This document shows, one piece after another, positions 1-64,000 of a stretch of DNA of 64,000 nt. The stretch comes from Deinococcus sp. (lineage in GTDB: Bacteria; Deinococcota; Deinococci; Deinococcales; Deinococcaceae). Under the pieces are notes generated by a model that saw nothing but the letters and a program-made list of their open reading frames with translations, was not told the origin of the DNA and ran no database searches. Numbering within the stretch: position 1 is the first letter of the stretch; every line of letters starts with the position of its first letter. Both the position numbers and the translations under genes were made by a program. Location of the stretch: assembly GCA_965261005.1 (NCBI GenBank), contig OZ253375.1, positions 2,880,001 through 2,944,000 of the forward strand, given 5' to 3'.

Positions 1-1587
<1,587 letters not shown>

Positions 1588-1697
1588 TTCGGCCGAACTG
1601 CATAAGTATTCGTGCGCCCATTTCTCTGATGGCTAGATCATGAGATTTAGTCAGTTTACTCTTATAAAAGGCTTTAGAAAATGCGCTACAGTGGCGC

Positions 1698-2129
1698 ATG
1701 ACGACGGTAACTTCACAGCTGGTGGAAAAGTATGCGGCCGTTCTCGCCGAGGAGGGCTTTCACGCCACCCTGGACGCCGAGGGGGACTTGTACTTCCGGG
1801 TCGAGGGCGGGCACTACTTTCTGCGGGTGGGTGAACACGACCTGACCTCGTTCGTGCTGCTCTACCCGAACTTCTACGCCGTAAAAAGCGAGACCGAGCG
1901 CCGGCGCGCCCACGACGCCGCCGCCGAGGTGAACGCGCGCGCCAAAATGGTCAAGGTCTACGTGACCGGCGGCGACACCCAGGCGTCGGTGGAGGTGCTG
2001 CTCGCCAGCGAGGGTGACTTCCGGGCCGTCTTCGTGCGCGCCCTGACCTACCTGCGCGCGGGCGTCGGCCGCTTTCGCGAGATCGTGCGCGAGCGCGCCG
2101 AGTGGCCGCAAGCCTGCCTGAAAGCCTGA
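1698..2129 (+). CDS. YbjN/T3SS-chaperone-like domain protein
   Basis: 143 aa, LDAEGDLYFRVEG and VNARAKMVKVY pattern; TACAGT -10 box 5 nt before ATG. Confidence 0.6.
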   Translation: MTTVTSQLVEKYAAVLAEEGFHATLDAEGDLYFRVEGGHYFLRVGEHDLTSFVLLYPNFYAVKSETERRRAHDAAAEVNARAKMVKVYVTGGDTQASVEVLLASEGDFRAVFVRALTYLRAGVGRFREIVRERAEWPQACLKA

Positions 2130-2256
2130 AGAACCTGGCTACACGCCCACCAAGCCGCGCCGCACGCCCTCGCGCGGGGTGAGTGGCCCGGACGCGAGGT
2201 CGCTTTCCCGGCGAACGGCTCACCCGTTCGGGCGGGGCTGCGTCTTACTTGAAAAG

Positions 2257-2931
2257 CTACGTTTTGCCCAGAAAGCTGCGGGTGGGCGCGCTGATGGCGT
2301 GCGCCACGCCCTCCGGCTCTCCCTGCTCGAACAGGTAGTTGGCGTTCAGCAGGATTTGTGTGCCCGACAGAATTTGAAGCAGGGCGCCTTCGCCGCTCAG
2401 GCGGCCTTGCCGGGCGTTCACGACTTGGCCCTGGGACAGCCACAGCTCGGCCAGACTGCCCAGCGTGCTGACGTGCAGCGCGCCGCTGCGGCGACCCTGA
2501 TTCAAGGCCGTCAAAACGCCTTCCAGGCCCAAGTTGATCAGGTTGCCCTCCAGCCGCGCGACCGCCTCGCGGGTCCCGCTGGTGAAGACGGGGCGCAACT
2601 CCTGCACGACGCCCCCTGGCGTCGCTTCCCCGGGCAGGGCCGCGTCGCGGATGCCGAAGGCGTCCGACTCCGGCATGCCCAGCAGCAGCATCACCACCTC
2701 CTGAAGCTGCGGTTCTCTGCGCACGAGTTGCAACAGCTCCAGGCCGCTCATGTCCTCCAGCTGGGCGTAGCACACCACGGCGTCGGGCCGCCAGCGCTCC
2801 AACTGCTTGAGGGCGCTCAGCCCGCCCGCCACGTGGCGCACCTCGACGCCCGCGAGGCGCAGATACTCGCCGAACTGCGCCGCCCGCGCTGGCTGCGGCA
2901 TGGCCAGCAACACCGCGCCCCCGGCGCTCAC
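2257..2931 (-). CDS. Receiver-like domain + DUF4388 (PATAN-like) protein
   Basis: N-terminal REC-like segment (PDAVVC...DMSGLELL); C-terminal LEGNL..L...L..L.Q.RRSG.L DUF4388 pattern. Confidence 0.75.
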   Translation of the reverse strand: MSAGGAVLLAMPQPARAAQFGEYLRLAGVEVRHVAGGLSALKQLERWRPDAVVCYAQLEDMSGLELLQLVRREPQLQEVVMLLLGMPESDAFGIRDAALPGEATPGGVVQELRPVFTSGTREAVARLEGNLINLGLEGVLTALNQGRRSGALHVSTLGSLAELWLSQGQVVNARQGRLSGEGALLQILSGTQILLNANYLFEQGEPEGVAHAISAPTRSFLGKT

Positions 2932-2990
2932 GGCAACACGCTTCCCGTCATCTCGTCAGAGCATACCCTCAAAGCGGACCCCTGCCTTGG

Positions 2991-3875
2991 TCAGGCCGGC
3001 AGGTCCTGCGCCACCATTCGCTCGCTCAGGCGCCACAACCGGTCGGCGGCGCCGTCGTCGAGCGCCCGCACGTCGGGTTCCACCTCGCGCTCGTCCGCGA
3101 AGTAGCGCCCGCTGACGCCGGCCACCTCGGGGCTGGTCGCCAAGTACAAGCTGGTCCGCGCGCCCTGCTCGGGCGAGCGTGAAAAGGGTCTCAGCAAACC
3201 GAACACGAACTGCATGGGGCCGCCGTCGTTCTTGCCGAAGCCCGTGGCGACGAAGCCGGGATGCAGGGCGTTGGCGCTCACGCCGCCGCCGCGCAACCGG
3301 CGCGCAAGCTCGCGCGTGAACAAGACGTTGGCGAGCTTGCTCTGGCCGTAAGCCTGAAAGGCGCTGTACGACCGCTTGCCCTCCACGTCGTCCCAGTTGA
3401 TGCGCGCGCCGCGGTGCGCGTCCGAGGAGACGTTCACCACCCGCGCCCCCGGCGTTTTCTTCAGCAGGTCCAGCAGCTCGGTCGTCAGCAGGAAGTAGGC
3501 CAAGTGATTGACCGCCCAAGTCGTCTCAATGCCGTCCGGGGTCTCGGTGCGCCGCGTGTGGACGGCCCCGGCGTTGTTGACCAGAATGTCCAGCCGGTCG
3601 TGGTTCTGCCGAAACTGCCGCGCCGCTTCCCGCACCTGGTCCTGTACCCCGAGGTCGGCGATCAGCACCTCCACCCCCGGGTTGCCGGTGTCCCGCTTGA
3701 TGTCCTCCGCGACCGAGCGCGCCTTGTCGGCGTCTCGTGCCAGCAGCACGACCGTGGCCCCCGCACGGGCGAGTTCGCGCGCCGTCACCTCACCGATGCC
3801 CGAGGTCGCCCCGGTGACCAGGGCGACCTTGCCGTGTAAGTCTGCGTGTAAGTCTGTCTGTACCACTTGGGTCAT
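2991..3875 (-). CDS. SDR family oxidoreductase (retinol dehydrogenase-like)
   Basis: TGATSGIG, NNAG, YGQSK catalytic motif, HPGFVAT. Confidence 0.95.
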   Translation of the reverse strand: MTQVVQTDLHADLHGKVALVTGATSGIGEVTARELARAGATVVLLARDADKARSVAEDIKRDTGNPGVEVLIADLGVQDQVREAARQFRQNHDRLDILVNNAGAVHTRRTETPDGIETTWAVNHLAYFLLTTELLDLLKKTPGARVVNVSSDAHRGARINWDDVEGKRSYSAFQAYGQSKLANVLFTRELARRLRGGGVSANALHPGFVATGFGKNDGGPMQFVFGLLRPFSRSPEQGARTSLYLATSPEVAGVSGRYFADEREVEPDVRALDDGAADRLWRLSERMVAQDLPA

Positions 3876-4047
3876 GCGGCCAGTCTAAGAGCATGGGCGC
3901 CAAAAGATAAGGGAGCAGAGCGGCCAGTTCGCCACCTGCTCCCTGCGCGCGGGGCCACTCGCCCGCCGTGTTGTGCGCTTCCCCAAAAGTGTGACAGACC
4001 GATTCTTACAAAAGTGTCACGGCGCGGGGCGCGGCTTGAACGTTCAT

Positions 4048-4063
4048 TGTGAAAAACCTGACA
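4048..4063. promoter_or_regulatory. Possible CRP-family (DdrI-type) binding site
   Basis: TGTGA-AAAACC-TGACA, 9/10 match to TGTGA-N6-TCACA, in a divergent intergenic region. Confidence 0.35.
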
Positions 4064-4115
4064 CGGCTCTGATGAAGGGCGTCGCGGGTTTTAAAATCGG
4101 GTGAGGGGTTTAAAC

Positions 4116-4784
4116 ATGCGGACAAACTCTGAAGGACCCGGCTGCCTGACCGCGCGCCCCGGCCTGCCCACACACGTCTCCGCCGAGCGCGGTTTGCAAT
4201 CCCTGCCCCAGGGCGCCCTGCTCTACCTACCGCCCACGGTCCCACTTGCCCAGCCCCTCCCCCTGATCGTGACGCTGCACGGCGCGGGCGGTGACGCTCG
4301 GGGCGCGCTGGCCCCGCTGCGCGCAGCCGCCGACGTTCACGGCCTGTTGCTGCTGGCGCCCAAGTCGCGCGGCCCGACCTGGGACGTGATCCTGGGCGGC
4401 TACGGCCCCGACGTGGCCCTGCTGGACGGGGCGCTGGCTTGGACCTTTGCCCGCTATCCCGTCAACCCCACCCACGTCGTGCTGGAAGGCTTTTCGGACG
4501 GCGCCTCTTACGCCCTCTCGCTGGGGCTGGGCAACGGCGACCTCTTCACCCACCTGCTGGCCTTTTCGCCGGGCTTTCTGGCCCCCGCCGCGCAGGTGGG
4601 CGCGCCGCGCATCTTCGTCTCGCACGGCGACGCCGACCGGGTGCTGCCCATCGAGCGCTGTAGCCGCGTGATCGTGCCCCAGCTGGAGTGGGCCGGGTAC
4701 GACGTGGAGTACCTGGAGTTTGCGGGGCCGCACACGGTGCCAAGTGAGGTGGTGGAGGCGGCGCTGACGTGGCTGGGGGCGTGA
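4116..4784 (+). CDS. Phospholipase/carboxylesterase (alpha/beta hydrolase)
   Basis: LHGAGG, GFSDG nucleophile elbow, HGDAD, GPH. Confidence 0.9.
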   Translation: MRTNSEGPGCLTARPGLPTHVSAERGLQSLPQGALLYLPPTVPLAQPLPLIVTLHGAGGDARGALAPLRAAADVHGLLLLAPKSRGPTWDVILGGYGPDVALLDGALAWTFARYPVNPTHVVLEGFSDGASYALSLGLGNGDLFTHLLAFSPGFLAPAAQVGAPRIFVSHGDADRVLPIERCSRVIVPQLEWAGYDVEYLEFAGPHTVPSEVVEAALTWLGA

Positions 4785-4794
4785 GAGAAGGCTT

Positions 4795-5187
4795 TCACCG
4801 GATCAGCTGCACCTTGAAGGGCAAATCGGGAATCTTCGCCCACCCCCGCTCGGCCGTCAGCACGTCCACGTCCAGCACCTCTGCCGTCCCCAGACAGGCC
4901 GCGTCTCCTAAGCTGAGGTTGTAGGGGGATTTGCGCGCGTAATAAAACGTCGCCCGCTCACGGCAGGAGGCGCCAAAGGACACTTCATCAAGCGCGCCAA
5001 GAAGTTGCCGGAATATTCCGCCGACTTGCCCGTGGGTCAGCTCCCCATGCCCGACGAGCTTTCCTTCCACTTCGGTCAGGGTAATGCTGCTGACGGCGCA
5101 CCGCCGGGCGGTCAGGGCAGCGTCTACCTCAGCAGCCCCCGGCTCGTCGGTGATCAAGGCCATGAGCGCGCTGGCGTCAAGCAGCAC
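4795..5187 (-). CDS. vapC: PIN-domain VapC toxin (TA module 1)
   Basis: LLDASAL...E...LSLGDAACL...LTAE; GTG start 3 nt after the antitoxin stop. Confidence 0.92.
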   Translation of the reverse strand: MLLDASALMALITDEPGAAEVDAALTARRCAVSSITLTEVEGKLVGHGELTHGQVGGIFRQLLGALDEVSFGASCRERATFYYARKSPYNLSLGDAACLGTAEVLDVDVLTAERGWAKIPDLPFKVQLIR

Positions 5188-5190
5188 TGG

Positions 5191-5457
5191 CTACCAGCCC
5201 TTGCTTTCTGCCTCTGCACGGCGGTCGTCCAGCAGCTCTTGCGTCAGGTCGCGGCCAGCCGCCGCCCCCCGCTTCTTCACGATGCCCCGCAAGGAAGCCA
5301 CCAAAAGCCGCCGACTGGTCAGCCGGTAGCCGCCCTCCTCCTTAAGAAGAATCAGCTCGTCGCCCTCCTGCACACCCAGATCGGCGCGAACATCCGAGGG
5401 AACCACAACGCGGCCTTGGGCTTGCAACTTCAAGTGATAGGCAGGAAGAGAGGTCAT
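5191..5457 (-). CDS. AbrB/MazE/SpoVT-type antitoxin (TA module 1)
   Basis: QGRVVVPSDVRADLGVQEGDEL; TATTCT -10 box 5 nt before ATG. Confidence 0.92.
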   Translation of the reverse strand: MTSLPAYHLKLQAQGRVVVPSDVRADLGVQEGDELILLKEEGGYRLTSRRLLVASLRGIVKKRGAAAGRDLTQELLDDRRAEAESKGW

Positions 5458-5615
5458 GCCTGAGAATAGCAAAGTAGGCATAAAGCGGTTACGCTCCTAC
5501 CGGGGCGACTTGCACAATGGCAAGTTCTCGCTGACGAGCTAACCGCCTAAACGCAACATATGGATCTGTTTTAAGTCGTACTCTCAAAAGCGTTACTATG
5601 CTCTCAGGAGTAATC

Positions 5616-5996
5616 ATGACTGAACAAATGCACATCGGCCTCGCCGAACTGCTACGGCAGCACAACGTCAGCCAGAAACAGCTGGCAGAGGCCGCCAATA
5701 TGCGCCCCGCCACCATCAACGCCATCTTCCACGCCCGTATTGAGCGAATCGAGATGAGCACGCTGGTCGAACTGGTCACGGGGTTGCGGCGCCTCGGCAT
5801 CAAGGCGGACGTGGGCGACGTTCTGCACGTCGTCGAGACGCCCGAGGGGGCCGAGCAGGCCGCGCGTGAACGCGCCCTGCGGCTGCTGGGTGGTGAACCC
5901 TGGGGCTTGAAAGTGCGAGGTTCCGCCGTCCTTGCACTTGTCAGCGGCCCGCCCATCGAAGACCTGTTGCCCGAACACCGGGGACCGGAACGTTGA
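5616..5996 (+). CDS. XRE/Cro-type HTH antitoxin (TA module 2)
   Basis: LAELLRQHNVSQKQLAEAANMRPATIN; AGGAG RBS; stop overlaps the toxin start (TTGA). Confidence 0.88.
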   Translation: MTEQMHIGLAELLRQHNVSQKQLAEAANMRPATINAIFHARIERIEMSTLVELVTGLRRLGIKADVGDVLHVVETPEGAEQAARERALRLLGGEPWGLKVRGSAVLALVSGPPIEDLLPEHRGPER

Positions 5997-6418
5997 CGTT
6001 GCTGTACCTGGATACCTCGGCCCTGGCCCGCCTGTACACCTTGGAACCGGACCACGAGAAGGTCCGCGCCGCACAGGCCGCCGCGAACGGGGATATCACC
6101 CACGTCATCACTTACGTAGAGTTACACTCGGCGCTTGCCGGTCGCAGGCAGCGAAAGGCCATCGGCGAGCGTGCCTATCAGGACGCCTTGCGGGACATAG
6201 AGCGGGATTGGCCGATCTTTCGGCATGTCAGCGTAGACGAGCAGCTTTTGCAAGAAGCCGCCCGGCTCGCTGAGACGCATGTTCTCCGGGCCTACGACGC
6301 CGTTCACTTGGCCGCCGCCCGGGTCGTTTCACCGCTCGGCATACAGTTCATGACCTTCGATTTGAGGTTGCGGACCGTTGCAGAACAGGTGATGCCCGGT
6401 CAGGTGTGGCAGCCGTAG
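5993..6418 (+). CDS. vapC: PIN-domain VapC toxin (TA module 2)
   Basis: YLDTSAL...VE...LRAYDAVHLAAA...TFD. Confidence 0.92.
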   Translation: MTLLYLDTSALARLYTLEPDHEKVRAAQAAANGDITHVITYVELHSALAGRRQRKAIGERAYQDALRDIERDWPIFRHVSVDEQLLQEAARLAETHVLRAYDAVHLAAARVVSPLGIQFMTFDLRLRTVAEQVMPGQVWQP

Positions 6419-6454
6419 CCGCGCCGTCTTCGCCTGGAATGATTCGGGCAGAGA

Positions 6455-6856
6455 CTAAACTCGCACCAGTTTCAGCGATACATGCTCGGCATATCGCTGG
6501 AAGTTCCGATCTTTTGTCAGGATGGGCAAGCCCCAGTTCGCGCCGCAAGCGGCGATCAGGAAGTCTGTGCTGCTGCCCTGAATTCCCTTGCCCCGGCAGG
6601 CATTGAAGAACTCTGCCGCGAGTTCGTATTCGGGAAAGGCCACTTCCCCATCTGGCAGAGACCGCAAGCTCTGGCGGATTCGCTCGAACACGTCCTGCCG
6701 GCGTAAGCCCTGCAAGACCTCCTGGCGGATGCAGCCGAGCATCTGAACCCGGCCCTCGCGCACCAGTTCACCCAGCAAGCGCAGTTGCGGTGAGGGGTCG
6801 CCCGCCCGCTTTCTGAACGCTTCGGACCACACGTCGCTGTCAACGATCACCTTCAA
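6455..6856 (-). CDS. vapC: PIN-domain VapC toxin (TA module 3)
   Basis: IVDSDVW...QEVLQG...DFLIAA...LTKDRNF. Confidence 0.92.
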   Translation of the reverse strand: MKVIVDSDVWSEAFRKRAGDPSPQLRLLGELVREGRVQMLGCIRQEVLQGLRRQDVFERIRQSLRSLPDGEVAFPEYELAAEFFNACRGKGIQGSSTDFLIAACGANWGLPILTKDRNFQRYAEHVSLKLVRV

Positions 6857-7062
6857 GCGCGTTTGCGCTGCGCCCGCAACTCCTCGTCGCTCGCCATATC
6901 CGCCGGGTCCACCGTGCCGAAGAGGTCCAGAATCTTGAGCTGTTCACGACGTTGGATGTATTCCGCCAACGCCTCGTTGACCGTCTCGCGCTTGGTGCGC
7001 CGGCCACCGACCTTCAGCGCTCGCTCCAGCAGGTCCGGGTTGATTTGCAGGTTCGTCGCCAT
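6853..7062 (-). CDS. vapB: VapB antitoxin (DUF2191-like) (TA module 3)
   Basis: MATNLQINPDLL.RAL..G...TKRETVNEAL.EYI. Confidence 0.9.
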   Translation of the reverse strand: MATNLQINPDLLERALKVGGRRTKRETVNEALAEYIQRREQLKILDLFGTVDPADMASDEELRAQRKRA

Positions 7063-7066
7063 GGCT

Positions 7067-7094
7067 GATATTACACAAATATTTGTGTAATATC
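7067..7094. promoter_or_regulatory. Perfect 28-bp palindrome, likely VapBC autoregulatory operator
   Basis: GATATTACACAAATATTTGTGTAATATC immediately upstream of the vapB start. Confidence 0.8.
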
Positions 7095-7118
7095 GTGAAG
7101 GGAAGTGCTGAGAGGAAC

Positions 7119-7580
7119 TTATTCCGTCTTGCCCGGCAAAGCGATCTCAATGGTCTGTCCGCTGGCGCGTGGGGTCAGCACGACGGTTATGTCGTACCCG
7201 AGGGCGTCCGCGTGTTGCGCGAGGGTTCCAACCGTAGGGTTGAGCGACCCATTTTCGAGCTGTGACAGCCGCCCCTTGCTCAGCTCACGCCGCCCGGCCA
7301 CTTCCTTGGCCGTCATGCGGGCCTGCTGCCGCGCCAGCTTCAGCGCCCGAGCGACGGTGTCCACAACCAACGCTTCTTGAACGTTGGCGGCCACGCCGCC
7401 CCGGCCCTCCTCGGTCAGCAGGCCGGCGGGCAATCCTTCGGTGGGCGTCACGGTGCCGTCCGCGTTGAGAAGCGCTGTAGCCCGTTCCAGTTTGGCTTTC
7501 AGACGTTCATTCGTGATTTGAGCCTTCTTTCTGCTCGCGCCGTCCAGCGTCGGACCTGCCAACAGAGCGCGCGACGCCAT
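7119..7580 (-). CDS. XRE-family HTH protein, probable orphan HigA-like antitoxin (start uncertain)
   Basis: C-terminal HTH: LKLARQQARMTAKEVA...LSQLENGSLNPTVGTL; no intact toxin upstream. Confidence 0.7.
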   Translation of the reverse strand: MASRALLAGPTLDGASRKKAQITNERLKAKLERATALLNADGTVTPTEGLPAGLLTEEGRGGVAANVQEALVVDTVARALKLARQQARMTAKEVAGRRELSKGRLSQLENGSLNPTVGTLAQHADALGYDITVVLTPRASGQTIEIALPGKTE

Positions 7581-7620
7581 TCACAATCGCGCCTTCTTTT
7601 ATGCGAAAGAGTATGAAGGC

Positions 7621-7875
7621 ATGGAATACGAAACGACGCAGCGCGTGACGGTCAGCCTCCCACATCGTCTCGCCCGTTACCTCGATGAGTACCAGAAAAC
7701 GCACCAGATTGGCAGCCGGAGCGAGGCCGTGGTTCGGGCGATTCAGGCGCTCCGCGAAAAGCAATTGGCCGAGGAGTATGCCCAGATGGCGCGTGACCAC
7801 GACCCCCTCTATGACGCTGTTTTGGATGATCTCACGGACGGTCTGGAAAAAAGTGACGGCAGTGAGTGGCGGTAG
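7621..7875 (+). CDS. Ribbon-helix-helix (CopG-like) antitoxin (TA module 5)
   Basis: RVTVSLP..LARYLD...SRSEAVVRAI; overlaps the toxin gene. Confidence 0.88.
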   Translation: MEYETTQRVTVSLPHRLARYLDEYQKTHQIGSRSEAVVRAIQALREKQLAEEYAQMARDHDPLYDAVLDDLTDGLEKSDGSEWR

Positions 7876-8213
7876 GACTGATTCGCCGGGGCGACATTCT
7901 GCTGGTGAACTTTGCTCCCGCGCGTGAGGGGGAGGCCAATTACACCTGGCCCGCCGTGGTGGTAACAAACAACGCGGCCAACGCCAACGCGCCCGTGCTG
8001 ATGGTCGTTCCCTTGACGACCAATCTGGAGCGGATGTACTCCATTCACCTGTTGCTGCCATACCAGCGCACCGGACTGAATGAGGACAGCAAAGCCCAAC
8101 CGGAGGCCCTGCGGGCCATCTCGCTGAGCCGCGTTCTCCGCCGCCTGGGGCACGTTCCGGAGGACCTGATGGCACAGCTCGACGATCGAATCCGGCTGCA
8201 CCTCGCGCTGTAG
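7866..8213 (+). CDS. mazF: PemK/MazF-family toxin (TA module 5)
   Basis: IRRGDILLVNFAP..EGEA...PAVVVTN...VVPLTT...DSKA..E..RLHLAL. Confidence 0.9.
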   Translation: MAVGLIRRGDILLVNFAPAREGEANYTWPAVVVTNNAANANAPVLMVVPLTTNLERMYSIHLLLPYQRTGLNEDSKAQPEALRAISLSRVLRRLGHVPEDLMAQLDDRIRLHLAL

Positions 8214-8240
8214 GGCAGAGGGCGTTCCTACAGCTTTCCC
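8201..8240 (+). repeat. 40-bp junction repeat A (mazF 3' end plus downstream), second copy at 9055-9094
   Basis: CCTCGCGCTGTA(G/A)GGCAGAGGGCGTTC(C/G)TACAGCTTTCCC, 38/40 identical. Confidence 0.9.
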
Positions 8241-8341
8241 TTTGTCTGGAGCAGCAGGCGCGCGTGCTGGACTCGCTCAGAGAGCTGAAACCGTTCCAAT
8301 CATGCTAAAAATATAGTCAGTGCTGGTCAGGAGGATGAAGA

Positions 8342-8587
8342 ATGAGAACGCGGTGGCCGCTTCAAGACGCAAAAACTCACTTCAGCGAACTGGTGGACGC
8401 CGCCTTGACCGAAGGTCCGCAGGCGGTGACTCGGCACGGCAAGAACGCCGTCGTCGTGCTTTCGCATGACGATTATGTGCGTCTCAAACAGGCCAGCACA
8501 ACGCTGGCGGACGCGCTGGGCGGCGCCCCCGAAGAGCTGTCCTTTGAGCGTGACCGGACACCTGTACCCATCCTTCAGCTCGATTGA
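8342..8587 (+). CDS. Phd/YefM-family antitoxin (TA module 6)
   Basis: WPLQDAKTHFSELVDAAL.EGPQ.VTRHGK..VVVLS. Confidence 0.93.
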   Translation: MRTRWPLQDAKTHFSELVDAALTEGPQAVTRHGKNAVVVLSHDDYVRLKQASTTLADALGGAPEELSFERDRTPVPILQLD

Positions 8588-9003
8588 TGTACTTGCTCGA
8601 TACCAACGTCGTGAGCGAGCGCACTAAACCGCAGCCCAACAAACGGGTCATGACCTGGCTGAATGGCCATACGGTTGGGCAGACCTACCTGAGCGTCATC
8701 ACGCTGGCCGAACTGGAACAGGGTGCGATGCTCAAGGGCGACACCAAGCGGGCGGGCGAGTTGCGGGCGTTTCTGCGGCGCCTGGAGGAGCAGTTCACGG
8801 GCCGGGTCTTGCCCGTTGACCGGGCGGTGGCGCGAACCTGGGCCAACATGACCGCCGGGGCTATTTCGGCGGGCAAGACGCCAAGCTACGCCGACGCCCT
8901 GATCGCGGCCACGGCGCTGACGCACGGGCTAACGGTCGTCACCCGCAACGTGGCGGACTTTCGAGCCGTGACCACCGACGTGGTGAACCCCTGGGAAGAA
9001 TGA
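8584..9003 (+). CDS. vapC: PIN-domain VapC/FitB toxin (TA module 6)
   Basis: YLLDTNVVSE...SVITLAEL...DALIAATA..HGL.VVTRN..DF...NPW. Confidence 0.95.
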   Translation: MMYLLDTNVVSERTKPQPNKRVMTWLNGHTVGQTYLSVITLAELEQGAMLKGDTKRAGELRAFLRRLEEQFTGRVLPVDRAVARTWANMTAGAISAGKTPSYADALIAATALTHGLTVVTRNVADFRAVTTDVVNPWEE

Positions 9004-9111
9004 GGAGTGGGGCATGCAGCCACCTCGCCGCGCAACCTTCTGCCACCGGCTCCTCCTCGCGCTGTAAGGCAGAGGGCGTTCGTACAGCTTTCCCCGCCGT
9101 TCCTACCCACC

Positions 9112-9144
9112 CCGCCCAACCCCACCGTCTGTAGCTGCGGCCTG
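9112..9144 (+). repeat. ~30-bp junction repeat B, further copies at 10183-10215 and 10997-11025
   Basis: CCGCCCAAC(C)CCACCGTCTGT(A/G)GCTGCGGC-like motif downstream of three TA modules. Confidence 0.85.
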
Positions 9145-9193
9145 TGCTGACGCAGGAGCTTGGGCAAGTTGCCAATGTGGTCTCCTTTTTTTT

Positions 9194-9329
9194 ATACGGA
9201 TTCCGCTTACTTCCTCAACATCGGGAAAAGCGCCCGATGTTGCTCCAGACCGCGAAACCCGTATTTTTTTCGTAGCCGCTCCGCTGGAAACTCAGTCAAC
9301 TTCGTTGACTGAGTTTCCGGAATCCGTAT
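9194..9329. repeat. Deinococcus small non-coding repeat (SNR/MITE-like), copy 1
   Basis: 12-bp terminal inverted repeat ATACGGATTCCG/CGGAATCCGTAT, two internal hairpins; homologue at 27661-29280. Confidence 0.85.
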
Positions 9330-9367
9330 TACTTCTGAAAGTGTTACCCTTTCTCCAGGGGGTAAGC

Positions 9368-9748
9368 ATGACCGCACAGATGCATATCGGTCTCGCTGAG
9401 CTTTTGCGGCGTCACAACATCAGCCAGAAGCGGCTGGCTGATGCCGCTGGAATGCGCTCGGCAACAGTCAACGCCATCTTTCACGGACGCGTGGAACGGG
9501 TGGAAATAGGTACGCTTGTAGACCTCGTAACGGGTCTGCGGCGCCTGGGTGTCGAGGCTGATGTGGGCGACATTTTGCAAGTTGTAGACGAGCCGGACGA
9601 GACCGAACAGGCCGCCCGCGAACGCGCCCTGCGGCTGCTTGGGGGCGAATCCTGGGGACTGAAACCTAGGGGCCTGGCCGAGCCTGTCACGGTGAGCGGC
9701 CCTCCTATTGAAGACCTTCTGCCCGACTTCCTGGGACCGTCGCTCTGA
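9368..9748 (+). CDS. XRE/Cro-type HTH antitoxin (TA module 7, paralogue of 5616-5996)
   Basis: MTAQMHIGLAELLRRHNISQKRLA, closely similar to the module 2 antitoxin. Confidence 0.88.
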   Translation: MTAQMHIGLAELLRRHNISQKRLADAAGMRSATVNAIFHGRVERVEIGTLVDLVTGLRRLGVEADVGDILQVVDEPDETEQAARERALRLLGGESWGLKPRGLAEPVTVSGPPIEDLLPDFLGPSL

Positions 9749-10170
9749 GCCTGCTCTACCTGGATACCTCCGCGCTGCTTCGCCTCTACACCCGCGAACC
9801 GGACTATGGGCAGGTTGCCGCCCGCAAGGAACAGGCAGACGGCGTGATCTGCCATGTCATCACCTCCGTGGAGATGGTTTCTGCCTTCACCGGTCGGCAG
9901 GCTCGAAAGTTGCTGAGTGGGCGGGCGTATGAGACAGCCCTGGAGGCGTTTAGGAGCGATTGGCCGACCTTTCGGCACGTTGCTGTGGACGAAGAAGTGT
10001 TACAGGACGCCGCCGACCTCGCTCAAGCTCACGGTCTGCGGGCCTACGACGCCGTTCACCTCGCCGCTGCCCAGGCCATCTCCCCGCTCGGCGTGCAGTT
10101 CATGACCTTCGACCTGCGGCTGCGGGCCGTGGCTGAACAGGTCATGCCCGGCCAGGTGTGGCGGCCGTAG
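9745..10170 (+). CDS. vapC: PIN-domain VapC toxin (TA module 7), apparent CTG start
   Basis: Frame extends upstream of the called ORF: (M)SLLYLDTSALLRLY, colinear with the module 2 toxin; CTG overlaps the antitoxin TGA. Confidence 0.85.
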   Translation: MSLLYLDTSALLRLYTREPDYGQVAARKEQADGVICHVITSVEMVSAFTGRQARKLLSGRAYETALEAFRSDWPTFRHVAVDEEVLQDAADLAQAHGLRAYDAVHLAAAQAISPLGVQFMTFDLRLRAVAEQVMPGQVWRP

Positions 10171-10276
10171 CCGTTCCCCATCCCGCCCAACCTCACCGGC
10201 TGGGGCTGCGGCCTGGGTGGGGGCATAACTGTTGCATCTGCTTCGAATACTGCGAATAATAGGGCTGAGGTGAAGT

Positions 10277-10696
10277 ATGACCCTGCACCACACACCCGAC
10301 CTGAAGGAACAGACCCTTGCCAGAGACGCCCAACAGCTCCTGAGTCGCGCCGACGTACAACTGAGTACAGACACGGAGAGCCTCTCCCTGACTCCAGCCC
10401 TCGCCGAATTGCTGCGCGGTCTGCTGGAGCGTCTGGGCAAAGGCGAGAGCGTCACTGTGCTGAGCCGCGACGAGGAACTCAGCACCCAGCAGGCCGCCGA
10501 ATTGCTGGGGGTCAGCCGTCCTTACTTGATTGAGCAGCTTCTAGAGGAGCGCAAGATCCCGTACCGCAAAGTCGGTAAGCACCGCCGCATTCGTGTCCGT
10601 GACTTGCTGGCTCATCAGGAGCGGGAGCAAGCCGAGAAGCGAGCCTTGGTTCGTGAGATCACCGAACTGGCCCAGGAGATGGGGCTGGAGTATTGA
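10277..10696 (+). CDS. Excisionase-family (HTH_17) DNA-binding antitoxin (TA module 8)
   Basis: ELSTQQAAELLGVSRPYLI..LLEE.KIPYRKVGKHRRI...L...AQEMGL. Confidence 0.9.
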   Translation: MTLHHTPDLKEQTLARDAQQLLSRADVQLSTDTESLSLTPALAELLRGLLERLGKGESVTVLSRDEELSTQQAAELLGVSRPYLIEQLLEERKIPYRKVGKHRRIRVRDLLAHQEREQAEKRALVREITELAQEMGLEY

Positions 10697-10985
10697 TCTC
10701 CGTATGGACGCTGCCCTGAGTGCGGGCGCAGGCGTCGTGCTGACCTTCAACCTGGCCGACTTTCCTGCTTCGGCCCTGCCGCCGTCCTTGCAGGCCATTC
10801 ACCCCGACGTGTTTCTGGCCGCCTGTCTGGAGCAGCAGCAGGCGCGCGTGCTGGACGCGCTCGGAGAATTGCGGGCCGACCTGAAAAAGCCGCCGTTAAA
10901 CCCGGACGATCTGCTGGCGGCCATGCCGCGCGCTGAACTTCCGGGGTTTGCCGAGCGGCTGCGGCCGTTCAGGAAGAGAATTTAG
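10693..10985 (+). pseudogene. Internally deleted PIN toxin gene (TA module 8)
   Basis: TTG-ATC-TCC-GTA start coupled to the antitoxin stop, then out of frame only the C-terminal AALSAGAGVVLTFNLADFP...HPDVFL...LKKPP part. Confidence 0.75.
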
Positions 10986-11098
10986 CCTGCTCCGCTCCGC
11001 CCAACCCACCGTCTGTGGCTGCGGCGGGGGCGGAAGGAGAGAGCAATCTAGACTCACCCTATTAATTTTTGCGGCGGCCGAACCAAAGATTATAAGCT

Positions 11099-11929
11099 AT
11101 GCTGCCTCTACTCGATAGGGGAAGGGGGGCAGCAGTGGAGATTGTGGCAAAAAACACATTCAATGTGAAGATGACAGGGCAGGTGCTGCCTCAAACTGTA
11201 GCTGCATCTGTTCTGGGAGACTTTATTACCCAAATCGAAAAGGCTATTCTCGCTGTAATTGGGGAAAGCCAAGAGAGCAATCCTGACTTTGCTTTAGTAA
11301 GCTTGATTGACGTGAGCGAGGGAAGTAATAGACTACATTTTGCTGCGCCACCGACTGTAATACCAGCGGTTGGAGCTATAACTAATGCCGTATTTACGGG
11401 AAACTTTAGCAGTATACCTAGAAAAGCACACGAATATTTATATGCAGCTAATAGAATATGCCACAGGCACTCATGGGGAATTGAATTCGAGGCCAACGAA
11501 TATTATGACATAAGGGGTGTAACCATTCCTCCCGGTTATTTAATACCAGAACCAAGCAAAAGTTTAATGCGCGGCACCCAATCTGTAATAGGTAGAGTCA
11601 TAAGGGCTGGAGGTGTCGAGCCTAAAGTGCATCTAAAGCAATTAGAGACAGACAAATCGTTTCACATCTCTGTTTCGGAAAGCATTGCTCGTGAATTAGC
11701 TGGGAAGCTGTACGATATTGTCGTTTTAGAATGCGAAACTTTTTGGGATACTGACACTTGGGAGATAGATGTATCCCGCATGAATGTTATTAGCGTCGCT
11801 CCTTATTATAAACCCTTGAGTCCAAGTAGAGCTTTTGAAAACTTACGTATAGCCGCTAACGGCTTTTGGGAAGGCGAAAACCCCCTAGCATATGAACACG
11901 CTACAAGAGTGGATGATGAGGACGAATGA
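11099..11929 (+). CDS. AT-rich hypothetical protein, upstream partner of PIN gene (module 9)
   Basis: Clean 276-codon ORF in AT-rich DNA; ATGA overlap with the next gene; no family recognised. Confidence 0.8.
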   Translation: MLPLLDRGRGAAVEIVAKNTFNVKMTGQVLPQTVAASVLGDFITQIEKAILAVIGESQESNPDFALVSLIDVSEGSNRLHFAAPPTVIPAVGAITNAVFTGNFSSIPRKAHEYLYAANRICHRHSWGIEFEANEYYDIRGVTIPPGYLIPEPSKSLMRGTQSVIGRVIRAGGVEPKVHLKQLETDKSFHISVSESIARELAGKLYDIVVLECETFWDTDTWEIDVSRMNVISVAPYYKPLSPSRAFENLRIAANGFWEGENPLAYEHATRVDDEDE

Positions 11930-12444
11930 TCTGCATCGATACAAACACACTGATTTTTGGAGTGCAGAGGAGATCATCACCCGAACATCAAACTCAGATA
12001 GAAGCCGCATCATATTATCTAAGAACACTCAAAAGCTCTGAGATTATACTTGTTCCCTCTCCCGTTGCCTTTGAATATGTTCAGGGCTTTCCTACAAAAT
12101 TTGAACGAGACGAAAATTTTAAAGCTCTCAGCGAAAATTTCTTTATTCCGGGTTTTGATGCTCTAACGGCACGTCTAGCTGCCGAGATATCGGCTACCTG
12201 TGGAGGACCAAAAGGGGTAAGCAAACTAACCGGTTTGCCTAAGCCAGACATTAGACTAGACATACAAATTATTGCTACTGCAATTATACACCAAGCAAGC
12301 ACTATTATTACGTTCAACGAATCCGAGTTTAACAAAATAATCAGTGCATCTGGAATGCAATCAAGGGTAAGGGCTAGATGGGTAACTTCACTCACACAAC
12401 CCTCTTTGTTTGGGCCATCCGACTCGACGGGATTGTCTAACTGA
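11926..12444 (+). CDS. AT-rich PIN-domain nuclease (module 9)
   Basis: ICIDTNTLI...VAFEY...DIQIIATAI...IITFN PIN acidic motifs. Confidence 0.88.
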   Translation: MICIDTNTLIFGVQRRSSPEHQTQIEAASYYLRTLKSSEIILVPSPVAFEYVQGFPTKFERDENFKALSENFFIPGFDALTARLAAEISATCGGPKGVSKLTGLPKPDIRLDIQIIATAIIHQASTIITFNESEFNKIISASGMQSRVRARWVTSLTQPSLFGPSDSTGLSN

Positions 12445-12446
12445 GT

Positions 12447-13333
12447 AGACCTCCTGCGAAAGTGGTGAGCTAGGGTGGGGAATGGCGCACGAACGGTACG
12501 AGCGGACGATGAAGATGAATCGCGTGCGGTTCAAACGGCGCACTGGGGTGTACCCGGAAACGTTCGAGGCCATGCGCATCGTTGTGGAGCAACGCGAGCA
12601 GACGAAGAAAAAGTCAGGCCGTCCCGCCGCCCTGAGTCCAGCCAAGCAGTTGCTGTTGACGCTGGAATTTTGGCGTGAGTACCGCAGCCAAGCCCACCTC
12701 GGCGACGATTGGGGCGTGCACGAAACCACCGTGCTGCGAACCATCGAACGGGTTGAAGCCGCCTTGCTGGCGAGCAGTCAGTTCACCTTGCCCAGTCGCC
12801 GGGCGCTGACCAGCGAAACGGTGTATAGCGCCGTGTTGGTCGATGTGTCCGAAGTGCCGTGCGAGCGACCCCAAAAAAACAGCGAGCGTGGTACAGCGGT
12901 AAGAAAAAGCGCCACACCCAGAAAATCCAGCTGATGATTGAGGCCGTTACAGGCCGCATCATGTGCGTGACAGCAGGCCAGGGCTCGACACACGACCTCA
13001 CGCTGCTGCGCGACTCGGGTGCCCGACTGCACCCGGAAACCGCGCTGATCGCCGACGCCGGGTATCAGGGCGTGAAGCGTGATCATGCTCACTCGCTGAC
13101 ACCGCACAAAGCCACCAAGCGCGCCCCGCTCACTTCTGAGCAACGGTACGAGAACCGCGTGCTGGCGCACTTCCGTCAAAAAATCGAACATGTCATCCGA
13201 CGGCTCAAGATCTTCCGGGTGCTCAAGGAGACGTACCGCCACCGAAGAAGGCGCTTTGGGCTGCGCCTGCATCTCCTCGCCGCACTCGTCAACCTGACCC
13301 TGGACGTCAAATCATGACTTTCGCAGGAGGTCT
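12447..13333 (+). mobile_element. IS5-family element, copy 1
   Basis: 17-bp TIR AGACCTCCTGCGAAAGT/ACTTTCGCAGGAGGTCT; AGT target duplication; two-ORF transposase. Confidence 0.92.
12482..13317 (+). CDS. IS5-family transposase, -1 frameshift at A7 (12873-12879)
   Basis: HTH ORF A plus DDE ORF B (YSGKKKRHT, HDL, ADAGYQG, IEHVIRRLK.F). Confidence 0.9.
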
Positions 13334-13745
13334 AGTGGTATCTGATTAGCGCCTGAGGTTCATCAAAACGGCTACGGGATCCTGCCCACGCAGGCGAGCG
13401 GTTTCAATGACGCTCTTGATGCGGGTGTAGCTGGTGGCGCCCACAGCGTTCTTGCTGCACTGCGACACCTTTCTCGCCATGACGACGCTACGCAACGCTC
13501 GTTCTGCGGCGTTGTTGGTGGGTGGAAGGTCCGGATCACTCAGGAACAGCAACAGGCGGCCTCGCCCATGCTGTTCGAGCAGTCCCCGTCGCAAGCGTTC
13601 GTTGTCCCTCGACTTCAGCGGCCTGCGGTTCAGCAAGTGCCCTAGTCGCTCCGTCAGTGGCTCACCTTGCCGTGCGTATTCCTGCCGAGTCACCAGCCCC
13701 TGGTGATAGGCAGCGTGCAGCCGAATCCCGTCCCTGAACAGTTGA

Positions 13746-14934
13746 CTGACATATTGCAGTTTAAGGAGCGTGGGTAGGGATGGCGTCTTGAGCGGCGTCG
13801 AGGTCAGCGAGTTCGAGGAGCAGGGCGGCACGGCGCACGTCGGCGAGCAGGGTGAGCCGCAGGGCTTTGGCCAGTTCACCCCAATCCGGCCACTCGCCAG
13901 GTGGCCGTGGTGGCAAGTCGAGATCGGCCAAGTGACACAGCAGGAAGGCCAAGGTCGAGAGGCACCAAAAGCGGAAGGCGCCCTGTTTGCTGTGCTGGGC
14001 AAAGCGTTCCAAACCGAAACGGCCTTTGATGGTTTTGAAGAACGCCTCGATCTTCCAGCGACGTTTGCCTACACGGGCCAGGTAGACACCGCCCAGTTTG
14101 CAGCTGGACATCACGAAACGCTGTTCGGGCTGCGTGTTGCGGTACAGCCAAACCCAAGAGACGGTCATGTGCTGACGCAGTCCTTGAGGGGTGACGGTCG
14201 AGCCACGCACGGTGAGGTCGGCGACGGTGCGGCCATCTGCGAGCTTGCGGTTTTTGCGCACGCCCACGATCAGATCGAACCCAACGTCGAGGACACCGTG
14301 GATGAAGGTGGCACACTCGAAGCCGCCGTCGGCATGCACGCGCGCCTTTCGACCGCTGCTGAGCAACCCCTTGGGAACGCTGCGGAGCAGTTTAAGGGCC
14401 AGCACGGCGGGTGAGGGGGTGCCTTTACCGCGCCAGACCTGGACGGCCCAGGGCAAGCGGAGCGGACCACAGCAGAGGTAGAGGACGACCAGATGAACGC
14501 CGTGGACGCCGTTGTAGACGTGCATCCAGTCATCCAACTGCTCAAAGTGGCCGGTCTTTTCCAAGCTGGTGAGGTCGATCAAGAGTTCGAGGCGGGGACG
14601 CTGGTGGGGAGCTGAGCGCCAGAAGTCGAGGAGCGTTTGCTGAGCGTGGTGACGCAGGGCGCGAACGAGGGAGCGGGTGGACCAGCCGTAGTGGTTGAGA
14701 AACCGGCTGATGGCAGCGGGAGACTTGACGGTGGCTTGACTGGGGAATGGTCGGCCCTTGGCTTCGAGGAGCAAGTCGAGGAAGACGCGCAACGAGTCGC
14801 GGTGCTGCTTACGAGCGAAGCTCTTGAGGATGTCAGAATAGAGTTGTCTGGAACGTGCTTCTTTTGGATTCACACCCCAGCTTGGGGCCAAAACCGCGTT
14901 CCAGACAACCCCTATGAAATCTGCAACATGTCAG
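13746..14934 (-). mobile_element. IS701/IS4-like element nested in IS66
   Basis: TIR CTGACATATTGCAG/CTGCAACATGTCAG; TTGA target duplication (13742-13745, 14935-14938). Confidence 0.88.
13761..14891 (-). CDS. IS701-like DDE transposase
   Basis: IDLTSLEKTG, ADGGF, RRWKIEAFFKTIKGRFGL; true start may be GTG at 14873. Confidence 0.85.
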   Translation of the reverse strand: MAPSWGVNPKEARSRQLYSDILKSFARKQHRDSLRVFLDLLLEAKGRPFPSQATVKSPAAISRFLNHYGWSTRSLVRALRHHAQQTLLDFWRSAPHQRPRLELLIDLTSLEKTGHFEQLDDWMHVYNGVHGVHLVVLYLCCGPLRLPWAVQVWRGKGTPSPAVLALKLLRSVPKGLLSSGRKARVHADGGFECATFIHGVLDVGFDLIVGVRKNRKLADGRTVADLTVRGSTVTPQGLRQHMTVSWVWLYRNTQPEQRFVMSSCKLGGVYLARVGKRRWKIEAFFKTIKGRFGLERFAQHSKQGAFRFWCLSTLAFLLCHLADLDLPPRPPGEWPDWGELAKALRLTLLADVRRAALLLELADLDAAQDAIPTHAP

Positions 14935-15990
14935 TTGAGCGAGCCGCTGTCCATACAGCTCTCCTCGACCTGGCCGTTGTTTGGCTTGCTCAGCAGTCTG
15001 GTCAGCATTGCGGATCAGGTGCGCCAGACACTTCTGCTGCTGCACCCCGTCCAAGAGGCGGCTGTCATACACCTTGAAACGGTCCGTCACCAGCGTTCCC
15101 GCAAACGCATTCCCCAACACAGCCCGCAGTTCTGCGTTCCCGTGCTTGCGGTTGACCCGGAACAGCACGCTGTCTTCTGAGCGGAAGGTGCTGATCCACG
15201 CCGGGCTGGCGTTCATCCGCCAGCCCGTGTCGTCATGGTGGACATACGCGGCAGCTCGCAGTTCTGCTGCAAGCGCTTCGACCTGCACAGCCAAAGGACC
15301 ACCATCTTCTGCCAGTCGCATAGCGGCCTGGTTGATGGCCCCTTGCGTCACACGGATGCCCGTGGTCAGGTGCAGCACGCGGGGCAAACGGCGTTCCGGG
15401 ATGCCCTGCTCATGGCGCAAGGTCTGGATCACCGCCTCAAGGCGTGCCCCGTAACGATGGGCGGTGGCCCCACACTGATCTGAAGCGAGGTCAGCGTGTT
15501 GACCACGCACCGACTGTCCGCAGACCGGGCAGACCATCACCGGCACGTGGTACGCCGTCACCTGCATGGCCTGCTCGGGCGCCAAGTCGGTGATCCAGGC
15601 TTTGTCCATCCGCTTGAACAGCAACTCGCCCGTGTACCCGCACTTGGCACAACTGTTGGGGGGAGCAACCTGGATCACCGCCTGCACCGACTCAGGTTCG
15701 GGCGGGACTTTGTATGTGAACGTCCCGACGCCAGCTCGGCGCCCGGACGGCTGAGCATCCGCTTTGCGCACCTCGCGGCTGTGTGGCGCGACGTACTTCT
15801 TTCCCTTGCGCTCCAACGCTTCGATACGCTTCCTGAGTCGGGTGTTCTCGACCTGAAGCTGCTCGATCTGCTCGCTTTGCCGACGGAGCACCTCAAGCAC
15901 GTCTCGCTCCGTCAGTTCCCCAGCCATGCCCTGACTCTAGCCCATCTGACCCTTCTCGCGTCATTGCCGGCTCAGCCGACGGATACACCG

Positions 15991-19089
<3,099 letters not shown>

Positions 19090-19121
19090 TCCGAGGGAGG
19101 AGCATAACACGAGGGGGAGAT

Positions 19122-19135
19122 TGAAAAGTTATGCA
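19122..19135. promoter_or_regulatory. ARG-box-like site upstream of carB
   Basis: TGAAAAGTTATGCA resembles TG(A/C)ATA-N3-AT(T/G)CA. Confidence 0.5.
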
Positions 19136-19145
19136 CTAAGCTTTC

Positions 19146-19166
19146 TGTACAACTTTTATGTACAAT
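19146..19166 (+). promoter_or_regulatory. yefM-yoeB operator/promoter
   Basis: Two TGTACA palindromes (19146, 19159), the known YefM operator core; the second overlaps a TACAAT -10 box 6 nt before ATG. Confidence 0.8.
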
Positions 19167-19172
19167 AGAGAC

Positions 19173-19478
19173 ATGATTGAACGCAGCTACAGCCAGGCCC
19201 GCGCGGAACTCGCCAGCTTGATGGACAAGGCGGTGGATGACCGCGAGACCGTCATCATCGAGCGCCGGGGCCGTCCGGCCGTCGCCTTGATCGCCGCCGA
19301 CGAGCTGCGCAGCATGGAGGAAACCCTGCACCTGCTGCGCAGCCCGGCCAACGCCGCGCGGCTGCTGGCCGCCCTGGGGCGGGCCGAGCGGGGCGAGGGC
19401 GTCAGGATGACCGTCAAGGAACTGCGCCAGAAGTTTGACCTGACGGAAACAGATGAGCCAGCGCCAGGCCGTCCTTGA
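19173..19478 (+). CDS. yefM: YefM/Phd antitoxin
   Basis: SYSQARAELASLMDKAVDD...EETLHLLRSPANAARL. Confidence 0.95.
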   Translation: MIERSYSQARAELASLMDKAVDDRETVIIERRGRPAVALIAADELRSMEETLHLLRSPANAARLLAALGRAERGEGVRMTVKELRQKFDLTETDEPAPGRP

Positions 19479-19716
19479 CCCGGACTTTTTGACCGACCTC
19501 GCCTACTGGGTCGCTACTGACCGCAAGACCGCCCTGCGCTTGCTGAGGATCGTGGACGAGACCTACCGCTCTCCCTTTGAGGGTATCGGCAAGCCCGAAC
19601 CGCTCAAGAACCTCGGCCCTGACGTCTGGTCGCGCCGCCTCATGGCCGAGCATCGCGTGGTGTACCGGGTCAGGAGCGAAGAGGTGTATTTTTTGCAGGC
19701 GCGCTATCATTACTAA
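19453..19716 (+). CDS. yoeB: Txe/YoeB toxin
   Basis: DLAYW...PFEGIGKPEPLK...WSRRL..EHRVVY...QARYHY. Confidence 0.96.
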   Translation: MSQRQAVLDPDFLTDLAYWVATDRKTALRLLRIVDETYRSPFEGIGKPEPLKNLGPDVWSRRLMAEHRVVYRVRSEEVYFLQARYHY

Positions 19717-19751
19717 TGTGGCTATACTAATGACCACTTAGGAGGTGTCTG

Positions 19752-20027
19752 ATGACCGTTATGGACGAGACCGCTCTTCCTGCCGTTACGCACGTGGGTG
19801 TGAAGGAATTTCGGGACAAGGCCACGCAGTTGCTGGCCCGCGAGCAGCCGTTCGTTATCGAGCGTCACGGGAAGGCGATTGGGTACTACGTGCCCATCAA
19901 AAAGAAGGACAAGCGCAAGGCGAGAGAAGCGCTCGACCGCTTGGATGAAACCATGCGCCGCACCGCCGATGAGGCGGGCATGACCGTGGCCGAACTCGAA
20001 AACCTGCTGGTCGGAGATTTGCCTTGA
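19752..20027 (+). CDS. Phd-like antitoxin
   Basis: VGVKEFRDKATQLL...FVIERHGKAIGYYVP. Confidence 0.85.
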   Translation: MTVMDETALPAVTHVGVKEFRDKATQLLAREQPFVIERHGKAIGYYVPIKKKDKRKAREALDRLDETMRRTADEAGMTVAELENLLVGDLP

Positions 20028-20512
20028 CGGGAGCGATCAGCGCCCTGATGCCAAAACGTCTGATCGTGGACGCCAACGTACTGCTCGCGGAATGTATGCG
20101 CTCGCGTGGGCGGCGCCGGCTCTACGAGATGGACCCCGAGCTTCTGACCACCGAGCGTGTCCAAAGCGAGTTTCGGCACGAGTTGGAACGGCGGCTCGAC
20201 GGCGTACGTGTCCAAGGTCGCTTGTCGTCAGAAGCTTTGGAGAGCTTACGTTCGGACGCCTTGGCGGCCTACGAGCAGAATGTTTCGGTGGTTTTGAAGG
20301 AGGGCTACGCTCATTTTGAGGACGCCGCCCTCATTTGTGTTCCCCAGGACCCCGACGACGTGCCCACCGCCGCCCTCGCCCTCGCCCTGAACGCGGGCGT
20401 CTGGACCGAGGACCGCCACTTCTGGGGGTGCGGCCTGCCGGTATGGCGAACGGATGTGCTGTACGCGGCGCTCGATCAAGACGCTGTCCTCGGCCAAGAC
20501 AACACGCCTTGA
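20024..20512 (+). CDS. PIN-domain toxin
   Basis: LIVDANVLLAE...DPDDVPTAALALAL...VWTED.HF; TTGA coupling. Confidence 0.88.
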   Translation: MTGAISALMPKRLIVDANVLLAECMRSRGRRRLYEMDPELLTTERVQSEFRHELERRLDGVRVQGRLSSEALESLRSDALAAYEQNVSVVLKEGYAHFEDAALICVPQDPDDVPTAALALALNAGVWTEDRHFWGCGLPVWRTDVLYAALDQDAVLGQDNTP

Positions 20513-20536
20513 CCTCTCCTTATGCACTTGCTACCC

Positions 20537-20570
20537 TTGCATAGAAATACGCTTTTTGCGTATATTCAAT
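20537..20570. promoter_or_regulatory. ARG-box-like sites and promoter region of argG
   Basis: TTGCATAGAAATAC and GCGTATATTCAAT upstream of the arg cluster. Confidence 0.5.
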
Positions 20571-20672
20571 CAGATGCCCAACCTTTCCCCCCGACGCTGA
20601 CGCCACGCTCCAGTCTCTCGACTTGGGGCGGCGTTTCACGTCGGGGTATTGACTGTCACCAAGGAGTGTCCC

Positions 20673-21881
<1,209 letters not shown>

Positions 21882-21909
21882 CCTGAACACGTCCAGACGA
21901 AGCGCTTGG

Positions 21910-22134
21910 ATGTGCCTGCTGACGGTCGCCTTTGTCCTTAAGGCGCCTGCCACACGACAAGGCGCCTTCGAGACGGTGCGGCTCGCCGTCAGCCTCTACA
22001 ATCTGGCGGTGATCCCCTTCTACCAGCGGCTCGGCTACCAAGTGAATTCTGACGCCGTGTACACGCACGCCAGCGCCAGCAGCCCGGCGCCGGTCGTGAT
22101 GACCAAGCCGGTGCGGCGGGAGGTGGGGGCGTGA
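21910..22134 (+). pseudogene. C-terminal fragment of a GNAT acetyltransferase
   Basis: GAFETVRLAVSLYN...PFYQRLGY (GNAT motif B) without the N-terminal half or acetyl-CoA loop. Confidence 0.65.
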
Positions 22135-23525
22135 GAGAGGTCTCTAAAAAGCTCTGGGGCGGGCGCTTCTCGGGGGCGACCGACGAGCTGGCCGAGCAAT
22201 TCAATGCCAGCGTCACCTTCGACGCGCGCCTCGCCGTGTACGACATTCGCGGCAGCCTCGCGCACGTCGCCATGTTGGGCGAGAAGGACATTCTCACGGG
22301 GGAAGAGGTTGGGCAGATCGAGTCCGGGCTGCGCGACATTCTGGCCGAAGTCGAGGCCGGCACCTTCGGGTGGCGCCAGGACCGCGAGGACGTGCACATG
22401 AACGTCGAGGCGGCCCTGGCGGAGCGCATCGGGCCGGTGGCGGGCAAGCTGCACACCGCGCGCAGCCGCAACGACCAGGTGGCGACCGACTTCCGGCTGT
22501 GGACCCTCGACGCCTGTACCGAGCTGGCCGGCGCGCTGCGCCAATTGCGCGGCGTGCTGATCGCCGAGGCGGAGAAGTACCTCCCCGCCGAGGTCATCAT
22601 GCCGGGCTACACCCACCTCCAGGTCGCCCAGCCGGTGCTGCTGTCGCACTGGTTCCTGGCCTACGCCGAGATGATTGAGCGCGACGAGGGTCGCCTGCGC
22701 GACGCGGGCGAGCGTATGGACGAAAGCCCGCTCGGCTCGGGCGCGCTGGCCGGCACCCCTTGGCCGATTGACCGCTTCGCGACGGCCCACGCCCTCGGCT
22801 TTGCCCGGCCGACCCGCAACAGCTTGGATGCGGTGGGAAGCCGCGACTTCGCGCTGGAGTTCCTGAGCGCTTGCGCCGTCGCCATGACCCACCTGTCGCG
22901 CCTGTCCGAGGAGCTGATCCTGTTTTCCAGCTTCGAGTTCGGCTTCCTCACCTTGCCCGACAGCCACACCACCGGCAGTTCCATCATGCCGCAGAAGAAA
23001 AACCCCGACGTGTGCGAGCTGGCGCGCGGCAAGGCGGGGCGGGTCTTCGGCGACCTGCTGGGCCTGCTGACCGTCGTGAAGGGCCTGCCGCTCGCCTACA
23101 ACAAGGACTTGCAGGAGGACAAGGAGCCGGTCTTCGACGCCTTCGACACCCTGAACGTGATTCTCAGGCTGTATGCCGACATGCTGCCGAAAATCGAGTG
23201 GCACGAACTCAAACTCCTGGCGGCGGCCCAGCGCGGCTACAGCACCGCCACCGACCTCGCCGATTTGCTGGCGCGCTCGGGGGTGCCCTTTCGCGAGGCG
23301 CACGAGGTCGTGGGCGCTTTGGTCGCCAAGTGTATCCGGGAAGGCAAGCGGCTGTGGGACCTGAGCGGGGAGGAATTGGCGGCGGCCCACCCGAACTTGG
23401 CCGGGGTCACGCCCGATCAACTGACCGTGCAGGCCAGCGTAAAGTCCCGCACCGTCTATGGCGGCACCGCGCCGGAGGCGGTGCGCGAGCTGCTGGGCCG
23501 CGCCAAGCGGAGACTGGAGTTCTGA
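22131..23525 (+). CDS. argH: Argininosuccinate lyase
   Basis: LWGGRF, HTARSRNDQVATD, TGSSIMPQKKNPD. Confidence 0.98.
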   Translation: MREVSKKLWGGRFSGATDELAEQFNASVTFDARLAVYDIRGSLAHVAMLGEKDILTGEEVGQIESGLRDILAEVEAGTFGWRQDREDVHMNVEAALAERIGPVAGKLHTARSRNDQVATDFRLWTLDACTELAGALRQLRGVLIAEAEKYLPAEVIMPGYTHLQVAQPVLLSHWFLAYAEMIERDEGRLRDAGERMDESPLGSGALAGTPWPIDRFATAHALGFARPTRNSLDAVGSRDFALEFLSACAVAMTHLSRLSEELILFSSFEFGFLTLPDSHTTGSSIMPQKKNPDVCELARGKAGRVFGDLLGLLTVVKGLPLAYNKDLQEDKEPVFDAFDTLNVILRLYADMLPKIEWHELKLLAAAQRGYSTATDLADLLARSGVPFREAHEVVGALVAKCIREGKRLWDLSGEELAAAHPNLAGVTPDQLTVQASVKSRTVYGGTAPEAVRELLGRAKRRLEF

Positions 23526-24047
23526 ATGCTGGCCCTCGATTCCATCGCCGTTCCCGATTTGCACCCCCAGGCGCCCGTCACCGCCCGCAAGGCCCGCCTG
23601 AGCGACGTGGACGCCCTGCACGAGTTGATCGGCTACTGGGCGGCGCGCGGCCAGATGCTGGTGAGAAGCAAGAACCTCTTGGCCGAGAGCATTCGCGACT
23701 TCACCGTGCTGGAGGCGGGGGCTTATTCAGGCCAGCCCGGCGGCTTGGCCGGCGTGTGCGGTCTGCACCTGCTCGGCTCCGACCTGGCCGAGGTGCGCGG
23801 CTTGGCGATTCACCCGGCCTTTCAGGGGCGCGGCCTGGGCAAACAGCTGGTCCTGGCCTGCGAGCGCGAGGCGAGCGAATTGGCCCTGCCCGCACTGTTC
23901 GCCTGGACCTACCAGCAGAAGTTCTTCGAGAGCTGCGGTTTCACGCGCATGGACAAGACGAATTTGCACCCGAAGGTCTGGAGCGAGTGCCAGCGCTGCC
24001 CCTTTTTCGAGAACTGCAACGAGATCGCGATGGAGAAGAAGTTGTGA
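23526..24047 (+). CDS. argA: Short GNAT N-acetyltransferase, probable amino-acid N-acetyltransferase
   Basis: [27 protein letters not shown]...CNEIAM; position between argH and carA. Confidence 0.75.
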
Positions 24048-24057
24048 GGAGGTCCCT

Positions 24058-25242
24058 ATGATCCTGAAAGAACGCGCCATTTTGGCCCTCGAAGATGGCA
24101 CCGTCTACCGTGGCTACGCCTTCGGGCAGCGGGGCGAGACGGTGGGGGAGGTCGTCTTCAACACCTCCATGACCGGCTACCAGGAGATCATGACCGACCC
24201 CAGCTACAACGGGCAGATCGTGTGCATGACCTATCCGCACATCGGCAACTACGGCGTGGCGATCTACGACATGGAGAGCAACCGGCCCTTTGTTCGCGGC
24301 TTGATCGGGCGCGAGTTCTCGCAGGGCTACAGCAACCACCGCGCCAGCCAGAGCCTACAGGACTTCATGGCGCAGTACGGCGTGGTCAGCATCTCCGGCA
24401 TCGATACCCGCGCGCTGGTGCGCCGGCTGCGCGAGGGGGGCGTGGTGAAGGGGGTGGTGGCGCACCGCTCGTACACCCACCCAGACGACCCCTACGGCGA
24501 GTTTTCGCCGGGGGAGGAGGCTGAGTTCGTGCGCCGCGCGGGGGAGCACGCGGACATCGACGGGCGCGACATGACCCCCGAGGTCACGACGCCGCTGCCC
24601 TACGCCTACCCGACTTTGCGGCAAGGGAAGCGCGTTGTGCTGCTCGACTTCGGCATCAAGCACACCATTGTCAAGCGGCTGGCCGAGGTCGGCATCGAAC
24701 CCATCGTGGTGCCGGCGCAGACCAGCCCGGCGCAGATCATGGCGCTCTCGCCGCACGGCCTGTTTCTCTCCAACGGCCCCGGCGACCCGGGGGCGCCCAA
24801 GTACGCCCACAAGACCGCCTGGGAATTGATGGGCCTGCTGCCGACCTTCGGCATTTGCCTGGGACACCAGATTCTGGCCCTCGCGGTGGGCGGCAAGACC
24901 TTCAAGATGAAGTTCGGCCACCGCGGCGGCAACCAGCCGGTCAAGAACCTGCTGACCGGCACAATCGAGATCACGGCGCAGAACCACGGCTACGCGGTGG
25001 ACTTGGAGAGTATGCCGCCGGGCCAGTTCGTGGCGACCCACGTCAACCTCAACGACGGCTCGCTGGAGGGCATGGCGCACGCCCGCTACCCGGTCTTCAG
25101 CGTGCAGTACCACCCCGAGGCCAGCCCCGGCCCGCACGACTCGCGCTACCTGTTCGAGCGCTTCATCCAGGAAATCGACTTGTTCGACGGCCCGACCGGC
25201 ACGCCGGTGGAAAAGGCCGCCGCCGGCCGTCTGGGGCTGTAG
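24058..25242 (+). CDS. carA: Carbamoyl-phosphate synthase small subunit
   Basis: [40 protein letters not shown]. Confidence 0.98.
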
Positions 25243-25405
25243 TGCCGAGGGACCGCAAGCCGTCCGAGCGGCCCAGCAAGATTTGTCCCGTGTGCGGTTT
25301 GCCCTTCAGCTGGCGCAAGAAGTGGGAGCGCGACTGGGAAAGCGTCAAGTACTGCTCGGACCGCTGCCGGGCGCGGGCGAAGCCGACTGGCTCTACACTG
25401 GGCCA

Positions 25406-25409
<4 letters not shown>
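25242..25409 (+). CDS. DUF2256 small zinc-finger-like protein
   Basis: [36 protein letters not shown] overlaps the carA stop. Confidence 0.88.
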
Positions 25410-27211
<1,802 letters not shown>

Positions 27212-27214
27212 ACC

Positions 27215-27649
27215 TCAGCCCGCGACCTTGCCCAGGTTGTCGGCGCCGGGGTTGGATAAGTAGATGTCGAGGTTGCTGGGGTTGGCCGCCGCCATCAGCT
27301 TGTTCACCTCGGCCTCCTCCGGCTCGCGCAGCCAGCGGCCGAAGTCGTAGCTGCTGATGACCGTCTCCTTGACGTTCTCGATGCCGGCGGCGCGCGCCCA
27401 ACCCGCCAGCGAGCGCAGCGCGCCCTCCCCTTCCTCGCCGAAGCGCGGGCCGAAGGCGTCCACCGTCAGGGCCGTCTCAGACTTGGTATGCACGACCGCC
27501 GCGTAGCGCGCGTGGTCGCGCTTGCCTTGGGTGTCGGTCACCAGGACCAGAATGGCGCCCGTAAGGTCTTGGTCGCCGAAGTGGTCGGTCAGGGCGCGCA
27601 GCGTTTCGGCCGGGGCGCCGAGGACGCCGAGGGGGTCGGAAAGGGGCAT
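27215..27649 (-). CDS. DUF3197-like Deinococcus-Thermus protein
   Basis: LVLVTD.Q..RD.ARYAA...AFGP.FG.EG..AL..L..W. Confidence 0.65.
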   Translation of the reverse strand: MPLSDPLGVLGAPAETLRALTDHFGDQDLTGAILVLVTDTQGKRDHARYAAVVHTKSETALTVDAFGPRFGEEGEGALRSLAGWARAAGIENVKETVISSYDFGRWLREPEEAEVNKLMAAANPSNLDIYLSNPGADNLGKVAG

Positions 27650-27697
27650 GGCCCCATCTTATACAAATTCCGAAAAGTTCCGTACATTTCGGAACTT

Positions 27698-29174
27698 GTA
27701 TGTGATTAGCGGGTGTTTTGTTGCTGTCGGTGGTCAAGCAGGGTTTGGAAGGGATCGAGTCCAGCGAGGCGGGCCGTTTGCGTAATGGACTTGAAGATGG
27801 CGAACGCCTCGCTGCCCCCGAAGGACTTGCTGCACTGCGACACCTTGCGCGCGATCACCGCCGGTCGAAGTGCCCGCTCCGCCGCGTTGTTGGTCGGCGG
27901 TACGTTCGGGTCCATCAGAAAGCGCAGCAGATTCTCCCGCTGGTGATGCTTGCGGATGCCGCGCACCAGCCGTTTGTTTTCTCGTGAACGACACGAGGCG
28001 AACAGGCGCTTCTCGATCTTCAAACGCAGCGCCTCTCCACGCTGACGGTACTTGTCGAGCGTGCAGTCTCCCTGTTGGAAGCGCGCGTGCAACATCAAAG
28101 CCGCCCGGAAGTCTTCGAGCAAGCTCCGCGCAAAGTCCCGTCCCCGTCCTCGCTTGCCGTGCTGGTCCTCTAGCGCCGCTTCACACGAGCGGATGACATG
28201 GTGAATGCACTTCTGCTGTGCTACGTCTTTGAAGCTGGCGTGGTCGTAGCTGCTAAAGCGGTCCACGCACAACACGCCCGCGTAGTTCTGCGGCACCACC
28301 TCCTGCACCTCGGCGTGGGTGTGCCGCGCGCGAATTTGGTACACCACCGAGACCGGTGTGCGGAACACCTGGAGCCAGGCTTGTTCCCCGTGCACCCGCC
28401 AGCCCGTGTCGTCCTGATGGACCAAGGGCTGCCGTTGCACGTCATCGCGCAACTGCCGGTACTCGCCTGACAGCGCGCTGCCCTCTTGGCTTTGTCGCAA
28501 CGCGTCTTGCGTCAGCGCCCCCTGCGTCACCCTCAGCCCGCTGGTGAGGCGCAGCACCTCAGGAACTTTCCGAACCGGTACACCGAGATCATAGTGCAGC
28601 GCGTGAGCAAGGCTCAGCACCTCCGGACCCAGACGGTGGGCGGTGGCCCCTCGTTGATCCTCACGCACGTCCGGGTGCGTCGCTCGCACGCGGCGACCAC
28701 AGTGCCGACACTGCCCCACGGCGAGGTGGTAGGCCGTCACTTGGGGACGGCGCTCCGGGAGGTCCGTGACAGTGGCGAGGTCGGTGTGGCTCGCGTCGAG
28801 CGCCCCACCGCACCGACACTGAGCGGGCAGGAGAACATCCACGACACGGGTGATGTCCTCGTTCTCAGGTGGCGCGCGGAAGGTGAACGCGCCCTGCCCC
28901 GCGCGGCGTCCACTCGGCTGAGGGTTCGCCTTGGGGGTGCCTCGGCTGAAGGGGGCGACATGCTTCTTCTGGCGACGCTCCAACTCTTCGATCCGCTTCC
29001 TGAGCCGAGCGTTTTCTTCGTGCAGTTGTCTATTTTCGGCTTCGAGGCGTTCGATGCGAGCGGTGAGGGTACGCACCAACTCCAGGAGTTCGGTCACGCT
29101 GGGGGTCGCCTCGCCGCTCATCCCGCTTACCCTACAAGACACTCTCTCTCCCTACCACCTCGCTAATCAAATAC
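27698..29174 (-). mobile_element. IS66-family (ISBst12-like) element, intact
   Basis: TIR GTATGTGATTAGCG/CGCTAATCAAATAC; perfect 8-bp TSD CGGAACTT (27690-27697, 29175-29182). Confidence 0.93.
27706..29121 (-). CDS. IS66-family transposase
   Basis: Leucine-zipper N-terminus, CxC/CxxC, HQDDTGWR, PPTNNAAERALRPAV. Confidence 0.93.
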   Translation of the reverse strand: MSGEATPSVTELLELVRTLTARIERLEAENRQLHEENARLRKRIEELERRQKKHVAPFSRGTPKANPQPSGRRAGQGAFTFRAPPENEDITRVVDVLLPAQCRCGGALDASHTDLATVTDLPERRPQVTAYHLAVGQCRHCGRRVRATHPDVREDQRGATAHRLGPEVLSLAHALHYDLGVPVRKVPEVLRLTSGLRVTQGALTQDALRQSQEGSALSGEYRQLRDDVQRQPLVHQDDTGWRVHGEQAWLQVFRTPVSVVYQIRARHTHAEVQEVVPQNYAGVLCVDRFSSYDHASFKDVAQQKCIHHVIRSCEAALEDQHGKRGRGRDFARSLLEDFRAALMLHARFQQGDCTLDKYRQRGEALRLKIEKRLFASCRSRENKRLVRGIRKHHQRENLLRFLMDPNVPPTNNAAERALRPAVIARKVSQCSKSFGGSEAFAIFKSITQTARLAGLDPFQTLLDHRQQQNTR

Positions 29175-29345
29175 CGGAACTTTTCTGAGCGGACGCGAGT
29201 AGGAAAAACATACGGGTTCCGCGATATGAAGTACACGGAGCGCTTTTTGCGAAGTGTACGGAATAAAGCGGAATCCGTATTAGCCGGATTCGGGAACGTT
29301 CCAAACCTACGGGCGCATTTGGCGTCAGGCACTAGACTTTTCCCT

Positions 29346-30050
29346 ATGAAAGCCTCCTCTAACAACGTGGCCCAACTGATGGCCCAGGCGCGCGGCGGGC
29401 GGGTGGTGCGCAGCGGCTTCGTGGACGCGGACAGCATTGACCGCCGTCTGCTCACGGACACCGAGGTGCGCCACCAACTCGCCGGCGGCTTTCCCGACGC
29501 CCGGCGCGTGGTGCTGACCCTCTACCCCGAGCACATCCCGAACGTGGACGTGGGCGTGGCGGTGCTGCGCGTGACGGGGGACTTCCGGCCCGACTTCGAG
29601 CTGCAAGACTTCGCGGTGGCGTTGCGGCGGCTGGACCTGCCCGAGGACGGCCTGGGAGACCTGCGCGAGGAGCGCGGCGCCTTTTTGATCGCGGCCACCG
29701 GCAAGGCGAAGGCGGCCCTTCTCGCCCTGACCGAGCTGGCCGGCGCGAACGTGGAAATCGAGGACGTCGGCGAAAGCGCCGGCCGCCCGGCCAAGACGCG
29801 CGAGGTGGTGGTGCCCAGCTTGCGCCTCGACGTGGTGGGCGCCAAGGGCTTCGGGGTGTCGCGGGCCTACTTTCAGCAGGGCGTGGACGGCGGCAAGGTG
29901 CGCCTCAACGGCGCGGTGGCGCGCGCCAGCGCCGAGGTCCGCGAGGGCGACAGCCTCAGCGCCGAGGGCCTGGGGCGGGTGGACTTCAAGCGGGTGGTGA
30001 ACGAGACCCGGCGCGGCAACTACAAGGTGGAGCTGGAGGTCCACCGCTGA
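29346..30050 (+). CDS. YlmH-like S4-domain RNA-binding protein
   Basis: GGFPDARRV, SLRLDVV....FGVSR, EGD.LS..GLGR. Confidence 0.85.
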   Translation: MKASSNNVAQLMAQARGGRVVRSGFVDADSIDRRLLTDTEVRHQLAGGFPDARRVVLTLYPEHIPNVDVGVAVLRVTGDFRPDFELQDFAVALRRLDLPEDGLGDLREERGAFLIAATGKAKAALLALTELAGANVEIEDVGESAGRPAKTREVVVPSLRLDVVGAKGFGVSRAYFQQGVDGGKVRLNGAVARASAEVREGDSLSAEGLGRVDFKRVVNETRRGNYKVELEVHR

Positions 30051-30060
30051 GCCGGGCGCC

Positions 30061-31089
30061 ATGATTGATCTGACCGCCTGCTTTCCCGAGCTGACGCCGG
30101 GCGAGCTGCTGGCCGGCTTCGTGCCGGGGGCGCGCTTCGCCGGGGTCAGCTTCGGTAATTACCGTGCCGACCCCCGCTTTCCCTCGCAGGCGCAGGCCAA
30201 GCGGACGCTGGAGACCTTTGCGGCGCGGGCGCCCGCGCGGCGCGGCGGCTGGTTCCGGCGCCAGCCCCCCGGCGAGGGGTGGTACCTCGACGGCGGCTTC
30301 GGGGTGGGCAAGACCCATTTGCTGGCGGCCACTTGGCGGGCCTTTTCTGAGGGGCGTCCCGGCAAGGCGGCCTTTCTGAGCTTTCAGGACTTGGTGTACG
30401 CCGTGGGCGCCCTGGGCATGGGGGAGGCGGAGCGGGCGTTCGGCGCCTATCAACTGCTGGCCCTCGACGAGTTCGAGCTGGACGACCCCGGCAACACCCA
30501 CTTGGTCGGCACGCTGCTGGGCCGTTTGATGCCAGAAGGGCTGAACGTCGTCACGACCTCCAACGCCGCCCCCGGCGCGCTGGGCCAGGGCCGCTTCGAC
30601 GCCGCCGCCTTCGGGCAGCAGATCGAGGGCATCGCGCGGCGCTTCACGGTGCTGCCGGTGGACGGGCCGGACTACCGGGCGCGCGGCGGCGCGTTGGGAG
30701 CGCCCTTCACGGCCGCCGGGTACGCCGCTTGGCGCGCGGGGCAGGACCCGGATAGCTTGGCGGAGCTGAGCGGCGAGGCGCTGGAGCGCCACTTAAAAGA
30801 AGTCCACCCGGCGCGCTTCGGCAAGCTGCTCGCCGGCGTGGGCGCGGTGGGCCTACTGGACCTGCGCCCCTTCGAGGACCAAAGCGCCGCGCTGCGCTTC
30901 GTCCACTTCGCCGACAAGGTGTACGACCTGAAGCTGGGCTTCGCCCTGACGGGGGCGCCGCTGGAAAGTCTGTTCGCCGATACGTACCGCCACGGCGCCT
31001 ATGCCAAAAAGTACAGCCGCTGTCTGTCGCGCCTGTCAGAAATGCTGCTGGAGGCCCAAGCTGAACGTGCAGAAAAAGTCACGGATTAG
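30061..31089 (+). CDS. zapE: ZapE/AFG1-family ATPase
   Basis: YLDGGFGVGKTHL, LDEFELDDPG, TTSN, VDGPDYR, RCLSRL. Confidence 0.92.
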   Translation: MIDLTACFPELTPGELLAGFVPGARFAGVSFGNYRADPRFPSQAQAKRTLETFAARAPARRGGWFRRQPPGEGWYLDGGFGVGKTHLLAATWRAFSEGRPGKAAFLSFQDLVYAVGALGMGEAERAFGAYQLLALDEFELDDPGNTHLVGTLLGRLMPEGLNVVTTSNAAPGALGQGRFDAAAFGQQIEGIARRFTVLPVDGPDYRARGGALGAPFTAAGYAAWRAGQDPDSLAELSGEALERHLKEVHPARFGKLLAGVGAVGLLDLRPFEDQSAALRFVHFADKVYDLKLGFALTGAPLESLFADTYRHGAYAKKYSRCLSRLSEMLLEAQAERAEKVTD

Positions 31090-31264
31090 AGAATATTTAC
31101 AGAGAATTTCACGTTCTTATATAGAATTTCCTTTGGAAACGCTTTCGGTTACGAGATACTAAAGACGGCCACACGGCCTTCGCATCCGCCCGGAACGTTC
31201 GCTCGGTACCCTGGGTGAGGTCGGAATTCCTTCTCTCTCCGCCACAACTCAAGGGGTTCATCAC

Positions 31265-31459
31265 ATGCGTCAGATTCAGTGTAGCTGGGTGCCGGGCACG
31301 CTCAACCGCGTGCGCATCCAAGGACCGAGCGGGCCGTTCGAGATCACCATGGAGCGCGCCGAGCGCGTGCTGGGGCGCGGGAAGTTGCACGACCTGTACC
31401 TCAAGGGCAAAATGGTCCTGAACGTCGGCGAAGAGGACATCAGAAACCTCGTGGCGTGA
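31265..31459 (+). CDS. Small hypothetical protein (64 aa)
   Basis: AAGGGG RBS, host-like codon use, followed by a terminator. Confidence 0.7.
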   Translation: MRQIQCSWVPGTLNRVRIQGPSGPFEITMERAERVLGRGKLHDLYLKGKMVLNVGEEDIRNLVA

Positions 31460-31471
31460 GGCCGCGCTTTT

Positions 31472-31502
31472 GGGGCCGGATTCGTCCGGCCCTTTTTCTT
31501 TT
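31472..31502 (+). terminator. Intrinsic terminator
   Basis: GGGCCGGA-TTCG-TCCGGCCC then a T-rich tail. Confidence 0.85.
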
Positions 31503-31520
31503 GCCAGGTAGCATAGGGCC

Positions 31521-32663
31521 ATGACTTCCGAACCTTTCCATCCGATTGACGTGGATCAGGCCGCCCTGCTGCGCGATCTGGAGGCCCTGGTCACCACTGA
31601 GTCCCCCTCGGAGGACCGCGCCGGCGTGAAGCGCGTGATGGAGACGGTCGAGGGCTGGCTGCGCGACCTCGGCGCGACGGTGCTGCACTTGGAGGGCGAC
31701 ACCCGGCACTTTATTTTGGACGGCCCAATCCTAAAAGGTTCTGGGAATGCCCCAGAAGACAGCGTGCTGATCCTCGCGCACGCGGACACTGTCTGGCCCC
31801 ACGGCACGCTGGAGACGATGTCCTTCCGGGTGGAGGGGGGGCGCGCCTACGGTCCTGGCACTTACGACATGAAGGGCGGCGTCGTGGGCGCGGTTCACGC
31901 CCTGCGGGCGCTGAAGGGCCAGCTCACGCGCCGGGTCGAGTTGCTGCTCACCCCCGACGAGGAGATCGGCTCGCCCGAGTCGCGCGAACACATCGAGCGC
32001 GTCGCCGCGCGAGCGGGCGCCGTGCTGGTCGTGGAGCCGCCGGTGGCGGGCACGAACGCCCTCAAGGTGGGGCGCAAGGGGACCGGGATGTTCCACGTCA
32101 TGTTGCGCGGCGTGGCCTCGCACGCGGGCAACGCCCCGCAGGAAGGGGCCAGCGCCATCGCGGAGGCGGCCCATCAGCTGCTGGCGGTGGAGGCGCTGGC
32201 CGACCCTGCGCGTGGCACCACCCTGAGCGTCGGCCGCGTTGCGGGCGGCGGCGCCATCAACGTGGTGCCCGCCCACGCCGAGTTCTGGACCGACGTGCGG
32301 GTGTCCAGCTTGGATGAGGCGGCGCGGGTGGAGGCGGCGGTGCGCGCCCTGGGGGCGCACGACGAGCGCGTGCGTCTGTCGGTGGACGGCGGCCTGAACC
32401 GTCCCCCCTTCGAGAACGGGGGCGGCACACAAGCTTTGTTCGCCCGCGCCCAGGAGATCGGCCGGCAGCTCGGCTGGGAAGTGACGGGGGAGAGCGTCGG
32501 CGGCGGCAGCGACGGCAACTTCACGGCCCCGCTGCGGCCCACCCTGGACGGTCTCGGCGCCCCCGGTGCGGGCGCCCACGCGGAGAGCGAGCACGTGGAC
32601 CTGACCGCCTGGCCGCGCCACGTCCAGCTGCTCGCCGAGCTGATCCGCGATCCGGGGGTATAA
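31521..32663 (+). CDS. M20 family metallopeptidase (glutamate carboxypeptidase-like)
   Basis: HADTVW, GPG.YDMKGG, DEEIGS, GGGSDGNF, GAHA. Confidence 0.92.
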   Translation: MTSEPFHPIDVDQAALLRDLEALVTTESPSEDRAGVKRVMETVEGWLRDLGATVLHLEGDTRHFILDGPILKGSGNAPEDSVLILAHADTVWPHGTLETMSFRVEGGRAYGPGTYDMKGGVVGAVHALRALKGQLTRRVELLLTPDEEIGSPESREHIERVAARAGAVLVVEPPVAGTNALKVGRKGTGMFHVMLRGVASHAGNAPQEGASAIAEAAHQLLAVEALADPARGTTLSVGRVAGGGAINVVPAHAEFWTDVRVSSLDEAARVEAAVRALGAHDERVRLSVDGGLNRPPFENGGGTQALFARAQEIGRQLGWEVTGESVGGGSDGNFTAPLRPTLDGLGAPGAGAHAESEHVDLTAWPRHVQLLAELIRDPGV

Positions 32664-32717
32664 GGGGTGGGGAGGGAAGACCTCCACAAGCCACGCTCCA
32701 CGCTCTACGATCCGGCC

Positions 32718-33008
32718 ATGTTCTTCAAACGCCGGCCACCCCCCAATCCCTACGTCAAGCAGGACGACCAGAACACCTACCGCCTGCGCCTCAGAACCGC
32801 CCCGCACGGCGACGTGGTCGAACTGCGCTTCACCAAGAGCGCCAATATCGGCGTGGCCGACGACGGCGGCTACGTCTTTCGCAAGGGCTTCGTGTCGGGG
32901 GAGCACTTCGACCGCGGCCAGGTGAGCGTCCACTTCGACGCGCGCTACACCGTCACCGGGACCGAGATCGAGGGCGGTGAGCTGATCGAGGTGCGCGACT
33001 GGGCGTGA
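32718..33008 (+). CDS. Hypothetical protein
   Basis: TACGAT -10 box 6 nt before ATG; host-like codon bias. Confidence 0.7.
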   Translation: MFFKRRPPPNPYVKQDDQNTYRLRLRTAPHGDVVELRFTKSANIGVADDGGYVFRKGFVSGEHFDRGQVSVHFDARYTVTGTEIEGGELIEVRDWA

Positions 33009-33039
33009 GGGTTGGGGTGTTCTTCGAGCTTCCGGGTGG

Positions 33040-33278
33040 CCCCCACCCCCCCAGCCCCCCTACCCCCAAAGGGGGCAGGGGGGAGCGACGCTGCGCTCGG
33101 CACGTCCGTCGGCTGGAGCGTTGGGCTGCTGTGGGTCGCTGTCTTCGTTATCGGGTCACTGCCGCCTAAATAAAAACCTCTTGGTGCAAAGGCGGTGAGC
33201 CGCTTGCGGGAAAGCGGGGCAGATGTATTTGTCTTTGCTCCCCTCCCCACCTGAGGGGGGAGGGGCCGGGCGTGGGGG
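33040..33278. repeat. REP/REPIN-like element: two G/C-run palindromes in inverted orientation
   Basis: CCCCCACCCCCCCAGCCCCCCTACCCCCAAAGGGGGCAGGGGGGAGC ... GCTCCCCTCCCCACCTGAGGGGGGAGGGGCCGGGCGTGGGGG between convergent genes. Confidence 0.7.
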
Positions 33279-33312
33279 ATCCCGCCAATGAACTTGCACG
33301 CCTAATCCTTCA

Positions 33313-34161
33313 CTACGGCGCCTGCACGAACAGCGGCAGGTCGCTCGGCGCCGCCACGCCGGCTGTTATGGCGCGCTTGTGCAGTTCTTGCACCGCGCCC
33401 TCGCCCTCGTCCCCTATGTCCAGCGAGAAGTCGTTGACGTACAGGTTGATATGGGCCTGCATGACGGCGTCGCTCATCTCCAGGGCGTGGCGGCGGATGT
33501 AGGCGCGGCCCTCGTCGGGGTGGGCGCGGGCGTGTTCTAAGCTGGCGCGCACCGCCCCGTTGAGGTCCCACTTCAGCTGCGCTGGCAAGTCGCGCCGGAC
33601 CAGGATGGCGCCGAGGGGCAAGGGCAGCTTCGTTTCACCCTCCCACCACTCGCCCAGGTCCGCGAACTTGTGCAGACCATAGTTTTGATAGGTGAAGCGC
33701 GACTCGTGGATGATCAGGCCGGCGTCCGCCTCGCCGCGCAGCACGGCCGGCATCACCTCGTCGTACCTCATGCGCGTGACCCGCGCGCCCGGCGCCGCCA
33801 AGCGCAGCAGCAGTTCGGCGGTGGTCAGGGCGCCCGGCGAGGCGACCAGTTTGCCGTTCAGGTCGCTCAGCGGCTCTCTTGTCACCACCAGCGGCCCCAC
33901 CCCGCGCCCCAGCGCCCCACCCGCGCGCAAGGCCACGTAGCGGTCCATCACCGAGAAGGAGGCGCGGTAACTGATCTTGGTGATGGGGAGCCGCCCATCC
34001 CGCGCCCAGGCGTTCAGGGTCTCCACGTCCTCCAGCACCTCGCGCACCGGCAGCGGGGAGGGCACCAGGCCGTGTGAGAGCGCGTAGAAGATAAAGGTGT
34101 CGTTGGGACAAAACGAGTAGCCGAGGTCGAGGATGGCGGGGGGAGCGGGGGAGAGGGTCAT
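33313..34161 (-). CDS. mqnD: 1,4-dihydroxy-6-naphthoate synthase (futalosine pathway)
   Basis: YSFCPNDTFIFYAL, GALGRGVGPL, IIHESRFTY, PLPLG, HINLYVN. Confidence 0.93.
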   Translation of the reverse strand: MTLSPAPPAILDLGYSFCPNDTFIFYALSHGLVPSPLPVREVLEDVETLNAWARDGRLPITKISYRASFSVMDRYVALRAGGALGRGVGPLVVTREPLSDLNGKLVASPGALTTAELLLRLAAPGARVTRMRYDEVMPAVLRGEADAGLIIHESRFTYQNYGLHKFADLGEWWEGETKLPLPLGAILVRRDLPAQLKWDLNGAVRASLEHARAHPDEGRAYIRRHALEMSDAVMQAHINLYVNDFSLDIGDEGEGAVQELHKRAITAGVAAPSDLPLFVQAP

Positions 34162-34202
34162 AAGCTCAAAGTAAAACGTTCCGGTTCAGTCAATTGCGAC
34201 CT

Positions 34203-35009
34203 TCAATCTGAGCGCAGCCGCGCCCTCAGCCGGCTGAGGACCTCGTAGAGGACCACACGCAGGGCCTCCAGCCGGTCCGCCGGCTGCGGCAGGGTGAGGT
34301 CGAAGCGCGGCTCGTCGGCGGGCACTGAAATTACGGTCAGACCTTGCGCCCGAAAGAGCTTGGCGGCGCGGCGGCTGTGGGAGGGCGAGGTGACCAGCAG
34401 CACGCGGCGCCAGCCCAGCTGACGGGCCAGCCCGCCCGCGCGGCGCGCCTCGTCCGCCGTGTCGGTCACGTTCCGCAGCACCTCCAAATGTGGACCCGTG
34501 CCGCCGTAGAGCCGCTTGACCTCCGCTTGTTCCAGCCCCGCGATCTTCGGGCAGGACGCGCCGCCAAAGAGGTTCGACTGCTCGGACACGGTGAGAAGCG
34601 GGGCGTAGCCCGCGCGCCACAGCTCCAGCCCGCGCGTGAGCCGGGCCGCCGAGGTGGCCTCCAATTGGGCGCTGCCGCACGACACGCCGCCGCCCAGCAC
34701 CACGATGGCGTCCGCGGGCGCGGGCGCGCCCAATTCGGTCAGTGCAGTTAGCGCCGGCCGCAGGATGGGTGTGAACAGCGTGACCAGCAGCAGCGCCGCC
34801 GCCAAGGCGCCCAGCGCCAGCAAGCCCCGCCGCAAAAGGGGCAGCGGCGCGCAGGCCAGGCAGACCAGCACCACAACGGCCACCACCGGAAACGTCGCCC
34901 GCACCCCGCCGAACAAGGCGACTGCCCCGGCGAGGGCGCCGCCCAGCGCCAAGCAGGTCAGCCAGGCTTCCCAAGTCGGCCAAGTCCAACTGAACCGGCC
35001 CCTAGCCAT
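34203..35009 (-). CDS. YdcF/DUF218 family membrane protein
   Basis: ADAIVVLGGG, VTSPSHSRRA, N-terminal TM segments. Confidence 0.85.
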   Translation of the reverse strand: MARGRFSWTWPTWEAWLTCLALGGALAGAVALFGGVRATFPVVAVVVLVCLACAPLPLLRRGLLALGALAAALLLVTLFTPILRPALTALTELGAPAPADAIVVLGGGVSCGSAQLEATSAARLTRGLELWRAGYAPLLTVSEQSNLFGGASCPKIAGLEQAEVKRLYGGTGPHLEVLRNVTDTADEARRAGGLARQLGWRRVLLVTSPSHSRRAAKLFRAQGLTVISVPADEPRFDLTLPQPADRLEALRVVLYEVLSRLRARLRSD

Positions 35010-35799
35010 GTCCCCGCAGGTACTCCGTCGCGAAGTCCACCAACGCCCGCTGCGACATCAGTCCCGCCTGCGCTGACCCGATCCGGCCGCGCCGCACCCC
35101 GCCCGCCGCCTCGAAGGCGGCCTTGATCGTCGGGAAGTCGGTATCGTCTTCGTCGAGGTCGCGGTACACCTGCCAGACCCGCCCGCCATTTTTTAGAATC
35201 GGCGCCCCCTGCTTCACGCGCCCGCGCGTGCCGGAGCGGTGTTCGGCCAGGTGCAGGCTGGAGTTGCGGTCCGTGCCCAGCAGCAGCACGCGGGCGTCCA
35301 GATCGTGGAGGCGGGCGAGGGGCGAGCCTTCGCCAAGTGCATCCGCCAGCGTGTGCCCGGCCGTCACAAACTCGGCCTGCCGGCCCCAGGCGCAAAAGGA
35401 CGCGGTCGGGTGGTCGCTTCTGAGGACGCCCGGAAAGCTGCGAAAGGTCTCGGCGACCCGGCCCACCCCCCGCGTGGGCGTGTAGCGCGCATCGAAGGCG
35501 GGCATGCTGTCGCGGATGGTCTGGTGCCATTCGCGCGGCACGGGTGGGTTCTGCCACCGCGCCGGGTCGGACAAGTCCCCCGAAAAGGCCGGCATCGCCA
35601 GCGTGCCTTCCGGCGTCAGCACGTCTTGAAGCGCCTGAACCACCGCCACCGGGCCGCCCGAGACCCAGCCCAACGCGCTCAAGGAAGCGTGGACCAGCAC
35701 GCTCGCGCCGGCCTCCAGCCCGAGCGCTTGCAGATCGCGCGCCAAGCTGTCGCGGGTGCGCGGCGCGTCGGCGGCTTGGATGGCGAACAGTTCGGACAT
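35002..35799 (-). CDS. AAC(3)/YokD-family N-acetyltransferase
   Basis: VLVHASLSALGWVSGG, GTLAMPAFS.DLSDP, RSDHP..SF, LHLAE. Confidence 0.9.
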   Translation of the reverse strand: MSELFAIQAADAPRTRDSLARDLQALGLEAGASVLVHASLSALGWVSGGPVAVVQALQDVLTPEGTLAMPAFSGDLSDPARWQNPPVPREWHQTIRDSMPAFDARYTPTRGVGRVAETFRSFPGVLRSDHPTASFCAWGRQAEFVTAGHTLADALGEGSPLARLHDLDARVLLLGTDRNSSLHLAEHRSGTRGRVKQGAPILKNGGRVWQVYRDLDEDDTDFPTIKAAFEAAGGVRRGRIGSAQAGLMSQRALVDFATEYLRGHG

Positions 35800-35871
35800 G
35801 AGGGCAGTGTAGGGGGAGCGCGCCCCTCTACGTCGAGGGGCGCTTTACAAACTCAGGGGCAATCATCCATC

Positions 35872-36306
35872 TCAAACGATGCCCCACCGCATCAGTTCCC
35901 TCGGCTCGTACACTGGCAAACTGAGCTTGTTCCTCAGGCGCAGCAGGTGCTTGTCTCTGCTCACGATGGCGTCGGGTCCAGCGCTCATGTAGAGGTCGAG
36001 CAGATACCAGTCCTTCGGGTCCGGACACGACGGCCAGTCCAGCCGCCGCTCAGGGCGCGCGATCTCGGCCACCTCATATAGGTCCATCGCCAAACCGAAG
36101 GCGTCCGCCGGCGTGATGCCCCCTCCCAGCTTGAGAACGTTCGGATATGTCAGCACCCGTCGCAGTTCGGCGAAGTGGTCCCGGCCTAACACCAAGGCAA
36201 CGTCAAAGCGAAGGGCCGCCTCGTACAGCTCGCGGGCGGGACCGCGGTCACTGGTCAGGCCGCTGAGCAGCACGTTCACGTCTGGAATCAGGCGGGGCCG
36301 CTCCAC
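35872..36306 (-). CDS. PIN-family putative toxin
   Basis: IPDVNVLLSGL...ELRRVL.YP...CPDPKD..LL...IVSRDKHLL. Confidence 0.88.
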   Translation of the reverse strand: MERPRLIPDVNVLLSGLTSDRGPARELYEAALRFDVALVLGRDHFAELRRVLTYPNVLKLGGGITPADAFGLAMDLYEVAEIARPERRLDWPSCPDPKDWYLLDLYMSAGPDAIVSRDKHLLRLRNKLSLPVYEPRELMRWGIV

Positions 36307-36720
36307 CTACTCTTCCTGCGGCTTCGCCATCCACGTTTTTGCCCTTTGCGTCAGTTGCCGCTCGATCTCTTCCCTGGTCAGCTCGGGCAGCCGGGACGTG
36401 TCCCTCGGCGGGTCCGGCGTCTGGTCACGTGCCCAGCGAATGGCGCGCTCGATCAGGTCCGCTTGCTCCTCGTCGCTCAGCACCGAGAATGCCTCGCGCA
36501 GCCGGTCGAGGGCGGGCGTCTCCATGGTGGTGCGCCGACTGAGCTTGTGCTCGACGACGGCGCTGGGAATGCGGTAGCGCGGCCGGCCCTTCGGCGTGGT
36601 GCCGATCTGAATGGCCTCCAAGTCGCCCTCCTTGATCTGACGCCGCACCGTGTCGTCGCTGACGTGCAGGAGCTGGGCAACCTCGCTGACGGTGAGCAGG
36701 CGGCGGGGTTCCAATGTCAT
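36307..36720 (-). CDS. Excisionase-family (HTH_17) antitoxin
   Basis: LLTVSEVAQLLHVSDDTVRRQIKEGDLEA; abuts the PIN gene. Confidence 0.85.
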   Translation of the reverse strand: MTLEPRRLLTVSEVAQLLHVSDDTVRRQIKEGDLEAIQIGTTPKGRPRYRIPSAVVEHKLSRRTTMETPALDRLREAFSVLSDEEQADLIERAIRWARDQTPDPPRDTSRLPELTREEIERQLTQRAKTWMAKPQEE

Positions 36721-36778
36721 AACGTCCTCCTCCGCTCAGCTTACCGCAAAATCAGCAGGTGCCGCTGTTTCCGCTTCC

Positions 36779-38548
36779 TCAAAACGGCCAGCGCCACGGA
36801 ATGACCACCATCGCCACCACAAACGAGAGCAGCGTCAGGCCGCTGCCCACCTTGACGAAGTCGAAGAAGCGGTAGCGGCCGGGGCCGAAGACCAGCAGCG
36901 AGGCGGGTTCCAGCGGGGTGATAAAGGAGTTGCTGGCCGCGATGGCGACGCCCACCACGAAGGGGCGCGGGTCGTAGTGCAGCTGCGCGGCCACGCCCAG
37001 CACGATGGGCAGCATCACCAGGGCCGCCGCTTGGTTGGACATCGGCTGCGTGAGCAACACCGTCAGCAGAAAAAAGCCGGCCAGCAGCGGGCGCGGCCCC
37101 AAGGCGCCCGCGAGGCCCGCCAAGTGCTGCGCCAGGTAGGTCGCCGCCCCGCTGCGCTCGAAGGCGGTGGCGTAGGCCAGCATGCAGGCGATCAGGACCA
37201 GCACCGACCACTCAATGGCGCCGTACCCCTCCTGCGGCGAGATCACGCGAAAGGCGAACAGCAGCGCGGCGGCGGTGAGGGCCGCGACCGCCAGCGGCAG
37301 CGGCGTCAGAATGCTGACCAAAATGGCCCCCGCGAACAGGCCCACCGCCAGCGGGGCGCGCTTGGTGTCGCGCTGCTGTTCGCTGAGGTCCGAAAGCAGC
37401 GTGAGGTGGCCCTCCAGCGCGTCCAGCCGGGCCTGCGGCCCCTGCACCAGCAGCACGTCGCCCACCTGCACCCGCGCCTTGGACAGCGACTCGGCGGCTT
37501 GGGCGCGGCGGTGCAGGGCCAGCACCGACAGGCCGTAGCGCTCGCGAAAGCGCGATTCGCGCAGGGTGCGGCCCAGCAGCGGGGAGCGCGGCATCACCAC
37601 CACCTCGACGAGGCGCACCGCTCCCCTGGCCTCGCCCCCCTGCAAGCTTTCGAGCAATTGCCGCTCGGGCTTGATGTGGACGCCCAAGCTGCCCCGCGCG
37701 CTCAACAGACGCTCGGAGGACCCCTCCACCACCAGCTTGTCCCCTTCGCGCAGCACGAAGTCGGCCCCCGGCGCGCGCAGGTTGCGCCCCTCCCGCTCCA
37801 CCGACACCACGATCAGGCCGTGGTCGCGGCCGATGGCGGCCTCGCGCAAACTTTGGCCGACCAGCGGCGAACCCTGGTCCAGCGTCAGGTCGGCCAGGTA
37901 GGCGCGCAGGGCGTAGCGCTCCTCCAGCGTCGTCTCCCCAGCGGCGCCCTCGCCGCTGGGCAGCAGGCGCGGCGCCACGGTGAACAGGTACAGCATGCCG
38001 AGCAGCGTGATGGGCAGTCCCACCCAGGCCAGCTCGAAAAAGCCCAGCGGCCTCAGGCCCAGGCGGGCCATCGAGCCGGCCACCACCAGGTTGGTGCTGG
38101 TGCCGATAATGGTGACGGTGCCGCCTAAAATCGAGGCGTAGGCCAGCGGCATCATCACCCGGCTGGGCGCGATCCCCGCGCGGCGCGCGAGGCCGAGAAC
38201 GACCGGCAAAAAGACGGCGGTGGTGGCGGTGTTGGAGGTAAAGGCGGACACGCCCGCCACCGCCGACAGCATCAGGCGCAGGGTGCCCCAAGCGCTGCGC
38301 GACCGCTTGCCCAGCCAGGCTCCGATGCCCTCGATCACGCCGGTGCGCAGCAGGGCGCGCGTCAGCACGAACAGCGAGGCCAAGGTCAGGATGGTGTCGT
38401 TGCCGAAGCCGGCAAAGGCCTCGGCAGGCTTCAGCTGCCCGGTCAGCAGCAGGGCGGCCAGCAGCAACAGCGCCGTCACGTCCACCGGCAGCCACTCGGT
38501 GGCGAACAGCACCAAGGCGACCACGAACAGGATCAGGACGACGACCAT
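36779..38548 (-). CDS. SLC13 family permease with two TrkA-C domains
   Basis: SAFTSNTAT, MPLAYASILGG..T.IGTSTN, FITPLEP, PGRYRF.DF.KVG. Confidence 0.92.
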   Translation of the reverse strand: MVVVLILFVVALVLFATEWLPVDVTALLLLAALLLTGQLKPAEAFAGFGNDTILTLASLFVLTRALLRTGVIEGIGAWLGKRSRSAWGTLRLMLSAVAGVSAFTSNTATTAVFLPVVLGLARRAGIAPSRVMMPLAYASILGGTVTIIGTSTNLVVAGSMARLGLRPLGFFELAWVGLPITLLGMLYLFTVAPRLLPSGEGAAGETTLEERYALRAYLADLTLDQGSPLVGQSLREAAIGRDHGLIVVSVEREGRNLRAPGADFVLREGDKLVVEGSSERLLSARGSLGVHIKPERQLLESLQGGEARGAVRLVEVVVMPRSPLLGRTLRESRFRERYGLSVLALHRRAQAAESLSKARVQVGDVLLVQGPQARLDALEGHLTLLSDLSEQQRDTKRAPLAVGLFAGAILVSILTPLPLAVAALTAAALLFAFRVISPQEGYGAIEWSVLVLIACMLAYATAFERSGAATYLAQHLAGLAGALGPRPLLAGFFLLTVLLTQPMSNQAAALVMLPIVLGVAAQLHYDPRPFVVGVAIAASNSFITPLEPASLLVFGPGRYRFFDFVKVGSGLTLLSFVVAMVVIPWRWPF

Positions 38549-38550
38549 GG

Positions 38551-39606
38551 TTAAGCGCTCACCAAGCGGGCGAGGACGCTTTTGAGAATGTCTATGGCGG
38601 CGTGGTACTCGGCGAGGGGCAGGTGTTCCCCCGGCGTGTGGTCGAGCCGCGAGTCGCCGGGGCCGTAGGCGGCGGTGGGCACCGGCCAAAAGGGGGCGAC
38701 CACGTTCATGTCGCTGGTGCCGGTCTTGACCTTGACCACCGGCTCGCCGCCGTGCTCGCGGATGGCGAGCCGCAGGGCGCGCGCCAGCGGGGAATCCTTG
38801 GGATGGCGCACGGCGACCTCGTGGCCGGCGAAGTCGAGCGTGAGCGGCAAGTCGGCGCTCAGGGCGCGCAGCCTTTTTTCGGCCTGTTCGGGAGCGAGGG
38901 CGGGTGGCAGCCTCAGCCCCAGGGTGGCCCCGGCGCGCTGCGTCAGGCCGTCGCCGTCGCTCGACAACTTCTGGATGGTGAGCTGCACAGCGTCAAAGGT
39001 TCCTTTCGCCGGCAGGCCCGCCGCCCAGTTGCGCGCCCGGAAGCAGAACTCGGCCAGATCGTCGGCGGCGCTGGTTCCCTCGCCCGCGCTGTGAAAGTTG
39101 TCTTTTTCGGCGGTGGCGTGGGCGATCAGACGTCCCTTGTAGCCCAGCGTGAGCGCGTGGGCGCCGCTCGGCTCGCCGATCAGCACGAAGTCGGGCTGGT
39201 ACTGGGTCAGGGCGAAGCGCGCCCCCTTGCTGGAGGGGGCCTCCTCCTCGGTGGCGCCGACGCAGACGAAGGTGGCGCGCGCCAGCGTTTCCGGGGGCAA
39301 CTCGGCCACCGCCGCCGCGAAGGTGCAAAAGCTACCCTTGGCGTCCACGCTGCCGCGCCCAAAAAGGGCGCCGCCCTCCAGCTTGACCGGCAATTCCCCC
39401 GGCACGGTGTCAATGTGCCCCAGCAGCACGACCGTTCGCGGCCCCGTGCCGCGCGTTCCCATGGCGTTGCCGGCCGTGTCCAGCTGAGCCGCGAACCCGC
39501 GCGTTCCCATCCAGGCCGCCAGATACTCGGCGACTTCCCGCTCCTGCCCGGACGGGCTGAAGCGCTCGACCGCCCCGCGCAGCAGGGCCTCGCGTTCTTC
39601 CCTCAC
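38551..39606 (-). CDS. lysK: [LysW]-lysine/ornithine hydrolase
   Basis: [46 protein letters not shown]. Confidence 0.9.
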
Positions 39607-39607
39607 C

Positions 39608-40552
39608 TCAACCGTCGTCAGACAAGCGCCCCTGAATGTCGGCCACGGCGCGCACCACCTCGGCGAACACGTAGAGGGCGAAGGCGCCCACCGCCCCCAC
39701 CCCGACCAGCCACAAGCCGCTCAGCGGCGCGCCGGCCAGCCACGTCAGCGCCCCGACCCCAATGCCGGTCAGGCCCATCAGCACCGCCAGAAAGCGCAGC
39801 GTCGGCGCGAAGCGGCCGAGCGGCGAGGGTGCCGTCTCCCGCCGGGGCGCGCTCGCCGGCAAGGGGGTGGATGCGGGCGCAGAGATAGACATGGGGGTGG
39901 GCGCGCTGCTGATGCGAACCGGCTCGGCTGGGGCGGGTGGTGGCGCGGGGGCCTCTGCTCGGCCGGCTTCGGTGGGCGCGGCCTCGGGTTCGGCCGCTGG
40001 CGCCTCGGCGTGAATGGGTTCCATCCGTGCCGGTTCGGCCCGTTCAGCTTCTGACCGCTCAGGTTCGGGCCGTTCGGGTTCGGGCGCAGACGCTGTGGAC
40101 GCGGCGTCTGAAGGCTCCGCGTCCGAACGCTCCGTGTCGCCGGGCCGCAGCACGGTGACCGAGGACGCGGCCGGATTGGCGCCGCTCCAGCCGGTCTTCC
40201 AAGGTGAGCTGGACTCGCCGGGCGCGGTGGGCAGCGGCGAGGGCGGCAGCGACTTGGCGCGGGCGGTGGCGTGGCGCACCTCGCCGAAAAAGTGCTGCAC
40301 CCGCGCCGGCTCGTAGCCGAGCAGCGGCGCCGTGACGGCCGTCGTGTCGCCCGTCTCGACGCGCAGGATGCCGGCCTGATCGCTGTGAATGCGGGTCACG
40401 TCGCGCAGCTGTACGCTCGCCGCCCCCCCGGCGTCCAAGTGAATCAGCTGGTCCTCGGTGAGGGCGAAAAAGGCGCCGTCCTTGTCCAGGGTGGCCGTGG
40501 GCCGCACGTCAAACCCGGCCGCGCGCAGGTCGCTGAGCAATTGGTCGTTCAT
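39608..40552 (-). CDS. Hypothetical membrane protein (globular N-terminus, P/A/E-rich linker, two C-terminal TM helices)
   Basis: Composition and hydropathy; AGGAG RBS. Confidence 0.75.
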
Positions 40553-40639
40553 CAAGGGACTCCTGCCCACCAAAGTAGCGCGTTTTAAGTCTACCCATGA
40601 AGTCCACCCAGCTTGAGCTTTGGGCTTGAGCCTTGGGCG

Positions 40640-40822
40640 TCAGCTCGGGGCGCCGGCTTCCCGGCGAACCGTTTCTTGGCGCACCAAGGGGGCGACCCGC
40701 GTGCCGAGCAGCTCGATGGCGCGCATCACCTGCGCGTGGGGCAGCGTGCCGACGCTGAGTTGGATCAGGCAGCGCTGGTGGTGAAAGAGGTCGTGCTGAA
40801 ACAAGACCTTTTCGGAAGTCAC
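40640..40822 (-). pseudogene. C-terminal remnant of an LLM-class flavin-dependent oxidoreductase
   Basis: [13 protein letters not shown]...[27 protein letters not shown]-terminus absent, replaced by an IS remnant. Confidence 0.7.
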
Positions 40823-40862
40823 GGTCGCGCGCCTTGCTGGCCGACGTTCCCGACAAAGCCGA

Positions 40863-41120
40863 GTGTGTATGGGGGATAAAGGGGATCAGGGGGCGGGGGT
40901 GGATGTGCCGCCCAAAAAGAACTTGAAAAAACAGTGGCCCTGGACCGAGCTGATGAAGGCCGCCAGACAGCTGATCGAGGGCGTGTTCTCCAGCTTGGTG
41001 CGGACCAAACACCTCGACTTGCCGCAACTCAACTCCTTCTGGTCCATCCGCGCTTACGTCTGCCGCAACATCGCGGCCCATAACCTTGCCCTCGTCCACT
41101 GATCCTTGAGCACTCGGGGT
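40863..41120 (+). mobile_element. IS982-family transposase 3' remnant with right end
   Basis: GDKG..G...PPKKN...R.LIEGVFSSL...AHNL; ends ACTCGGGGT. Confidence 0.7.
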
Positions 41121-41231
41121 TAACATAGGTTGGAATTAAAGCAATCCCGTATGACGTGCTGCGCGTGGACGGTGGCAAGCACATATTGGCAAGACGAGCA
41201 CGCTGGTCAGAGCGGCGACCGGGAAGATATT

Positions 41232-42122
41232 AGACCTCTTGCGAAAGTCGTGGGTTAAGCTCAAGGGGTGGAGCGAGATCGCCTGAGACGGACACTGAAG
41301 ATGAACCGCAAGCAGTTCCGCCGACGCACCGGGGTGTATCCCGAAACCTTCGCCCAGATGGAAGCGGTGCTGATCGAGCGAGAAGGACAGAAGAAGAAAT
41401 CTGGTCGTCCAGCCGCGCTCAGGGTGGCTGAACAACTTCTGATGACACTGGAATTCTGGCGCGAGTACCGCACCTTCGCGCACCTGGGTGACGACTGGGG
41501 CGTCCATGAGACCACGGTGCACCGCACGGTGGAACGTGTCGAAGAAGCCCTGATCGCCAGCCAGCAGTTCCAGATGCCTAGAAAGCGCGTGTTCCAGCAA
41601 GCGCAGACGGTCTACAGCATCGTGGCCGTCGATGCGTCCGAAGTGCCGTGTGAACGACCCAAAAAAAGCAGCGCCGCTGGTACAGCGGCAAGAAGAAGCG
41701 GCACACCTTGAAGTTCCAAGTCCTGATCTGTACCGTGACTCAGCACATCCTGGGCACGGCGACGAGTGCTGGAGCCATCCATGATCTCAAGCTGTTTCGG
41801 CAGTCTGGGGTACGGTTTCCTCATGACACGGCCCTGATCGGGGATGCGGGGTATCAGGGTTTGTGGAGAAGCCACGGGCACGCCATCACCACGCATAAGG
41901 CGACCAAGTCCAAGCCGTTGACCAAAGAGCAGCGTCGAGAAAACCGGGTGCTGGCCTATACCCGCCAAGGAATCGAACACGTCATCCGTCGCATGAAGGT
42001 CTTTCGGGTGCTCAAGGGCGTCTACCGACATCGGCGGCGTCGCTTTGCCCTTCGGGTTCAGCTCATCGCCGCCCTCTGTAACCTTACCCGCGCCCAACCC
42101 TCCTGACTTTCGCAAGAGGTCT
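41232..42122 (+). mobile_element. IS5-family element, copy 2
   Basis: TIR AGACCTCTTGCGAAAGTC/GACTTTCGCAAGAGGTCT; flanks ATT and AAT. Confidence 0.92.
41268..42106 (+). CDS. IS5-family transposase, -1 frameshift at A7 (41661-41667)
   Basis: Homologous to 12482-13317; both ORFs open. Confidence 0.88.
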
Positions 42123-42254
42123 AATGGCTCGACTGATGGGACGACGAGTATCAGCAACCAGGACTTTGTTTTTGTCCTGAACAAATGCAAAACACAGCTT
42201 ACCGTCTCTAGGACGAGCGACTTGAAATTTCTAAACAAAAGTTTAACCAAGTAA
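42123..42254 (+). pseudogene. 3' half of the split LprI/DUF1311 gene
   Basis: NGSTDG...VLNKCKTQLTVSRTSDLKFL matches the LprI C-terminal C...LT..R...L helix; fuses in frame with 45473-45769. Confidence 0.8.
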
Positions 42255-42263
42255 TAGAGAGGG

Positions 42264-42497
42264 GTGGTCGCAACTTCTAATCTGAGCTTCGCGGCGGCCC
42301 GCAATCTGGTCAACGGGGGCAGCCTAGCCGAGCCGATTGATGGCGCCGCCGAAGCGCTCTACCTGCGGCTTCGGCAGCTTCAACCCTTCTTGGACCTACA
42401 AAACCTGGAGCAACCACAGCCACCGAGCGAGCTTGCACAGGGCATCGTCAAGATAGCCACCTTTGACGCGCTCATCCGCCGTTTTCCGCAGCGGTAA
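42264..42497 (+). pseudogene. Orphan GH19 toxin C-terminal tip
   Basis: SFAAARNLVNG...GAAEALYLRLRQL aligns by eye with the effector end TFTDARLHYVG...GRVTAAIYEKLKNI. Confidence 0.55.
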
Positions 42498-42512
42498 TCA
42501 AGGGGAACTGCA

Positions 42513-43301
42513 ATGCTCACCTCACTCTTTCCACGGCTTTTCTTGGCTACGTTGTGCCTTTCGCTCTCCGTTGTCAGTGTCGCGAGCAGCGTCGACTCCG
42601 CCGCTTGGCAGCGCGCCGCCGGCGCGTATACCATCAAGCTCGACAACGGCGATATAACCGTCCTCAAAGGCGGGAAGGTCGTGTTCTCGGCGAGGGGGCA
42701 GGCAGCGAAGTACGTCCCACCCAGCTTCGTGCTGACGCGCGGTAGACAGGACGAGATGGGCTGTCTGATCGAGGTGGCTTACACGCCGCTTTCCCTGGTG
42801 GGAGACGTGCTGAGTTACCAGCGCACCTACCGCAGCGTACCCGGCGAGTGCCCCGAGCTGCTGCGCGACACGGGAACGGTCGCCCTCAAAAGCGTGAATT
42901 TGCATACCCTAGCCCCCGAGAAGATCGTCAACCTCTTCCCGGAGGCAGCCGTATTGGGTGCCTTGCGCCGCGACGCCTTCATACGGCGGCTGGCCTCGGC
43001 GGACGTGAAGACCACCACGCTCGCTGGGTTAGGGCAGCTTCTGGCACGACAGGAGGACTGCTCGGCGCGCTTCACGCCGGACGCGGGGTTTGGCTTTCAC
43101 CATCTGAAGGGCAACCTGGTGGCAGTACGGCTCGGCCTAGCCTACAGTTGTCCCAGTCTTGCAGACGACCCCAAGGTGACGCAACTGGGATTGCTGCTGA
43201 GGGCGCCGGCCGCGCTGAAGAAAGCTCTCGCCCAAGGCGTGCTGATGAATGATATGCCAAACAGCAGCGTCATCTTCGACTTCGTGCCGGCCAAGCCGTA
43301 A
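42513..43301 (+). CDS. Secreted protein, putative immunity (paralogue of 45766-46446)
   Basis: Signal peptide; LF.E..V..AL..D, VAVRLGL.YS, QLGLLL.AP.AL shared with the paralogue. Confidence 0.8.
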   Translation: MLTSLFPRLFLATLCLSLSVVSVASSVDSAAWQRAAGAYTIKLDNGDITVLKGGKVVFSARGQAAKYVPPSFVLTRGRQDEMGCLIEVAYTPLSLVGDVLSYQRTYRSVPGECPELLRDTGTVALKSVNLHTLAPEKIVNLFPEAAVLGALRRDAFIRRLASADVKTTTLAGLGQLLARQEDCSARFTPDAGFGFHHLKGNLVAVRLGLAYSCPSLADDPKVTQLGLLLRAPAALKKALAQGVLMNDMPNSSVIFDFVPAKP

Positions 43302-43330
43302 ACCTTGGCATCTAACAGCAAGGCACGGAC

Positions 43331-43379
43331 GAAAAAAGGGGCAGGAGAGGGCCGGCACATGCCAGCCCTCTCCTCTTTC
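43331..43379. terminator. Intrinsic terminator between convergent genes
   Basis: A-run, then GGAGAGGG(C)CGGC...GCC(A)GCCCTCTCC hairpin. Confidence 0.65.
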
Positions 43380-43383
43380 AGAT

Positions 43384-44298
43384 TCAGCGAAAGGTCTTGA
43401 CCCAGTCCAGAATCGCCTGGTTGCTGGCGTCGGCATTTTCGTAGATGGCGGCGTGGGCTGCGCCGGGGATGATGGCGAGCTTGGCGTTCGGAATCGCCTT
43501 TTGCAGCATCTGTGATACGGCGACGGGATAGATGCTGTCCTGCTCGCCCACCAGCACCAGGGTGGGCACCTTGATCTGGTTCAGCAGCGAGCTGTAGTCC
43601 GGGCGGTTGGCGAGGGCGTAGGCGCCCCCGATGGCCGCCTGCACCGAGGCCCGCCGAATGATGGCCGACAGGTAGCTCACCTGGGCGGGCTGGTTCAGGC
43701 GGGTGGGGCCGCTGAGCATGTCCTTGATCAGGACCGGGACCAGCGAGTCCACGCCCTTTTGCGCGGCCTGGTCGGCCACGCCGCGCCACAAGCCGGCCTC
43801 GGCGGGATTGGCGGCGGCGGCGATGGTGTCAATCAGAATCAAACCGGAAAAGCGCTGCGGCGCGCGCTTGTACATCTCCAGCACGGTTGGGCCGCCCATG
43901 CTCATGCCGCCGATGATGGCCTGTTGCACGCCCAGGCGGTCCATCACGGCCAGCGCATCTTGGGCATAGGTGCTGATCATGCTGGGCACGTTGGGGGCCA
44001 CGCTCCTGCCGTAGCCGCGCAAGTCGAGCGTGATGACCTTGTAGCCGGCGGCGGCCAGGGCGGCCCGGTTGCGCGAAAACAGGTCGCCGGACAGCGGGTA
44101 GCCGTGGATGAGCAGCATCGGCTGTCCGGTGCCCTGCACTTGATAAAAAATCCGGGCGCCGTTCACGTCGAGGGAGCCGCTTTGCGCCTGGGTTTGGGCC
44201 TGAACCGTCTGCGGGGTGGCGCTTTGGGCGAGGGCGGGCGCGCTCAGGCACAGGGCGGCGAACAGGGAAAGCTTGAGGGGCTTGAGGTGTGGCGTCAC
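43384..44298 (-). CDS. Secreted alpha/beta hydrolase
   Basis: Signal peptide, IHGYP, DLRGYG.S, GGMSMGG, GEQD, GAAH; AAGGAG RBS. Confidence 0.92.
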   Translation of the reverse strand: MTPHLKPLKLSLFAALCLSAPALAQSATPQTVQAQTQAQSGSLDVNGARIFYQVQGTGQPMLLIHGYPLSGDLFSRNRAALAAAGYKVITLDLRGYGRSVAPNVPSMISTYAQDALAVMDRLGVQQAIIGGMSMGGPTVLEMYKRAPQRFSGLILIDTIAAAANPAEAGLWRGVADQAAQKGVDSLVPVLIKDMLSGPTRLNQPAQVSYLSAIIRRASVQAAIGGAYALANRPDYSSLLNQIKVPTLVLVGEQDSIYPVAVSQMLQKAIPNAKLAIIPGAAHAAIYENADASNQAILDWVKTFR

Positions 44299-44580
44299 GT
44301 TGGAACTCCTTTGGCGGTCAAGCTCAGTCTTGAACTGGCCCCTCAGTTCAGCGCCCGGGCGTGAGTTGCCTGAGATGTCCGGGTCAAGCGGCCTACACCC
44401 GATTTAAGGGAAGCTTTGAGGAATGAAGGCCCGCTTCAATTGGGGTCGCGCCGGGCGGATAAGGTTGGGACAAGGTTGTGTGACACGAGGAGAGACAGCA
44501 GAGCCGGGGCAAACTGTGGTTGATGAGTACCCAGTTCCCCGGCACTGCTGACGCTCCCCTTCGCGCGCTCGTCGCGCAAT

Positions 44581-45472
44581 AGACCTCCTGCGAAAGTAGA
44601 GGGCTAAAGTGGGGAGAGATGGCACACGCGAACTACGAGCAGACGATGCAGTTGAACAGGACGAGTTTTCGTCGACGTACCGGGGTGTATTTAGAGACCT
44701 ACCAGCAGATGCTGTCGGTGTTGGAAGCGCGCGAGCAGCACAAGAAGAAGTCGGGGCGTCCCGGCGCCTTGACCCTGGGCGAGCAACTGTTGCTGACGCT
44801 GATGTTCTGGCGTGAGTACCGCACCTTCTTTCATTTGGGCCAGGACTGGGGCGTCCACGAAACCACCGCACAAAGGACGGTGGAGCGGGTCGAAGACGCC
44901 TTGCTCGCCAGCGGCCAGTTCTCACTCCCCGGCAAGGCGGCCCTCAAAGACAACGGAACCGTGTGGACGGCCGTACTGGTGGACGTGAGCGAAGTCCCTT
45001 GCGAACGGCCAAAAAAAACAGCGGCGCTGGTACAGCGGTAAGAAAAAGCGCCATACCATCAAGGCTTAACTGCTGCTTTCTCCCGTCACCAAAGTGATCA
45101 TCTGCACCGCGACAAGTTGCGGGAAAACGCACGACCTGACCCTGTTCCATCAGCCGAAGACGGCCATTCATCCTGAAACCGAATTGATTGCGGACGCGGG
45201 CTACCAGGGCGTTCAACGAGACCACAAAAACGCGCATACCCCCCACAAAGCCAGCAAGCGCCGCGCCCTCACCTCGCAACAGCGCCGGGAAAACCGTGCG
45301 CTGGCGCGTGTTCGCTTGACTGTCGAGCATGTCATCCGCCGGCTCAAGGTCTTTCGCGTCCTCAAGGAAACCTACCGTCACCGCAGACGCCGCTTCCTGT
45401 TGCGCCTCAACCTCCTCGCCGCCCTCCACAACGCCATGCTCCCCGGCTCAGCTTGACTTTCGCAGGAGGTCT
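44581..45472 (+). mobile_element. IS5-family element, copy 3 (defective)
   Basis: TIR AGACCTCCTGCGAAAGT/ACTTTCGCAGGAGGTCT; flanks AAT and ATT. Confidence 0.92.
44619..45456 (+). pseudogene. IS5 transposase pseudogene
   Basis: Frameshift window is 1 nt shorter than in copies 1 and 2; in-frame TAA at 45067-45069 where the others have Gln. Confidence 0.85.
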
Positions 45473-45769
45473 ATTGAAAATGGTAACTGCCTTGCAGGTA
45501 TCATCGCGGGTCTTAACCCACTCCTGCTGAGCTTCAATCACCTGATGCTTGAGTACCGAGGCGGTCTTCAAAGTGCCGATCATTCCGTCGATGCGCTTCA
45601 ATAAAGCTTTGTAGACCTTGTTAAGCTGAATGTCGGCAGATTTAAATTGGTTCGCTGAGCATACTAGGAAGTTATCGCTGTCATAGCAATCGGCCTTCAG
45701 AGTAGTCTGGGCCAGGACTCGATTCGAGACGGCCACGGTAAGGAACACCACAGGCCAATGCCAGGTCAT
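45473..45769 (-). pseudogene. 5' half of LprI/DUF1311 lysozyme-inhibitor-like gene
   Basis: Signal peptide; C...C......AD..LN.VYK.L...AQQEW.K.RD..C; cut at the IS5 right end. Confidence 0.85.
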
Positions 45770-46446
45770 GGCAACAAGCTCGTTTGTCTCTTGAGAGTTT
45801 GCATCAGTAGACCTTTGTTCTGCCCAGCTTTCAGTGTGGATAGCAAGGCGGGGGGGGCGGGTAACAGCAGCCCCAGTTGGTCGAAACCAAAATTACAGGT
45901 TTGGCTCGGCGAGTACGGCAAACCTAAGCGCACGGCCACCTTGTCGCCCTGCACAGCATAAAGCGCGAAGTTCGTCAGCCCCTCGCGGTCCAGATTGGTG
46001 CAGCCGGGTTTGCCCTGCCCATAATCGTCCAACAGCTCATCCAATGAGGTCGGATGTTGCCCAACCAACACCTTTTTTACGTAAGGGTCCATCTTCAACG
46101 CCTGAAATACATCTTGTTCTTTGAAGAGGTCCAGTAAGCTCACCGGGCGACCTGTATCTAGGTCAAACGTAGCGAAGGCCAGCAGAACCGCTGGACTGGC
46201 GTAGCAGTTGTTCTCGGTATTGGTGTACACGCTGGTATATGGCGGCGCCACGGCCAGCACCGCGCCCAGCACCTTCGACTGTTCCCCATTCGCGCAACGT
46301 TTCGGCTGAGCGTACAGGGTGATGGCGTGTCCGGCCCGGCTGGTGGTGGCCTGTTGAGGAGTCCACCGGGTGGTCCAGCCGTTGATATGTACGGTGGCGG
46401 CCTGGGCGGTCCCCCATAGCAGCATGACAATGGGCCATACCCTCAC
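45766..46446 (-). CDS. Secreted protein, putative cognate immunity protein
   Basis: Signal peptide (…TAQA); start overlaps the effector stop and stop overlaps the LprI start; 4 Cys. Confidence 0.8.
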   Translation of the reverse strand: MRVWPIVMLLWGTAQAATVHINGWTTRWTPQQATTSRAGHAITLYAQPKRCANGEQSKVLGAVLAVAPPYTSVYTNTENNCYASPAVLLAFATFDLDTGRPVSLLDLFKEQDVFQALKMDPYVKKVLVGQHPTSLDELLDDYGQGKPGCTNLDREGLTNFALYAVQGDKVAVRLGLPYSPSQTCNFGFDQLGLLLPAPPALLSTLKAGQNKGLLMQTLKRQTSLLP

Positions 46447-48905
46447 GGTTTCTCCTCGTGCGGCTCCATCACCGGTATATTTTTCAGTTTCTCGTAGATA
46501 GCGGCGGTGACGCGACCTACTACGGCGGTGTCAAATGGGCCAACGTAGTGGAGCCGGGCGTCGGTGAAGGTGCTGGCGTTCAAGCGTTTGCCCTGTAAGA
46601 AGTCCTCCAAGGAACCGGCCTTGGTATATAGGCCCTGCGACACCCCTTGTACCAGGGCACGCACAGCGATGTCCGGTCGGTTCATGGCGTCAGGGTCGTC
46701 CGTGAAGTTAATGGGGTGCCCCTGGTCGTCCTGAACAGTGCTGGAGAGGCGTTTGGTCCACTCAGCGTAGTGGCTGCGCCCGGTAATTTGTACCAGACCG
46801 CGTCCACGAAAACGGTAGCCGTCGCCGCTGGCCTCGTTGCCGTTTCCGAGTTTGTTGGCGTACACATGGTTACCAAAGCGCTCGGGGTTGCGGGCATAAG
46901 GCTCGGCGGAGGCGACAGTTGGGAACCGGCCCGGAAAGACGAGGTGCGCCCGTTCGGCGGTGTAGTACATCCCCTCGGTCTTAGGATGCAGGCCGGATTC
47001 ATGGCTGGCGTTGGCGAGCATCACGGCGATCTCGGCGGGATTAATGACGCCCTCCCGTACCGCCTCCGCGATAATCTTGGGCACGTAGACCTCCACGTTG
47101 GCTTTGGACGGTGCTTGATTCGCGTCCAGTCGCCGGGTGGCGTCCAGTACCGCCTGTTGCGCCGTCTGCACGAAGACCTGCGATATCACGGGCTGTAATT
47201 GGGGACCGCTGGGTTGCTGAGCTGGCGGGTTCCGTCCGGGCGGCATCGGTACCGGCCCTAATTTTGGCTGTGGTGGCGCTTTGGACGCGGTCTGCGGTTT
47301 TGGAGCGCGGCCGGGAACGGGACGGCCCGCTGCGTCTATCAGGTGCAGCGCACCTTGATAGGCGTGGGGGTGGACACTCTCAGCGCTGGGGGTCCAGGTG
47401 AGCGCGAGCGTCACGCCGTCCGGACTTAAAGTGCCACTGAGCCGGCCGCTCAGATGATCGCCGTCGTATTCGAGCAGGTTCAGTTTGCCTTGGGCGTCGA
47501 TGCTGCCGCTCAAGGTGAGCTGTCCTTTGCCGTAGCTGTACGCGCCGTCGATATTTTGGTTCGTGCGCGACAGGGTTGCCTCAATGGCCTTGCCGGCAAG
47601 GGTGCCGGAGAAGACGCGCGTCCACAGGGGAACGTGCAGCAAGTCGAAGGGTGACGTGGGAGGTGCTACCTGGCGTTGCAGGGCGGTTATAGGAGGGGCA
47701 CTCCGGCCGACCTGTACCGCCGCATCGTCCGTTTTCCAAGCGCCGAGCGTGGTGTCGTGAGAAACGCTTTGTGTAAAGCGTTTGCCCGCGTCCCGCGCCT
47801 CCTGCTCCAGAGCGGGGTCGGGGTCAATGCCCTTGCCCGTCACCTTCCCTTGCGCCTGCTGATAGGTGTGCGTCACCTCGTGGGCCAGCAGCTCTTGCCC
47901 CTCGGCGCTCTCGGTGTCCAGCTTGCCTTGCTGAAAGAAGATGTTCGTCCCGGTAGTGGCGGCGATGGCCTGAACCGACTTGGCGAAGCTATGGGCGGCA
48001 GGGTCGGCGTGGACCCGCACCGTTTGCAAGTGTTCTCTCGGAATGTTCAGCCCCACTTCCAATTGCCGCTGTACCGCGAGAGGCAGGGGTTGACCGCTGC
48101 CCCTCGGGATCGCTTGGGGAGCAAGGGCGTCTTCCTCTGTCAGCTTCCGTTGCAAGGCGTGCAGTTCCAGCGCCTTCTGATCCTGCGCTTGGAATTGCTG
48201 ATGCTCTTGTTCAGCCTCGTCCAGCGCTCTCTGCACCGAAGGCCGCTCACCGGCGGGTAAACGTTGCAGGACGACCTGTGCCACGTGTTTCCCTTGCGGC
48301 TGGCGTTGCACCAGGGCCAAGCTCTGCCCCAGCTCGGCGTAACGCTGGATGGTGGGGGAAGTGTCGCTTCGGAAGCGCTGCGCCAAGTCCTGCGCTGCCC
48401 GCTGCTGAATGGTCGGCCAGGCGGACATGGAGACGAAGCCGCTGTGCTGGTCGGCCTGCCGTTGCAACGACACCGCTTCATGGGCGTAGCGCTGGGCGTG
48501 GTCGGCGTAGGAAGGCTGTGACCTCGTCGGACCGCTGAAGATGGGGGGCAAGGCCGGCACCCCAGCTTGCTCGGCCTGACGTTGTAGCGCGGCTTGCAGG
48601 GCGTCCCTGGGCAGGTCGTGTTCCAGTTCGGCGATCTGACGCTGCAAAGCCAACTGCGATTGCTGACGCTGCAAGACCAAGGTGCGTTGGACCTGAGCCG
48701 CTTCGAGGACTGGGGCGGCGCTTGAACGCTGGGCGACGGCTGGTGTTGCGAAAAACTGCTGGTAACGCTCAAGGGTGCGCTGTTGCAGGTCAAGCTGGAT
48801 GGCGGCCTGATCCGGGACTGGCAGCGGGGGGATGTAGCTGATCTGCGGCGCTGCGGCTGACCTCTGCTGACCTTGCTTGCGCTCCTCGTAATCGGAATCG
48901 GACAT
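46443..48905 (-). CDS. DUF4157 (eCIS-associated HExxH) protein with C-terminal GH19 lysozyme-like domain
   Basis: GQPLP...VRVH.D..A......A.A.T.G..IFF..G...LLAHEVTH..QQ; HESG...YANKLGNG...GDGYRFRGRGLVQITGR; AGGAGG RBS. Confidence 0.9.
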   Translation of the reverse strand: MSDSDYEERKQGQQRSAAAPQISYIPPLPVPDQAAIQLDLQQRTLERYQQFFATPAVAQRSSAAPVLEAAQVQRTLVLQRQQSQLALQRQIAELEHDLPRDALQAALQRQAEQAGVPALPPIFSGPTRSQPSYADHAQRYAHEAVSLQRQADQHSGFVSMSAWPTIQQRAAQDLAQRFRSDTSPTIQRYAELGQSLALVQRQPQGKHVAQVVLQRLPAGERPSVQRALDEAEQEHQQFQAQDQKALELHALQRKLTEEDALAPQAIPRGSGQPLPLAVQRQLEVGLNIPREHLQTVRVHADPAAHSFAKSVQAIAATTGTNIFFQQGKLDTESAEGQELLAHEVTHTYQQAQGKVTGKGIDPDPALEQEARDAGKRFTQSVSHDTTLGAWKTDDAAVQVGRSAPPITALQRQVAPPTSPFDLLHVPLWTRVFSGTLAGKAIEATLSRTNQNIDGAYSYGKGQLTLSGSIDAQGKLNLLEYDGDHLSGRLSGTLSPDGVTLALTWTPSAESVHPHAYQGALHLIDAAGRPVPGRAPKPQTASKAPPQPKLGPVPMPPGRNPPAQQPSGPQLQPVISQVFVQTAQQAVLDATRRLDANQAPSKANVEVYVPKIIAEAVREGVINPAEIAVMLANASHESGLHPKTEGMYYTAERAHLVFPGRFPTVASAEPYARNPERFGNHVYANKLGNGNEASGDGYRFRGRGLVQITGRSHYAEWTKRLSSTVQDDQGHPINFTDDPDAMNRPDIAVRALVQGVSQGLYTKAGSLEDFLQGKRLNASTFTDARLHYVGPFDTAVVGRVTAAIYEKLKNIPVMEPHEEKP

Positions 48906-49247
48906 TCAGACCCTCCTGAGATGCCCTTAGCGTACAAGTTCCGCGCCCGAATGAGGCGCAATTTCTGTCTTTGCCGAATTTGCCTGACCGATCAATCAGG
49001 TTCCGTTTCCTTCTGAAGACGAAGCAAAAAGCGCTTCGGTTCGCCCTACACAATCATCATGGCGGCCAGCGAGCTGCACATAGCCGCCGGGTTCAGCCGC
49101 CCGTCAGGGCCACAGTTCGCCCACCTCCCACAAGTGGCGCCACGAGCTGGCGCGTTTGGCGAGGTTGGCGGCGTGGCCGGACAGCTGTAGGCGCGCCGCC
49201 GGCGACAGCCCTACCCAGCCGACCGCCGAAAAGCGCCCCAAGCTGAT

Positions 49248-49561
49248 CAGCCCGCCCAGGTGAGCTACCTGTCGGCCATCATTCGGCGGGCCTCGGTGCA
49301 GGCGGCCATCGGGGGCGCCTACGCCCTCGCCAACCGCCCGGACTACAGCTCGCTGCTGAACCAGATCAAGGTGCCCACCCTGGTGCTGGTGGGCGAGCAG
49401 GACAGCATCTATCCCGTCGCCGTATCACAGATGCTGCAAAAGGCGATTCCGAACGCCAAGCTCGCCATCATCCCCGGCGCGGCCCACGCCGCCATCTACG
49501 AAAATGCCGACGCCAGCAACCAGGCGATTCTGGACTGGGTCAAGACCTTTCGCTGAATCTG
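49248..49561 (+). repeat. 314-bp copy of the 3' end of the hydrolase gene (inverted relative to 43379-43692); promoterless fragment
   Basis: Identical translation; only one synonymous mismatch seen (GCA/GCG). Confidence 0.95.
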
Positions 49562-49601
49562 GGTGCGGGATGTGAAGAAGGCCGGCAAATGCCGCCCCTC
49601 T

Positions 49602-50297
49602 TCACTGGGTGGGCGTCACCGTCACCCGAATGACGCCGCTCACCTGCGGGTAGACGTAGCCGTCGTTGACCGGCCGCACCACGCCGTTGTCGCTCGGTTG
49701 GCGCGGCTTTTGGTTTGGCCCCACGCCCGGCCGCTCGTTCACCTCGGTGCCGGCGTCGAACAGCACAATTTGGCCGGTCACGTCGCCGGACGCCGGCTGG
49801 CCGTCCGCACCGAAGAGGTTCAGGCCGTCGCCGGAAAAGTCGTAGAACAAGTCGTTGGACTGCACGAACATGGTCGCGAAGGAGAGCCGGTCGCCGGGAA
49901 CGGCGCTCACGTCGAAAGTGTAGGCGTCACCGGGCATCAAGGGACCGGGGGAGGTCGCGCCGACGGGCACGCTTGCCACCCCGCTGAGCGGCGCCTCGCC
50001 CTTCAGTTCGGCGGCCAGCGTGGCCGCGTTGCCGTCTTCGGCCACGCCCTCAAGGCCGCCGCTGGCCTTGGTATTCAGCGTCCAGATCGGATTGGCCCCA
50101 GTGTAGACAGCCCAGACGACGGGCGAGAGCGGAACCGCCACGGCGGTTTGGGGACCGCCCGGGGTGGCCAGGGTGGTCGGCGTCGAGACGTTCTGTACGC
50201 GAACTGTGAAGGTGGTTGCCCGCGGCGCCCCGGTGACGCCGGTGGAGCAGGCGGCGAGCACGGCGCTCAGCGAACCGAGCAGCAACAGCTTGTTCAT
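49602..50297 (-). CDS. Spondin-domain lipoprotein
   Basis: Lipobox LAAC; PLSPVVWAV, GLE.VAEDG, ATMFVQSNDLF, DAGTEVN. Confidence 0.85.
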   Translation of the reverse strand: MNKLLLLGSLSAVLAACSTGVTGAPRATTFTVRVQNVSTPTTLATPGGPQTAVAVPLSPVVWAVYTGANPIWTLNTKASGGLEGVAEDGNAATLAAELKGEAPLSGVASVPVGATSPGPLMPGDAYTFDVSAVPGDRLSFATMFVQSNDLFYDFSGDGLNLFGADGQPASGDVTGQIVLFDAGTEVNERPGVGPNQKPRQPSDNGVVRPVNDGYVYPQVSGVIRVTVTPTQ

Positions 50298-50369
50298 AGC
50301 AGCTCCTTTGGGGCGCTGTATGGCGGGCGCCCTAAGAACAGTACGCCCCGGTACGGGCGCTGGGTTCAG

Positions 50370-52280
50370 CTACCTGTTCCCCGCCGTCAGCCACAATCGG
50401 GCGTAGGGCGGCAGAATCAGGGCGTCGCCCGCGTCAACGTACTCCCCGGTGATCCGGTCGCGCGCCAGCTCCAAGCCGCGGTCCCACAGCGGCCCCGCGT
50501 TCAGGCGCTGCTCGCGCTCGCTGAAATTGTAGACGGCCAGCAGGGTGCCCAGCGGGTGGGGACGCTCCAGCAGCAGGACCTGCGAATTGGGCGACGGTAC
50601 CACCTTGCTCTCGACGGCGGCGTGAAGGTGCGGCGTGCTGACGCGCGCCCGGATCAACCGCGTCAGGCCCGCGAACAGCCGGCCCTCGACGGTGTCCGGC
50701 TGAAAGCGCTGCTCGGCCCGCGCCCAATCCATCAGCGGGCGGTGGACCCAGCGGTTGTCGCCCGCGTGTTCGGGATTCTCGGCGAAATGGTCATCGTTCA
50801 GGGTGGCGATCTCGTCGCCCATGTACAGCAGCGGGACGCCGCCGTAGCCCAGCACGACGGCGTGGCCCAGCAAGAGGCGCGCCAGGCTCAGCTCGATTTC
50901 CTCGGCGTTGTCTTCCCCCAGGGCGCGCTCCAGGCCCGCCAAACTGGCCGCCGAACCGCTGACGCGCCTGTCCCCCGTGCGCGGGTTGAGCTGAAAGACC
51001 AGGCCGCGCGCAAAGGACCCTTCGAACGCCCCGGTATAGAAGTCCGACAAAAAGCGGCGGTGCCCCTCGCCCGAAAAGCCGACCTGGGCCGCGTCCTCGT
51101 CCGAGATGGCCCAGCCGATGTCGTCGTGGCAGCGCAGGTACATGCCCCAAGCGGTGCTGGCCGGCTTGGGCGCAAAGGCCGAGAGGGCCGCCTCCATCAA
51201 ACGCACGTCGCGCGTCGCCAGGCTCGACCAAATTTGGACCATCAGCGCGTTGTGGTAGGCCAGGTCCGAAACCTGGCCGTGGTGCGCCCCGCGCCCCAGG
51301 TAGAACAGCAAGTCTCCCGGCGCCACGATGGCCTCCGCCTTGAACACCACGGCGGGCGCCACGATGCGCGCCACCGCCCTGAGCGCCTGGGTGATGGCGT
51401 GGACCTCGGGCTGGTTTTGGCAGTTGGTTCCCAGCCGCTTCCAGATAAAGGCGATGGCGTCCAGCCGGAAGACCTCCACCCCCTTGCCCGCGAGAAACAG
51501 GATCAGCTCGGCGAACTCCACGAACACGTCGGGGTTGCCCCAATTGAGGTCCCATTGGTAGCGGTTGAAGGTGGTCCAGACCCAGGCCGCACTGTCCGGG
51601 TCCCAAGTGAAGTTGCCGGGGGCGAAGTCGGGAAAGACCTCCGGTAGGGTCTTTTCGTACTGATCGGGCAACGTGCGGTCGGGGAAGAGGTGGAAGTAGT
51701 CGCGGTACTTTTCTTCCCCGGCCCTGGCCTGTTCTGCCCAGTCGTGCTCCATCGCCACGTGGTTCATCACCAGGTCGAGGCACAAGCTGATCCCGCTTTT
51801 CCGCAGCCGGGCTGCGAGGCGCTCCAAGTCGGCCATGCTGCCCAGGTCTGCTCGCACCTCGCGGTAGTCCTGCACCGCGTAGCCGCCGTCGTTTTCCCCC
51901 GCGCGCGGCTGGAGGAGGGGCATCAAATGCAGGTAGCGCACGCCCAACTCTTCGAGGTACGGTACGCGTTCCCGCACCCCATTCAGGTCCCCGGCGAAGC
52001 GCTCGGCGTAGCACGAGTAGCCGATCATCTCGGGCTTTTGGAACCAGTCGGGCGACAACAATCTCGCCTCGTCAAGGCGCTTAAGGTCGCTTGGCCGCTC
52101 GCGGTAAGCGCGCAGCATCACGCCGAGCAGCCGCTCCATCACGGCGGGGGCGTCGGGGTAGACCGCGCTGAGGCCGGTCAGCAGCTGTTCCCCATAGCGG
52201 GCCAGGCGCAGCTCAAAGGTCTGAGCATCGTGGGCGTCCTTCAGCTCGGCGAGAATACGGTCTTGGTCAGTCTCCGACAC
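50370..52280 (-). CDS. Amylosucrase-like GH13 enzyme
   Basis: [54 protein letters not shown]. Confidence 0.92.
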
Positions 52281-52306
52281 GCCTCACATCATACGAAAGG
52301 CCGCCT

Positions 52307-52322
52307 TGCGGGATACGTCACA
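52307..52322. promoter_or_regulatory. Possible CRP-family site between divergent carbohydrate genes
   Basis: TGCGG-GATACG-TCACA, 8/10 match. Confidence 0.3.
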
Positions 52323-52358
52323 CAGTTGGGCCTCGCCCCACGCGTTTAGGCTCCCCTT

Positions 52359-53333
52359 ATGAAAGCCGTCCGAATTCACCAGCCCGGCGACGCCGGGTCC
52401 ATGCAGCTCGAAGATGTGCCCGTTCCGCAGCCCGGCGCGGGCGAGGCGCGCGTCAAGCTGACCTACGCTGGCCTCAACTTCATCGACGTCTACCAACGCT
52501 CGGGACTCTACAAGCTGCCGCTGCCGTTCACCCTCGGGCGCGAGGGGGTGGGCACGCTGGACGCGTTGGGGGCGGGAGAGACGTATGGGCTGGAGGTCGG
52601 CCAGCGGGTCGCCTTTGCCATGCAGGGCGGCAGCTACGCCGAGTACGCGGCCGTGCCCAGTGAGACCTTGGTGCCGCTGCCGGACGGGGTGAGCGACCAG
52701 CAGGCGGCGGGCGTGATGCTCCAGGGCATGACCGCGCACTACCTGGCCCGCAGCACCTCCGCGCTCAAGGAGGGCGACACCTGCCTGATCCACGCGGCGG
52801 CGGGCGGGGTGGGCAGCCTGCTGGTCCAGATCGCCAAGCTGGCGGGCGCGCGGGTGATCGGCACGGCGGGCAGCCGCGAAAAGGCCGACCTGGCGCGGGC
52901 GGACGGGGCGGATGAGGTGATCCTCTACCGCGAAACGGACTTCGAGGAGGGGGTGAGGCGGCTGACCGATAATAAGGGCGTGCAAGTCGTGTACGACTCG
53001 GTCGGCAAGGACACCTTTTTGAAGGGTCTGAACGTGCTCGCGCCGCGCGGCTTGATGGTGCTGTTCGGGGCTTCGAGCGGCCCGGTTGAGCCGCTCGATC
53101 CGCAGGTCCTCAACCACAAGGGGTCCCTCTACCTCACGCGCCCGAGCCTCGCGCACTACACCCTGACCCGCGAGGAGTTGCTGTGGCGTACGGGCGAGCT
53201 GTTCGGCTGGCTGATGAACGGCCAGCTGAAGGCGCGCCTGGACCAGGTGTTTCCCCTGGCGGGGGTCGCGGACGCCCACCGCTACATGGAGGCCGGACGG
53301 ACGAGGGGCAAAGTTCTGCTGAGCATCGCCTGA
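52359..53333 (+). CDS. qor: NADPH:quinone oxidoreductase (zeta-crystallin type)
   Basis: GLNFID.YQRSGLY, HAAAGGVG, VYDSVGKDT, KGSLYLTRPSL. Confidence 0.92.
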   Translation: MKAVRIHQPGDAGSMQLEDVPVPQPGAGEARVKLTYAGLNFIDVYQRSGLYKLPLPFTLGREGVGTLDALGAGETYGLEVGQRVAFAMQGGSYAEYAAVPSETLVPLPDGVSDQQAAGVMLQGMTAHYLARSTSALKEGDTCLIHAAAGGVGSLLVQIAKLAGARVIGTAGSREKADLARADGADEVILYRETDFEEGVRRLTDNKGVQVVYDSVGKDTFLKGLNVLAPRGLMVLFGASSGPVEPLDPQVLNHKGSLYLTRPSLAHYTLTREELLWRTGELFGWLMNGQLKARLDQVFPLAGVADAHRYMEAGRTRGKVLLSIA

Positions 53334-55067
53334 ATGCCGCCCTTCGCGATTGGCGACCTCGCCCTGCTGGGCGACCGCCGCACCGCCGCCCTCGTCACGC
53401 GCGCCGGCAACGTGGTGTGGTACTGCCCCGGCCGCTTCGACGCGCCCGCGCTGCTGGGCGCCTTGTTGGACGAGGAGCAGGGAGGCCTGTGGGCGCTGGA
53501 GTTGAGCGGCGCCGAGTTCGCGTCCCGAACGTATCTGGAGGACAGCGGCGTGCTGGAAACCCGCCTGAACGCTTCCGGCGGCGAGTTGCGCGTCACCGAC
53601 TTCATGCCGTTGGGGCAGGGAACGCCGCCCGCGCTGTGCCGCCTGTTTTCGGGGACGCCGGGGGAGCTGCGCCTGATCCTGACGCCCCGGCCCGACTACG
53701 CCCGCCGTTCGCCCGAGCTGCGCGCCGAGAGAAGTTGTGTTGTGGTGGACGGACGGCACTTCCTGTACGCCTCGCACCCCCTCAAGATCGCCGGCGAGGA
53801 GGTCAGCTTCACGGTGCCGGCGGGGGAGCGCGGCTGGGCCGTGCTGGCGGACGCGCCGCTGCCGGACCCGCAGGAGGCGGACCTGTTGGCTTGGCAGGAG
53901 GCGACCCTGCATGAGTGGCGCAGGGTTGCCCGGCACGCCAGCTACCACGGTCCCTACCAGCGCGAGGTGCGGGCCTCGTTGCGCGCGCTGCGCCTCTTGA
54001 CCTACGGTGAAACCGGGGGCGTGATCGCGGCCCCGACCACCTCGCTGCCGGAAGTTCTGGGCGGGACGAGCAACTGGGACTACCGCTACGTGTGGCTGCG
54101 CGACGCCGGCATGATCGTCAGCGCCCTGACGCGGGCCGGCAGCGACGGCACCGAGGAGCGGCGCTTCTTAAAGTTCATCTGTGGCTGGATGCCGCAACAA
54201 GACGGCTTGTGGCTGCCGCGTGAGGACGGTCTGCCGCTGGCCCCCTGCTCCAGCGTGACCGGGGAGCCGGTGCCCGCCGAGGAGACGCTTCCCCTGGCCG
54301 GCTACCGGGGCAGCGCCCCGGTTCGAATCGGCAACGGCGCCCGCGCCCAGCGCCAACTCGACGCCTACGCCAACGTGCTGCTGGCCGCCAAGGTGATTTA
54401 CGGCCGCTTCGGCACCCGCGAACATTGGTCCGTGGTGGAGCGGGTGGCCGAGTACCTGGCCGCCACTTGGCGCGAGCCGGACTACGGCATCTGGGAGGAG
54501 CGGACGCCGCGCCAGCACGTCAGCGGCAAGGTGATCAGCGCCGTGGCGCTGGAATACATCGCCGAGCACGCGGATCATCAGGAACAGGCGGCGCGCTGGC
54601 GGGCGGCGGCGCGCGACATGCGCGCCTGGGTCTCTCGGTATGGCCTCACCTCGGAAGGTGCCTACGCCGCCGTGGCCGGCGAGGAGGGGGTGGACGTGAC
54701 CGCCGCCCTTTACCCGGTGTGGGGCTACTGCGCCCCCGACACGCCCGAGATGCTGGCGACCATTGCCCTCTTGGAGCGCGACCACTGCGAAAATCACCTC
54801 TACCGGCGCACTCTTCAGGACGCCCAGGGACAGGAGGGCGCCTTTTTGGCCGCCACCTGCTGGGTCGCGCAGTACTGGGTCATGCGCGACGTGGAACGGG
54901 CGCACGCCATTTTGGAGGCGGTCCTGGCCTGCGCGAGCGACCTCGGGTTGCTGCCCGAGGAGGCCGACCCCATGACCGCAAGCGCGCTGGGCAACCTGCC
55001 GCAGTCCTTTGTCCACGCCTCGCTGATCGGCGCCGTGATCGACCTCAAGGCGGCGCTCTCGGGGTAG
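53334..55067 (+). CDS. Glycoside hydrolase family 15 (glucoamylase/trehalase-like)
   Basis: AAPTTSLPE..GG..NWDYRY.W.RD, GIWE.R, LGNLPQ.F.H. Confidence 0.92.
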   Translation: MPPFAIGDLALLGDRRTAALVTRAGNVVWYCPGRFDAPALLGALLDEEQGGLWALELSGAEFASRTYLEDSGVLETRLNASGGELRVTDFMPLGQGTPPALCRLFSGTPGELRLILTPRPDYARRSPELRAERSCVVVDGRHFLYASHPLKIAGEEVSFTVPAGERGWAVLADAPLPDPQEADLLAWQEATLHEWRRVARHASYHGPYQREVRASLRALRLLTYGETGGVIAAPTTSLPEVLGGTSNWDYRYVWLRDAGMIVSALTRAGSDGTEERRFLKFICGWMPQQDGLWLPREDGLPLAPCSSVTGEPVPAEETLPLAGYRGSAPVRIGNGARAQRQLDAYANVLLAAKVIYGRFGTREHWSVVERVAEYLAATWREPDYGIWEERTPRQHVSGKVISAVALEYIAEHADHQEQAARWRAAARDMRAWVSRYGLTSEGAYAAVAGEEGVDVTAALYPVWGYCAPDTPEMLATIALLERDHCENHLYRRTLQDAQGQEGAFLAATCWVAQYWVMRDVERAHAILEAVLACASDLGLLPEEADPMTASALGNLPQSFVHASLIGAVIDLKAALSG

Positions 55068-55088
55068 GCGCTTGCTATCCTGCCCGGT

Positions 55089-56552
<1,464 letters not shown>

Positions 56553-56617
56553 GGGCGCCGTGAAGGCCACCGGATTGACCGAGCGGCGGGCTTTCATCTG
56601 ATAGGTGAAGATGGGGC

Positions 56618-57289
56618 ATGCTGCGCGCCATTGAACGCTGGATCAACCGCAGCGACACGCCCACCACCCGGCTGGGCGCCGCGTCATTGATGGCCGCCCT
56701 GAGCGCCGCTTGGCTGTGGCTGTGGCCGAACAGCTTTCCAATCGAGTTCGGGTTGCTGGTGGTGTGGCTCACGTACAGCCTTACCTTTTTGCTGCTGGCC
56801 TGGCTGGTGATTCTCACCACCGACGCCGCCGAGACCTACGCCAGCGCCACCCGCCAAGACGACGCCCGCTCGCTGGGCCGCTGGCTGCTGATGTTGCCCA
56901 GCGGGGTCAGCTTGGTCGTGACGCTGCTGGCCCTGGTTCGCGCGAACGCCCTCAAGAACACGCCGGCCGAATTTCAGTTGACGGCGGCGGCCATTCTGTC
57001 GGTGGTGACGGCTTGGGGCGTGTTGCACACCGCCTACACCCTGCACTACGCCTATCTCTTTCACCAAGGTGGCGCGGGCGGGGTGCAGTTTGAGGGTTCG
57101 GACAAGCCCGTCTACCTCGACTTCGCCTACCTCGCCTTTACCGTCGGCATGACCTACCAAGTGTCCGACACCGACCTTCAGAACCCCACCTTCCGGCGCG
57201 CCGTGCTGGGCCACGAACTGCTGTCGTACCTCTACGGCACGGCGGTGATCGCGCTGAGCATCAACGTGGTCTCGAATCTGCTGGAGTAA
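56618..57289 (+). CDS. DUF1345 membrane protein
   Basis: YTLHYA.L, P.YLDFAYLAFTVGMTYQVSDT. Confidence 0.9.
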   Translation: MLRAIERWINRSDTPTTRLGAASLMAALSAAWLWLWPNSFPIEFGLLVVWLTYSLTFLLLAWLVILTTDAAETYASATRQDDARSLGRWLLMLPSGVSLVVTLLALVRANALKNTPAEFQLTAAAILSVVTAWGVLHTAYTLHYAYLFHQGGAGGVQFEGSDKPVYLDFAYLAFTVGMTYQVSDTDLQNPTFRRAVLGHELLSYLYGTAVIALSINVVSNLLE

Positions 57290-57292
57290 CAC

Positions 57293-57326
57293 AAAAAAAG
57301 CCCCTCCCCCGCAAGGGGGAGGGGTT
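57293..57326 (-). terminator. Intrinsic terminator after rplY
   Basis: CCCCTCCCCC-GCAA-GGGGGAGGGG with a 7-nt A run on the left. Confidence 0.85.
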
Positions 57327-57340
57327 GGAAGGGGGTTCGT

Positions 57341-58075
57341 TCAGCCTTCCTGACCGCTCTCGCCCGTCTCGGCCTGCACGGCGGCCTCCGCCTCTTCGGC
57401 GTCACCCTTGATCTCCTCCAGGCTGGTTTCGCCGGCGGAGATCGCCTCGACCTGCTCCTCGCTGAGTTCGCCGGAGGCCAGCATGCCCGCCACGGCGGCG
57501 GCCTCTTCCTCGGCGGCCAGCTCCGCGTCGGTCATGCGCGGCGGCAGCACCGTCACGACCAGCTGCTCGGGGGTGGTGACCAGCTTGCAGCCTTCCGGCA
57601 GCGTGATGTCGCCGGCCGTGACGTGATCGCCGATGGCAAGCCGGGAGACGTCCACCACGATTTCCTCGGGAATGCGGCGCGGTCCCGGCGCCACGATTTG
57701 CAGGGTGTGCAGCACGATGTCGAGCAGGCCACCCTGGGTCACGCCGGGCGCGTTGCCCACCGTGTGCACCGGCACCGGCACCTCGATCTCCTGCCCGTAG
57801 GTGACCAGGTAAAAGTCGGCGTGAACGGGCTTTCTCTTCCTGGGGTCCATCTGCACGCTCTTGACCAGCGCCGCCAGCGTCTCACCGCCTTGGATTGCAA
57901 TCTCGACCAGGCCGTGGGTGCTTTGCTCGCGAAAGACGCGGTCAAAAGCGCGCGCCTCGACGGCAAAGCTCACGTTTTGGTCCTTGTTGTAGGCCACGGC
58001 GGGCAGGTAGCCCTCGGGCAGCTTTTCTCCGGCCGCGCGCGACCGGGCTTTCAGTTCCGTTACAGCCACAGACAA
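57341..58075 (-). CDS. rplY: 50S ribosomal protein L25 / general stress protein Ctc
   Basis: PAVAY, ALVKSVQMD.....VHADFY, VPVH.VG...GV..GG.L, acidic tail. Confidence 0.93.
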   Translation of the reverse strand: MSVAVTELKARSRAAGEKLPEGYLPAVAYNKDQNVSFAVEARAFDRVFREQSTHGLVEIAIQGGETLAALVKSVQMDPRKRKPVHADFYLVTYGQEIEVPVPVHTVGNAPGVTQGGLLDIVLHTLQIVAPGPRRIPEEIVVDVSRLAIGDHVTAGDITLPEGCKLVTTPEQLVVTVLPPRMTDAELAAEEEAAAVAGMLASGELSEEQVEAISAGETSLEEIKGDAEEAEAAVQAETGESGQEG

Positions 58076-58157
58076 CCTCCAAAGTTGTTTCTCAATCGCC
58101 TGCTCGTCGGCAAGTCAACTTTGTCAGTGTAGCAGCGATCCGGCGGGGGGAACAATC

Positions 58158-59081
58158 TTACCTGACCAGCGCCGCGCTCAGATCGGCCTCGGTGATGGGA
58201 CGGGCTTGGGCGCCGACCTTGGTAGCCGCGAGGGCGCCGGCGGCGTTGGCGGCGCGGGCCGCCTCGGGCAGCGGCTTGCCGCTCAGGATGGCGTGCGCGA
58301 AGACCGCCACAAAGGTGTCGCCGGCGCCGGTGCTGTCCACCACGTCCTCAATCGGAATGGACTCGATCAGCTCGGTGTCCTCGGGCGTCCAGACGATGGA
58401 CCCCATCGCGCCGACCTTCACGATCACCTTGCCGGCCCCGCGTTCGCGCAAGACCGCCAAGGCGGCGCTGATCGAGGCCGTGCCGGTCAGGGCCAGCAAC
58501 TCGCGCTGGTTGAGCAGCAGGTAGTCGGCCCCCAGCACGCTGTCCATCAGACGTTCGCCGGCGGCGTTGACCGCGCCGGTGCCGAGGTCCACGAAGATCG
58601 GCACGCTCGCCTTGGCGGCGTGGGTCATGGCGCGAATGGCGTACTCGCGCTGCGGCCCGCCGATCAGGCTGTAGGCCGAGACGATCAGGGCGTCGCTGCC
58701 CTCCACGTCCTTTTTCTTCAGCTTGGCGGCGTCGAGCTGACGGTTGGCCGCCCCCGACGAGATCATGGCGCGCTTGCCGTCGAGCGTTTGCATCACGGTG
58801 ATGGTGGAGGTGAGGTGGTCGGGGTCGGTCTGAATGGCCCCGGCCCCCACGCCGCTTTCGCGCACCAGCTTGAGGGCGTAATCGGCGAAGGGGTCGTCGC
58901 CGACGCGGGCGGCCAGCCAAACCGCGTGCCCCAAGCGGGCCAGCGTCACGCTGATGGTGCCGCCTGCCCCGCCGGGCTGCATGGAGGCGCGCAGCGGCGA
59001 GATCTCCTCGCCGGGGGCGGGAATGCGCTCCAAGTGGTACAAGTGATCGACGGTCACATCACCGATGACGAAAAACTTCAC
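58158..59081 (-). CDS. PfkB/ribokinase-family carbohydrate kinase
   Basis: GGAGG...LARLG...VGDD; VDSTGAGDTF. Confidence 0.92.
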   Translation of the reverse strand: MKFFVIGDVTVDHLYHLERIPAPGEEISPLRASMQPGGAGGTISVTLARLGHAVWLAARVGDDPFADYALKLVRESGVGAGAIQTDPDHLTSTITVMQTLDGKRAMISSGAANRQLDAAKLKKKDVEGSDALIVSAYSLIGGPQREYAIRAMTHAAKASVPIFVDLGTGAVNAAGERLMDSVLGADYLLLNQRELLALTGTASISAALAVLRERGAGKVIVKVGAMGSIVWTPEDTELIESIPIEDVVDSTGAGDTFVAVFAHAILSGKPLPEAARAANAAGALAATKVGAQARPITEADLSAALVR

Positions 59082-59154
59082 TGTGACCTCCCGGTCCGGC
59101 CCACGCCGCGCGGCGACGAAGCGCACGCGCGAACCGCTGTTGCAAATGATTGAA

Positions 59155-60000
59155 TTATGGTAACACGCCCAGCGCGTCCGCGAGCGCCCGCATGGCGGGA
59201 AGCGGCACGTCCTCGGCGCGGGCGTTCGCGGCGATGCCCACTTCCGCCAAGGCGCGCTCGGTCAGCTGCGGCTCGAAGCCGCCTAGACGCAGGTTGTTGT
59301 ACAGGGTTTTGCGGCGGTGGTGAAGGGCCGCCGAGAGCAACCGTACAAGGCCCGCGTCGGGCTTTTGTCCCGTAAAGTCCAACCGGACCACGCTGGAGGT
59401 GACGTCCGGCGCCGGGTAAAAGGCGCCCTTCGGCACGTCCCGCAGCGCCCGCGCCGAACCGTACAAGCTGGTGAGGGCGCTCAGAAAGCCGTAGCCCGCC
59501 TCGCCGGGCTGGGCGACCAAGCGCTGTGCCACCTCGCGCTGGACCAGCGCCGTCGCGCTCGCGAAGCGTCCGCTCTCCATCAAGCGCGTCAGCAGGGCCG
59601 TGGAGATGTAGTACGGCAAGTTGGCGATCACCCGGCTGCCGGGGGGCACCTGGGTGAAGTCGAACTTGAGCGCGTCTCCCCACACGACCTGCACGTCCAG
59701 GCCCGCCAAGGTTTCCTCCAGCACCGGCCGCAGCCGCTCGTCTTTTTCGAGGGCGGTCACGTGTGCGCCGCGCGCCGCGAGTTCGCGGGTCAGCACGCCG
59801 AGGCCGGGACCGATTTCTAGGACGCGCTCTCCCGGCGCCGCCCCGCCCGCCTCGGCGATGGCGCGCAGCACGTTGCCGTCCACCAAAAAGTTCTGTCCCA
59901 AACTCTTGCTGGGCCGCAGCCCGTGGCGCCCCAACAGCTCGCGCACGGTTTTGGGCGAGTAGAGCGGTGGGGAAGAGGGGGAAGAGGCGGTCTCGGTCAC
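59155..60000 (-). CDS. rsmA: 16S rRNA m6(2)A dimethyltransferase
   Basis: KSLGQNFL, LEIGPGLGVLT, ANLPYYIST, F.P.P.V.S. Confidence 0.96.
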   Translation of the reverse strand: MTETASSPSSPPLYSPKTVRELLGRHGLRPSKSLGQNFLVDGNVLRAIAEAGGAAPGERVLEIGPGLGVLTRELAARGAHVTALEKDERLRPVLEETLAGLDVQVVWGDALKFDFTQVPPGSRVIANLPYYISTALLTRLMESGRFASATALVQREVAQRLVAQPGEAGYGFLSALTSLYGSARALRDVPKGAFYPAPDVTSSVVRLDFTGQKPDAGLVRLLSAALHHRRKTLYNNLRLGGFEPQLTERALAEVGIAANARAEDVPLPAMRALADALGVLP

Positions 60001-60061
60001 GCTTCCAGTATGGCGGCGCGCCCGCAAGCGGGGTGAGACTGAGGTTTAAGCGGGTCCGGGT

Positions 60062-60583
60062 CTAGGCGGGTCGGGCTTCCAGCCGCGTCTCCAACTCACG
60101 CAACGCTTGTGGCGCGGGCACCTTCAACGCCCCGGCGAGTTCATCGGCGACGGCCCCTTTGGCCTGGTCCAACAGCGTGAACTCGCTGCCCGCGAGGCCG
60201 CGCCGGACTTGGCGGCGCGTCAGGGTGGTGCATAAACGGGCCAGCTCGTACACGTCGCCGCCTTCCAGCGCGGCCTGCTCGCGCCGGTAGCGCGCTTGAA
60301 ATCCCTCCGGCAGCGCCAAGTCCGCCTCCTCAAGCGCGGCGTACAGGGCCGGCAGGTCCGCCGCCGTGAGCGCGCGCCGCAGCCCCAGCGCGGCGGCCCG
60401 CGCCACCGGCACCAGCAGCTGCATGGCGCCGACGTTCAGCTCGACCTCGTAGTACTGGCGGGCCTGGCCGCCCACCGCGTGCTCGCTCAGGGCGCGCACC
60501 ACGCCGGCGCCGTGCCGGGGATAGACCACCGCGTCGCCGGGCGCGAAGACGGCCGCGCCGGTTGTCTCTACACCTGTGTTCAC
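60062..60583 (-). CDS. CarD family transcriptional regulator
   Basis: F.PGD.VVYP.HGAG.V...LVPV......GLR. Confidence 0.88.
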   Translation of the reverse strand: MNTGVETTGAAVFAPGDAVVYPRHGAGVVRALSEHAVGGQARQYYEVELNVGAMQLLVPVARAAALGLRRALTAADLPALYAALEEADLALPEGFQARYRREQAALEGGDVYELARLCTTLTRRQVRRGLAGSEFTLLDQAKGAVADELAGALKVPAPQALRELETRLEARPA

Positions 60584-60732
60584 GCTATCCGCCCCCTTCG
60601 CAAGGGTTCAACACGCCGGGAAGTCACACCAAGGCATACGCGCGCTGTCGGCTTTTGGATGGGCGCGTTCCTGGGTGGACACGTTCACCTGCCGCTCAAG
60701 CGCGCGCCGTGGGCTTGCTTTATCCTGTGGGC

Positions 60733-61575
60733 ATGACCGAGCCGGCCTCTTGGCAAGACAGCCTGCGCGCGCAGCATTTTGAGCGGGCGGCGGCGCAAGC
60801 GCGCTTGGCGGGCGCGCCGGGCAGCTTGTTGGCGCCGCTCGACGACTTGGCGCGCGTTCAGCAGGAACTGCGCGACAAGCGCTACGGCCCGGCCCGGCGC
60901 GCGCTGGCCCAGATCCAACAGGAGCAATCCCAAGGCGACCCGATCCAAGGCGAGCCGGGCGGCGACCAGGAGTTTTCCGCTTTTCAGCTGAATGTCCCCG
61001 CCCTTCACGCGGCCGTCGCGGCCCTGGAGGAGGCCGAGCGTGCGCGGGTGGGGGACGTGGCCGAGCTGAAGGAGCGCCTCGCGCCCGCCCTAGCCCAGCC
61101 GCTCACGGCCCCCGAGGCGCACAACGCCCTCGGCGTGCTGCACGCCCTGCGGGGCGACCCGACCGCCGCGCGCGCCAGCTTCGACGCGGCCCTGGAAGCG
61201 GACGCGCGCCACCACCGCGCCCTGACCAATTTGGGCAACCTGTTGCTGGAGGGCGGCGACGCGGCCAGCGCCGAAGGCTATTACCGCCGCGCGCTGGCCC
61301 TCAAGGAGGACTACCCCGGCGCCCATCACAATCTGGCCGTGGCGCTTCGGCGCCAGCGCAAGGTGGCGGCCTCGGTGCGCTCGCTCAAGACCAGCCAGCG
61401 CCTCAGCGCGCGCCAAGCCAACCAAGAAGGGCGCGAGGAGGCCCGCGCCCGTTTGGGCGAATTGGGCGGCCAGTTGGGCGGCGCCAAGCTGCTGGGGGGT
61501 AGGGGGGGCCGCACGGTTCTGACGGTAGCGCTGGTCGGCCTCGCCTTTGTGTTGCTGAGGGCTTTCGGTGGCTGA
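60733..61575 (+). CDS. Tetratricopeptide repeat protein with C-terminal TM anchor
   Basis: AHNALGVL, ALTNLGNL, AHHNLAVAL. Confidence 0.85.
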   Translation: MTEPASWQDSLRAQHFERAAAQARLAGAPGSLLAPLDDLARVQQELRDKRYGPARRALAQIQQEQSQGDPIQGEPGGDQEFSAFQLNVPALHAAVAALEEAERARVGDVAELKERLAPALAQPLTAPEAHNALGVLHALRGDPTAARASFDAALEADARHHRALTNLGNLLLEGGDAASAEGYYRRALALKEDYPGAHHNLAVALRRQRKVAASVRSLKTSQRLSARQANQEGREEARARLGELGGQLGGAKLLGGRGGRTVLTVALVGLAFVLLRAFGG

Positions 61576-63046
61576 GCCGCAGCCGGGGGCGCCGGTGTTC
61601 ACGGCGGGCGGCATTCGCGCGCTGGACGCAGACTTGGCGGCGGCCGGCCTGCTCGAACTGACCATGGAGTTGGCCGGCGCTCGCGTGGCGGACGCGCTGA
61701 ACGCCCGCTTCCCGGAGGGGGCGGTGTTGGTGCTGGCCGGCGGGGGGGCCAATGGCGGCGACGCCCTCGTGGCCGCCCGCCACCTGCACGCCGCTGGGCG
61801 CGAGCTGAGGGTGCTGGCCCTCGCGGGCGGGAGCGACCTCGCGCGCGCCATGCGGGACCGCTTGGAGCGGTTCGTGGCGGTGGACGCCCTGACGCCCGGG
61901 TCGCTCGCCGCCGCCTTGCCGGCCAGCCGGGTGGTGCTCGACGGGTTGCTGGGCACCGGCTTCGAGCCGCCGCTGCGCCCGGAGTTGGCCCAGGTGATCG
62001 GGCAACTGAACGCCGCCGACAAACAGGTGGTCAGCATAGACCTGCCCAGCGGCCTGAACGCCGACGCGGCCGGGGAGCAGCCGGGCCAAGACCAGTCAGA
62101 CCAAGACCAATCGGGCCAGGTCCGCGCGGACCTGACGTTGGCCCTGGTCGGTCTCAAGCCGGCGCTGCTGTTCATGGATGTGGGCGAGGTTTGCCGGCTG
62201 GACCTCGGCGTGCCGCCGGGGTTGCTGGCCCGGCACGCCCGGGCCTGGACCAGCGGGGCGGCCGAGCTGCGCGCCTGGCTGCCCAAACGCAAGCGCGGCG
62301 CCCACAAAGGGGACGCCGGCAAGCTGTACGTGTTGGGTGGACAAAGCGGCTATACCGGCGCCCCCGCCATGACGGCGCTGGCCGCCATTCGGACGGGAGC
62401 GGGCTTGGTGACGCTGTACTCGCGCGCGGACATTCCCGGCCACCCGCTGGAGGCGATGGCGCACCGCTTGGAGCGCTGGGACGCGCTCGACGACTTGCCG
62501 AGGCCGGACGCCTTGGCGGTGGGCATGGGCTTGCCCCAAGACGGCGAGGCGGTGGCCCGCCGGGTGCTCGCTTGGCGCGTGCCCACGGTGCTCGACGCGG
62601 GCGCCCTTCAGCCCGACCTTGCCGGCGCCGGCCACGATCAGGTCGTGTGGACCCCGCATCCCGGCGAGGCGGCGAGGTTGTTGCAAACCCAGGTCGGGGA
62701 GGTGACGCGCGATCCCCTCGCCGCCGCCGAACGCCTGCGCGCCCACTTCGGCGGCAGCGTCGTTCTGAAGGGCGGGCCGACGGTCGTGGCGACGCCGGAG
62801 GGGTTGTGGGTGTGCCCCCACGGCAACCCCGGCATGGCGACGGGCGGCATGGGCGACGTGCTGTCCGGCGTGATCGCGGCGCTGCTGGGGCAGGGTCTCG
62901 GCGCGGGGCAGGCGGCCGTGGCCGGCGTGACGCTGCACGCCCTCGCCGGCGACCGCGTGGCGGCCCGGCTCGGCTACGGCCTGAGCGCCACCGACGTGGC
63001 CCACGAACTCGCGGTGGCGTGGCACGACCTGACCACGTCAGTCTGA
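61568..63046 (+). CDS. nnr: Bifunctional NAD(P)H-hydrate epimerase/dehydratase
   Basis: GANGGD, DGLLGTG, DLPSG, HKG..G, TPHPGEA.RL, GNPGMATGG.GDVL. Confidence 0.93.
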   Translation: MAEPQPGAPVFTAGGIRALDADLAAAGLLELTMELAGARVADALNARFPEGAVLVLAGGGANGGDALVAARHLHAAGRELRVLALAGGSDLARAMRDRLERFVAVDALTPGSLAAALPASRVVLDGLLGTGFEPPLRPELAQVIGQLNAADKQVVSIDLPSGLNADAAGEQPGQDQSDQDQSGQVRADLTLALVGLKPALLFMDVGEVCRLDLGVPPGLLARHARAWTSGAAELRAWLPKRKRGAHKGDAGKLYVLGGQSGYTGAPAMTALAAIRTGAGLVTLYSRADIPGHPLEAMAHRLERWDALDDLPRPDALAVGMGLPQDGEAVARRVLAWRVPTVLDAGALQPDLAGAGHDQVVWTPHPGEAARLLQTQVGEVTRDPLAAAERLRAHFGGSVVLKGGPTVVATPEGLWVCPHGNPGMATGGMGDVLSGVIAALLGQGLGAGQAAVAGVTLHALAGDRVAARLGYGLSATDVAHELAVAWHDLTTSV

Positions 63047-63113
63047 CCACGCAAGTGTGGTGACGCTCAGGGCCGCTTTTCTTTTCGTTAACTTTCGTAT
63101 TAGACTGGCCGGA

Positions 63114-63863
63114 ATGCAAGGTGACTTGGCCGACCTGCCGCTGATCGGGGTGCTTGAGCTGATTCACTTCAGCCGCAAGAGTGGCGTGCTGGACGTGAAC
63201 GCGCCCGTTCCCTTCACGCTCAGCTTCAGCGGCGGGGAGGTGGTCGCGGGGGGCGTTCTCGATTGGGAGGGCCTGGACGCCATCTACACCTTGCCGCCCA
63301 CGCCCGAGCGCGGGCGCTTTGCCTTTTCGCCCGAGTCCGCTTCCGACGGGGCCGACGTTCAGCTTCCCCTCAAGCCCTTCGCGCGCTTGGTGGGCGACTG
63401 GGCGCACCTCGCCGACGAGTGGCGCCGGGTGCGCGGTGTGATCGGCAGTCCCAGCCGGGTGCTGCGCCCGCCCACCAGTTCGGACCAGACGGGGCCTTAC
63501 GCCCACGGCCGCAGCGTGCGCGCGGTGGCGCGCGCCTCGGGGGAGCCGCTGTTTGACGTGGCCAAGCAGGCCGCCGAGGCGGCGGCGGCGGGCCGATTGG
63601 AACTCAGCGACCGCTACGCTTGGCACGCGCTGCGCCTGCGCCACCCGCGCTCACACGGGCCGGAGCAGGCGCCAGGGGGCAGCTTGGAGCGGCTGCTCGA
63701 CGGCCAGTTGAACTTGGGCGAGTTGATCGACGAGGGCCACCCGGCAGAGCAGTTGCGCGCCTTTTTGCTGCGTGAACTGCGCGCGGGGTTGCGCTTTCCC
63801 GGCGCGGGCTGGGTGCTGCGCGACCTCGCTTGGGAGGAAGAGGCGCGCGAGGTGGTGGCGTGA
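63114..63863 (+). CDS. DUF4388 domain protein
   Basis: MQGDLADLPL..VLELIH.SRKSGVL. Confidence 0.82.
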   Translation: MQGDLADLPLIGVLELIHFSRKSGVLDVNAPVPFTLSFSGGEVVAGGVLDWEGLDAIYTLPPTPERGRFAFSPESASDGADVQLPLKPFARLVGDWAHLADEWRRVRGVIGSPSRVLRPPTSSDQTGPYAHGRSVRAVARASGEPLFDVAKQAAEAAAAGRLELSDRYAWHALRLRHPRSHGPEQAPGGSLERLLDGQLNLGELIDEGHPAEQLRAFLLRELRAGLRFPGAGWVLRDLAWEEEAREVVA

Positions 63864-64000
63864 AGCGCGGCCCACCTGAAGGTCCGCCGGTCCGCCGCGC
63901 TTTCACGCTAAGATACCGCCATGTCCCCGGCCAGCCCGGCGCCCCCGGCCAGCAGCACGTGAACGACCTTCAGACCCGCAGTTTCGCGGCGCACAAGGCG

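What the first reader, a model, noticed from the sequence alone, without database searches (positions are those of the whole stretch)
4795..12444. Dense integrase-free array of eight TA pairs plus an orphan antitoxin at the carB 3' end
Seen: back to back in 7.7 kb are AbrB-PIN, XRE-PIN, VapB-VapC, an orphan XRE, RHH-MazF, Phd-PIN, a second XRE-PIN, Xis-PIN (deleted) and hypothetical-PIN. There is no other cargo and no integrase. Seven toxins are PIN nucleases, paired with six different partner types. Most modules have their own promoter or operator. Inference: a TA accretion hotspot that may work as an anti-addiction bank or anti-phage island, rather than one acquired island.
Basis: partly seen in the sequence, partly recalled or inferred. 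Interest (0 to 1): 0.8.

Follow-up and report, generated by a model that had tools for sequence, protein, structure and literature searches.

The report
Repeat-bounded toxin-antitoxin cassette array, no integrase
This toxin-antitoxin cluster is one copy of a hotspot beside carB shared by many Deinococcus genomes, where the same modules recur in fixed orientation but different order, mostly followed by a short host-specific repeat, and are likely shuffled by the host's own recombination next to a changing slot of predicted phage-defence genes.

Summary
The array is real: eight two-gene modules (seven PIN, one MazF) plus an orphan XRE, with no integrase. It is decaying: PIN7 is deleted, MazF has R29W, PIN6 starts at CTG, and the orphan XRE lost its partner. 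Downstream of carB, 39 of 112 relatives carry the same modules, with orientation fixed (73 of 74 calls) and order permuted (17 arrangements in 19 multi-module loci). Most modules end in a 40–55-nt C-rich direct repeat. All 82 hits in the carB loci lie on one strand within 7.6 kb of carB, and whole-genome pattern searches found none elsewhere (34 of 34 at the hotspot). The five repeat types follow the host lineage, not the module. The carB-proximal repeat borders an AT-rich slot that holds varied defence genes. The window has three repeats and likely imported the block from another genus. The repeats fail attC tests, and no integron integrase was found (0 of 125, no positive control). Best reading: an integron-like cassette array shuffled by host recombination, with toxin decay leaving an antitoxin bank. 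The mechanism is inferred, not shown.

The parts
4101..4784 (+). Esterase, left flank; likely imported with the block
   Evidence: Pfam PF00756; found downstream of carB in type-A Deinococcus; no match at E<=1e-20 in the 3 own-genus genomes (no positive control in that call)
4795..5187 (-). PIN1 toxin (module A)
   Evidence: PF01850 E 2e-10
5191..5481 (-). AbrB/MazE-like antitoxin (module A)
   Evidence: PF04014, TIGR01439
5598..5996 (+). XRE antitoxin, first copy (module X)
   Evidence: HTH_26/HTH_3
5993..6418 (+). PIN2 toxin (module X); closest relative lies in a type-D locus, 78% nt
6455..6856 (-). PIN3/VapC toxin (module V); D118N at a column invariant in 14 relatives
   Evidence: NF047959 over cut-off
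6853..7062 (-). VapB antitoxin (module V)
   Evidence: PF09957 E 4e-15
7067..7094 (.). 28-nt perfect palindrome upstream of vapB, predicted operator
7119..7580 (-). Orphan XRE (module O); the 128-aa upstream partner seen in L015, L087 and L103 is missing here
   Evidence: the partner has no Pfam or PADLOC hit
7621..7875 (+). RHH antitoxin (module M)
   Evidence: weak HicB-like and NikR hits; homologs precede mazF in relatives
7866..8213 (+). MazF toxin with R29W (R in 18 and H in 2 of 20 relatives), likely inactive
   Evidence: PF02452; alignment; catalytic role of this Arg recalled
8243..8283 (+). Relic of an earlier PIN7 copy (89% to 10824-10867)
8342..8587 (+). Phd/YefM antitoxin (module P)
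   Evidence: PF02604
8584..9003 (+). PIN5 toxin (module P)
   Evidence: PF01850 E 9e-14
9046..9094 (+). Relic of a second mazF 3' end with its hairpin (92% to 8192-8240)
9106..9155 (+). Junction repeat, type A, copy 1; canonical G4 motif on the carB-sense strand
9189..9330 (.). Dispersed non-coding repeat, about 50 copies genome-wide; not part of the cassette system
9368..9748 (+). XRE antitoxin, second copy (module X)
   Evidence: 86% aa to L033
9745..10170 (+). PIN6 toxin; start codon CTG (TTG in 10 and ATG in 1 of the other 11 copies); 91% nt to L033
10177..10225 (+). Junction repeat, type A, copy 2
10277..10696 (+). Xis/HTH_17 antitoxin (module I)
   Evidence: PF12728, TIGR01764
10693..10985 (+). 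PIN7 remnant: N-terminal about 95 of 190 aa deleted, including the first catalytic Asp
10990..11030 (+). Junction repeat, type A, copy 3; left edge of the AT-rich slot (GC 0.64 to 0.44)
11099..11929 (+). Hypothetical protein, 276 aa, no family; occupies the defence slot
   Evidence: 3 homologs; unnamed Atlas clusters; paired with a PIN in L140-L142
11926..12444 (+). PIN8, AT-rich
   Evidence: PF01850 E 2e-4, under cut-off; 44% aa homolog directly after the Hyp8 homolog
12446..13334 (+). IS5-family element with terminal inverted repeats
13346..15927 (-). IS66 remnant interrupted by a multicopy IS701-like element (13745-14935)
15991..19110 (-). carB, right anchor; last ~150 codons lean towards type-A Deinococcus alleles

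Best explanation
The block is one allele of a Deinococcus hotspot at the carB 3' end, built as flank – (TA module + repeat)n – AT-rich slot – carB, and its modules are likely gained, lost and reordered by the host's own recombination at short lineage-specific direct repeats, with no dedicated integrase. Shown: the shared module pool, fixed orientation, permuted order, repeats confined to the hotspot whose type follows the host, and a variable slot holding defence-like genes. Inferred step 1: incoming chromosomal DNA (probably by natural transformation) crosses over in carB on the right and at a repeat or module on the left, swapping the slot and adding or replacing TA modules. Inferred step 2: repeat-by-repeat recombination (RecA or single-strand annealing) deletes, duplicates and reorders modules and keeps the repeats alike within a lineage. 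Inferred step 3: addiction favours events that keep resident antitoxins, so modules pile up. Toxins then decay and leave an antitoxin bank that would blunt plasmid-borne homologs. In this genome the block was likely imported from a type-A Deinococcus and is now eroding.
For: Same modules downstream of carB in 39 of 112 loci; orientation fixed in 73 of 74 calls; 17 arrangements in 19 multi-module loci; conflicting pair orders such as V<A 3 vs A<V 3 and X<V 2 vs V<X 2. L058 and L064 hold close alleles of V and A (82-89% nt) in opposite order. L055 and L064 share 97% of a 141-nt carB end and the same repeat type, yet their A and V toxin genes are only 67-71% alike. A typed repeat occurs at 66 of 85 junctions, and 13 of 14 multi-repeat loci are single-type. 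30 of 32 repeats resemble same-locus repeats more than same-module repeats elsewhere. Type follows carB (37 of 39) and dsbA (14 of 17) nearest neighbours. 82 of 82 hits lie on one strand within 7.6 kb of carB in 1.66 Mb, with n+1 flanking in L019, L028, L039, L083 and L087. All 34 genome-wide pattern matches are at the hotspot. GC falls right of the proximal repeat in 39 of 40 loci, and 23 of 46 scanned loci have a PADLOC hit at E<1e-15. An AT-rich slot co-occurs with TA (34 of 48 with a slot vs 5 of 41 without; kin not independent). The carB 3' end is duplicated downstream in 4 loci. carB site patterns shift from 46:8 (own genus:type A) to 3:8 after codon 880. Duplication and deletion relics lie in the window. 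Literature: PMC5635113 (MGE-free hotspots recombine at flanking core genes), PMC4627823 (repeat deletion by annealing in D. radiodurans), PMC13617665 (toxin decays first).
Against: No recombination event was observed: contigs of two runs show no joint between repeats (contigs drop rare variants). The repeats are 40-55 nt and imperfect, while PMC4627823 tested 438-bp repeats and found that mismatches lower the rate. Four of the window's seven scored junctions lack a repeat. The predicted age gradient along the window array is absent (rho -0.17, p 0.55), and proximal enrichment of repeats is not significant (20 of 23 vs 28 of 42, p 0.087). Order is not random: MazF tends to be carB-proximal (V<M 6:1, A<M 5:1). 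The AU test does not reject the non-mosaic placement of the carB C-terminus (p 0.50), and the breakpoint was chosen after seeing the data. A core motif shared by all five types could point to a protein-recognised site instead. PMC13617665 found that TAs do not conserve their neighbourhood and rarely cluster with defence systems in Photorhabdus.
Confidence: 0.6

Rival explanations
1. The repeats are true recombination sites, read in trans by a host site-specific recombinase or opened by a G-quadruplex on the carB-sense strand, so modules move as circles carrying one repeat.
For: All five types share a C-rich run followed by AGC-n-G-n-R-GC, lie on one strand only and show n+1 flanking. A canonical G4 motif occurs on the carB-sense strand at 39 of 85 junctions vs 1 of 85 on the other strand, against 151 of 3603 and 43 of 725 in control post-stop windows. 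The N module occurs with all five types.
Against: No integrase was seen among the scanned hotspot proteins (103 of about 174 candidates). attC core found in 0 of 82, with no excess hairpin. The sequence diverges strongly between types. G4 counts are not independent and partly follow from C-richness.
Confidence: 0.2
2. The site is a neutral sink between convergent genes. The repeats are passive leftovers copied along with insertions, and order differences come from tandem duplication with random loss or from independent insertions.
For: The genome is TA-rich everywhere (43 PIN matches; 33 vs at most 21 in 120 kin). Window relics show duplication and loss. Module trees follow repeat type only at shallow depth. 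TA clustering without function is reported in PMC13617665.
Against: Four other TA-bearing stretches of this genome show no junction repeat family among the five largest families listed for each. Passive copies would not track the host at 30 of 32 junctions or mark the slot edge at 39 of 40 loci.
Confidence: 0.15
3. The TA modules are kept mainly as abortive-infection defences and form one anti-phage island with the slot.
For: The slot holds RM, CBASS, HEC-01, Nsn and Ppl-like genes in relatives. TA presence tracks slot presence.
Against: No PADLOC system hit among the window's 17 proteins. Four toxins are damaged or lost while their antitoxins persist.
Confidence: 0.15
4. The block arrived whole as cargo of one mobile element.
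For: IS elements adjoin it. The Hyp8-PIN8 pair lies beside an integrase-like ORF in L140.
Against: No plasmid covers it. The modules have nearest relatives in different repeat lineages. No relative has the same content or order.
Confidence: 0.03

Closest known systems
Sedentary chromosomal integrons (Vibrio superintegron) and CALINs
   Same: Repeat-bounded cassettes in variable order; TA cassettes with their own promoters; link to defence genes (PMC13108822 abstract; search listings). Lineage-specific repeats resemble species-specific attC sites (recalled).
   Different: No IntI match, no attC core, no hairpin excess. Only TA-type cassettes, at most about nine. Defence genes sit in one replaceable slot rather than as repeat-bounded cassettes.
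MGE-free hotspots exchanged at flanking core genes (PMC5635113), core defence hotspots (PMC10250203, listing only), minimal mobile elements (recalled)
   Same: Fixed core anchor (carB), high turnover of defence cargo, no integrase, signs of recombination in the anchor.
   Different: An internal array of repeat-bounded TA cassettes with host-tracking repeats was not mentioned in the passages read.
Chromosomal TA clusters of Photorhabdus (PMC13617665)
   Same: TA co-localisation in small spots, toxin decay before antitoxin loss, one TA flanked by a duplicated 24-bp site.
   Different: Those sites are Tn3 res-like palindromes at single TAs, and the TAs rarely join defence systems. Here non-palindromic repeats bound whole arrays beside a defence slot.
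XerC/D pdif modules of Acinetobacter plasmids (recalled)
   Same: Host-enzyme shuffling of small modules that often carry TAs.
   Different: The repeats here are C-rich and all direct, unlike the AT-rich, alternating 28-bp dif-like sites.
Neisseria pilE G4-initiated gene conversion (recalled)
   Same: A one-strand G-tract motif next to a recombining locus.
   Different: No silent-copy donor system here; G4 formation and function are untested.

Membership tests
Type II TA (VapBC, MazEF) | Small antitoxin gene directly upstream of and overlapping a toxin gene of a known family | tested here: met
   met for modules A, X2, V, M, P, X6; I has a truncated toxin; Hyp-PIN8 has the layout but an unknown partner
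Type II TA (VapBC, MazEF) | Intact toxin active site and start codon | tested here: inconclusive
   PIN1, PIN2, PIN5 look intact; PIN3 D118N; MazF R29W; PIN6 CTG start; PIN7 deleted
Type II TA (VapBC, MazEF) | Toxicity neutralised by the cognate antitoxin | not testable with these tools
   Needs kill-rescue assays
Integron / CALIN | IntI integron integrase | tested here: not met
   TIGR02249: 0 of 125 genomes at E<=1e-40 (no control genome rang, so weak). No PF00589 match within 250 kb
Integron / CALIN | attC sites with RYYYAAC...GTTRRRY ends and a bottom-strand hairpin | tested here: not met
   0 of 82 with the core; mean folding z between -0.94 and +0.47
Integron / CALIN | Directly repeated sites bounding cassettes of variable order | tested here: met
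MGE-free defence hotspot | Variable defence cargo next to a fixed core gene | tested here: met
   23 of 46 scanned loci with PADLOC E<1e-15; maps
MGE-free defence hotspot | Elevated homologous recombination in the flanking core gene | tested here: inconclusive
   Site patterns p 2.8e-4 with a post hoc breakpoint; 4 duplicated carB ends; AU p 0.50
Dispersed REP/SNR repeat | Many copies across the genome | tested here: not met
   Junction repeat: 3 hits in G000, all in the array; 34 of 34 matches at the hotspot
Integrative element with att duplication of carB | Junction repeats are copies of the carB 3' end | tested here: not met
   The carB-end HMM misses them; 18 of 20 repeats have z<2 against run shuffles
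G4-initiated recombination (pilE type) | G4 forms and is required for recombination | not testable with these tools
   Only motif enrichment was measured

The most novel reading that the evidence does not exclude
Deinococcus runs an undescribed integrase-free cassette system at carB: G-quadruplex-forming, host-specific repeats act as active recombination sites that capture, duplicate and shuffle toxin-antitoxin cassettes, which guard a swappable defence slot and even fuse into one multi-toxin antitoxin.
Probability: 0.22. Interest if true: 0.92.

Novelty: new variant of a known kind. Interest (0 to 1): 0.74.

Why it matters
How chromosomal TA modules arrive, cluster and reorder without an integrase is an open question. 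This locus gives defined 40-55-nt sites, a fixed anchor gene and dozens of natural alleles in a genus with a genetically tractable model, so the question becomes directly testable. The AT-rich slot is also a ready source of candidate defence systems: half of the scanned loci (23 of 46) had no strong PADLOC hit. The chimeric antitoxin offers a clean test of the anti-addiction idea.

Tried and rejected
Junction repeats as decayed carB 3' ends: rejected. attC or IntI: not met. Dispersed REP: rejected. Age gradient along the window array: not found. AU test of the carB mosaic: not significant. Complex prediction of the chimeric antitoxin (residues 48-137) with PIN6: no verdict, score 0.06 against a mark of 0.32, not evidence either way. 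No RNA holder listed. Contigs of X1 and X2 showed no joint between repeats; the depth step at 9289-12475 was not interpreted. Rfam on four loci gave only two tRNAs and a SAM riboswitch, none at the repeats. Promoter and terminator scan showed no excess. Hyp8 relatives: none in genome contigs; three near-identical metagenome loci, effectively one observation. carB loci of 20 genomes from four other families had no hit to these modules. Earlier-findings look-ups returned nothing. Nine literature searches listed no paper on this locus by title or abstract start; subscription papers and supplements were not covered.
Full report
Observation. ORF listing and family scans confirm every module. Left to right: esterase, AbrB-PIN1 (-), XRE2-PIN2 (+), VapB-PIN3 (-), orphan XRE (-), RHH-MazF (+), Phd-PIN5 (+), XRE6-PIN6 (+), Xis-PIN7 remnant (+), Hyp8-PIN8 (+), then IS5, IS66/IS701 and carB (-). 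The genome is unusually TA-rich: 43 PIN matches, and 33 against at most 21 in 120 kin under one search mode; it also has 10 MazF matches. The block is still denser than any of 5000 random placements. The host family is taken as Deinococcaceae from source names.

Decay. MazF has W where 18 of 20 relatives have R and 2 have H. PIN6 starts at CTG where 10 of 11 other copies use TTG. PIN3 has D118N at an invariant column. PIN7 lost its N-terminal half out of frame. The orphan XRE follows a 128-aa partner in three relatives. The catalytic roles of these residues are recalled, not tested. Short relics of a second PIN7 (8243-8283) and a second mazF end (9046-9094) record duplication and deletion inside the array.

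The hotspot. I located the carB 3' end in 119 of 124 family genomes and fetched downstream DNA for 112; 7 with carB at a contig end were left out, and 98 loci gave at least 6 kb. 39 loci, all in genus g8, carry at least one module. The three genomes of the window's own genus and 20 genomes of four other families carry none. Orientation relative to carB is fixed in 73 of 74 module calls; the exception is a divergent mazF beside a duplicated carB end in L101. The 19 multi-module loci show 17 arrangements with conflicting pair orders, although MazF tends to be proximal. A further module, a predicted nucleotidyltransferase-like pair (label from motif, no Pfam hit), belongs to the same pool.

The repeats. 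Three copies of a ~50-nt repeat follow the window's last three GC-rich modules, and these are the genome's only hits. In relatives each lineage has its own repeat at the carB-proximal end of the modules. These fall into five types that share a C-rich run and an AGC-n-G-n-R-GC core. 66 of 85 junctions carry one, and 13 of 14 loci with two or more are single-type; the exception, L011, is a mosaic of types A and B. 30 of 32 repeats resemble other modules' repeats in the same locus more than the same module's repeat elsewhere. Type follows the carB end (37 of 39) and dsbA (14 of 17). A scan of 1.66 Mb gave 82 hits, all on one strand and within 7.6 kb of carB. n modules are flanked by n+1 repeats in five loci, best seen in L087 with six repeats around five modules. 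Whole-genome pattern searches, 20 genome-pattern pairs mostly chosen for having arrays, gave 34 matches, all at the hotspot. Loci where the flank gene abuts carB show no repeat. The repeats are not attC sites, not hairpins and not carB copies. A G4 motif on the carB-sense strand occurs at 39 of 85 junctions against 1 of 85 on the other strand and 4-7% in controls; copies share descent, so this is a lead only.

The slot. GC falls from 0.62 to 0.43 across the proximal repeat (39 of 40 loci; window 0.64 to 0.44). I scanned 100 proteins from 46 loci, picked from about 174 cluster representatives as the carB-near ones. 23 loci had a PADLOC hit at E<1e-15: type II RM genes, CBASS, HEC-01, Nsn, Ppl and PD-T4-2-like. 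Pfam showed transposases but no integrase. In the window the slot holds Hyp8-PIN8, a pair conserved at 49% and 44% identity beside an integrase-like ORF in metagenome contigs. Its function is unknown, and the window's proteins match no PADLOC system.

Import. carB codons 1-880 group with an own-genus genome (100/98), while the C-terminus falls among type-A Deinococcus with weak support (85/78; AU p 0.50). Informative sites shift from 46:8 to 3:8 (p 2.8e-4, breakpoint chosen post hoc). The esterase has no close match in the own genus, and PIN6 is 91% identical in DNA to a type-A locus where the carB end is about 75% identical. Four relatives have a direct duplicate of the last 64-148 nt of carB. 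Import by recombination anchored in carB is therefore likely but not proven.

Antitoxin bank. L014, L025 and L034 carry a toxin-less ORF that fuses the RHH domain of module M, the C-terminus of the XRE antitoxin and the C-terminus of the Xis antitoxin in frame. dN/dS is 0.19-0.27 overall and 0.13-0.35 by segment, and four full-length clusters exist. That it neutralises two toxins is a prediction.

Mechanism. I favour host recombination at the repeats and at carB (0.6) over a dedicated or G4-driven site system (0.2) and passive accumulation (0.15). Against my reading: no event was seen in contigs, the repeats are short and imperfect, there is no age gradient, and proximal enrichment is not significant.

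Papers. PMC13617665: abstract, first part of Results, first part of Discussion. PMC5635113 and PMC1978522: passages. PMC4627823 and PMC13108822: abstract and outline. PMC12614218 and PMC10250203: search listing only. Recalled without a call: species-specific attC repeats, pdif modules, pilE G4, minimal mobile elements, natural competence of Deinococcus. Nine searches listed nothing on this locus. Supplements were not read; Figure S3 of PMC1978522, on oligoG repeats in D. radiodurans, may bear on the G4 point.

Verdict. A real feature that works like a small sedentary integron array but fails integron membership. It is a new variant of the MGE-free defence hotspot. Interest 0.74.

Noticed in passing
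L014:6822-7235 (-), L025:13695-14087 (+), L034:2764-3177 (-): Toxin-less chimeric antitoxin joining RHH, XRE C-terminal and Xis C-terminal segments in frame, dN/dS about 0.2; a broken copy lies in L022.
   Followed up: partly
L026 (45-330 nt from the carB stop) and L022:2553-2753 (-): Small Arg-rich ORF with a CSCGLC motif and no clear start; its 3' end matches the right half of the type-A repeat and may be its origin.
   Followed up: partly
L015:3748-4131, L087:12275-12658, L103:2525-2908: 128-aa ORF with no Pfam hit upstream of the XRE that is orphan in the window; candidate new toxin.
   Followed up: partly
L016:3136-3570 and 8 other loci: 145-aa nucleotidyltransferase-like ORF with a ~70-aa partner, no Pfam hit, moving as a cassette with all five repeat types.
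   Followed up: partly
L023, L034, L050, L101 within 1 kb of the carB stop: Direct duplicates of the last 64-148 nt of carB; L023 and L034 start at the same position.
   Followed up: partly
G000 genome-wide; L133 (C1:2597000-2617000): Most PIN matches among 121 family genomes; TA pairs are interleaved with apparent amino-acid biosynthesis genes, and L133 has a tandem AbrB-PIN duplication.
   Followed up: partly
window 9189-9330 and L021 about 1 kb from carB: A dispersed non-coding repeat sits just right of a type-A junction repeat in both loci.
   Followed up: no
L137:5017-15390: About 10-kb integrative element with a tyrosine integrase, flanked by an 81-nt direct repeat that looks like a tRNA 3' end; MazF-like genes lie within it and beside it.
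   Followed up: no
window 7607-7620: The TAGTAT hexamer seen 6 nt before the RHH start in relatives reads GAGTAT here, so the mazEF promoter may be weakened.
   Followed up: no
carB-proximal ORFs of L022, L025, L028, L062, L083: Slot genes with no Pfam or PADLOC hit; candidate new defence genes.
   Followed up: no

What the first reader, a model, noticed from the sequence alone, without database searches (positions are those of the whole stretch)
11099..12444. AT-rich two-gene unit: large unknown protein coupled to a divergent PIN nuclease
Seen: clearly lower GC than the host; a 276-aa ORF with an ATGA overlap to a 172-aa PIN protein. The partner is about three times the size of a usual antitoxin and has no visible HTH/RHH. 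It has a beta-rich C-terminal part (VIGRVIRAGG..PKVHL...ARELAGKLY..V.L) suggestive of an OB-like fold, and an acidic tail (DDEDE). Inference: a recently acquired non-canonical TA or sensor-effector anti-phage system, where the large protein senses a trigger and the acidic tail restrains the PIN RNase.
Basis: partly seen in the sequence, partly recalled or inferred. Interest (0 to 1): 0.75.

Follow-up and report, generated by a model that had tools for sequence, protein, structure and literature searches.

The report
Mobile PIN nuclease with large OB-fold partner
A foreign, AT-rich two-gene cassette encodes a PIN-type RNase and, just upstream, a large protein from a widespread family that curated databases do not name; this protein is predicted to clamp over the nuclease's active site, like a toxin-antitoxin pair with a new kind of antitoxin.

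Summary
Two co-oriented ORFs, 11099-11929 and 11926-12444, overlap by ATGA. Their GC is 0.44/0.42 and GC3 0.37/0.35, against a window GC of 0.66.

The downstream protein is a divergent PIN nuclease. The upstream protein has no Pfam, NCBIfam or PADLOC family. It does belong to a large family: 952 representative clusters at E<=1e-3, mostly about 257 aa.

With 137 homologues, AlphaFold2 models it confidently (pLDDT 92.5). The model has an N-terminal alpha/beta domain, a canonical OB fold and two C-terminal helices.

The pairing recurs. Latescibacterota MAGs carry the same ATGA overlap, again as a low-GC insert. One distant homologue is fused to a PIN of the same subfamily.

A complex prediction passes its controls (score 0.80, best control 0.00). 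It places the OB face and C-terminal region over PIN residues D5, E50, 110-111 and 130.

Best reading: a mobile, VapBC-like module with a new, large inhibitory partner. It sits at the end of a toxin-antitoxin gene array, next to IS elements.

Toxicity, neutralisation, the trigger and any anti-phage role are untested.

The parts
11055..11134 (+). 5' edge of the low-GC cassette and leader. It holds a Shine-Dalgarno-like GGAAGGGGGG at 11119-11128, ahead of the GTG at 11135.
   Evidence: GC in 40-nt windows drops from 0.65 to 0.38 at about 11060. The sequence was read. No consensus promoter was found here.
11099..11929 (+). Gene A, the large PIN partner. It is 276 aa from ATG 11099, and more likely 264 aa from GTG 11135.
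   Evidence: - ORF.
- Homologues at 49-53% identity start at the position of V13.
- 952 representative clusters at E<=1e-3, 563 at E<=1e-10.
- No Pfam, NCBIfam or PADLOC family.
11150..11548 (+). N-terminal alpha/beta domain of A (residues 18-150). Its fold is unassigned. It carries the invariant Ser76 in a GS turn.
   Evidence: - AF2 secondary structure with pLDDT mostly 84-98.
- S76 is invariant in 137 of 137 sequences.
- No PDB sequence relative.
11564..11800 (+). OB-fold domain of A (residues 156-234). It carries the family motif G159-x-T-T...R169-V-G-G-x-x-P175.
   Evidence: - Topology E156-171, E176-181, E187-191, H194-201, E207-217, E229-234.
- Foldseek best hits are IF1, SSB/Rim1, RPA, the LysRS N-domain and ExoVII.
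- Residues 157-164, 181-186 and 207-223 lie in the predicted PIN interface.
11804..11926 (+). C-terminal PIN-binding region of A (residues 236-276). It comprises helices 242-252 and 262-274 with W257, D261 and R270, followed by the acidic tail VDDEDE.
   Evidence: - Predicted contacts 236-246, 248-254, 256-263, 265-267 and 269-272.
- W257 (W in 107 of 137), D261 position (D in 117) and R270 (R in 128) are conserved.
- Tails are acid-enriched across the family.
11926..12444 (+). Gene B, a divergent VapC-like PIN nuclease of 172 aa. Putative catalytic residues are D5 (11938-11940), E50 (12073-12075), D112 (12259-12261) and N131 (12316-12318).
   Evidence: - Pfam PIN E 1.9e-4; phrog_21691 E 8.6e-11.
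- D5, E50 and D112 are invariant in the 4-sequence alignment; position 131 is N in the window and P0005, with D nearby (SHD, in a gapped stretch of the alignment) in L001/L002.
- P0075 has T-H-D at the matching place in the hhalign alignment.
- Atlas nearest clusters are PIN (0.95).
12446..13334 (+). Adjacent IS element that forms the 3' boundary. It is not part of the system.
   Evidence: - 23-nt inverted repeats at 12446-12468 and 13312-13334, 91% complementary.
- HTH_Tnp_4 and DDE_Tnp_4 in two overlapping frames.

Best explanation
This is a horizontally acquired, translationally coupled two-gene module that works like VapBC. Gene B encodes a divergent PIN-domain, Mg-dependent RNase, which is the toxin or effector. 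Gene A encodes its cognate binding partner, which holds it inactive.

A is not a small DNA-binding antitoxin. It is a roughly 260-aa globular protein from a large family that Pfam, NCBIfam and PADLOC do not cover. It has three parts: an N-terminal alpha/beta domain, an OB fold, and a C-terminal two-helix extension ending in a short acidic tail.

The C-terminal extension and one face of the OB fold are predicted to wrap over the PIN catalytic pocket and block substrate access.

**Shown:** the gene anatomy, the foreign composition, the conserved pairing in three lineages, the fold, and a predicted interface that passes its controls.

**Inferred:**
- that binding is inhibitory;
- that the free PIN is toxic;
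- that release happens either by loss of A or, more plausibly for a well-folded partner, when a nucleic-acid or protein ligand competes for the OB face.
For: 1. **Gene order and coupling.** The ATGA overlap is the same as in the neighbouring Phd-VapC pair at 8342-8587/8584-9003.
2. **The pairing recurs.**
   - Latescibacterota loci L001/L002 have an A homologue (260 aa, 4001..4783) overlapping a 159-aa PIN (4780..5259) by ATGA. That PIN is 30% identical to the window PIN.
   - P0075 (465 aa) carries the A domain at 17-277 and a PIN at 291-426. Its PIN part matches this PIN subfamily at hhalign E 4.3e-23 and 40% identity.
3. **Complex prediction.** Score (ipSAE) 0.80, best of 3 controls 0.00. 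That mark was reached by 116 of 157 solved complexes and 2 of 215 mismatched pairs, and these counts hold only roughly because my own alignments were used. The runs agree in at least 90% of contacts and the partner pLDDT is at least 82.
   - PIN interface residues include 5-8, 50, 78-81, 110-111 and 130, which flank D5, E50, D112 and N131.
   - A contributes 157-164, 181-186, 207-223 and 236-272.
   - Neither protein has a PDB relative by sequence.
4. **Interface conservation.** Predicted interface residues of A are more conserved than the rest: 2.03 against 1.71 bits, Mann-Whitney p 0.011. A loosely defined C-terminal motif written from the alignment (W/F/Y ... D/N/S ... R) is found in 121 of 139 listed members of 240 aa or more.
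5. **Context.** The pair closes an array of TA-type genes. Five other PIN ORFs, one PemK, one Phd and HTH proteins lie between 4795 and 10985. IS elements follow directly.
6. **Mobility.** The pair is a low-GC insert in two unrelated high-GC hosts. Both protein families match PHROGs of unknown function: the PIN matches phrog_21691, and the L001 A protein matches phrog_19868 at 1.4e-7.
Against: - No experiment. Toxicity and neutralisation are unknown.
- The window PIN scores just below Pfam's gathering cut-off. It has N rather than D at the fourth acidic position, so it could be weakened.
- Pairing was seen in only three lineages out of a family of 952 clusters.
- A is large and confidently folded, unlike the labile, partly disordered antitoxins of classical type II systems. 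It shows no DNA-binding family for autoregulation.
- The fused form P0075 fits an autoinhibited single-chain effector better than a classical addiction module.
- The window's own A protein has no PHROG hit. Seven tblastn searches of the phage and plasmid collections found nothing.
- A predicted interface is the model's confidence, not a measurement.
Confidence: 0.6

Rival explanations
1. This is a sensor-effector abortive-infection system rather than an addiction-type TA. A is a sensor whose OB face or N-terminal domain recognises a phage nucleic acid or protein. Ligand binding displaces the PIN, which then degrades RNA and aborts the infection. A would then be required for regulated activation, not merely for neutralisation.
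For: - The partner is globular and confidently folded, so not an obvious protease substrate.
- The OB surface is part of the predicted PIN interface, so a ligand could compete with the PIN.
- The fused A-PIN protein P0075 resembles autoinhibited single-chain defence toxins.
- Foldseek against viral models finds full-length similarity to a DUF6575 protein of a Siphoviridae contig (E 5e-9, TMq 0.46, 261 columns) and to two other phage proteins. The Atlas's nearest named cluster is also DUF6575, at a weak 0.76. DUF6575 is listed among the domains of the defence systems found by Vassallo et al. 2022 (PMC9519451, passages read).
- Two-protein PIN systems that defend without being TA systems exist, such as DS-5 in PMC13092281 (passages read).
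- The module is mobile and AT-rich in two hosts.
Against: - No PADLOC model matches the window proteins at E<=1. Among 137 family members only scattered matches of 1-2 members each appear.
- 0 of 137 members hit Pfam DUF6575. The structural match has 10% identity and rmsd 6.9 A.
- The Latescibacterota copy is flanked by PhyH dioxygenase, SDR and CoA-transferase genes, not by defence genes.
- No phage phenotype is known.
Confidence: 0.25
2. This is a two-subunit RNA-processing nuclease rather than a toxin system. The OB-fold protein recruits and positions an RNA or ssDNA substrate for the PIN active site, as OB/S1/TRAM modules do next to PIN domains in other nucleases. That comparison is recalled from general knowledge and was not tested here.
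For: - The OB fold is a typical nucleic-acid-binding module, and the best structural matches are IF1, SSB, RPA and a tRNA-synthetase anticodon-binding domain.
- The OB domain is predicted to sit directly beside the PIN catalytic pocket.
- Both families match PHROGs, so phages may use them for their own nucleic-acid metabolism.
Against: - The predicted contacts cover the catalytic residues themselves (5-8, 50, 110-111, 130) with the C-terminal helices of A. That looks like occlusion rather than an open composite site.
- The OB domain of the window protein is net acidic: 9 K+R against 12 D+E in 79 residues.
- Patchy, mobile, low-GC distribution and placement in a TA array are unlike housekeeping enzymes.
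Confidence: 0.1
3. This is a decaying remnant. The cassette is intact as ORFs but no longer functional, left stranded among IS elements.
For: - The window proteins are divergent members. A differs from the family majority at T161Q, G212C, F228M, D261N and V266E.
- The PIN has N131 and a sub-threshold Pfam score.
- An IS starts 2 nt after the PIN stop codon.
Against: - Both ORFs are full length with the coupling overlap preserved.
- C212 is shared by the close clade, with C in 8 of 137 sequences.
- N at position 131 is shared with the 54%-identical homologue P0005, so it is a clade trait rather than a recent lesion.
- The complex prediction was made on the window sequences themselves.
Confidence: 0.05

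Closest known systems
VapBC type II toxin-antitoxin modules (PIN toxin VapC with antitoxin VapB; FitAB is a solved example, recalled from memory and cited in PMC10440598's reference list)
   Same: - The upstream partner is translationally coupled to a downstream PIN nuclease.
- D5, E50 and D112 are conserved in the PIN.
- The partner's C-terminal region is predicted to lie over the PIN active site.
- A conserved Arg (R270) sits in that region. This recalls the Arg that FitA and VapB antitoxins insert into the acidic pocket (recalled, not tested).
- The pair lies in a TA array.
   Different: - The partner is about 260 aa, roughly three times the usual size.
- It is globular, with an N-terminal alpha/beta domain and an OB fold.
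- It has no RHH, AbrB, HTH or Phd domain hit.
- Its family is absent from Pfam, NCBIfam and PADLOC.
- The PIN belongs to a divergent subfamily with N at the fourth acidic position in the window clade.
DS-5 of DefensePredictor (PIN ribonuclease with a DUF5830/AcrIF4-like partner; PMC13092281, passages read)
   Same: Both are two-protein systems with a PIN effector and a large, non-antitoxin-like partner. In DS-5 the partner is required for defence, and the system was judged not to be a TA.
   Different: The partner here has no DUF5830 or other Pfam hit. No homology between the two was tested directly, because DS-5 sequences were not at hand.
DUF6575-containing phage and defence proteins (domain listed among the PD systems of Vassallo et al. 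2022, PMC9519451, passages read)
   Same: - Foldseek full-length structural similarity to a DUF6575 protein of a Siphoviridae contig: E 5e-9, TMq 0.46, 261 columns.
- The nearest named Atlas cluster is also DUF6575.
   Different: - 10% identity.
- 0 of 137 family members match Pfam DUF6575 at E<=0.01.
- The target is 370 aa.
- No PIN partner is known for it from my calls.
OB-fold single-strand nucleic-acid binders (IF1, bacterial and mitochondrial SSB, RPA)
   Same: - Five-strand OB topology with a helix between b3 and b4.
- These are the top Foldseek PDB matches.
- OB plus acidic C-terminal tail recalls the layout of SSB (recalled).
   Different: - No sequence similarity.
- The Foldseek E values are only 5e-3 to 3e-2.
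- The OB domain is net acidic in the window protein and is embedded in a larger protein.
- Nucleic-acid binding is untested.

Membership tests
VapBC (type II TA, PIN toxin) | The toxin has a PIN domain with the conserved acidic residues. | tested here: met
   - Pfam PF01850 E 1.9e-4 at 22.5 bits for the window protein, below the 23.6 gathering score. Relatives pass: 30.8, 32.0 and 26.5 bits.
- D5, E50 and D112 are invariant in 4 of 4 aligned sequences. The fourth position is N in the window and P0005, with D nearby (SHD) in L001/L002; P0075 has T-H-D there.
VapBC (type II TA, PIN toxin) | The antitoxin gene lies immediately upstream, co-oriented and translationally coupled. | tested here: met
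   ATGA overlap at 11926-11929. The same overlap occurs in L001/L002 at 4780-4783.
VapBC (type II TA, PIN toxin) | The antitoxin is small (about 70-100 aa) with an N-terminal DNA-binding domain (RHH, AbrB, HTH or Phd). | tested here: not met
   - The protein is 264-276 aa.
- No DNA-binding family in Pfam or NCBIfam at E<=1.
- 0 of 137 family members hit such a family at E<=0.01.
- The AF2 model shows an alpha/beta domain plus an OB fold.
VapBC (type II TA, PIN toxin) | The antitoxin's C-terminal region binds the toxin and occludes its active site. | tested here: inconclusive
   This rests on prediction only: ipSAE 0.80 against a best control of 0.00, with A 236-272 plus the OB face against PIN 5-8, 50, 110-111 and 130. 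No measurement.
VapBC (type II TA, PIN toxin) | The toxin arrests growth and the cognate antitoxin neutralises it. | not testable with these tools
   Needs expression assays.
Known anti-phage defence systems (PADLOC-DB v2.0.0) | Match to a model of a described or candidate defence protein. | tested here: not met
   No hit at E<=1 for either window protein. Among 137 family members, 11 different models were hit by only 1-2 members each, with a best E of 7e-4.
DUF6575 (PF20215) proteins | Sequence match to the Pfam model. | tested here: not met
   0 of 137 members at E<=0.01. The only links are structural similarity and a weak Atlas lead of 0.76.
OB-fold nucleic-acid-binding proteins | Five-stranded closed beta-barrel with b1-b2-b3-alpha-b4-b5 topology. 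| tested here: met
   AF2 pLDDT is 96-98 over residues 156-234 with that strand and helix order. The top Foldseek PDB hits are all OB folds, though with E of 5e-3 or weaker.
OB-fold nucleic-acid-binding proteins | Binds ssDNA or RNA. | not testable with these tools
   Needs gel-shift or similar assays. The domain is net acidic in the window protein.
Lon protease proteolytic domain | Ser-Lys catalytic dyad in the Lon P-domain fold. | tested here: not met
   - The profile hit to archaeal Lon P domains (1z0e) has E 2.6e-4 over profile positions 72-169.
- The D-S-A-S stretch of the Lon chain, where I recall its catalytic Ser to lie (not checked in any call), aligns with unconserved family residues.
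- AF2 assigns the matching G-x-x-x-x-G-x-V-x-x-V-G-G hairpin to OB strands b1-b2.
- Only 1 of 137 members hits TIGR00764.
- BrxL appears at Foldseek rank 32.

The most novel reading that the evidence does not exclude
The roughly 950-cluster, unnamed family of 260-aa OB-fold proteins is a widespread class of infection sensors. Each member holds a dedicated PIN RNase inactive through its OB face and C-terminal helices. It releases the PIN, or in fused forms such as P0075 un-masks it, when a phage-derived nucleic acid or protein competes for the OB surface. This would be a new mobile abortive-infection system carried by bacteria and phages alike.
Probability: 0.2. Interest if true: 0.8.

Novelty: new variant of a known kind. 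Interest (0 to 1): 0.58.

Why it matters
PIN toxins are among the commonest bacterial toxins. Their known antitoxins are small DNA-binding proteins.

Here a large, confidently folded partner replaces them. It comes from a family with hundreds of sequence clusters that Pfam, NCBIfam and PADLOC do not cover. If it is confirmed, three things follow:
- a sizeable piece of "hypothetical protein" space gets a function;
- a new neutralisation architecture is added, built from an OB face plus a two-helix clamp;
- a trigger mechanism becomes testable, namely competition at the OB surface, which links toxin-antitoxin pairs to sensor-effector immunity.

The module travels as an AT-rich cassette into unrelated high-GC genomes. 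That makes it a clean case for studying how such modules spread.

Tried and rejected
- **Family searches.** Scans for the 276-aa protein and for 137 relatives found nothing consistent in Pfam, NCBIfam or PADLOC. In PHROGs the window A protein had no hit; the L001 A protein (phrog_19868) and both PINs (phrog_21691) matched families of unknown function.\n- **PDB by sequence.**\n - Nothing for the PIN profile at E<=1.\n - Only chance-level rows for the single window PIN sequence (E 2.1) and for the N-terminal domain (E 0.9).\n - The family profile gave a borderline hit to archaeal Lon P domains (E 2.6e-4).
Full report
**Observation.**
The window holds two co-oriented ORFs at exactly the stated coordinates: 11099..11929 (276 aa) and 11926..12444 (172 aa). 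They share the four bases ATGA at 11926-11929.

The region is a sharp compositional outlier.
- GC in 500-nt windows is 0.47, 0.43 and 0.44 across 11001-12500, against 0.60-0.70 on either side.
- Third-position GC is 0.372 and 0.347. Eight other genes in the window range from 0.63 to 0.91.
- GC falls at about 11060. The 3' edge is set by an IS element whose 23-nt inverted repeats lie at 12446-12468 and 13312-13334, so it starts 2 nt after the PIN stop codon.

Both ORFs are real genes. The first has three homologues at 49-53% identity (E 1e-77 to 3e-73). The second has one at 54% identity (E 6.5e-53).

One correction: the first gene most likely starts at GTG 11135, giving 264 aa. A GGAAGGGGGG run lies 6 nt upstream. 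The three close homologues begin at that position. Residues 1-17 model poorly.

**The nuclease.**
The 172-aa protein matches Pfam PIN at E 1.9e-4 and 22.5 bits, just under the 23.6-bit gathering score. Three relatives pass the cut-off: P0005 at 30.8, the PIN part of P0075 at 32.0, and the L001 protein at 26.5 bits.

It also matches phrog_21691, of unknown function, at 8.6e-11. Its nearest Atlas clusters are PIN proteins (0.95).

In a four-sequence alignment D5, E50 and D112 are invariant. The fourth acidic position is N131 in the window protein and in P0005. L001/L002 have D nearby (SHD), in a gapped stretch of the alignment, and P0075 has T-H-D at the matching place. It has no PDB relative by sequence.

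**The partner.**
The 276-aa protein has no family in Pfam, NCBIfam or PADLOC at E<=1, apart from one chance-level DUF6922 hit.

A profile of the four close sequences, searched against 1.84 billion cluster representatives, found 952 proteins at E<=1e-3, 563 at E<=1e-10 and 59 at E<=1e-30. Of the 150 listed, 138 are 240-290 aa, 11 are shorter and one is 465 aa.

Scanning 137 members individually gave no consistent family:
- Pfam: at most 2 of 137 on any model.
- PADLOC: at most 2 of 137 on any model.
- NCBIfam: at most 3 of 137 on any model.

So this is a large family that these three libraries do not cover. The Atlas suggests mostly Pseudomonadota, with one cluster commonest in Uroviricota.

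**Fold.**
With the 137-sequence alignment, AlphaFold2 gives mean pLDDT 92.5 and pTM 0.78. The model has three parts:
- an N-terminal alpha/beta domain, about residues 18-150;
- a five-stranded barrel with a helix between strands 3 and 4 (residues 156-234), which is the canonical OB topology;
- two C-terminal helices, 242-252 and 262-274.

Foldseek against the PDB found no match at E<=1e-3. Its best hits have E of 5e-3 to 3e-2 and probabilities mostly 0.9-1.0. They are IF1, IF5A, mitochondrial and bacterial SSB, RPA, the LysRS anticodon-binding domain and ExoVII. All are OB folds and all align to the C-terminal half.

Against predicted viral structures the whole protein matches three targets:
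- a DUF6575 protein of a Siphoviridae contig: E 5e-9, TMq 0.46, 261 columns, 10% identity;
- a Myoviridae protein: E 6e-7;
- a Leptospira phage LE1 protein: E 2.4e-6.

DUF6575 is also the nearest named Atlas cluster, at a weak 0.76. It is listed among the domains of the E. coli defence systems of Vassallo et al. (PMC9519451, passages). No family member matches the Pfam DUF6575 model, so I treat this as a remote structural lead only.

A borderline profile hit to archaeal Lon protease domains (E 2.6e-4) rests on a G...G-x-V-x-x-V-G-G hairpin, which the model assigns to OB strands 1-2. The stretch where I recall the Lon catalytic Ser to lie aligns with unconserved positions. I reject this as homology.

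**Conserved positions.**
Ser76, in a G-S turn of the N-terminal domain, is invariant in 137 of 137 sequences. Nearly invariant positions include G159, T161, G171, G172, P175, Y205, W216 and R270. The role of Ser76 is unexplained, and it lies outside the predicted PIN interface.

**Is the pairing conserved?**
Three independent observations say yes.
1. The window clade itself.
2. Two Latescibacterota MAG chromosomes (L001, L002; near-identical loci, counted as one lineage). They carry a 260-aa family member at 4001..4783 that overlaps, again by ATGA, a 159-aa PIN at 4780..5259. That PIN is 30% identical to the window PIN and starts with the same MIC(I/L)DT motif.
3. P0075, a distant member, is a 465-aa protein with the family domain at 17-277 and a PIN at 291-426. 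Its PIN part matches this PIN subfamily at hhalign E 4.3e-23 and 40% identity. Its sequence shows a 12-residue linker and no Met before ICFDT. It is therefore either a true fusion or a read-through call of adjacent genes.

In L001 the pair is also a low-GC insert (0.38-0.50 against 0.58-0.66). There it lies between PhyH dioxygenase, SDR and CoA-transferase genes.

This is a small sample of a large family. The wider census could not be run, for three reasons:
- Two genome scans gave only these 2 loci.
- Eight tblastn searches of plasmid and phage collections and one blastn of E. coli genomes gave nothing.

**Do the two proteins bind?**
The complex prediction scored 0.80 (three runs: 0.80, 0.80, 0.81) against a best control of 0.00.
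- That mark was reached by 116 of 157 solved complexes and 2 of 215 mismatched pairs. These counts hold only roughly because my own alignments were used.
- The runs agree in at least 90% of contacts, and the partner pLDDT is at least 82.
- Neither protein has a solved relative by sequence. PIN-antitoxin complexes as a class are well represented among solved structures, so some of the confidence may reflect that likeness.

The confident interface on the partner is 157-164, 181-186 and 207-223 (one OB face) plus 236-272 (the C-terminal helices and the loop with W257, D261 and R270). On the PIN it includes 1, 5-8, 10-18, 50, 53-55, 60-84, 105-111, 120-125 and 130. That surface surrounds D5, E50, D112 and N131.

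Interface residues of the partner are more conserved than the rest: 2.03 against 1.71 bits, Mann-Whitney p 0.011.

Residues 273-276, the DDEDE tail, are not among the confident contacts. However, tails after R270 are acid-rich across the family: 41% D+E against 14% overall, with 96 of 137 net negative. The tail may therefore contribute, but the evidence points first to the helices and the OB face.

**Context in the window.**
The pair closes a dense array of TA-type genes:

| Type | Coordinates |
|---|---|
| PIN ORFs | 4795-5187 (-), 5993-6418, 6455-6856 (-), 8584-9003, 9844-10170 |
| PemK | 7866-8213 |
| Phd | 8342-8587 |
| HTH proteins | 5598-5996, 7119-7580 (-), 9305-9748, 10277-10696 |

Downstream lie the IS at 12446-13334 and an IS66-family transposase gene split by another IS. 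No tRNA, Rfam family or tandem repeat is nearby.

**How it most likely works.**
- **Shown:** a foreign, mobile, coupled two-gene unit; a PIN nuclease with three of four acidic residues conserved; a large partner with an OB fold; recurrence of the pair; a predicted interface that passes its controls and covers the catalytic pocket.
- **Inferred:** the partner inhibits the PIN by occlusion, as VapB and FitA antitoxins do (that comparison is from general knowledge). The free PIN would cleave RNA and arrest growth.
- **How the PIN is freed is open.** The partner is globular and confidently folded, and a fused form exists. I therefore think ligand competition at the OB face is at least as likely as proteolytic loss of the partner. 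This is speculation.

My confidence figures are about 0.6 that the partner is the PIN's cognate inhibitory binding protein, 0.25 for the defence-sensor version, 0.1 for the substrate-adaptor reading and 0.05 for a dead remnant.

**Comparison with what is known.**
The module works like VapBC, but the partner fails the defining antitoxin feature of being small with an RHH, AbrB, HTH or Phd domain. I therefore do not file it as a canonical VapBC member.

It resembles in concept the PIN-plus-large-partner defence pair DS-5 (PMC13092281, passages). It also resembles the many PIN/antitoxin combinations mapped by NetFlax (PMC10440598, passages). None of the passages or listings I saw describes an OB-fold partner of this kind. 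Supplementary tables were not read and might list the family.

**Verdict.**
This is a real and well-delimited feature. It is a new variant of a known kind: a PIN toxin module with a novel, widespread partner family that curated libraries do not cover. Interest is moderate to good. It would rise considerably if the partner proves to be a sensor.

Noticed in passing
window 4795-10985: A dense array of TA-type genes lies upstream of the finding.
- PIN ORFs at 4795-5187 (-), 5993-6418 (+), 6455-6856 (-), 8584-9003 (+) and 9844-10170 (+).
- PemK at 7866-8213 and Phd at 8342-8587.
- HTH proteins at 5598-5996, 7119-7580 (-), 9305-9748 and 10277-10696.

With the finding this makes six PIN genes in under 8 kb. 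GC here is 0.58-0.65, slightly below the 0.67-0.70 of the flanks.
   Followed up: partly
window 12446-13334: An 889-bp IS with 23-nt terminal inverted repeats (91% complementary) starts 2 nt after the PIN stop codon. Its transposase is in two overlapping frames: 12482-12934 (HTH_Tnp_4) and 12859-13317 (DDE_Tnp_4). It is either frameshift-expressed or broken.
   Followed up: partly
window 13346-15927 (-): An IS66-family transposase gene appears split. Its N-terminal part is at 14833-15927 and its C-terminal part at 13346-14002. A DDE_Tnp_1 transposase ORF (13761-14891) lies between them, giving nested IS insertions next to carB (15991-19110).
   Followed up: no
window 9844-10170 and 10593-10985: The PIN ORF at 9844-10170 matches only model positions 47-119 of Pfam PIN, so it is N-terminally truncated or its start is mis-set. 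The 130-aa ORF at 10593-10985 overlaps the HTH_17 gene (10277-10696) by about 100 nt and has no Pfam hit. Its 'VVLTFNLADF' stretch looks like the end of a PIN domain, so it may be a frameshifted toxin.
   Followed up: no
window 11324-11326 (Ser76 of gene A): Ser76, in a G-S beta-turn of the N-terminal domain, is the only residue invariant in all 137 aligned family members, whose mean column identity is 28%. It lies outside the predicted PIN interface, and its role (structural turn, nucleophile or modification site) is unexplained.
   Followed up: partly
window 11564-11650 (A residues about 156-181): The family motif G-x-T-T-x-Y-G-x-x-x-R-V-G-G-x-x-P-K/R resembles the G...G-x-V-L-P-V-G-G-x-x-K hairpin of Lon protease domains.
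- Profile hit to PDB 1z0e at E 2.6e-4.
- 1 of 137 members hits TIGR00764.
- BrxL appears at Foldseek rank 32.

I judged this a local resemblance within the OB fold, not homology.
   Followed up: partly
L001 3600-5600 and L002 same: In two Latescibacterota MAGs the homologous pair is also a low-GC insert (0.38-0.50 against about 0.6). It lies between two PhyH dioxygenase genes. Downstream, a pair of 14-nt inverted repeats (CTGACGTTACGCAG / CTGCGTAACGTCAG) sits about 100 nt apart at roughly 5360-5480.
   Followed up: no
window 11038-11054 and 11272-11288: A 17-nt direct repeat (AGAGAGCAATCTAGACT / AGAGAGCAATCCTGACT, 88% identical) occurs once at the 5' edge of the cassette and once inside gene A. 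It may be chance.
   Followed up: no
window 11926-12444: The window's own PIN protein was not returned as a database entry by the homologue search, whereas the 276-aa protein was (P0001). The source annotation may lack this gene or use another start.
   Followed up: no

What the first reader, a model, noticed from the sequence alone, without database searches (positions are those of the whole stretch)
42123..48905. DUF4157-GH19 polymorphic toxin locus with layered lysozyme-inhibitor-type immunity
Seen: an 820-aa protein with a Gln-rich N-terminus, a DUF4157 HEVTH domain, a beta-rich domain, a Pro linker and a GH19 catalytic domain. It is coupled by start/stop overlaps to a secreted 226-aa protein and then to an LprI-like gene. 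After undoing the inversion (next finding), a 77-aa toxin-tip remnant and a secreted 262-aa paralogue of the 226-aa protein follow on the same strand. Known: DUF4157 proteins are associated with extracellular contractile injection systems and carry variable C-terminal toxins; this GH19 subtype includes phage muramidases; LprI binds lysozyme. Inference: a cell-wall-targeting interbacterial weapon in Deinococcus with cognate, generic and orphan immunity genes. No injection-apparatus genes are in the window, so delivery is encoded elsewhere or uses another route.
Basis: partly seen in the sequence, partly recalled or inferred. Interest (0 to 1): 0.9.

Follow-up and report, generated by a model that had tools for sequence, protein, structure and literature searches.

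The report
Cell-wall toxin with RsiV-like immunity protein
This is a bacterial weapon gene that carries a cell-wall-cutting enzyme, probably as cargo of a phage-tail-like injection machine, followed by a gene for a secreted protein that most likely shields the producer by plugging that enzyme's active site.

Summary
The locus is real. The 820-aa protein has a Gln-rich N-terminal region, a DUF4157/eCIS_core domain (HEVTH), a small beta domain, a Pro linker and a C-terminal GH19-type endolysin-like muramidase domain. It overlaps by 4 nt a 226-aa secreted protein, which overlaps an LprI-like gene.

New here:
- The genome holds 14 DUF4157 genes. Thirteen share an 82-100% identical N-terminal region and have varied C-termini, mostly peptidoglycan hydrolases.
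- The same genome has a contractile-injection locus about 0.5 Mb away.
- The 226-aa and 262-aa proteins belong to a large unnamed family that is a divergent relative of the RsiV/DUF4163-DUF3298 lysozyme-inhibitor fold.
- A co-fold places the 226-aa protein over the catalytic cleft (score 0.76, best control 0.00).
- In 5 of 8 other Deinococcota loci examined, a homologue sits directly downstream of a muramidase gene. One locus repeats the order muramidase, homologue, LprI.
- The 77-aa ORF is the 3' tail of a paralogous GH19 toxin.

Corrections:
- The window's LprI gene is cut at codon 97 by an IS5 element.
- Pfam Glyco_hydro_19 does not hit the protein itself.
- After inversion the orphan pair lies upstream of the toxin, not downstream.

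Verdict: a known kind of toxin locus with a previously undescribed immunity family.

The parts
46443..48905 (-). Toxin gene, 820 aa: N-terminal region + DUF4157 + beta domain + Pro linker + GH19-like muramidase domain
   Evidence: ORF and translation. Pfam eCIS_core E 4.5e-21. PDB endolysin matches. AGGAGG before the ATG.
48090..48905 (-). N-terminal region, aa 1-272: 18% Gln, with 13 [VLIAM]QR motifs. Candidate system-specific loading sequence.
   Evidence: 82-100% identical in 13 genes of the genome. Composition and motif count. Role inferred from AlgoCIS Cgo1/Cgo2 (passages of bioRxiv 10.64898/2026.05.27.728243).
47847..48089 (-). DUF4157 / eCIS_core domain, aa 273-353, with HEVTH
47346..47648 (-). 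Small beta-rich middle domain, about aa 420-520
   Evidence: Shared at 33-35% identity with 6 paralogues. Also found in muramidase toxins of other genomes. Weakly similar to the C-terminus of a paralogue's 307-aa downstream protein, E 7e-4.
47136..47327 (-). Pro-rich linker, about aa 527-590
   Evidence: Sequence.
46446..47135 (-). GH19-type endolysin-like muramidase domain, aa 591-820. Glu636 and Glu644 are invariant among 50 aligned relatives.
   Evidence: Active-site equivalence to PaGH19Lys/9EOI from passages of PMC12329726.
45766..46446 (-). 226-aa secreted protein: candidate cognate immunity protein with an RsiV/DUF3298-like fold
   Evidence: GTGA overlap with the toxin stop. AF2 model pLDDT 92.6. 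Fold matches. Co-fold score 0.76 against 0.00. Genomic context in other genomes.
45477..45769 (-). LprI-like gene, native codons 1-97. The ORF runs on to 45407 inside the IS.
   Evidence: PF07007 E 4.1e-10, profile positions 15-81 of 106. IS junction.
44577..45476 (+). IS5-family element with 21-nt terminal inverted repeats. The transposase is split into two ORFs.
42513..43301 (+). 262-aa secreted paralogue of the 226-aa protein: orphan immunity candidate
42264..42497 (+). 77-aa remnant of the 3' end of a GH19-type toxin gene
41229..42125 (+). Second IS5-family element, 71% like the first. It bounds the orphan module.
43379..43692 (.). Left arm of the 314-nt perfect inverted repeat. It carries the 3' end of the alpha/beta-hydrolase gene 43384-44298(-).
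49248..49561 (.). Right arm of the inverted repeat, a duplicated hydrolase 3' end
   Evidence: It forms its own short-read contig at about twice the flanking depth.

Best explanation
The 820-aa protein is an antibacterial effector of the DUF4157 (PVC-metallopeptidase) class of polymorphic toxins.

- Its Gln-rich N-terminal 270 aa are shared almost unchanged by 12 other genes of the genome. I infer that this region is the system-specific loading sequence that brings the protein into the tube of the genome's contractile injection system.
- The C-terminal GH19-type domain is inferred to be a muramidase that cuts the peptidoglycan of a rival cell once delivered to its periplasm or wall.
- The effector has no signal peptide, so it is harmless inside the producer.
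- The co-translated 226-aa protein is exported. It protects the producer and its kin from incoming effector by sitting on the catalytic cleft, as the distantly related RsiV does on lysozyme.
- The 262-aa gene with its 77-aa toxin tail is an orphan module left from a second GH19 toxin.
- The LprI-like gene is a second, generic muramidase-inhibitor type of immunity gene. In this copy an IS element has truncated it.

What is shown by computation: domain content, paralogy, presence of injection-system genes, fold likeness, predicted interface and gene neighbourhoods. What is inferred: loading, delivery, enzymatic specificity and protection.
For: 1. Architecture. eCIS_core matches at E 4.5e-21. The C-terminal domain matches endolysins 9ms6 (2.3e-23), 9eoi (5.3e-18) and 4ok7 (5e-7). 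9EOI is PaGH19Lys, a muramidase with no chitin activity and active site H50, E51, E60, Y103, Q127, T129 (passages of PMC12329726). The matching Glu636 and Glu644, and the QIT motif, are invariant in 50 aligned relatives. Relatives are named GH19 by NCBI or carry PF00182.

2. Polymorphic-toxin logic. The genome has 14 PF13699 matches. Thirteen share the N-terminal region at 82-100% identity. Their C-termini include CHAP, NlpC/P60, GH19-like, SH3 or no known family. Of the 13, 10 have a low-GC ORF starting within 25 nt of the stop, and 3 have an IS-related ORF there instead. ORFs behind the wall hydrolases begin with hydrophobic, signal-like N-termini, read by eye.

3. Injection system. Sheath, two gp19 tubes, gp25, Baseplate_J, Tail_P2_I and a VgrG-like spike lie at C1:2392039-2411205. 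Pvc16_N and PAAR lie elsewhere. Across 125 genomes of the family, 35 have both DUF4157 and Pvc16_N, 9 have DUF4157 only, 3 have Pvc16_N only and 78 have neither. AlgoCIS cargo has the same layout of disordered N-terminal region, DUF4157 and C-terminal domain, and there the N-terminal region is required for loading (passages of bioRxiv 10.64898/2026.05.27.728243).

4. Immunity.
- The AF2 model has pLDDT 92.6.
- The top four of 48,161 chains are all DUF3298/RsiV structures: 3cyg Z 8.6 (rmsd 4.3, 151 aligned), 4e72 Z 7.9, 3s5t Z 7.4, 5jen_C Z 7.0. The next chain scores 5.8.
- Foldseek ranks 5jen first, probability 0.98.
- The only PDB hit of the family profile is the DUF3298 protein 3s5t, at E 0.35.
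- 8 of 128 family members hit PdaC/DUF4163.
- The nearest Atlas clusters are named DUF3298/PdaC and 'putative RsiV family', score 0.93.
- RsiV binds the lysozyme active site and inhibits the enzyme (passages of PMC5014341).
- Co-fold: score 0.76, best of 3 controls 0.00. That mark was reached by 116 of 157 solved complexes and 2 of 215 mismatched pairs. The runs agree in at least 94% of contacts, and the partner pLDDT is at least 89. The interface includes domain residues 54, 58, 92, 111, 116 and 118, and the family's most conserved loop, 78-89.

5. Context elsewhere. Of 8 non-self Deinococcota loci examined, 5 have a muramidase gene directly upstream of the homologue. Two are GH19-like and three are PF11860. 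In one of them the muramidase sits in a DUF4157 protein, and another repeats the order muramidase, homologue, LprI.

6. LprI. Both LprI genes of the genome lie in DUF4157 toxin islands.
Against: - No experiment exists. Binding, activity, loading and protection are all predictions.
- Pfam PF00182 does not hit the protein itself.
- The fold match is middling (Z 7-8.6, TM 0.3-0.4). The tool notes that Z under 8 can reflect only a common arrangement.
- The co-fold used my own alignments, so its calibration holds only roughly.
- The 226-aa family is large: 835 clusters. Outside Deinococcota, 0 of 5 loci examined had a muramidase neighbour in the flanks held, which were 1.5 kb for three of them, and one lay at a contig end. 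Of the 20 members longer than 400 aa that I scanned, 14 are fused to LysM or SH3_3. The family is therefore not a dedicated immunity family.
- The four GH19+NlpC/P60 paralogues are followed by an unrelated protein of about 310 aa.
- The injection genes are scattered. No AAA+ gene lies beside the locus; there are 21 AAA matches, all elsewhere.
- 9 of 44 DUF4157-positive genomes of the family lack Pvc16_N.
- Related genomes are not independent samples.
Confidence: 0.65

Rival explanations
1. The protein is a toxin, but the contractile injection system does not deliver it. It leaves the cell by another route, such as lysis, vesicles or an unknown secretion path, and DUF4157 serves only as a processing peptidase.
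For: The toxin gene lies about 0.5 Mb from the injection locus. No AAA+ loader gene lies near that locus. 9 of 44 DUF4157-positive genomes of the family have no Pvc16_N match. In AlgoCIS, DUF4157 itself is dispensable for loading (passages).
Against: 35 of 44 DUF4157-positive genomes carry Pvc16_N, and 35 of 38 Pvc16_N-positive genomes carry DUF4157. The layout matches proven tube cargo. Geller et al. report an odds ratio of 2614 for DUF4157 in eCIS loci (passages of PMC8213781).
Confidence: 0.13
2. The muramidase acts on the producer itself. It lyses the cell to release injection particles or takes part in programmed death, and the 226-aa protein times or restrains that lysis instead of giving immunity to attack.
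For: eCIS particles are released by cell lysis, and Geller et al. suggest that toxins may contribute to lysis (passages of PMC8213781). The domain is endolysin-like.
Against: A release function does not explain thirteen varied paralogues with matched downstream genes, orphan toxin-tail and immunity modules, and a C2 array of repeated tail/immunity cassettes. All of these are the signature of conflict between strains. The toxin also has no signal peptide or holin partner to reach its own wall.
Confidence: 0.08
3. The 226-aa protein is not the immunity protein. It is a wall-associated accessory protein, and the LprI-type protein is the true inhibitor.
For: LprI-domain proteins with signal peptides are the predicted immunity partners of T6SS lysozyme-like effectors in Pantoea and Salmonella Dublin (passages of PMC9796082 and PMC8867033). 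The 226-aa family is often fused to LysM or SH3_3. It is not next to muramidases outside Deinococcota.
Against: The LprI gene here is truncated while the toxin is intact. The 226-aa gene is the one that overlaps the toxin stop. The co-fold passes. The orphan module keeps a 226-aa paralogue and no LprI. 4 of the 5 muramidase-linked loci elsewhere showed no LprI, by tblastn over the loci held and Pfam on the ORFs I picked.
Confidence: 0.09
4. The C-terminal domain is a chitinase aimed at fungi or other chitin-bearing targets.
For: JGI names many relatives 'predicted chitinase'. GH19 holds both chitinases and endolysins (abstract of PMC8547705 in the listing).
Against: The best solved relatives are all endolysins. 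The one with published assays, 9EOI, cuts peptidoglycan and not chitin. Sibling toxins carry CHAP and NlpC/P60 peptidoglycan peptidase domains. A periplasmic inhibitor would be pointless against a chitinase.
Confidence: 0.04

Closest known systems
DUF4157 / PVC-metallopeptidase polymorphic toxins, the eCIS-associated toxins of Geller et al. 2021 (PMC8213781, passages read)
   Same: DUF4157 with HExxH lies N-terminal to a variable toxin domain. A peptidoglycan-hydrolase toxin (EAT10) and some toxin-immunity pairs are reported. The genome carries eCIS genes.
   Different: The toxin is not in or beside the injection operon. It is one of 13 scattered paralogues with a shared long N-terminal region. 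Most of the arsenal targets the cell wall. The papers read name no immunity family for muramidase toxins. I did not read their supplements.
AlgoCIS cargo proteins Cgo1/Cgo2 (bioRxiv 10.64898/2026.05.27.728243, passages read)
   Same: The same three-part order: a disordered, system-specific N-terminal region, then DUF4157, then a variable C-terminal domain. In AlgoCIS the N-terminal region is needed for loading into the tube.
   Different: No sequence likeness was tested. There are 13 cargo candidates here and two there. Loading is not shown here. No loader ATPase was found beside the locus.
T6SS muramidase effector and immunity pair Tse3-Tsi3 (abstract of PMC3792639 seen in the listing)
   Same: It works alike. 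The effector has no signal peptide and acts in the rival's periplasm, and a periplasmic immunity protein blocks the enzyme.
   Different: A different delivery machine, a different muramidase family and an unrelated immunity fold. Membership is not claimed.
RsiV extracellular domain (DUF4163 + DUF3298) bound to lysozyme, PDB 5JEN (PMC5014341, passages read)
   Same: The same fold family by four lines of evidence. RsiV binds the lysozyme active-site pocket and inhibits the enzyme. The co-fold places the 226-aa protein over the muramidase cleft.
   Different: Only about 12% identity. No Pfam DUF3298 hit. No transmembrane or anti-sigma part. The partner is a bacterial GH19-type toxin, whereas RsiV binds a C-type animal lysozyme.
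LprI (PF07007) immunity candidates in T6SS islands (PMC9796082 and PMC8867033, passages read)
   Same: A small LprI-domain protein with a signal peptide, encoded downstream of a muramidase-type effector and also found as an orphan.
   Different: It is third in the operon here, behind another immunity candidate, and it is truncated by an IS element.
GH19 endolysins PaGH19Lys (9EOI) and SPN1S (4OK7)
   Same: A homologous catalytic domain. The His-Glu, second Glu and Gln-x-Thr active-site residues are conserved.
   Different: The domain is fused behind about 590 aa of delivery-related sequence and is not part of a phage lysis cassette.

Membership tests
DUF4157 / eCIS_core polymorphic toxin | Pfam PF13699 match above the curated cut-off | tested here: met
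   75.2 bits against a cut-off of 22, aa 273-353.
DUF4157 / eCIS_core polymorphic toxin | HExxH zinc-binding motif | tested here: met
   HEVTH is present in this protein and in all 13 paralogues printed.
DUF4157 / eCIS_core polymorphic toxin | Conserved N-terminal part with varied C-terminal toxin domains among paralogues | tested here: met
   N-terminal region 82-100% identical in 13 genes. The C-termini differ.
DUF4157 / eCIS_core polymorphic toxin | The genome encodes a contractile injection system | tested here: met
   Sheath, tube x2, gp25, Baseplate_J, Tail_P2_I and a VgrG-like spike. Pvc16_N and PAAR. No AAA+ gene lies beside the locus.
DUF4157 / eCIS_core polymorphic toxin | The protein is physically loaded into and ejected by the particle | not testable with these tools
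   This needs particle purification and mass spectrometry.
Glycoside hydrolase family 19, endolysin branch | Pfam PF00182 match above cut-off | tested here: not met
   No hit at E <= 0.1 on this protein. Three paralogues score 17.6-22.7 bits against a cut-off of 25.5. Relatives at 31-57% identity carry a precomputed PF00182 hit or the NCBI name GH19.
Glycoside hydrolase family 19, endolysin branch | Sequence homology to solved GH19 endolysins | tested here: met
   9eoi at E 5.3e-18 and 4ok7 at E 5e-7. Both are called GH19 endolysins in PMC12329726.
Glycoside hydrolase family 19, endolysin branch | Two catalytic glutamates and the Gln/Thr of the cleft | tested here: met
   E46, E54, Q116 and T118 of the domain are invariant in 50 sequences. 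They align to H50-E51, E60 and Q127/T129 of 9EOI.
Glycoside hydrolase family 19, endolysin branch | Muramidase and not chitinase activity | not testable with these tools
   This needs an enzyme assay.
RsiV / DUF4163-DUF3298 lysozyme-inhibitor fold (226-aa and 262-aa proteins) | Pfam DUF3298 (PF11738) or PdaC (PF13739) match | tested here: not met
   No Pfam hit for either protein at E <= 0.1. 8 of 128 family members hit PdaC, best E 1.2e-5.
RsiV / DUF4163-DUF3298 lysozyme-inhibitor fold (226-aa and 262-aa proteins) | Shared three-dimensional fold | tested here: met
   The top four of 48,161 chains are 3cyg, 4e72, 3s5t and 5jen, Z 8.6-7.0 with 151-172 residues aligned. The next chain scores 5.8. 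Foldseek gives the same four entries among its first twelve ranks. Atlas neighbours are named DUF3298/PdaC/RsiV. The Z values are middling.
RsiV / DUF4163-DUF3298 lysozyme-inhibitor fold (226-aa and 262-aa proteins) | Binds the muramidase active site and inhibits it | tested here: inconclusive
   The co-fold scores 0.76 against 0.00 and covers the catalytic residues. This is a prediction and not a measurement.
LprI (PF07007) | Pfam match above cut-off | tested here: met
   40.4 bits against a cut-off of 22.
LprI (PF07007) | Full-length domain | tested here: not met
   Only profile positions 15-81 of 106 match. The gene runs into the IS after codon 97.

The most novel reading that the evidence does not exclude
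The 226-aa and 262-aa proteins may represent a large, unnamed branch of the RsiV/DUF3298 superfamily (835 clusters at 50% identity) whose general job is to inhibit bacterial and phage muramidases of more than one family, here GH19-type and PF11860. Members would act either as soluble periplasmic immunity proteins or tethered to the wall through LysM or SH3 domains. On this reading, Deinococcaceae injection systems are antibacterial weapons whose main payload is a set of wall hydrolases loaded through one shared N-terminal sequence.
Probability: 0.3. Interest if true: 0.75.

Novelty: new variant of a known kind. Interest (0 to 1): 0.55.

Why it matters
- Most studied eCIS payloads act on eukaryotic cells. 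A genome with 13 candidate cargo proteins that share one N-terminal sequence, most of them peptidoglycan hydrolases with matched secreted partners, is a good model for antibacterial use of these machines and for defining a loading signal.
- The immunity candidate links a widespread family with no Pfam model of its own to a testable role, proteinaceous inhibition of GH19-type and PF11860 muramidases. I found no paper making that link in two full-text searches.
- Such inhibitors bear on resistance to endolysin-based antibacterials.

Tried and rejected
- Word-index search with the 226-aa protein found only 2 relatives. The full HMMER search showed that this was a limit of sensitivity and not rarity.
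- The first AF2 model, built from 4 sequences, was poor (pLDDT 71.9) and its Foldseek matches were weak. I replaced it with the 128-sequence model.
- The search for related loci failed with the 44-sequence alignment because no stretch was conserved enough. With the 4-sequence alignment it returned 3 loci, none with a muramidase neighbour.
- A survey of 401 Bacteroidota genomes gave only 3 with a homologue, so I did not pursue it further.
- Synteny could not date the inversion. The alpha/beta-hydrolase homologues in 2 of 3 genus relatives are only 50-56% identical, and neither flanking gene of the window was found beside them.
- Public runs gave no answer on orientation. Two runs of one study hold the stretch, but only as short-read contigs. 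These break at the 314-nt repeat and cannot tell the orientation of the 5.5-kb segment. No RNA holder was listed.
- The 77-aa ORF has no similarity to this toxin's own C-terminus. Its source is a paralogue.
- BLAST found no likeness between the 226/262-aa proteins and the downstream proteins of the other wall-hydrolase toxins.
- The earlier-findings index held nothing for this genome.
- NCBIfam gave no family for the toxin, the 226-aa, the 262-aa or the LprI protein.

Full report
**The observation**

The region 40.5-49 kb has 55-64% GC, against about 67-73% in the flanks. ORF 46443-48905(-) encodes 820 aa.
- Pfam gives eCIS_core (formerly DUF4157) at aa 273-353, E 4.5e-21 and 75.2 bits against a cut-off of 22. 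The only other hit is a sub-threshold Phage_lysozyme2. Glyco_hydro_19 is not hit at E <= 0.1.
- The first 272 aa are 18% Gln and hold 13 [VLIAM]-Q-R motifs, against 2 in the remaining 548 aa.
- The C-terminal 230 aa match solved endolysins: 9ms6 at E 2.3e-23, 9eoi at 5.3e-18, 8p8e at 4.9e-15, 4ok7 at 5e-7.
- An AGGAGG lies 6 nt before the ATG. The toxin stop overlaps the GTG of the 226-aa ORF (GTGA), whose stop overlaps the ATG of the LprI-like ORF (ATGA).
- LprI PF07007 matches at E 4.1e-10, but only over profile positions 15-81 of 106.

**The GH19 call**

A search with the C-terminal domain found 490 proteins at E <= 1e-5. Of the 120 listed, many carry a precomputed PF00182 hit or are named 'glycoside hydrolase family 19 protein' or 'predicted chitinase'. 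In an alignment of 50 of them, E46, E54, Q116 and T118 of the domain are invariant. These are Glu636, Glu644, Gln706 and Thr708 of the protein.

PDB 9EOI is PaGH19Lys. Passages of PMC12329726 state that it cuts peptidoglycan and not chitin, chitohexaose or chitosan. They give its active site as H50, E51, E60, Y103, Q127 and T129. In the HMMER alignment the His-Glu-Ser and Gln-Ile-Thr motifs of the two proteins line up.

I therefore file the domain as a GH19-type endolysin-like muramidase by homology. The Pfam membership test itself is not met.

**Mobile elements and the inversion**

Two IS5-family elements lie at 41229-42125 and 44577-45476. Each has 21-nt terminal inverted repeats, they are 71% alike, and both have split transposase ORFs.

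The second element cuts the LprI-like gene after codon 97. The last 23 codons of that ORF are IS sequence, and the far flank encodes nothing LprI-like.

A 314-nt perfect inverted repeat (43379-43692 / 49248-49561) brackets a 5.5-kb segment. The segment holds most of an alpha/beta-hydrolase gene, the IS element, and the LprI, 226-aa and toxin genes. Because the repeat is the hydrolase's 3' end, the hydrolase stays whole in either orientation.

Inverting the segment would put the toxin operon on the + strand, downstream of the 77-aa and 262-aa ORFs. They would precede the toxin and not follow it.

In short-read contigs of a public run the repeat forms its own contig at about twice the flanking depth. 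This fits two copies, but contigs cannot tell the orientation.

**The genome-wide picture**

The genome is 3.27 Mb in 2 contigs and has 14 PF13699 matches.
- Thirteen of them share this toxin's N-terminal 270 aa at 82-100% identity. The fourteenth, an 1821-aa protein, does not.
- The C-termini of the 12 siblings differ. Three carry CHAP above its cut-off, four have sub-threshold NlpC/P60, three have sub-threshold Glyco_hydro_19, one has SH3_3 just under its cut-off, and four have no Pfam match beyond eCIS_core.
- By tblastn, six siblings hold a region like this toxin's C-terminal domain, at 27-35% identity.
- Ten of the 13 are followed within 25 nt by an ORF of 37-58% GC. The other three have an IS-related ORF there. 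ORFs behind the wall hydrolases begin with hydrophobic, signal-like stretches, while two behind toxins of unknown type do not (read by eye).
- The contig-2 toxin is followed by an array of repeated toxin-tail and immunity cassettes.

This is the classic anatomy of polymorphic toxin systems.

**The injection system**

The 1821-aa DUF4157 protein lies in a locus at C1:2392039-2411205. The locus also holds a sheath, two gp19 tube proteins, gp25, Baseplate_J, a Tail_P2_I protein fused to FHA, a 1401-aa kinase-FHA protein and a VgrG-like spike.

Single Pvc16_N and PAAR genes lie elsewhere. None of the 21 AAA matches is next to the locus.

In 125 genomes of the family, DUF4157 and Pvc16_N occur together in 35. 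Nine have DUF4157 alone, 3 have Pvc16_N alone and 78 have neither.

From the literature:
- Geller et al. describe DUF4157, earlier called PVC-metallopeptidase, as an eCIS core domain placed N-terminal to toxins. They report a peptidoglycan-hydrolase toxin, EAT10 (passages of PMC8213781).
- A 2026 preprint shows that AlgoCIS cargo has the order disordered N-terminal region, DUF4157, C-terminal domain. The N-terminal region is required for loading, and DUF4157 is dispensable (passages).
- No paper in the library holds both 'Deinococcus' and 'DUF4157'.

**The 226-aa and 262-aa proteins**

They are paralogues: 29% identity over 132 aa, E 2e-9. Neither has a Pfam or NCBIfam family.

A profile of four sequences found 835 cluster representatives at E <= 1e-3 and 554 at <= 1e-10. 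Of 37 that I scanned, the 17 short ones had no Pfam family. Of the 20 longer than 400 aa, 14 were fused to LysM and/or SH3_3.

With 128 sequences the AF2 model reached pLDDT 92.6 and pTM 0.88. Five lines of evidence point to the RsiV family:
- VIA-align against 48,161 chains put four structures first: 3cyg (Z 8.6, rmsd 4.3, 151 aligned), 4e72 (7.9), 3s5t (7.4) and 5jen_C (7.0). The next chain scored 5.8. The RsiV paper itself names 3CYG as RsiV's best structural match.
- Foldseek ranked 5jen first, at probability 0.98 but E 1.4e-3.
- The family profile's only PDB hit is the DUF3298 protein 3s5t, at E 0.35 over the conserved G-A-H-P loop.
- 8 of 128 members hit PdaC/DUF4163.
- The nearest Atlas clusters are named DUF3298/PdaC and 'putative RsiV family', score 0.93.

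Each line is modest, but they agree. RsiV binds the active-site pocket of lysozyme and inhibits it at a 1:1 ratio (passages of PMC5014341).

**The co-fold**

I folded the GH19 domain (50-row alignment) with residues 17-226 of the 226-aa protein (128-row alignment). The score was 0.76, and the best of 3 controls was 0.00. That mark was reached by 116 of 157 solved complexes and 2 of 215 mismatched pairs. The runs agree in at least 94% of contacts, and the partner pLDDT is at least 89. Because I supplied my own alignments, those counts hold only roughly.

The interface includes domain residues 54, 58, 92, 111, 116 and 118, which are six of the 15 invariant positions and include the second Glu and the Gln/Thr of the cleft. 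On the other side it includes loop 78-89, the family's most conserved loop.

The model supports binding but does not show it. A solved RsiV-lysozyme complex exists, though with a different lysozyme family and about 12% identity.

**Gene neighbourhoods elsewhere**

In 364 genomes of the phylum, 10 have a homologue at E <= 1e-5, this genome included. I examined 8 of the 9 non-self loci. The weakest match, in G121, was left out.
- In 5 of the 8, a muramidase gene lies directly upstream on the same strand. Two are GH19-like by tblastn, at E 8e-17 and 1e-15. Three are PF11860 'Muramidase', at E 9e-33 to 5e-29.
- One of the PF11860 domains ends a 1098-aa DUF4157 protein.
- In another genome the order is muramidase, homologue, LprI (136 aa, E 3.2e-9).
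- Of the other three loci, one ends at a contig edge, one shows no recognisable upstream gene, and one lies among housekeeping-looking genes.

Outside the phylum, none of 5 loci had a muramidase in the flanks held. The link is therefore a feature of the Deinococcota members and not of the whole family.

**The orphan module**

The 77-aa ORF is 85% identical over 59 aa to aa 837-895 of two sibling toxins. That stretch aligns with the last helix region of this toxin's own GH19 domain. The ORF is therefore the 3' tail of a second GH19-type toxin, and the 262-aa gene 16 nt downstream is its orphaned partner.

Within this one window, then, a GH19 tail is followed by a member of the same family twice.

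One point against a simple one-to-one rule: the four GH19+NlpC/P60 siblings are followed by an unrelated family of about 310 aa.

**LprI**

The genome's only other LprI gene is full length (135 aa, E 6.5e-19). It lies at the far end of the low-GC island behind another DUF4157 toxin, with transposase genes between them.

LprI-domain proteins with signal peptides are already predicted as cognate or orphan immunity proteins for T6SS lysozyme-like effectors in Pantoea and Salmonella Dublin (passages of PMC9796082 and PMC8867033).

The idea of a second, generic layer of immunity is reasonable, but in this copy the gene is broken.

**Verdict**

This is a polymorphic toxin-immunity locus of a known class: DUF4157 toxins tied to contractile injection systems. 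Three things are new:
- the size and wall-directed bias of the arsenal in this genome;
- the shared long N-terminal region as a candidate loading signal;
- the assignment of the cognate and orphan immunity candidates to a large unnamed branch of the RsiV/DUF3298 fold.

Two searches for papers joining DUF3298 or RsiV with immunity proteins found only the RsiV papers themselves. Everything functional remains to be tested at the bench.

Noticed in passing
G000 C1:361,6xx; C1:957,8xx; C1:2,579,6xx; C1:2,739,4xx (loci L015, L016, L017, L020): Four of the 13 toxin paralogues carry the same in-frame TAG at one position of the shared N-terminal region ('SAWPTI*GRATQD', where the others read 'SAWPTIQQRAAQD'). 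The surrounding DNA is identical in all four. The cause could be gene conversion spreading a nonsense codon, read-through, or restart at a downstream codon.
   Followed up: partly
window 43379-43692 and 49248-49561: A 314-nt perfect inverted repeat duplicates the 3' end of the alpha/beta-hydrolase gene and brackets a 5.5-kb segment. The hydrolase stays intact in either orientation. The repeat has about twice the flanking depth in short-read contigs. Whether both orientations exist could not be told.
   Followed up: partly
G000 C2:95077-102412 (locus L014): The 1307-aa toxin on contig 2 is followed by an array: a 335-aa ORF, a 144-aa toxin-tail remnant, a 324-aa paralogue, a 92-aa remnant with the main toxin's exact C-terminal residues, and a 215-aa paralogue fragment. 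This looks like a textbook orphan-cassette array.
   Followed up: no
G000 C1:2394355-2399488 (locus L024): The injection locus includes a 1401-aa Ser/Thr kinase-FHA protein and a Tail_P2_I baseplate protein fused to an FHA domain. This hints at control of the baseplate by phosphorylation.
   Followed up: no
window 47346-47648 (toxin aa 426-517) and L021:9205-10128: The toxin's small beta-rich middle domain is weakly similar (27% over 107 aa, pairwise E 7e-4) to the C-terminal 105 aa of the 307-aa secreted protein encoded behind a GH19+NlpC/P60 sibling toxin. The same small domain may therefore occur in both toxins and their partners.
   Followed up: partly
protein P0009 (1041 aa) and other long hits: The best-scoring database relative of the 226-aa family holds three copies of the domain together with SH3_3 and LysM wall-binding domains. 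14 of the 20 long members scanned carry LysM and/or SH3_3.
   Followed up: partly
G000 C1:2672911-2674980, C1:2579687-2582287, C1:1024539-1026665: Three sibling toxins are followed at once by the same IS-related sequence (an identical 214-aa ORF) and not by an immunity-like ORF. Transposable elements seem to remodel these loci repeatedly.
   Followed up: no

Follow-up and report, generated by a model that had tools for sequence, protein, structure and literature searches.

A 2458-bp segment, at positions 42123 to 44580 of the 64,000-nucleotide window analysed here, is inverted between two different IS5-family insertion sequences, with its breakpoints at the tips of the elements and one AAT at either end. 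The inversion is real, as un-flipping the segment rejoins a split IS remnant, rejoins the two halves of an LprI gene and returns an orphan toxin-gene fragment to the strand of the toxin. A precise inversion at the IS tips had already been proposed in an initial annotation, and it is borne out by the exact reconstruction of both targets. The best reading of its origin is a one-off exchange inside the 8-bp tip shared by two independent insertions, a view in which our confidence is evenly balanced. The host genome (3.27 Mb, two contigs, 67% G+C), probably Deinococcus-like to judge by its gene content, carries the segment in an IS-rich island around a putative eCIS-core toxin gene (46443 to 48905).

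The elements on either side of the segment, copy 2 and copy 3, are in direct orientation on the plus strand, and we take them to be IS5-family members of the ISL2 group. Copy 2 (41232 to 42122, 891 bp) encodes its transposase in two intact frames (orfA at 41268 to 41711, an orfB frame ending at 42106), with an A7 run near 41660. It is one of nine identical copies in the genome (100% to the 8 others), and a perfect 3-bp ANT duplication is found at seven of the nine. Copy 3 (44581 to 45472, 892 bp) is single-copy, 66% identical to copy 2 and without a sibling or donor elsewhere in the host genome; it was rightly described as dead, its orfB being interrupted by a nonsense codon (TAA, 45067 to 45069). 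Both elements match HTH_Tnp_4 (PF13613) and DDE_Tnp_4 (PF13359) above cut-off, with the two halves in separate frames. The IS5-family model NF033581 is the best NCBIfam match of all four transposase halves (59.9 and 75.7; 64.8 and 83 bits), each half falling below the 140-bit cut-off because the frames were scanned separately. Another relative, copy 1 (12447 to 13333, plus strand), has intact frames and a TIR identical to that of copy 3, making it a candidate source of a trans-acting enzyme. The flanks first reported for copies 2, 3 and 1 (ATT/AAT, AAT/ATT and a perfect AGT/AGT) are confirmed, and an ANT duplication is given for bacterial IS5 in the accessible text of one source (PMC4482050).

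A copy 2-type element at C1:1921652-1922542 has AGT/ATT flanks. A swap of flanks between it and copy 2 was ruled out, since a paralogous locus at 1.466 Mb that lacks the element is colinear with both flanks; it resembles a simple insertion with the two copies of its duplication unlike at the middle base. Recurrent middle-base mismatches in other genomes may hint that this base can be supplied by the donor site. Two MITEs, of 113 bp (C1:2122652-2122764) and 60 bp (C1:2179058-2179117), have variant ends of this TIR and ATT/ATT flanks, and a lone left-end fragment lies at C1:1000860.

The two targets are shared out between the elements by end. Target 1, the IS remnant, has both left ends, with a duplication of ATT at 41229 to 41231 (plus strand) and a partner AAT at 44578 to 44580. 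Target 2, lprI, has both right ends, with ATT at 45473 to 45475 (plus strand) and AAT at 42123 to 42125. Both empty sites rebuild exactly, each with one 3-bp duplication. At target 1, the proximal half of the remnant (44472 to 44580, plus strand) followed by the reverse complement of the distal half (41152 to 41228, minus strand) gives a single colinear match of 187 columns, at 87-92%, to 12 copies in the genome. The matched repeat, 1166 bp long with a 362-aa transposase-like ORF, is presumably an IS4-like multi-copy IS. This remnant is a second, independent proof site that the initial annotation had overlooked. The interval from 40860 to 41230 contains nested remnants, namely a 3′ piece of an IS982 transposase, a 33-37-bp piece of a repeat that also occurs in at least 12 other places, and part of the split IS remnant.

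At target 2, the 5′ half of LprI (45473 to 45769, minus strand, 99 codons) matches the Pfam LprI family (PF07007) over model positions 15-73 of 106 and aligns at 53% with residues 19-98 of an intact homolog (P0002). The 3′ half (42123 to 42254, plus strand) matches no Pfam family by itself; against the C-terminus of P0002 (residues 101-138) it shows 66% identity (E 9e-15), so that the homology to LprI C-termini put forward as a check on the inversion was found. The halves join, as had been claimed, into a protein of 141 aa with four cysteines (28, 37, 92 and 120), and the full LprI domain with its conserved cysteines is seen only when the halves are read jointly. Scored with a family HMM built from 13 of the 17 family LprI loci, the join reaches 42.2 bits vs 35.1 bits for the 5′ half, a modest gain; the joined score was attained by one of 300 shuffled tails and by none of 1000 random genomic tails. 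A search at the 5.8-billion scale returned the 5′ half itself alone, and two distant loci were recovered for it in metagenomes.

Inside the segment, an orphan toxin-gene fragment (42264 to 42497, plus strand) matches internal sequence of two paralogous toxins at 85% amino acid identity, and positions 42283 to 42457 are 91% identical to a stretch within their genes. The claim that un-flipping aligns the strands of the toxin genes holds for this fragment, which shares the strand of the toxin only in the un-flipped order. A 262-aa ORF downstream (42513 to 43301, plus strand) shows weak likeness to 45766 to 46446 (26%, E 6e-4) and is a putative orphan immunity gene. The product of the resident toxin gene (46443 to 48905, minus strand) is an eCIS-core protein (PF13699, E 4.5e-21) and a putative antibacterial toxin; a weak lysozyme-like match near its C-terminus (PF18013, E 0.003) is below cut-off. 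A putative toxin-immunity cassette was split by the flip, and its orphan fragment and immunity-like ORF now lie downstream of the copy 2 transposase gene, where read-through could reach them. Paralogous toxin loci of the eCIS-core type number at least 13 in the genome (11 others on C1; C2:101285-102452), with a common 5′ region of 1.1-1.2 kb (84-94%) and differing C-termini, two of the toxins (1064-1067 aa, at C1:93004 and C1:2944848) being near-identical. One IS-packed toxin locus (C1:1026500-1038500) contains two identical inverted 1192-bp elements and a copy 2-type element.

The segment also carries an alpha/beta hydrolase gene (43384 to 44298, minus strand), the 3′ end of which forms copy A (43379 to 43692, minus strand) of a 314-bp repeat. 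Copy B lies at 49248 to 49561 (plus strand). The copies are inverted and 100% identical, as previously noted, and un-flipping turns them into a direct repeat that brackets a toxin cassette of about 5 kb; a similar G+C-rich hairpin follows each copy. In the un-flipped order these direct repeats suggest that a circle integrated recently or that the locus underwent a local duplication. An ancestral neighbourhood of hydrolase and Spondin_N was not recovered, a Spondin gene being present in 0 of 14 hydrolase loci and the hydrolase in 0 of 3 foreign Spondin loci. Long exact repeats bracketing toxin genes are no general rule among the 12 other toxin loci checked, and the repeats found there, where traced, are either copies of an IS or repeats internal to the cassette. 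Of the 61 genomes searched with hydrolase DNA, 34 gave a match (the host itself among them), none of the others closer than species-level distance, and no sister strain was found.

Flank mismatch alone does not carry the evidence for the inversion, since 10 of 49 related paired elements in other genomes also lack a perfect duplication, five of them with ATT/AAT flanks, and the other 39 have one (among the matches listed). This survey covered at least 132 loci, with full flanks for 80. In a hand-picked sample of 20 regions from relatives, 15 of the 17 cleanly paired elements have a perfect duplication, three regions being left out (two with single ends and one three-ended, its full element mismatched). 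Of 125 genomes of the host family, 61 have ends of the copy 2/3 type, as do many other bacteria. An exact degenerate pattern detected no abutted pair of such ends in the genome collection, none is present in the 132 loci among the matches listed, and a reciprocal swap of flanks was seen in none of 10 hand-picked close-pair loci. An Alkanindiges locus (L063, 4002-7793) has two near-identical direct copies 793 bp apart, both with ATT/AAT flanks in a pattern that is not reciprocal, the second carrying a 1.2-kb insert. At another locus (L201, 2646-3669), a full element with AGT/ATT flanks has a degenerate MITE end 20 bp away.

Contigs from sequencing run X1 (about 30-fold, possibly the source sample and hence no independent strain) support three of the four IS junctions and show no un-inverted form, the order that an assembly error would have led one to expect in the reads. 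A 3299-bp contig (44531 to 47829) spans copy 3 and its flanks from two different targets with zero differences, and in another the left flank runs into a left end of copy 2. Copy 2 is collapsed in the short contigs (depth 361 vs about 30), and its right junction is absent among the pieces listed. The short contigs leave either path through the 314-bp repeat, the four IS junctions being identical on both. Run X2 contains 0.30 of the words, at low depth, and none of the pieces listed for it reaches across the junctions. A strand-change joint, the mark of the other orientation, is present in the contigs of neither run, contigs being prone to drop rare variants. Three X1 joints (41673>45028, 44615>44794 and 45057>45454) were considered as a deletion; their single common depth and short sides led us to read them as another IS homolog in that run.

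The breakpoints fall inside homologous TIRs. These are 17 bp long and agree between copies 2 and 3 in 16 of 17 terminal bases, position 8 being T in copy 2 and C in copy 3. Any two ends of the elements are inverted repeats (16/17) with the bodies direct, and the longest other inverted identity between the bodies is 11 bp. Both TIR variants are kept, as had been observed, together with both middle bases of the duplications, and the TIR mismatch has not been converted. The exchange window is 8 bp at the tips, including the T of the duplication, close to the 7 bp or so estimated before. The assertion that recombination cannot invert DNA between such elements stands for their direct bodies and fails for their ends, which are 16/17 inverted repeats and have a precedent in ISWpi1, at least in the portion of that study available (PMC3004938). 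Homeologous recombination within the IS bodies was ruled out, copy 2 being no hybrid and the elements direct.

Four histories fit this layout: a flip through the inner ends, a flip through the outer ends, and a Tn10-type deletion-inversion in either direction. We infer from it the order of events, the ends that moved and the enzyme that acted. Two related IS5-family elements would have inserted about 2.5 kb apart in the IS-rich toxin island, one into the old IS remnant and the other into lprI, each leaving the usual ATT duplication. Both target sites are observed, and the independence of the insertions is deduced. One end of each element, the two facing each other as inverted repeats of 21 bp that differ at two positions, would then have exchanged strands once within the shared 8-bp tip, flipping the DNA between them. 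The specification of inner ends in the initial annotation does not survive, since a flip of 41232 to 45472 through the outer ends, or either Tn10-type route, gives the same sequence as a flip of 42123 to 44580. The exchange is most readily understood as short-homology recombination between TIRs, completed by host repair and possibly triggered by a nick or break made at the tips by an active transposase of the copy 2 family or of copy 1.

This exchange is favoured because two ordinary insertions and one rare step suffice, because both empty sites rebuild with one duplication each, and because the ends agree in 16 of 17 bases, the match running on into the flank, and neither element looks hybrid. 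In ISWpi1, an IS5-family element, 2 of 22 loci were inverted through recombination in 23-bp TIRs, and both inversions lost the TIR mismatch via conversion, according to the text available (PMC3004938). With both mismatches retained in the present case, a crossover has to lie within a single 8-bp block, which counts against plain recombination. By our estimate, retention is automatic with transposase-made joints and has roughly even odds under recombination; the unconverted layout leaves recombination possible but cannot prove it. In recA mutants of D. radiodurans, joins at 4-11-bp repeats gave deletions only and no inversions in the accessible part of the report (PMC8149714). The region from 41000 to 45800 holds 336 other 8-mer inverted pairs (overlapping counts, those within TIRs included), so plain microhomology alone leaves the choice of the tips unexplained. 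The exact joints, the mixed C/T ends in 3 of 39 perfectly duplicated elements (among the matches listed) and the targeting of element ends by IS30, as far as its source could be consulted (PMC9333248), all support involvement of a transposase. That an IS5-group DDE transposase pairs the ends of two different IS species tip-to-tip, with neither a new target nor loss of DNA, is doubtful. If true, such an enzyme would be a sloppy, reversible invertase for DNA between family members, including dead copies and MITEs. An intermediate state was found in none of the relatives.

The main competitor to the tip exchange, tentative yet to be taken seriously, is a Tn10-type deletion-inversion by a mixed pair of copies 2 and 3 that once stood inverted at one target around a middle now lost without trace. 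A transposase acting in trans would cut the inside ends and insert them at a site 2.5 kb distant, with right ends entering lprI or left ends entering the IS remnant, deleting the middle, inverting the stretch and leaving the elements direct, irreversibly. A Tn10-style event was among the options first proposed, and the published product, in the text available, matches exactly, with the middle lost, the segment and second IS inverted and the elements direct (PMC2723962). This route accounts for the exact tips without conversion and for the sorting of left and right ends to separate targets; like ends also resemble each other more, left with left and right with right matching at 24 and 22 of 30 bases vs 18-19 for cross pairs. 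The mixed C/T ends imply that such ends can transpose, and in one relative a MITE end does lie 20 bp from a full element. The route demands, however, two mixed-end events, or insertion exactly at an existing end followed by one mixed event. Its copies are 66% identical rather than near-identical, sharing only TIRs, and copy 3 has neither sibling nor donor in the genome. Targeting of ends is documented for IS30 in the consulted part of PMC9333248, and no case for the IS5-type group was found in the literature searched. An abutted end pair, which would be a precursor for this route, was found neither in the genome collection nor in the 132 loci among the matches listed.

Three further readings are much less probable than either. 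The segment had been suggested to be still invertible, and a working switch would have the transposase flip it repeatedly, with both orientations coexisting. Its inner ends, a left and a right, do still form the same imperfect inverted repeat, and transposase frames are intact in copy 1 and the copy 2 family. Such a switch is quite improbable, since flipping back leaves LprI broken: copy 3 stays in lprI, the other target is a dead remnant and no gene is restored. The contigs of X1 and X2, which would drop rare forms, show no strand-change joint, the layout recurs in none of the 10 close-pair loci, and just two promoter-like sites lie in 41100 to 46000 vs 0.7 expected by chance. It is very improbable that identical inverted copies underwent an ordinary inversion and one was then replaced by the other IS type via tip-primed repair. 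The extra step has left no trace in the sequence, and to our knowledge such repair is known only from eukaryotic P elements. The flank pattern would be the same, and inversions between identical copies are common in the accessible part of one account (PMC11708052). That the nine identical copies of copy 2 misled the assembly is the most improbable reading of all. Copy 2 is collapsed in the short contigs, its right junction is missing from the pieces listed and more than one path leads through the 314-bp repeat, but the single contig across single-copy copy 3 joins flanks of both targets and a second joins the left flank to copy 2.

Even IS elements whose bodies are too diverged for recombination, and which stand in the direct orientation generally regarded as incapable of inversion, can flip the genes between them via 17-bp shared ends. 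Events of this kind could be giving rise, unnoticed, to small inversions and missing target duplications. No case of an inversion between two different IS species was found in the literature searched, which lay mostly outside subscription journals. The present case is a single event with close published precedents, a variant of known IS-end rearrangements in which the inversion is well supported; it would weigh more if the transposase itself proved to perform the exchange.

Tn10 is a true composite whose two IS10 copies are near-identical. Its deletion-inversion likewise leaves two direct IS around an inverted segment with target duplications split reciprocally, as far as the source text extends (PMC2723962), whereas copies 2 and 3 share 66% identity, copy 3 is dead and no composite precursor of the pair is known. 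ISWpi1 of Wolbachia provides IS5-family ends, very short homology and a natural inversion with breakpoints in the TIRs; in the available text it differs in recombining both TIRs of one self-flipping element with conversion of the mismatch (PMC3004938), while in the present case each TIR comes from a different element, host genes were flipped and no conversion took place. IS30 resembles this case in that a DDE transposase acts at the ends of other elements and yields inversions, but it is described in the consulted portion as copy-out with junctions spaced by 2 bp (PMC9333248), and no abutted junction is seen here. With IS5 elements of the NF033581 type, these elements share HTH_Tnp_4 and DDE_Tnp_4 domains, a 17-bp TIR and a 3-bp ANT duplication, and they differ in that the transposase is split over two frames, each half scoring below the family cut-off.
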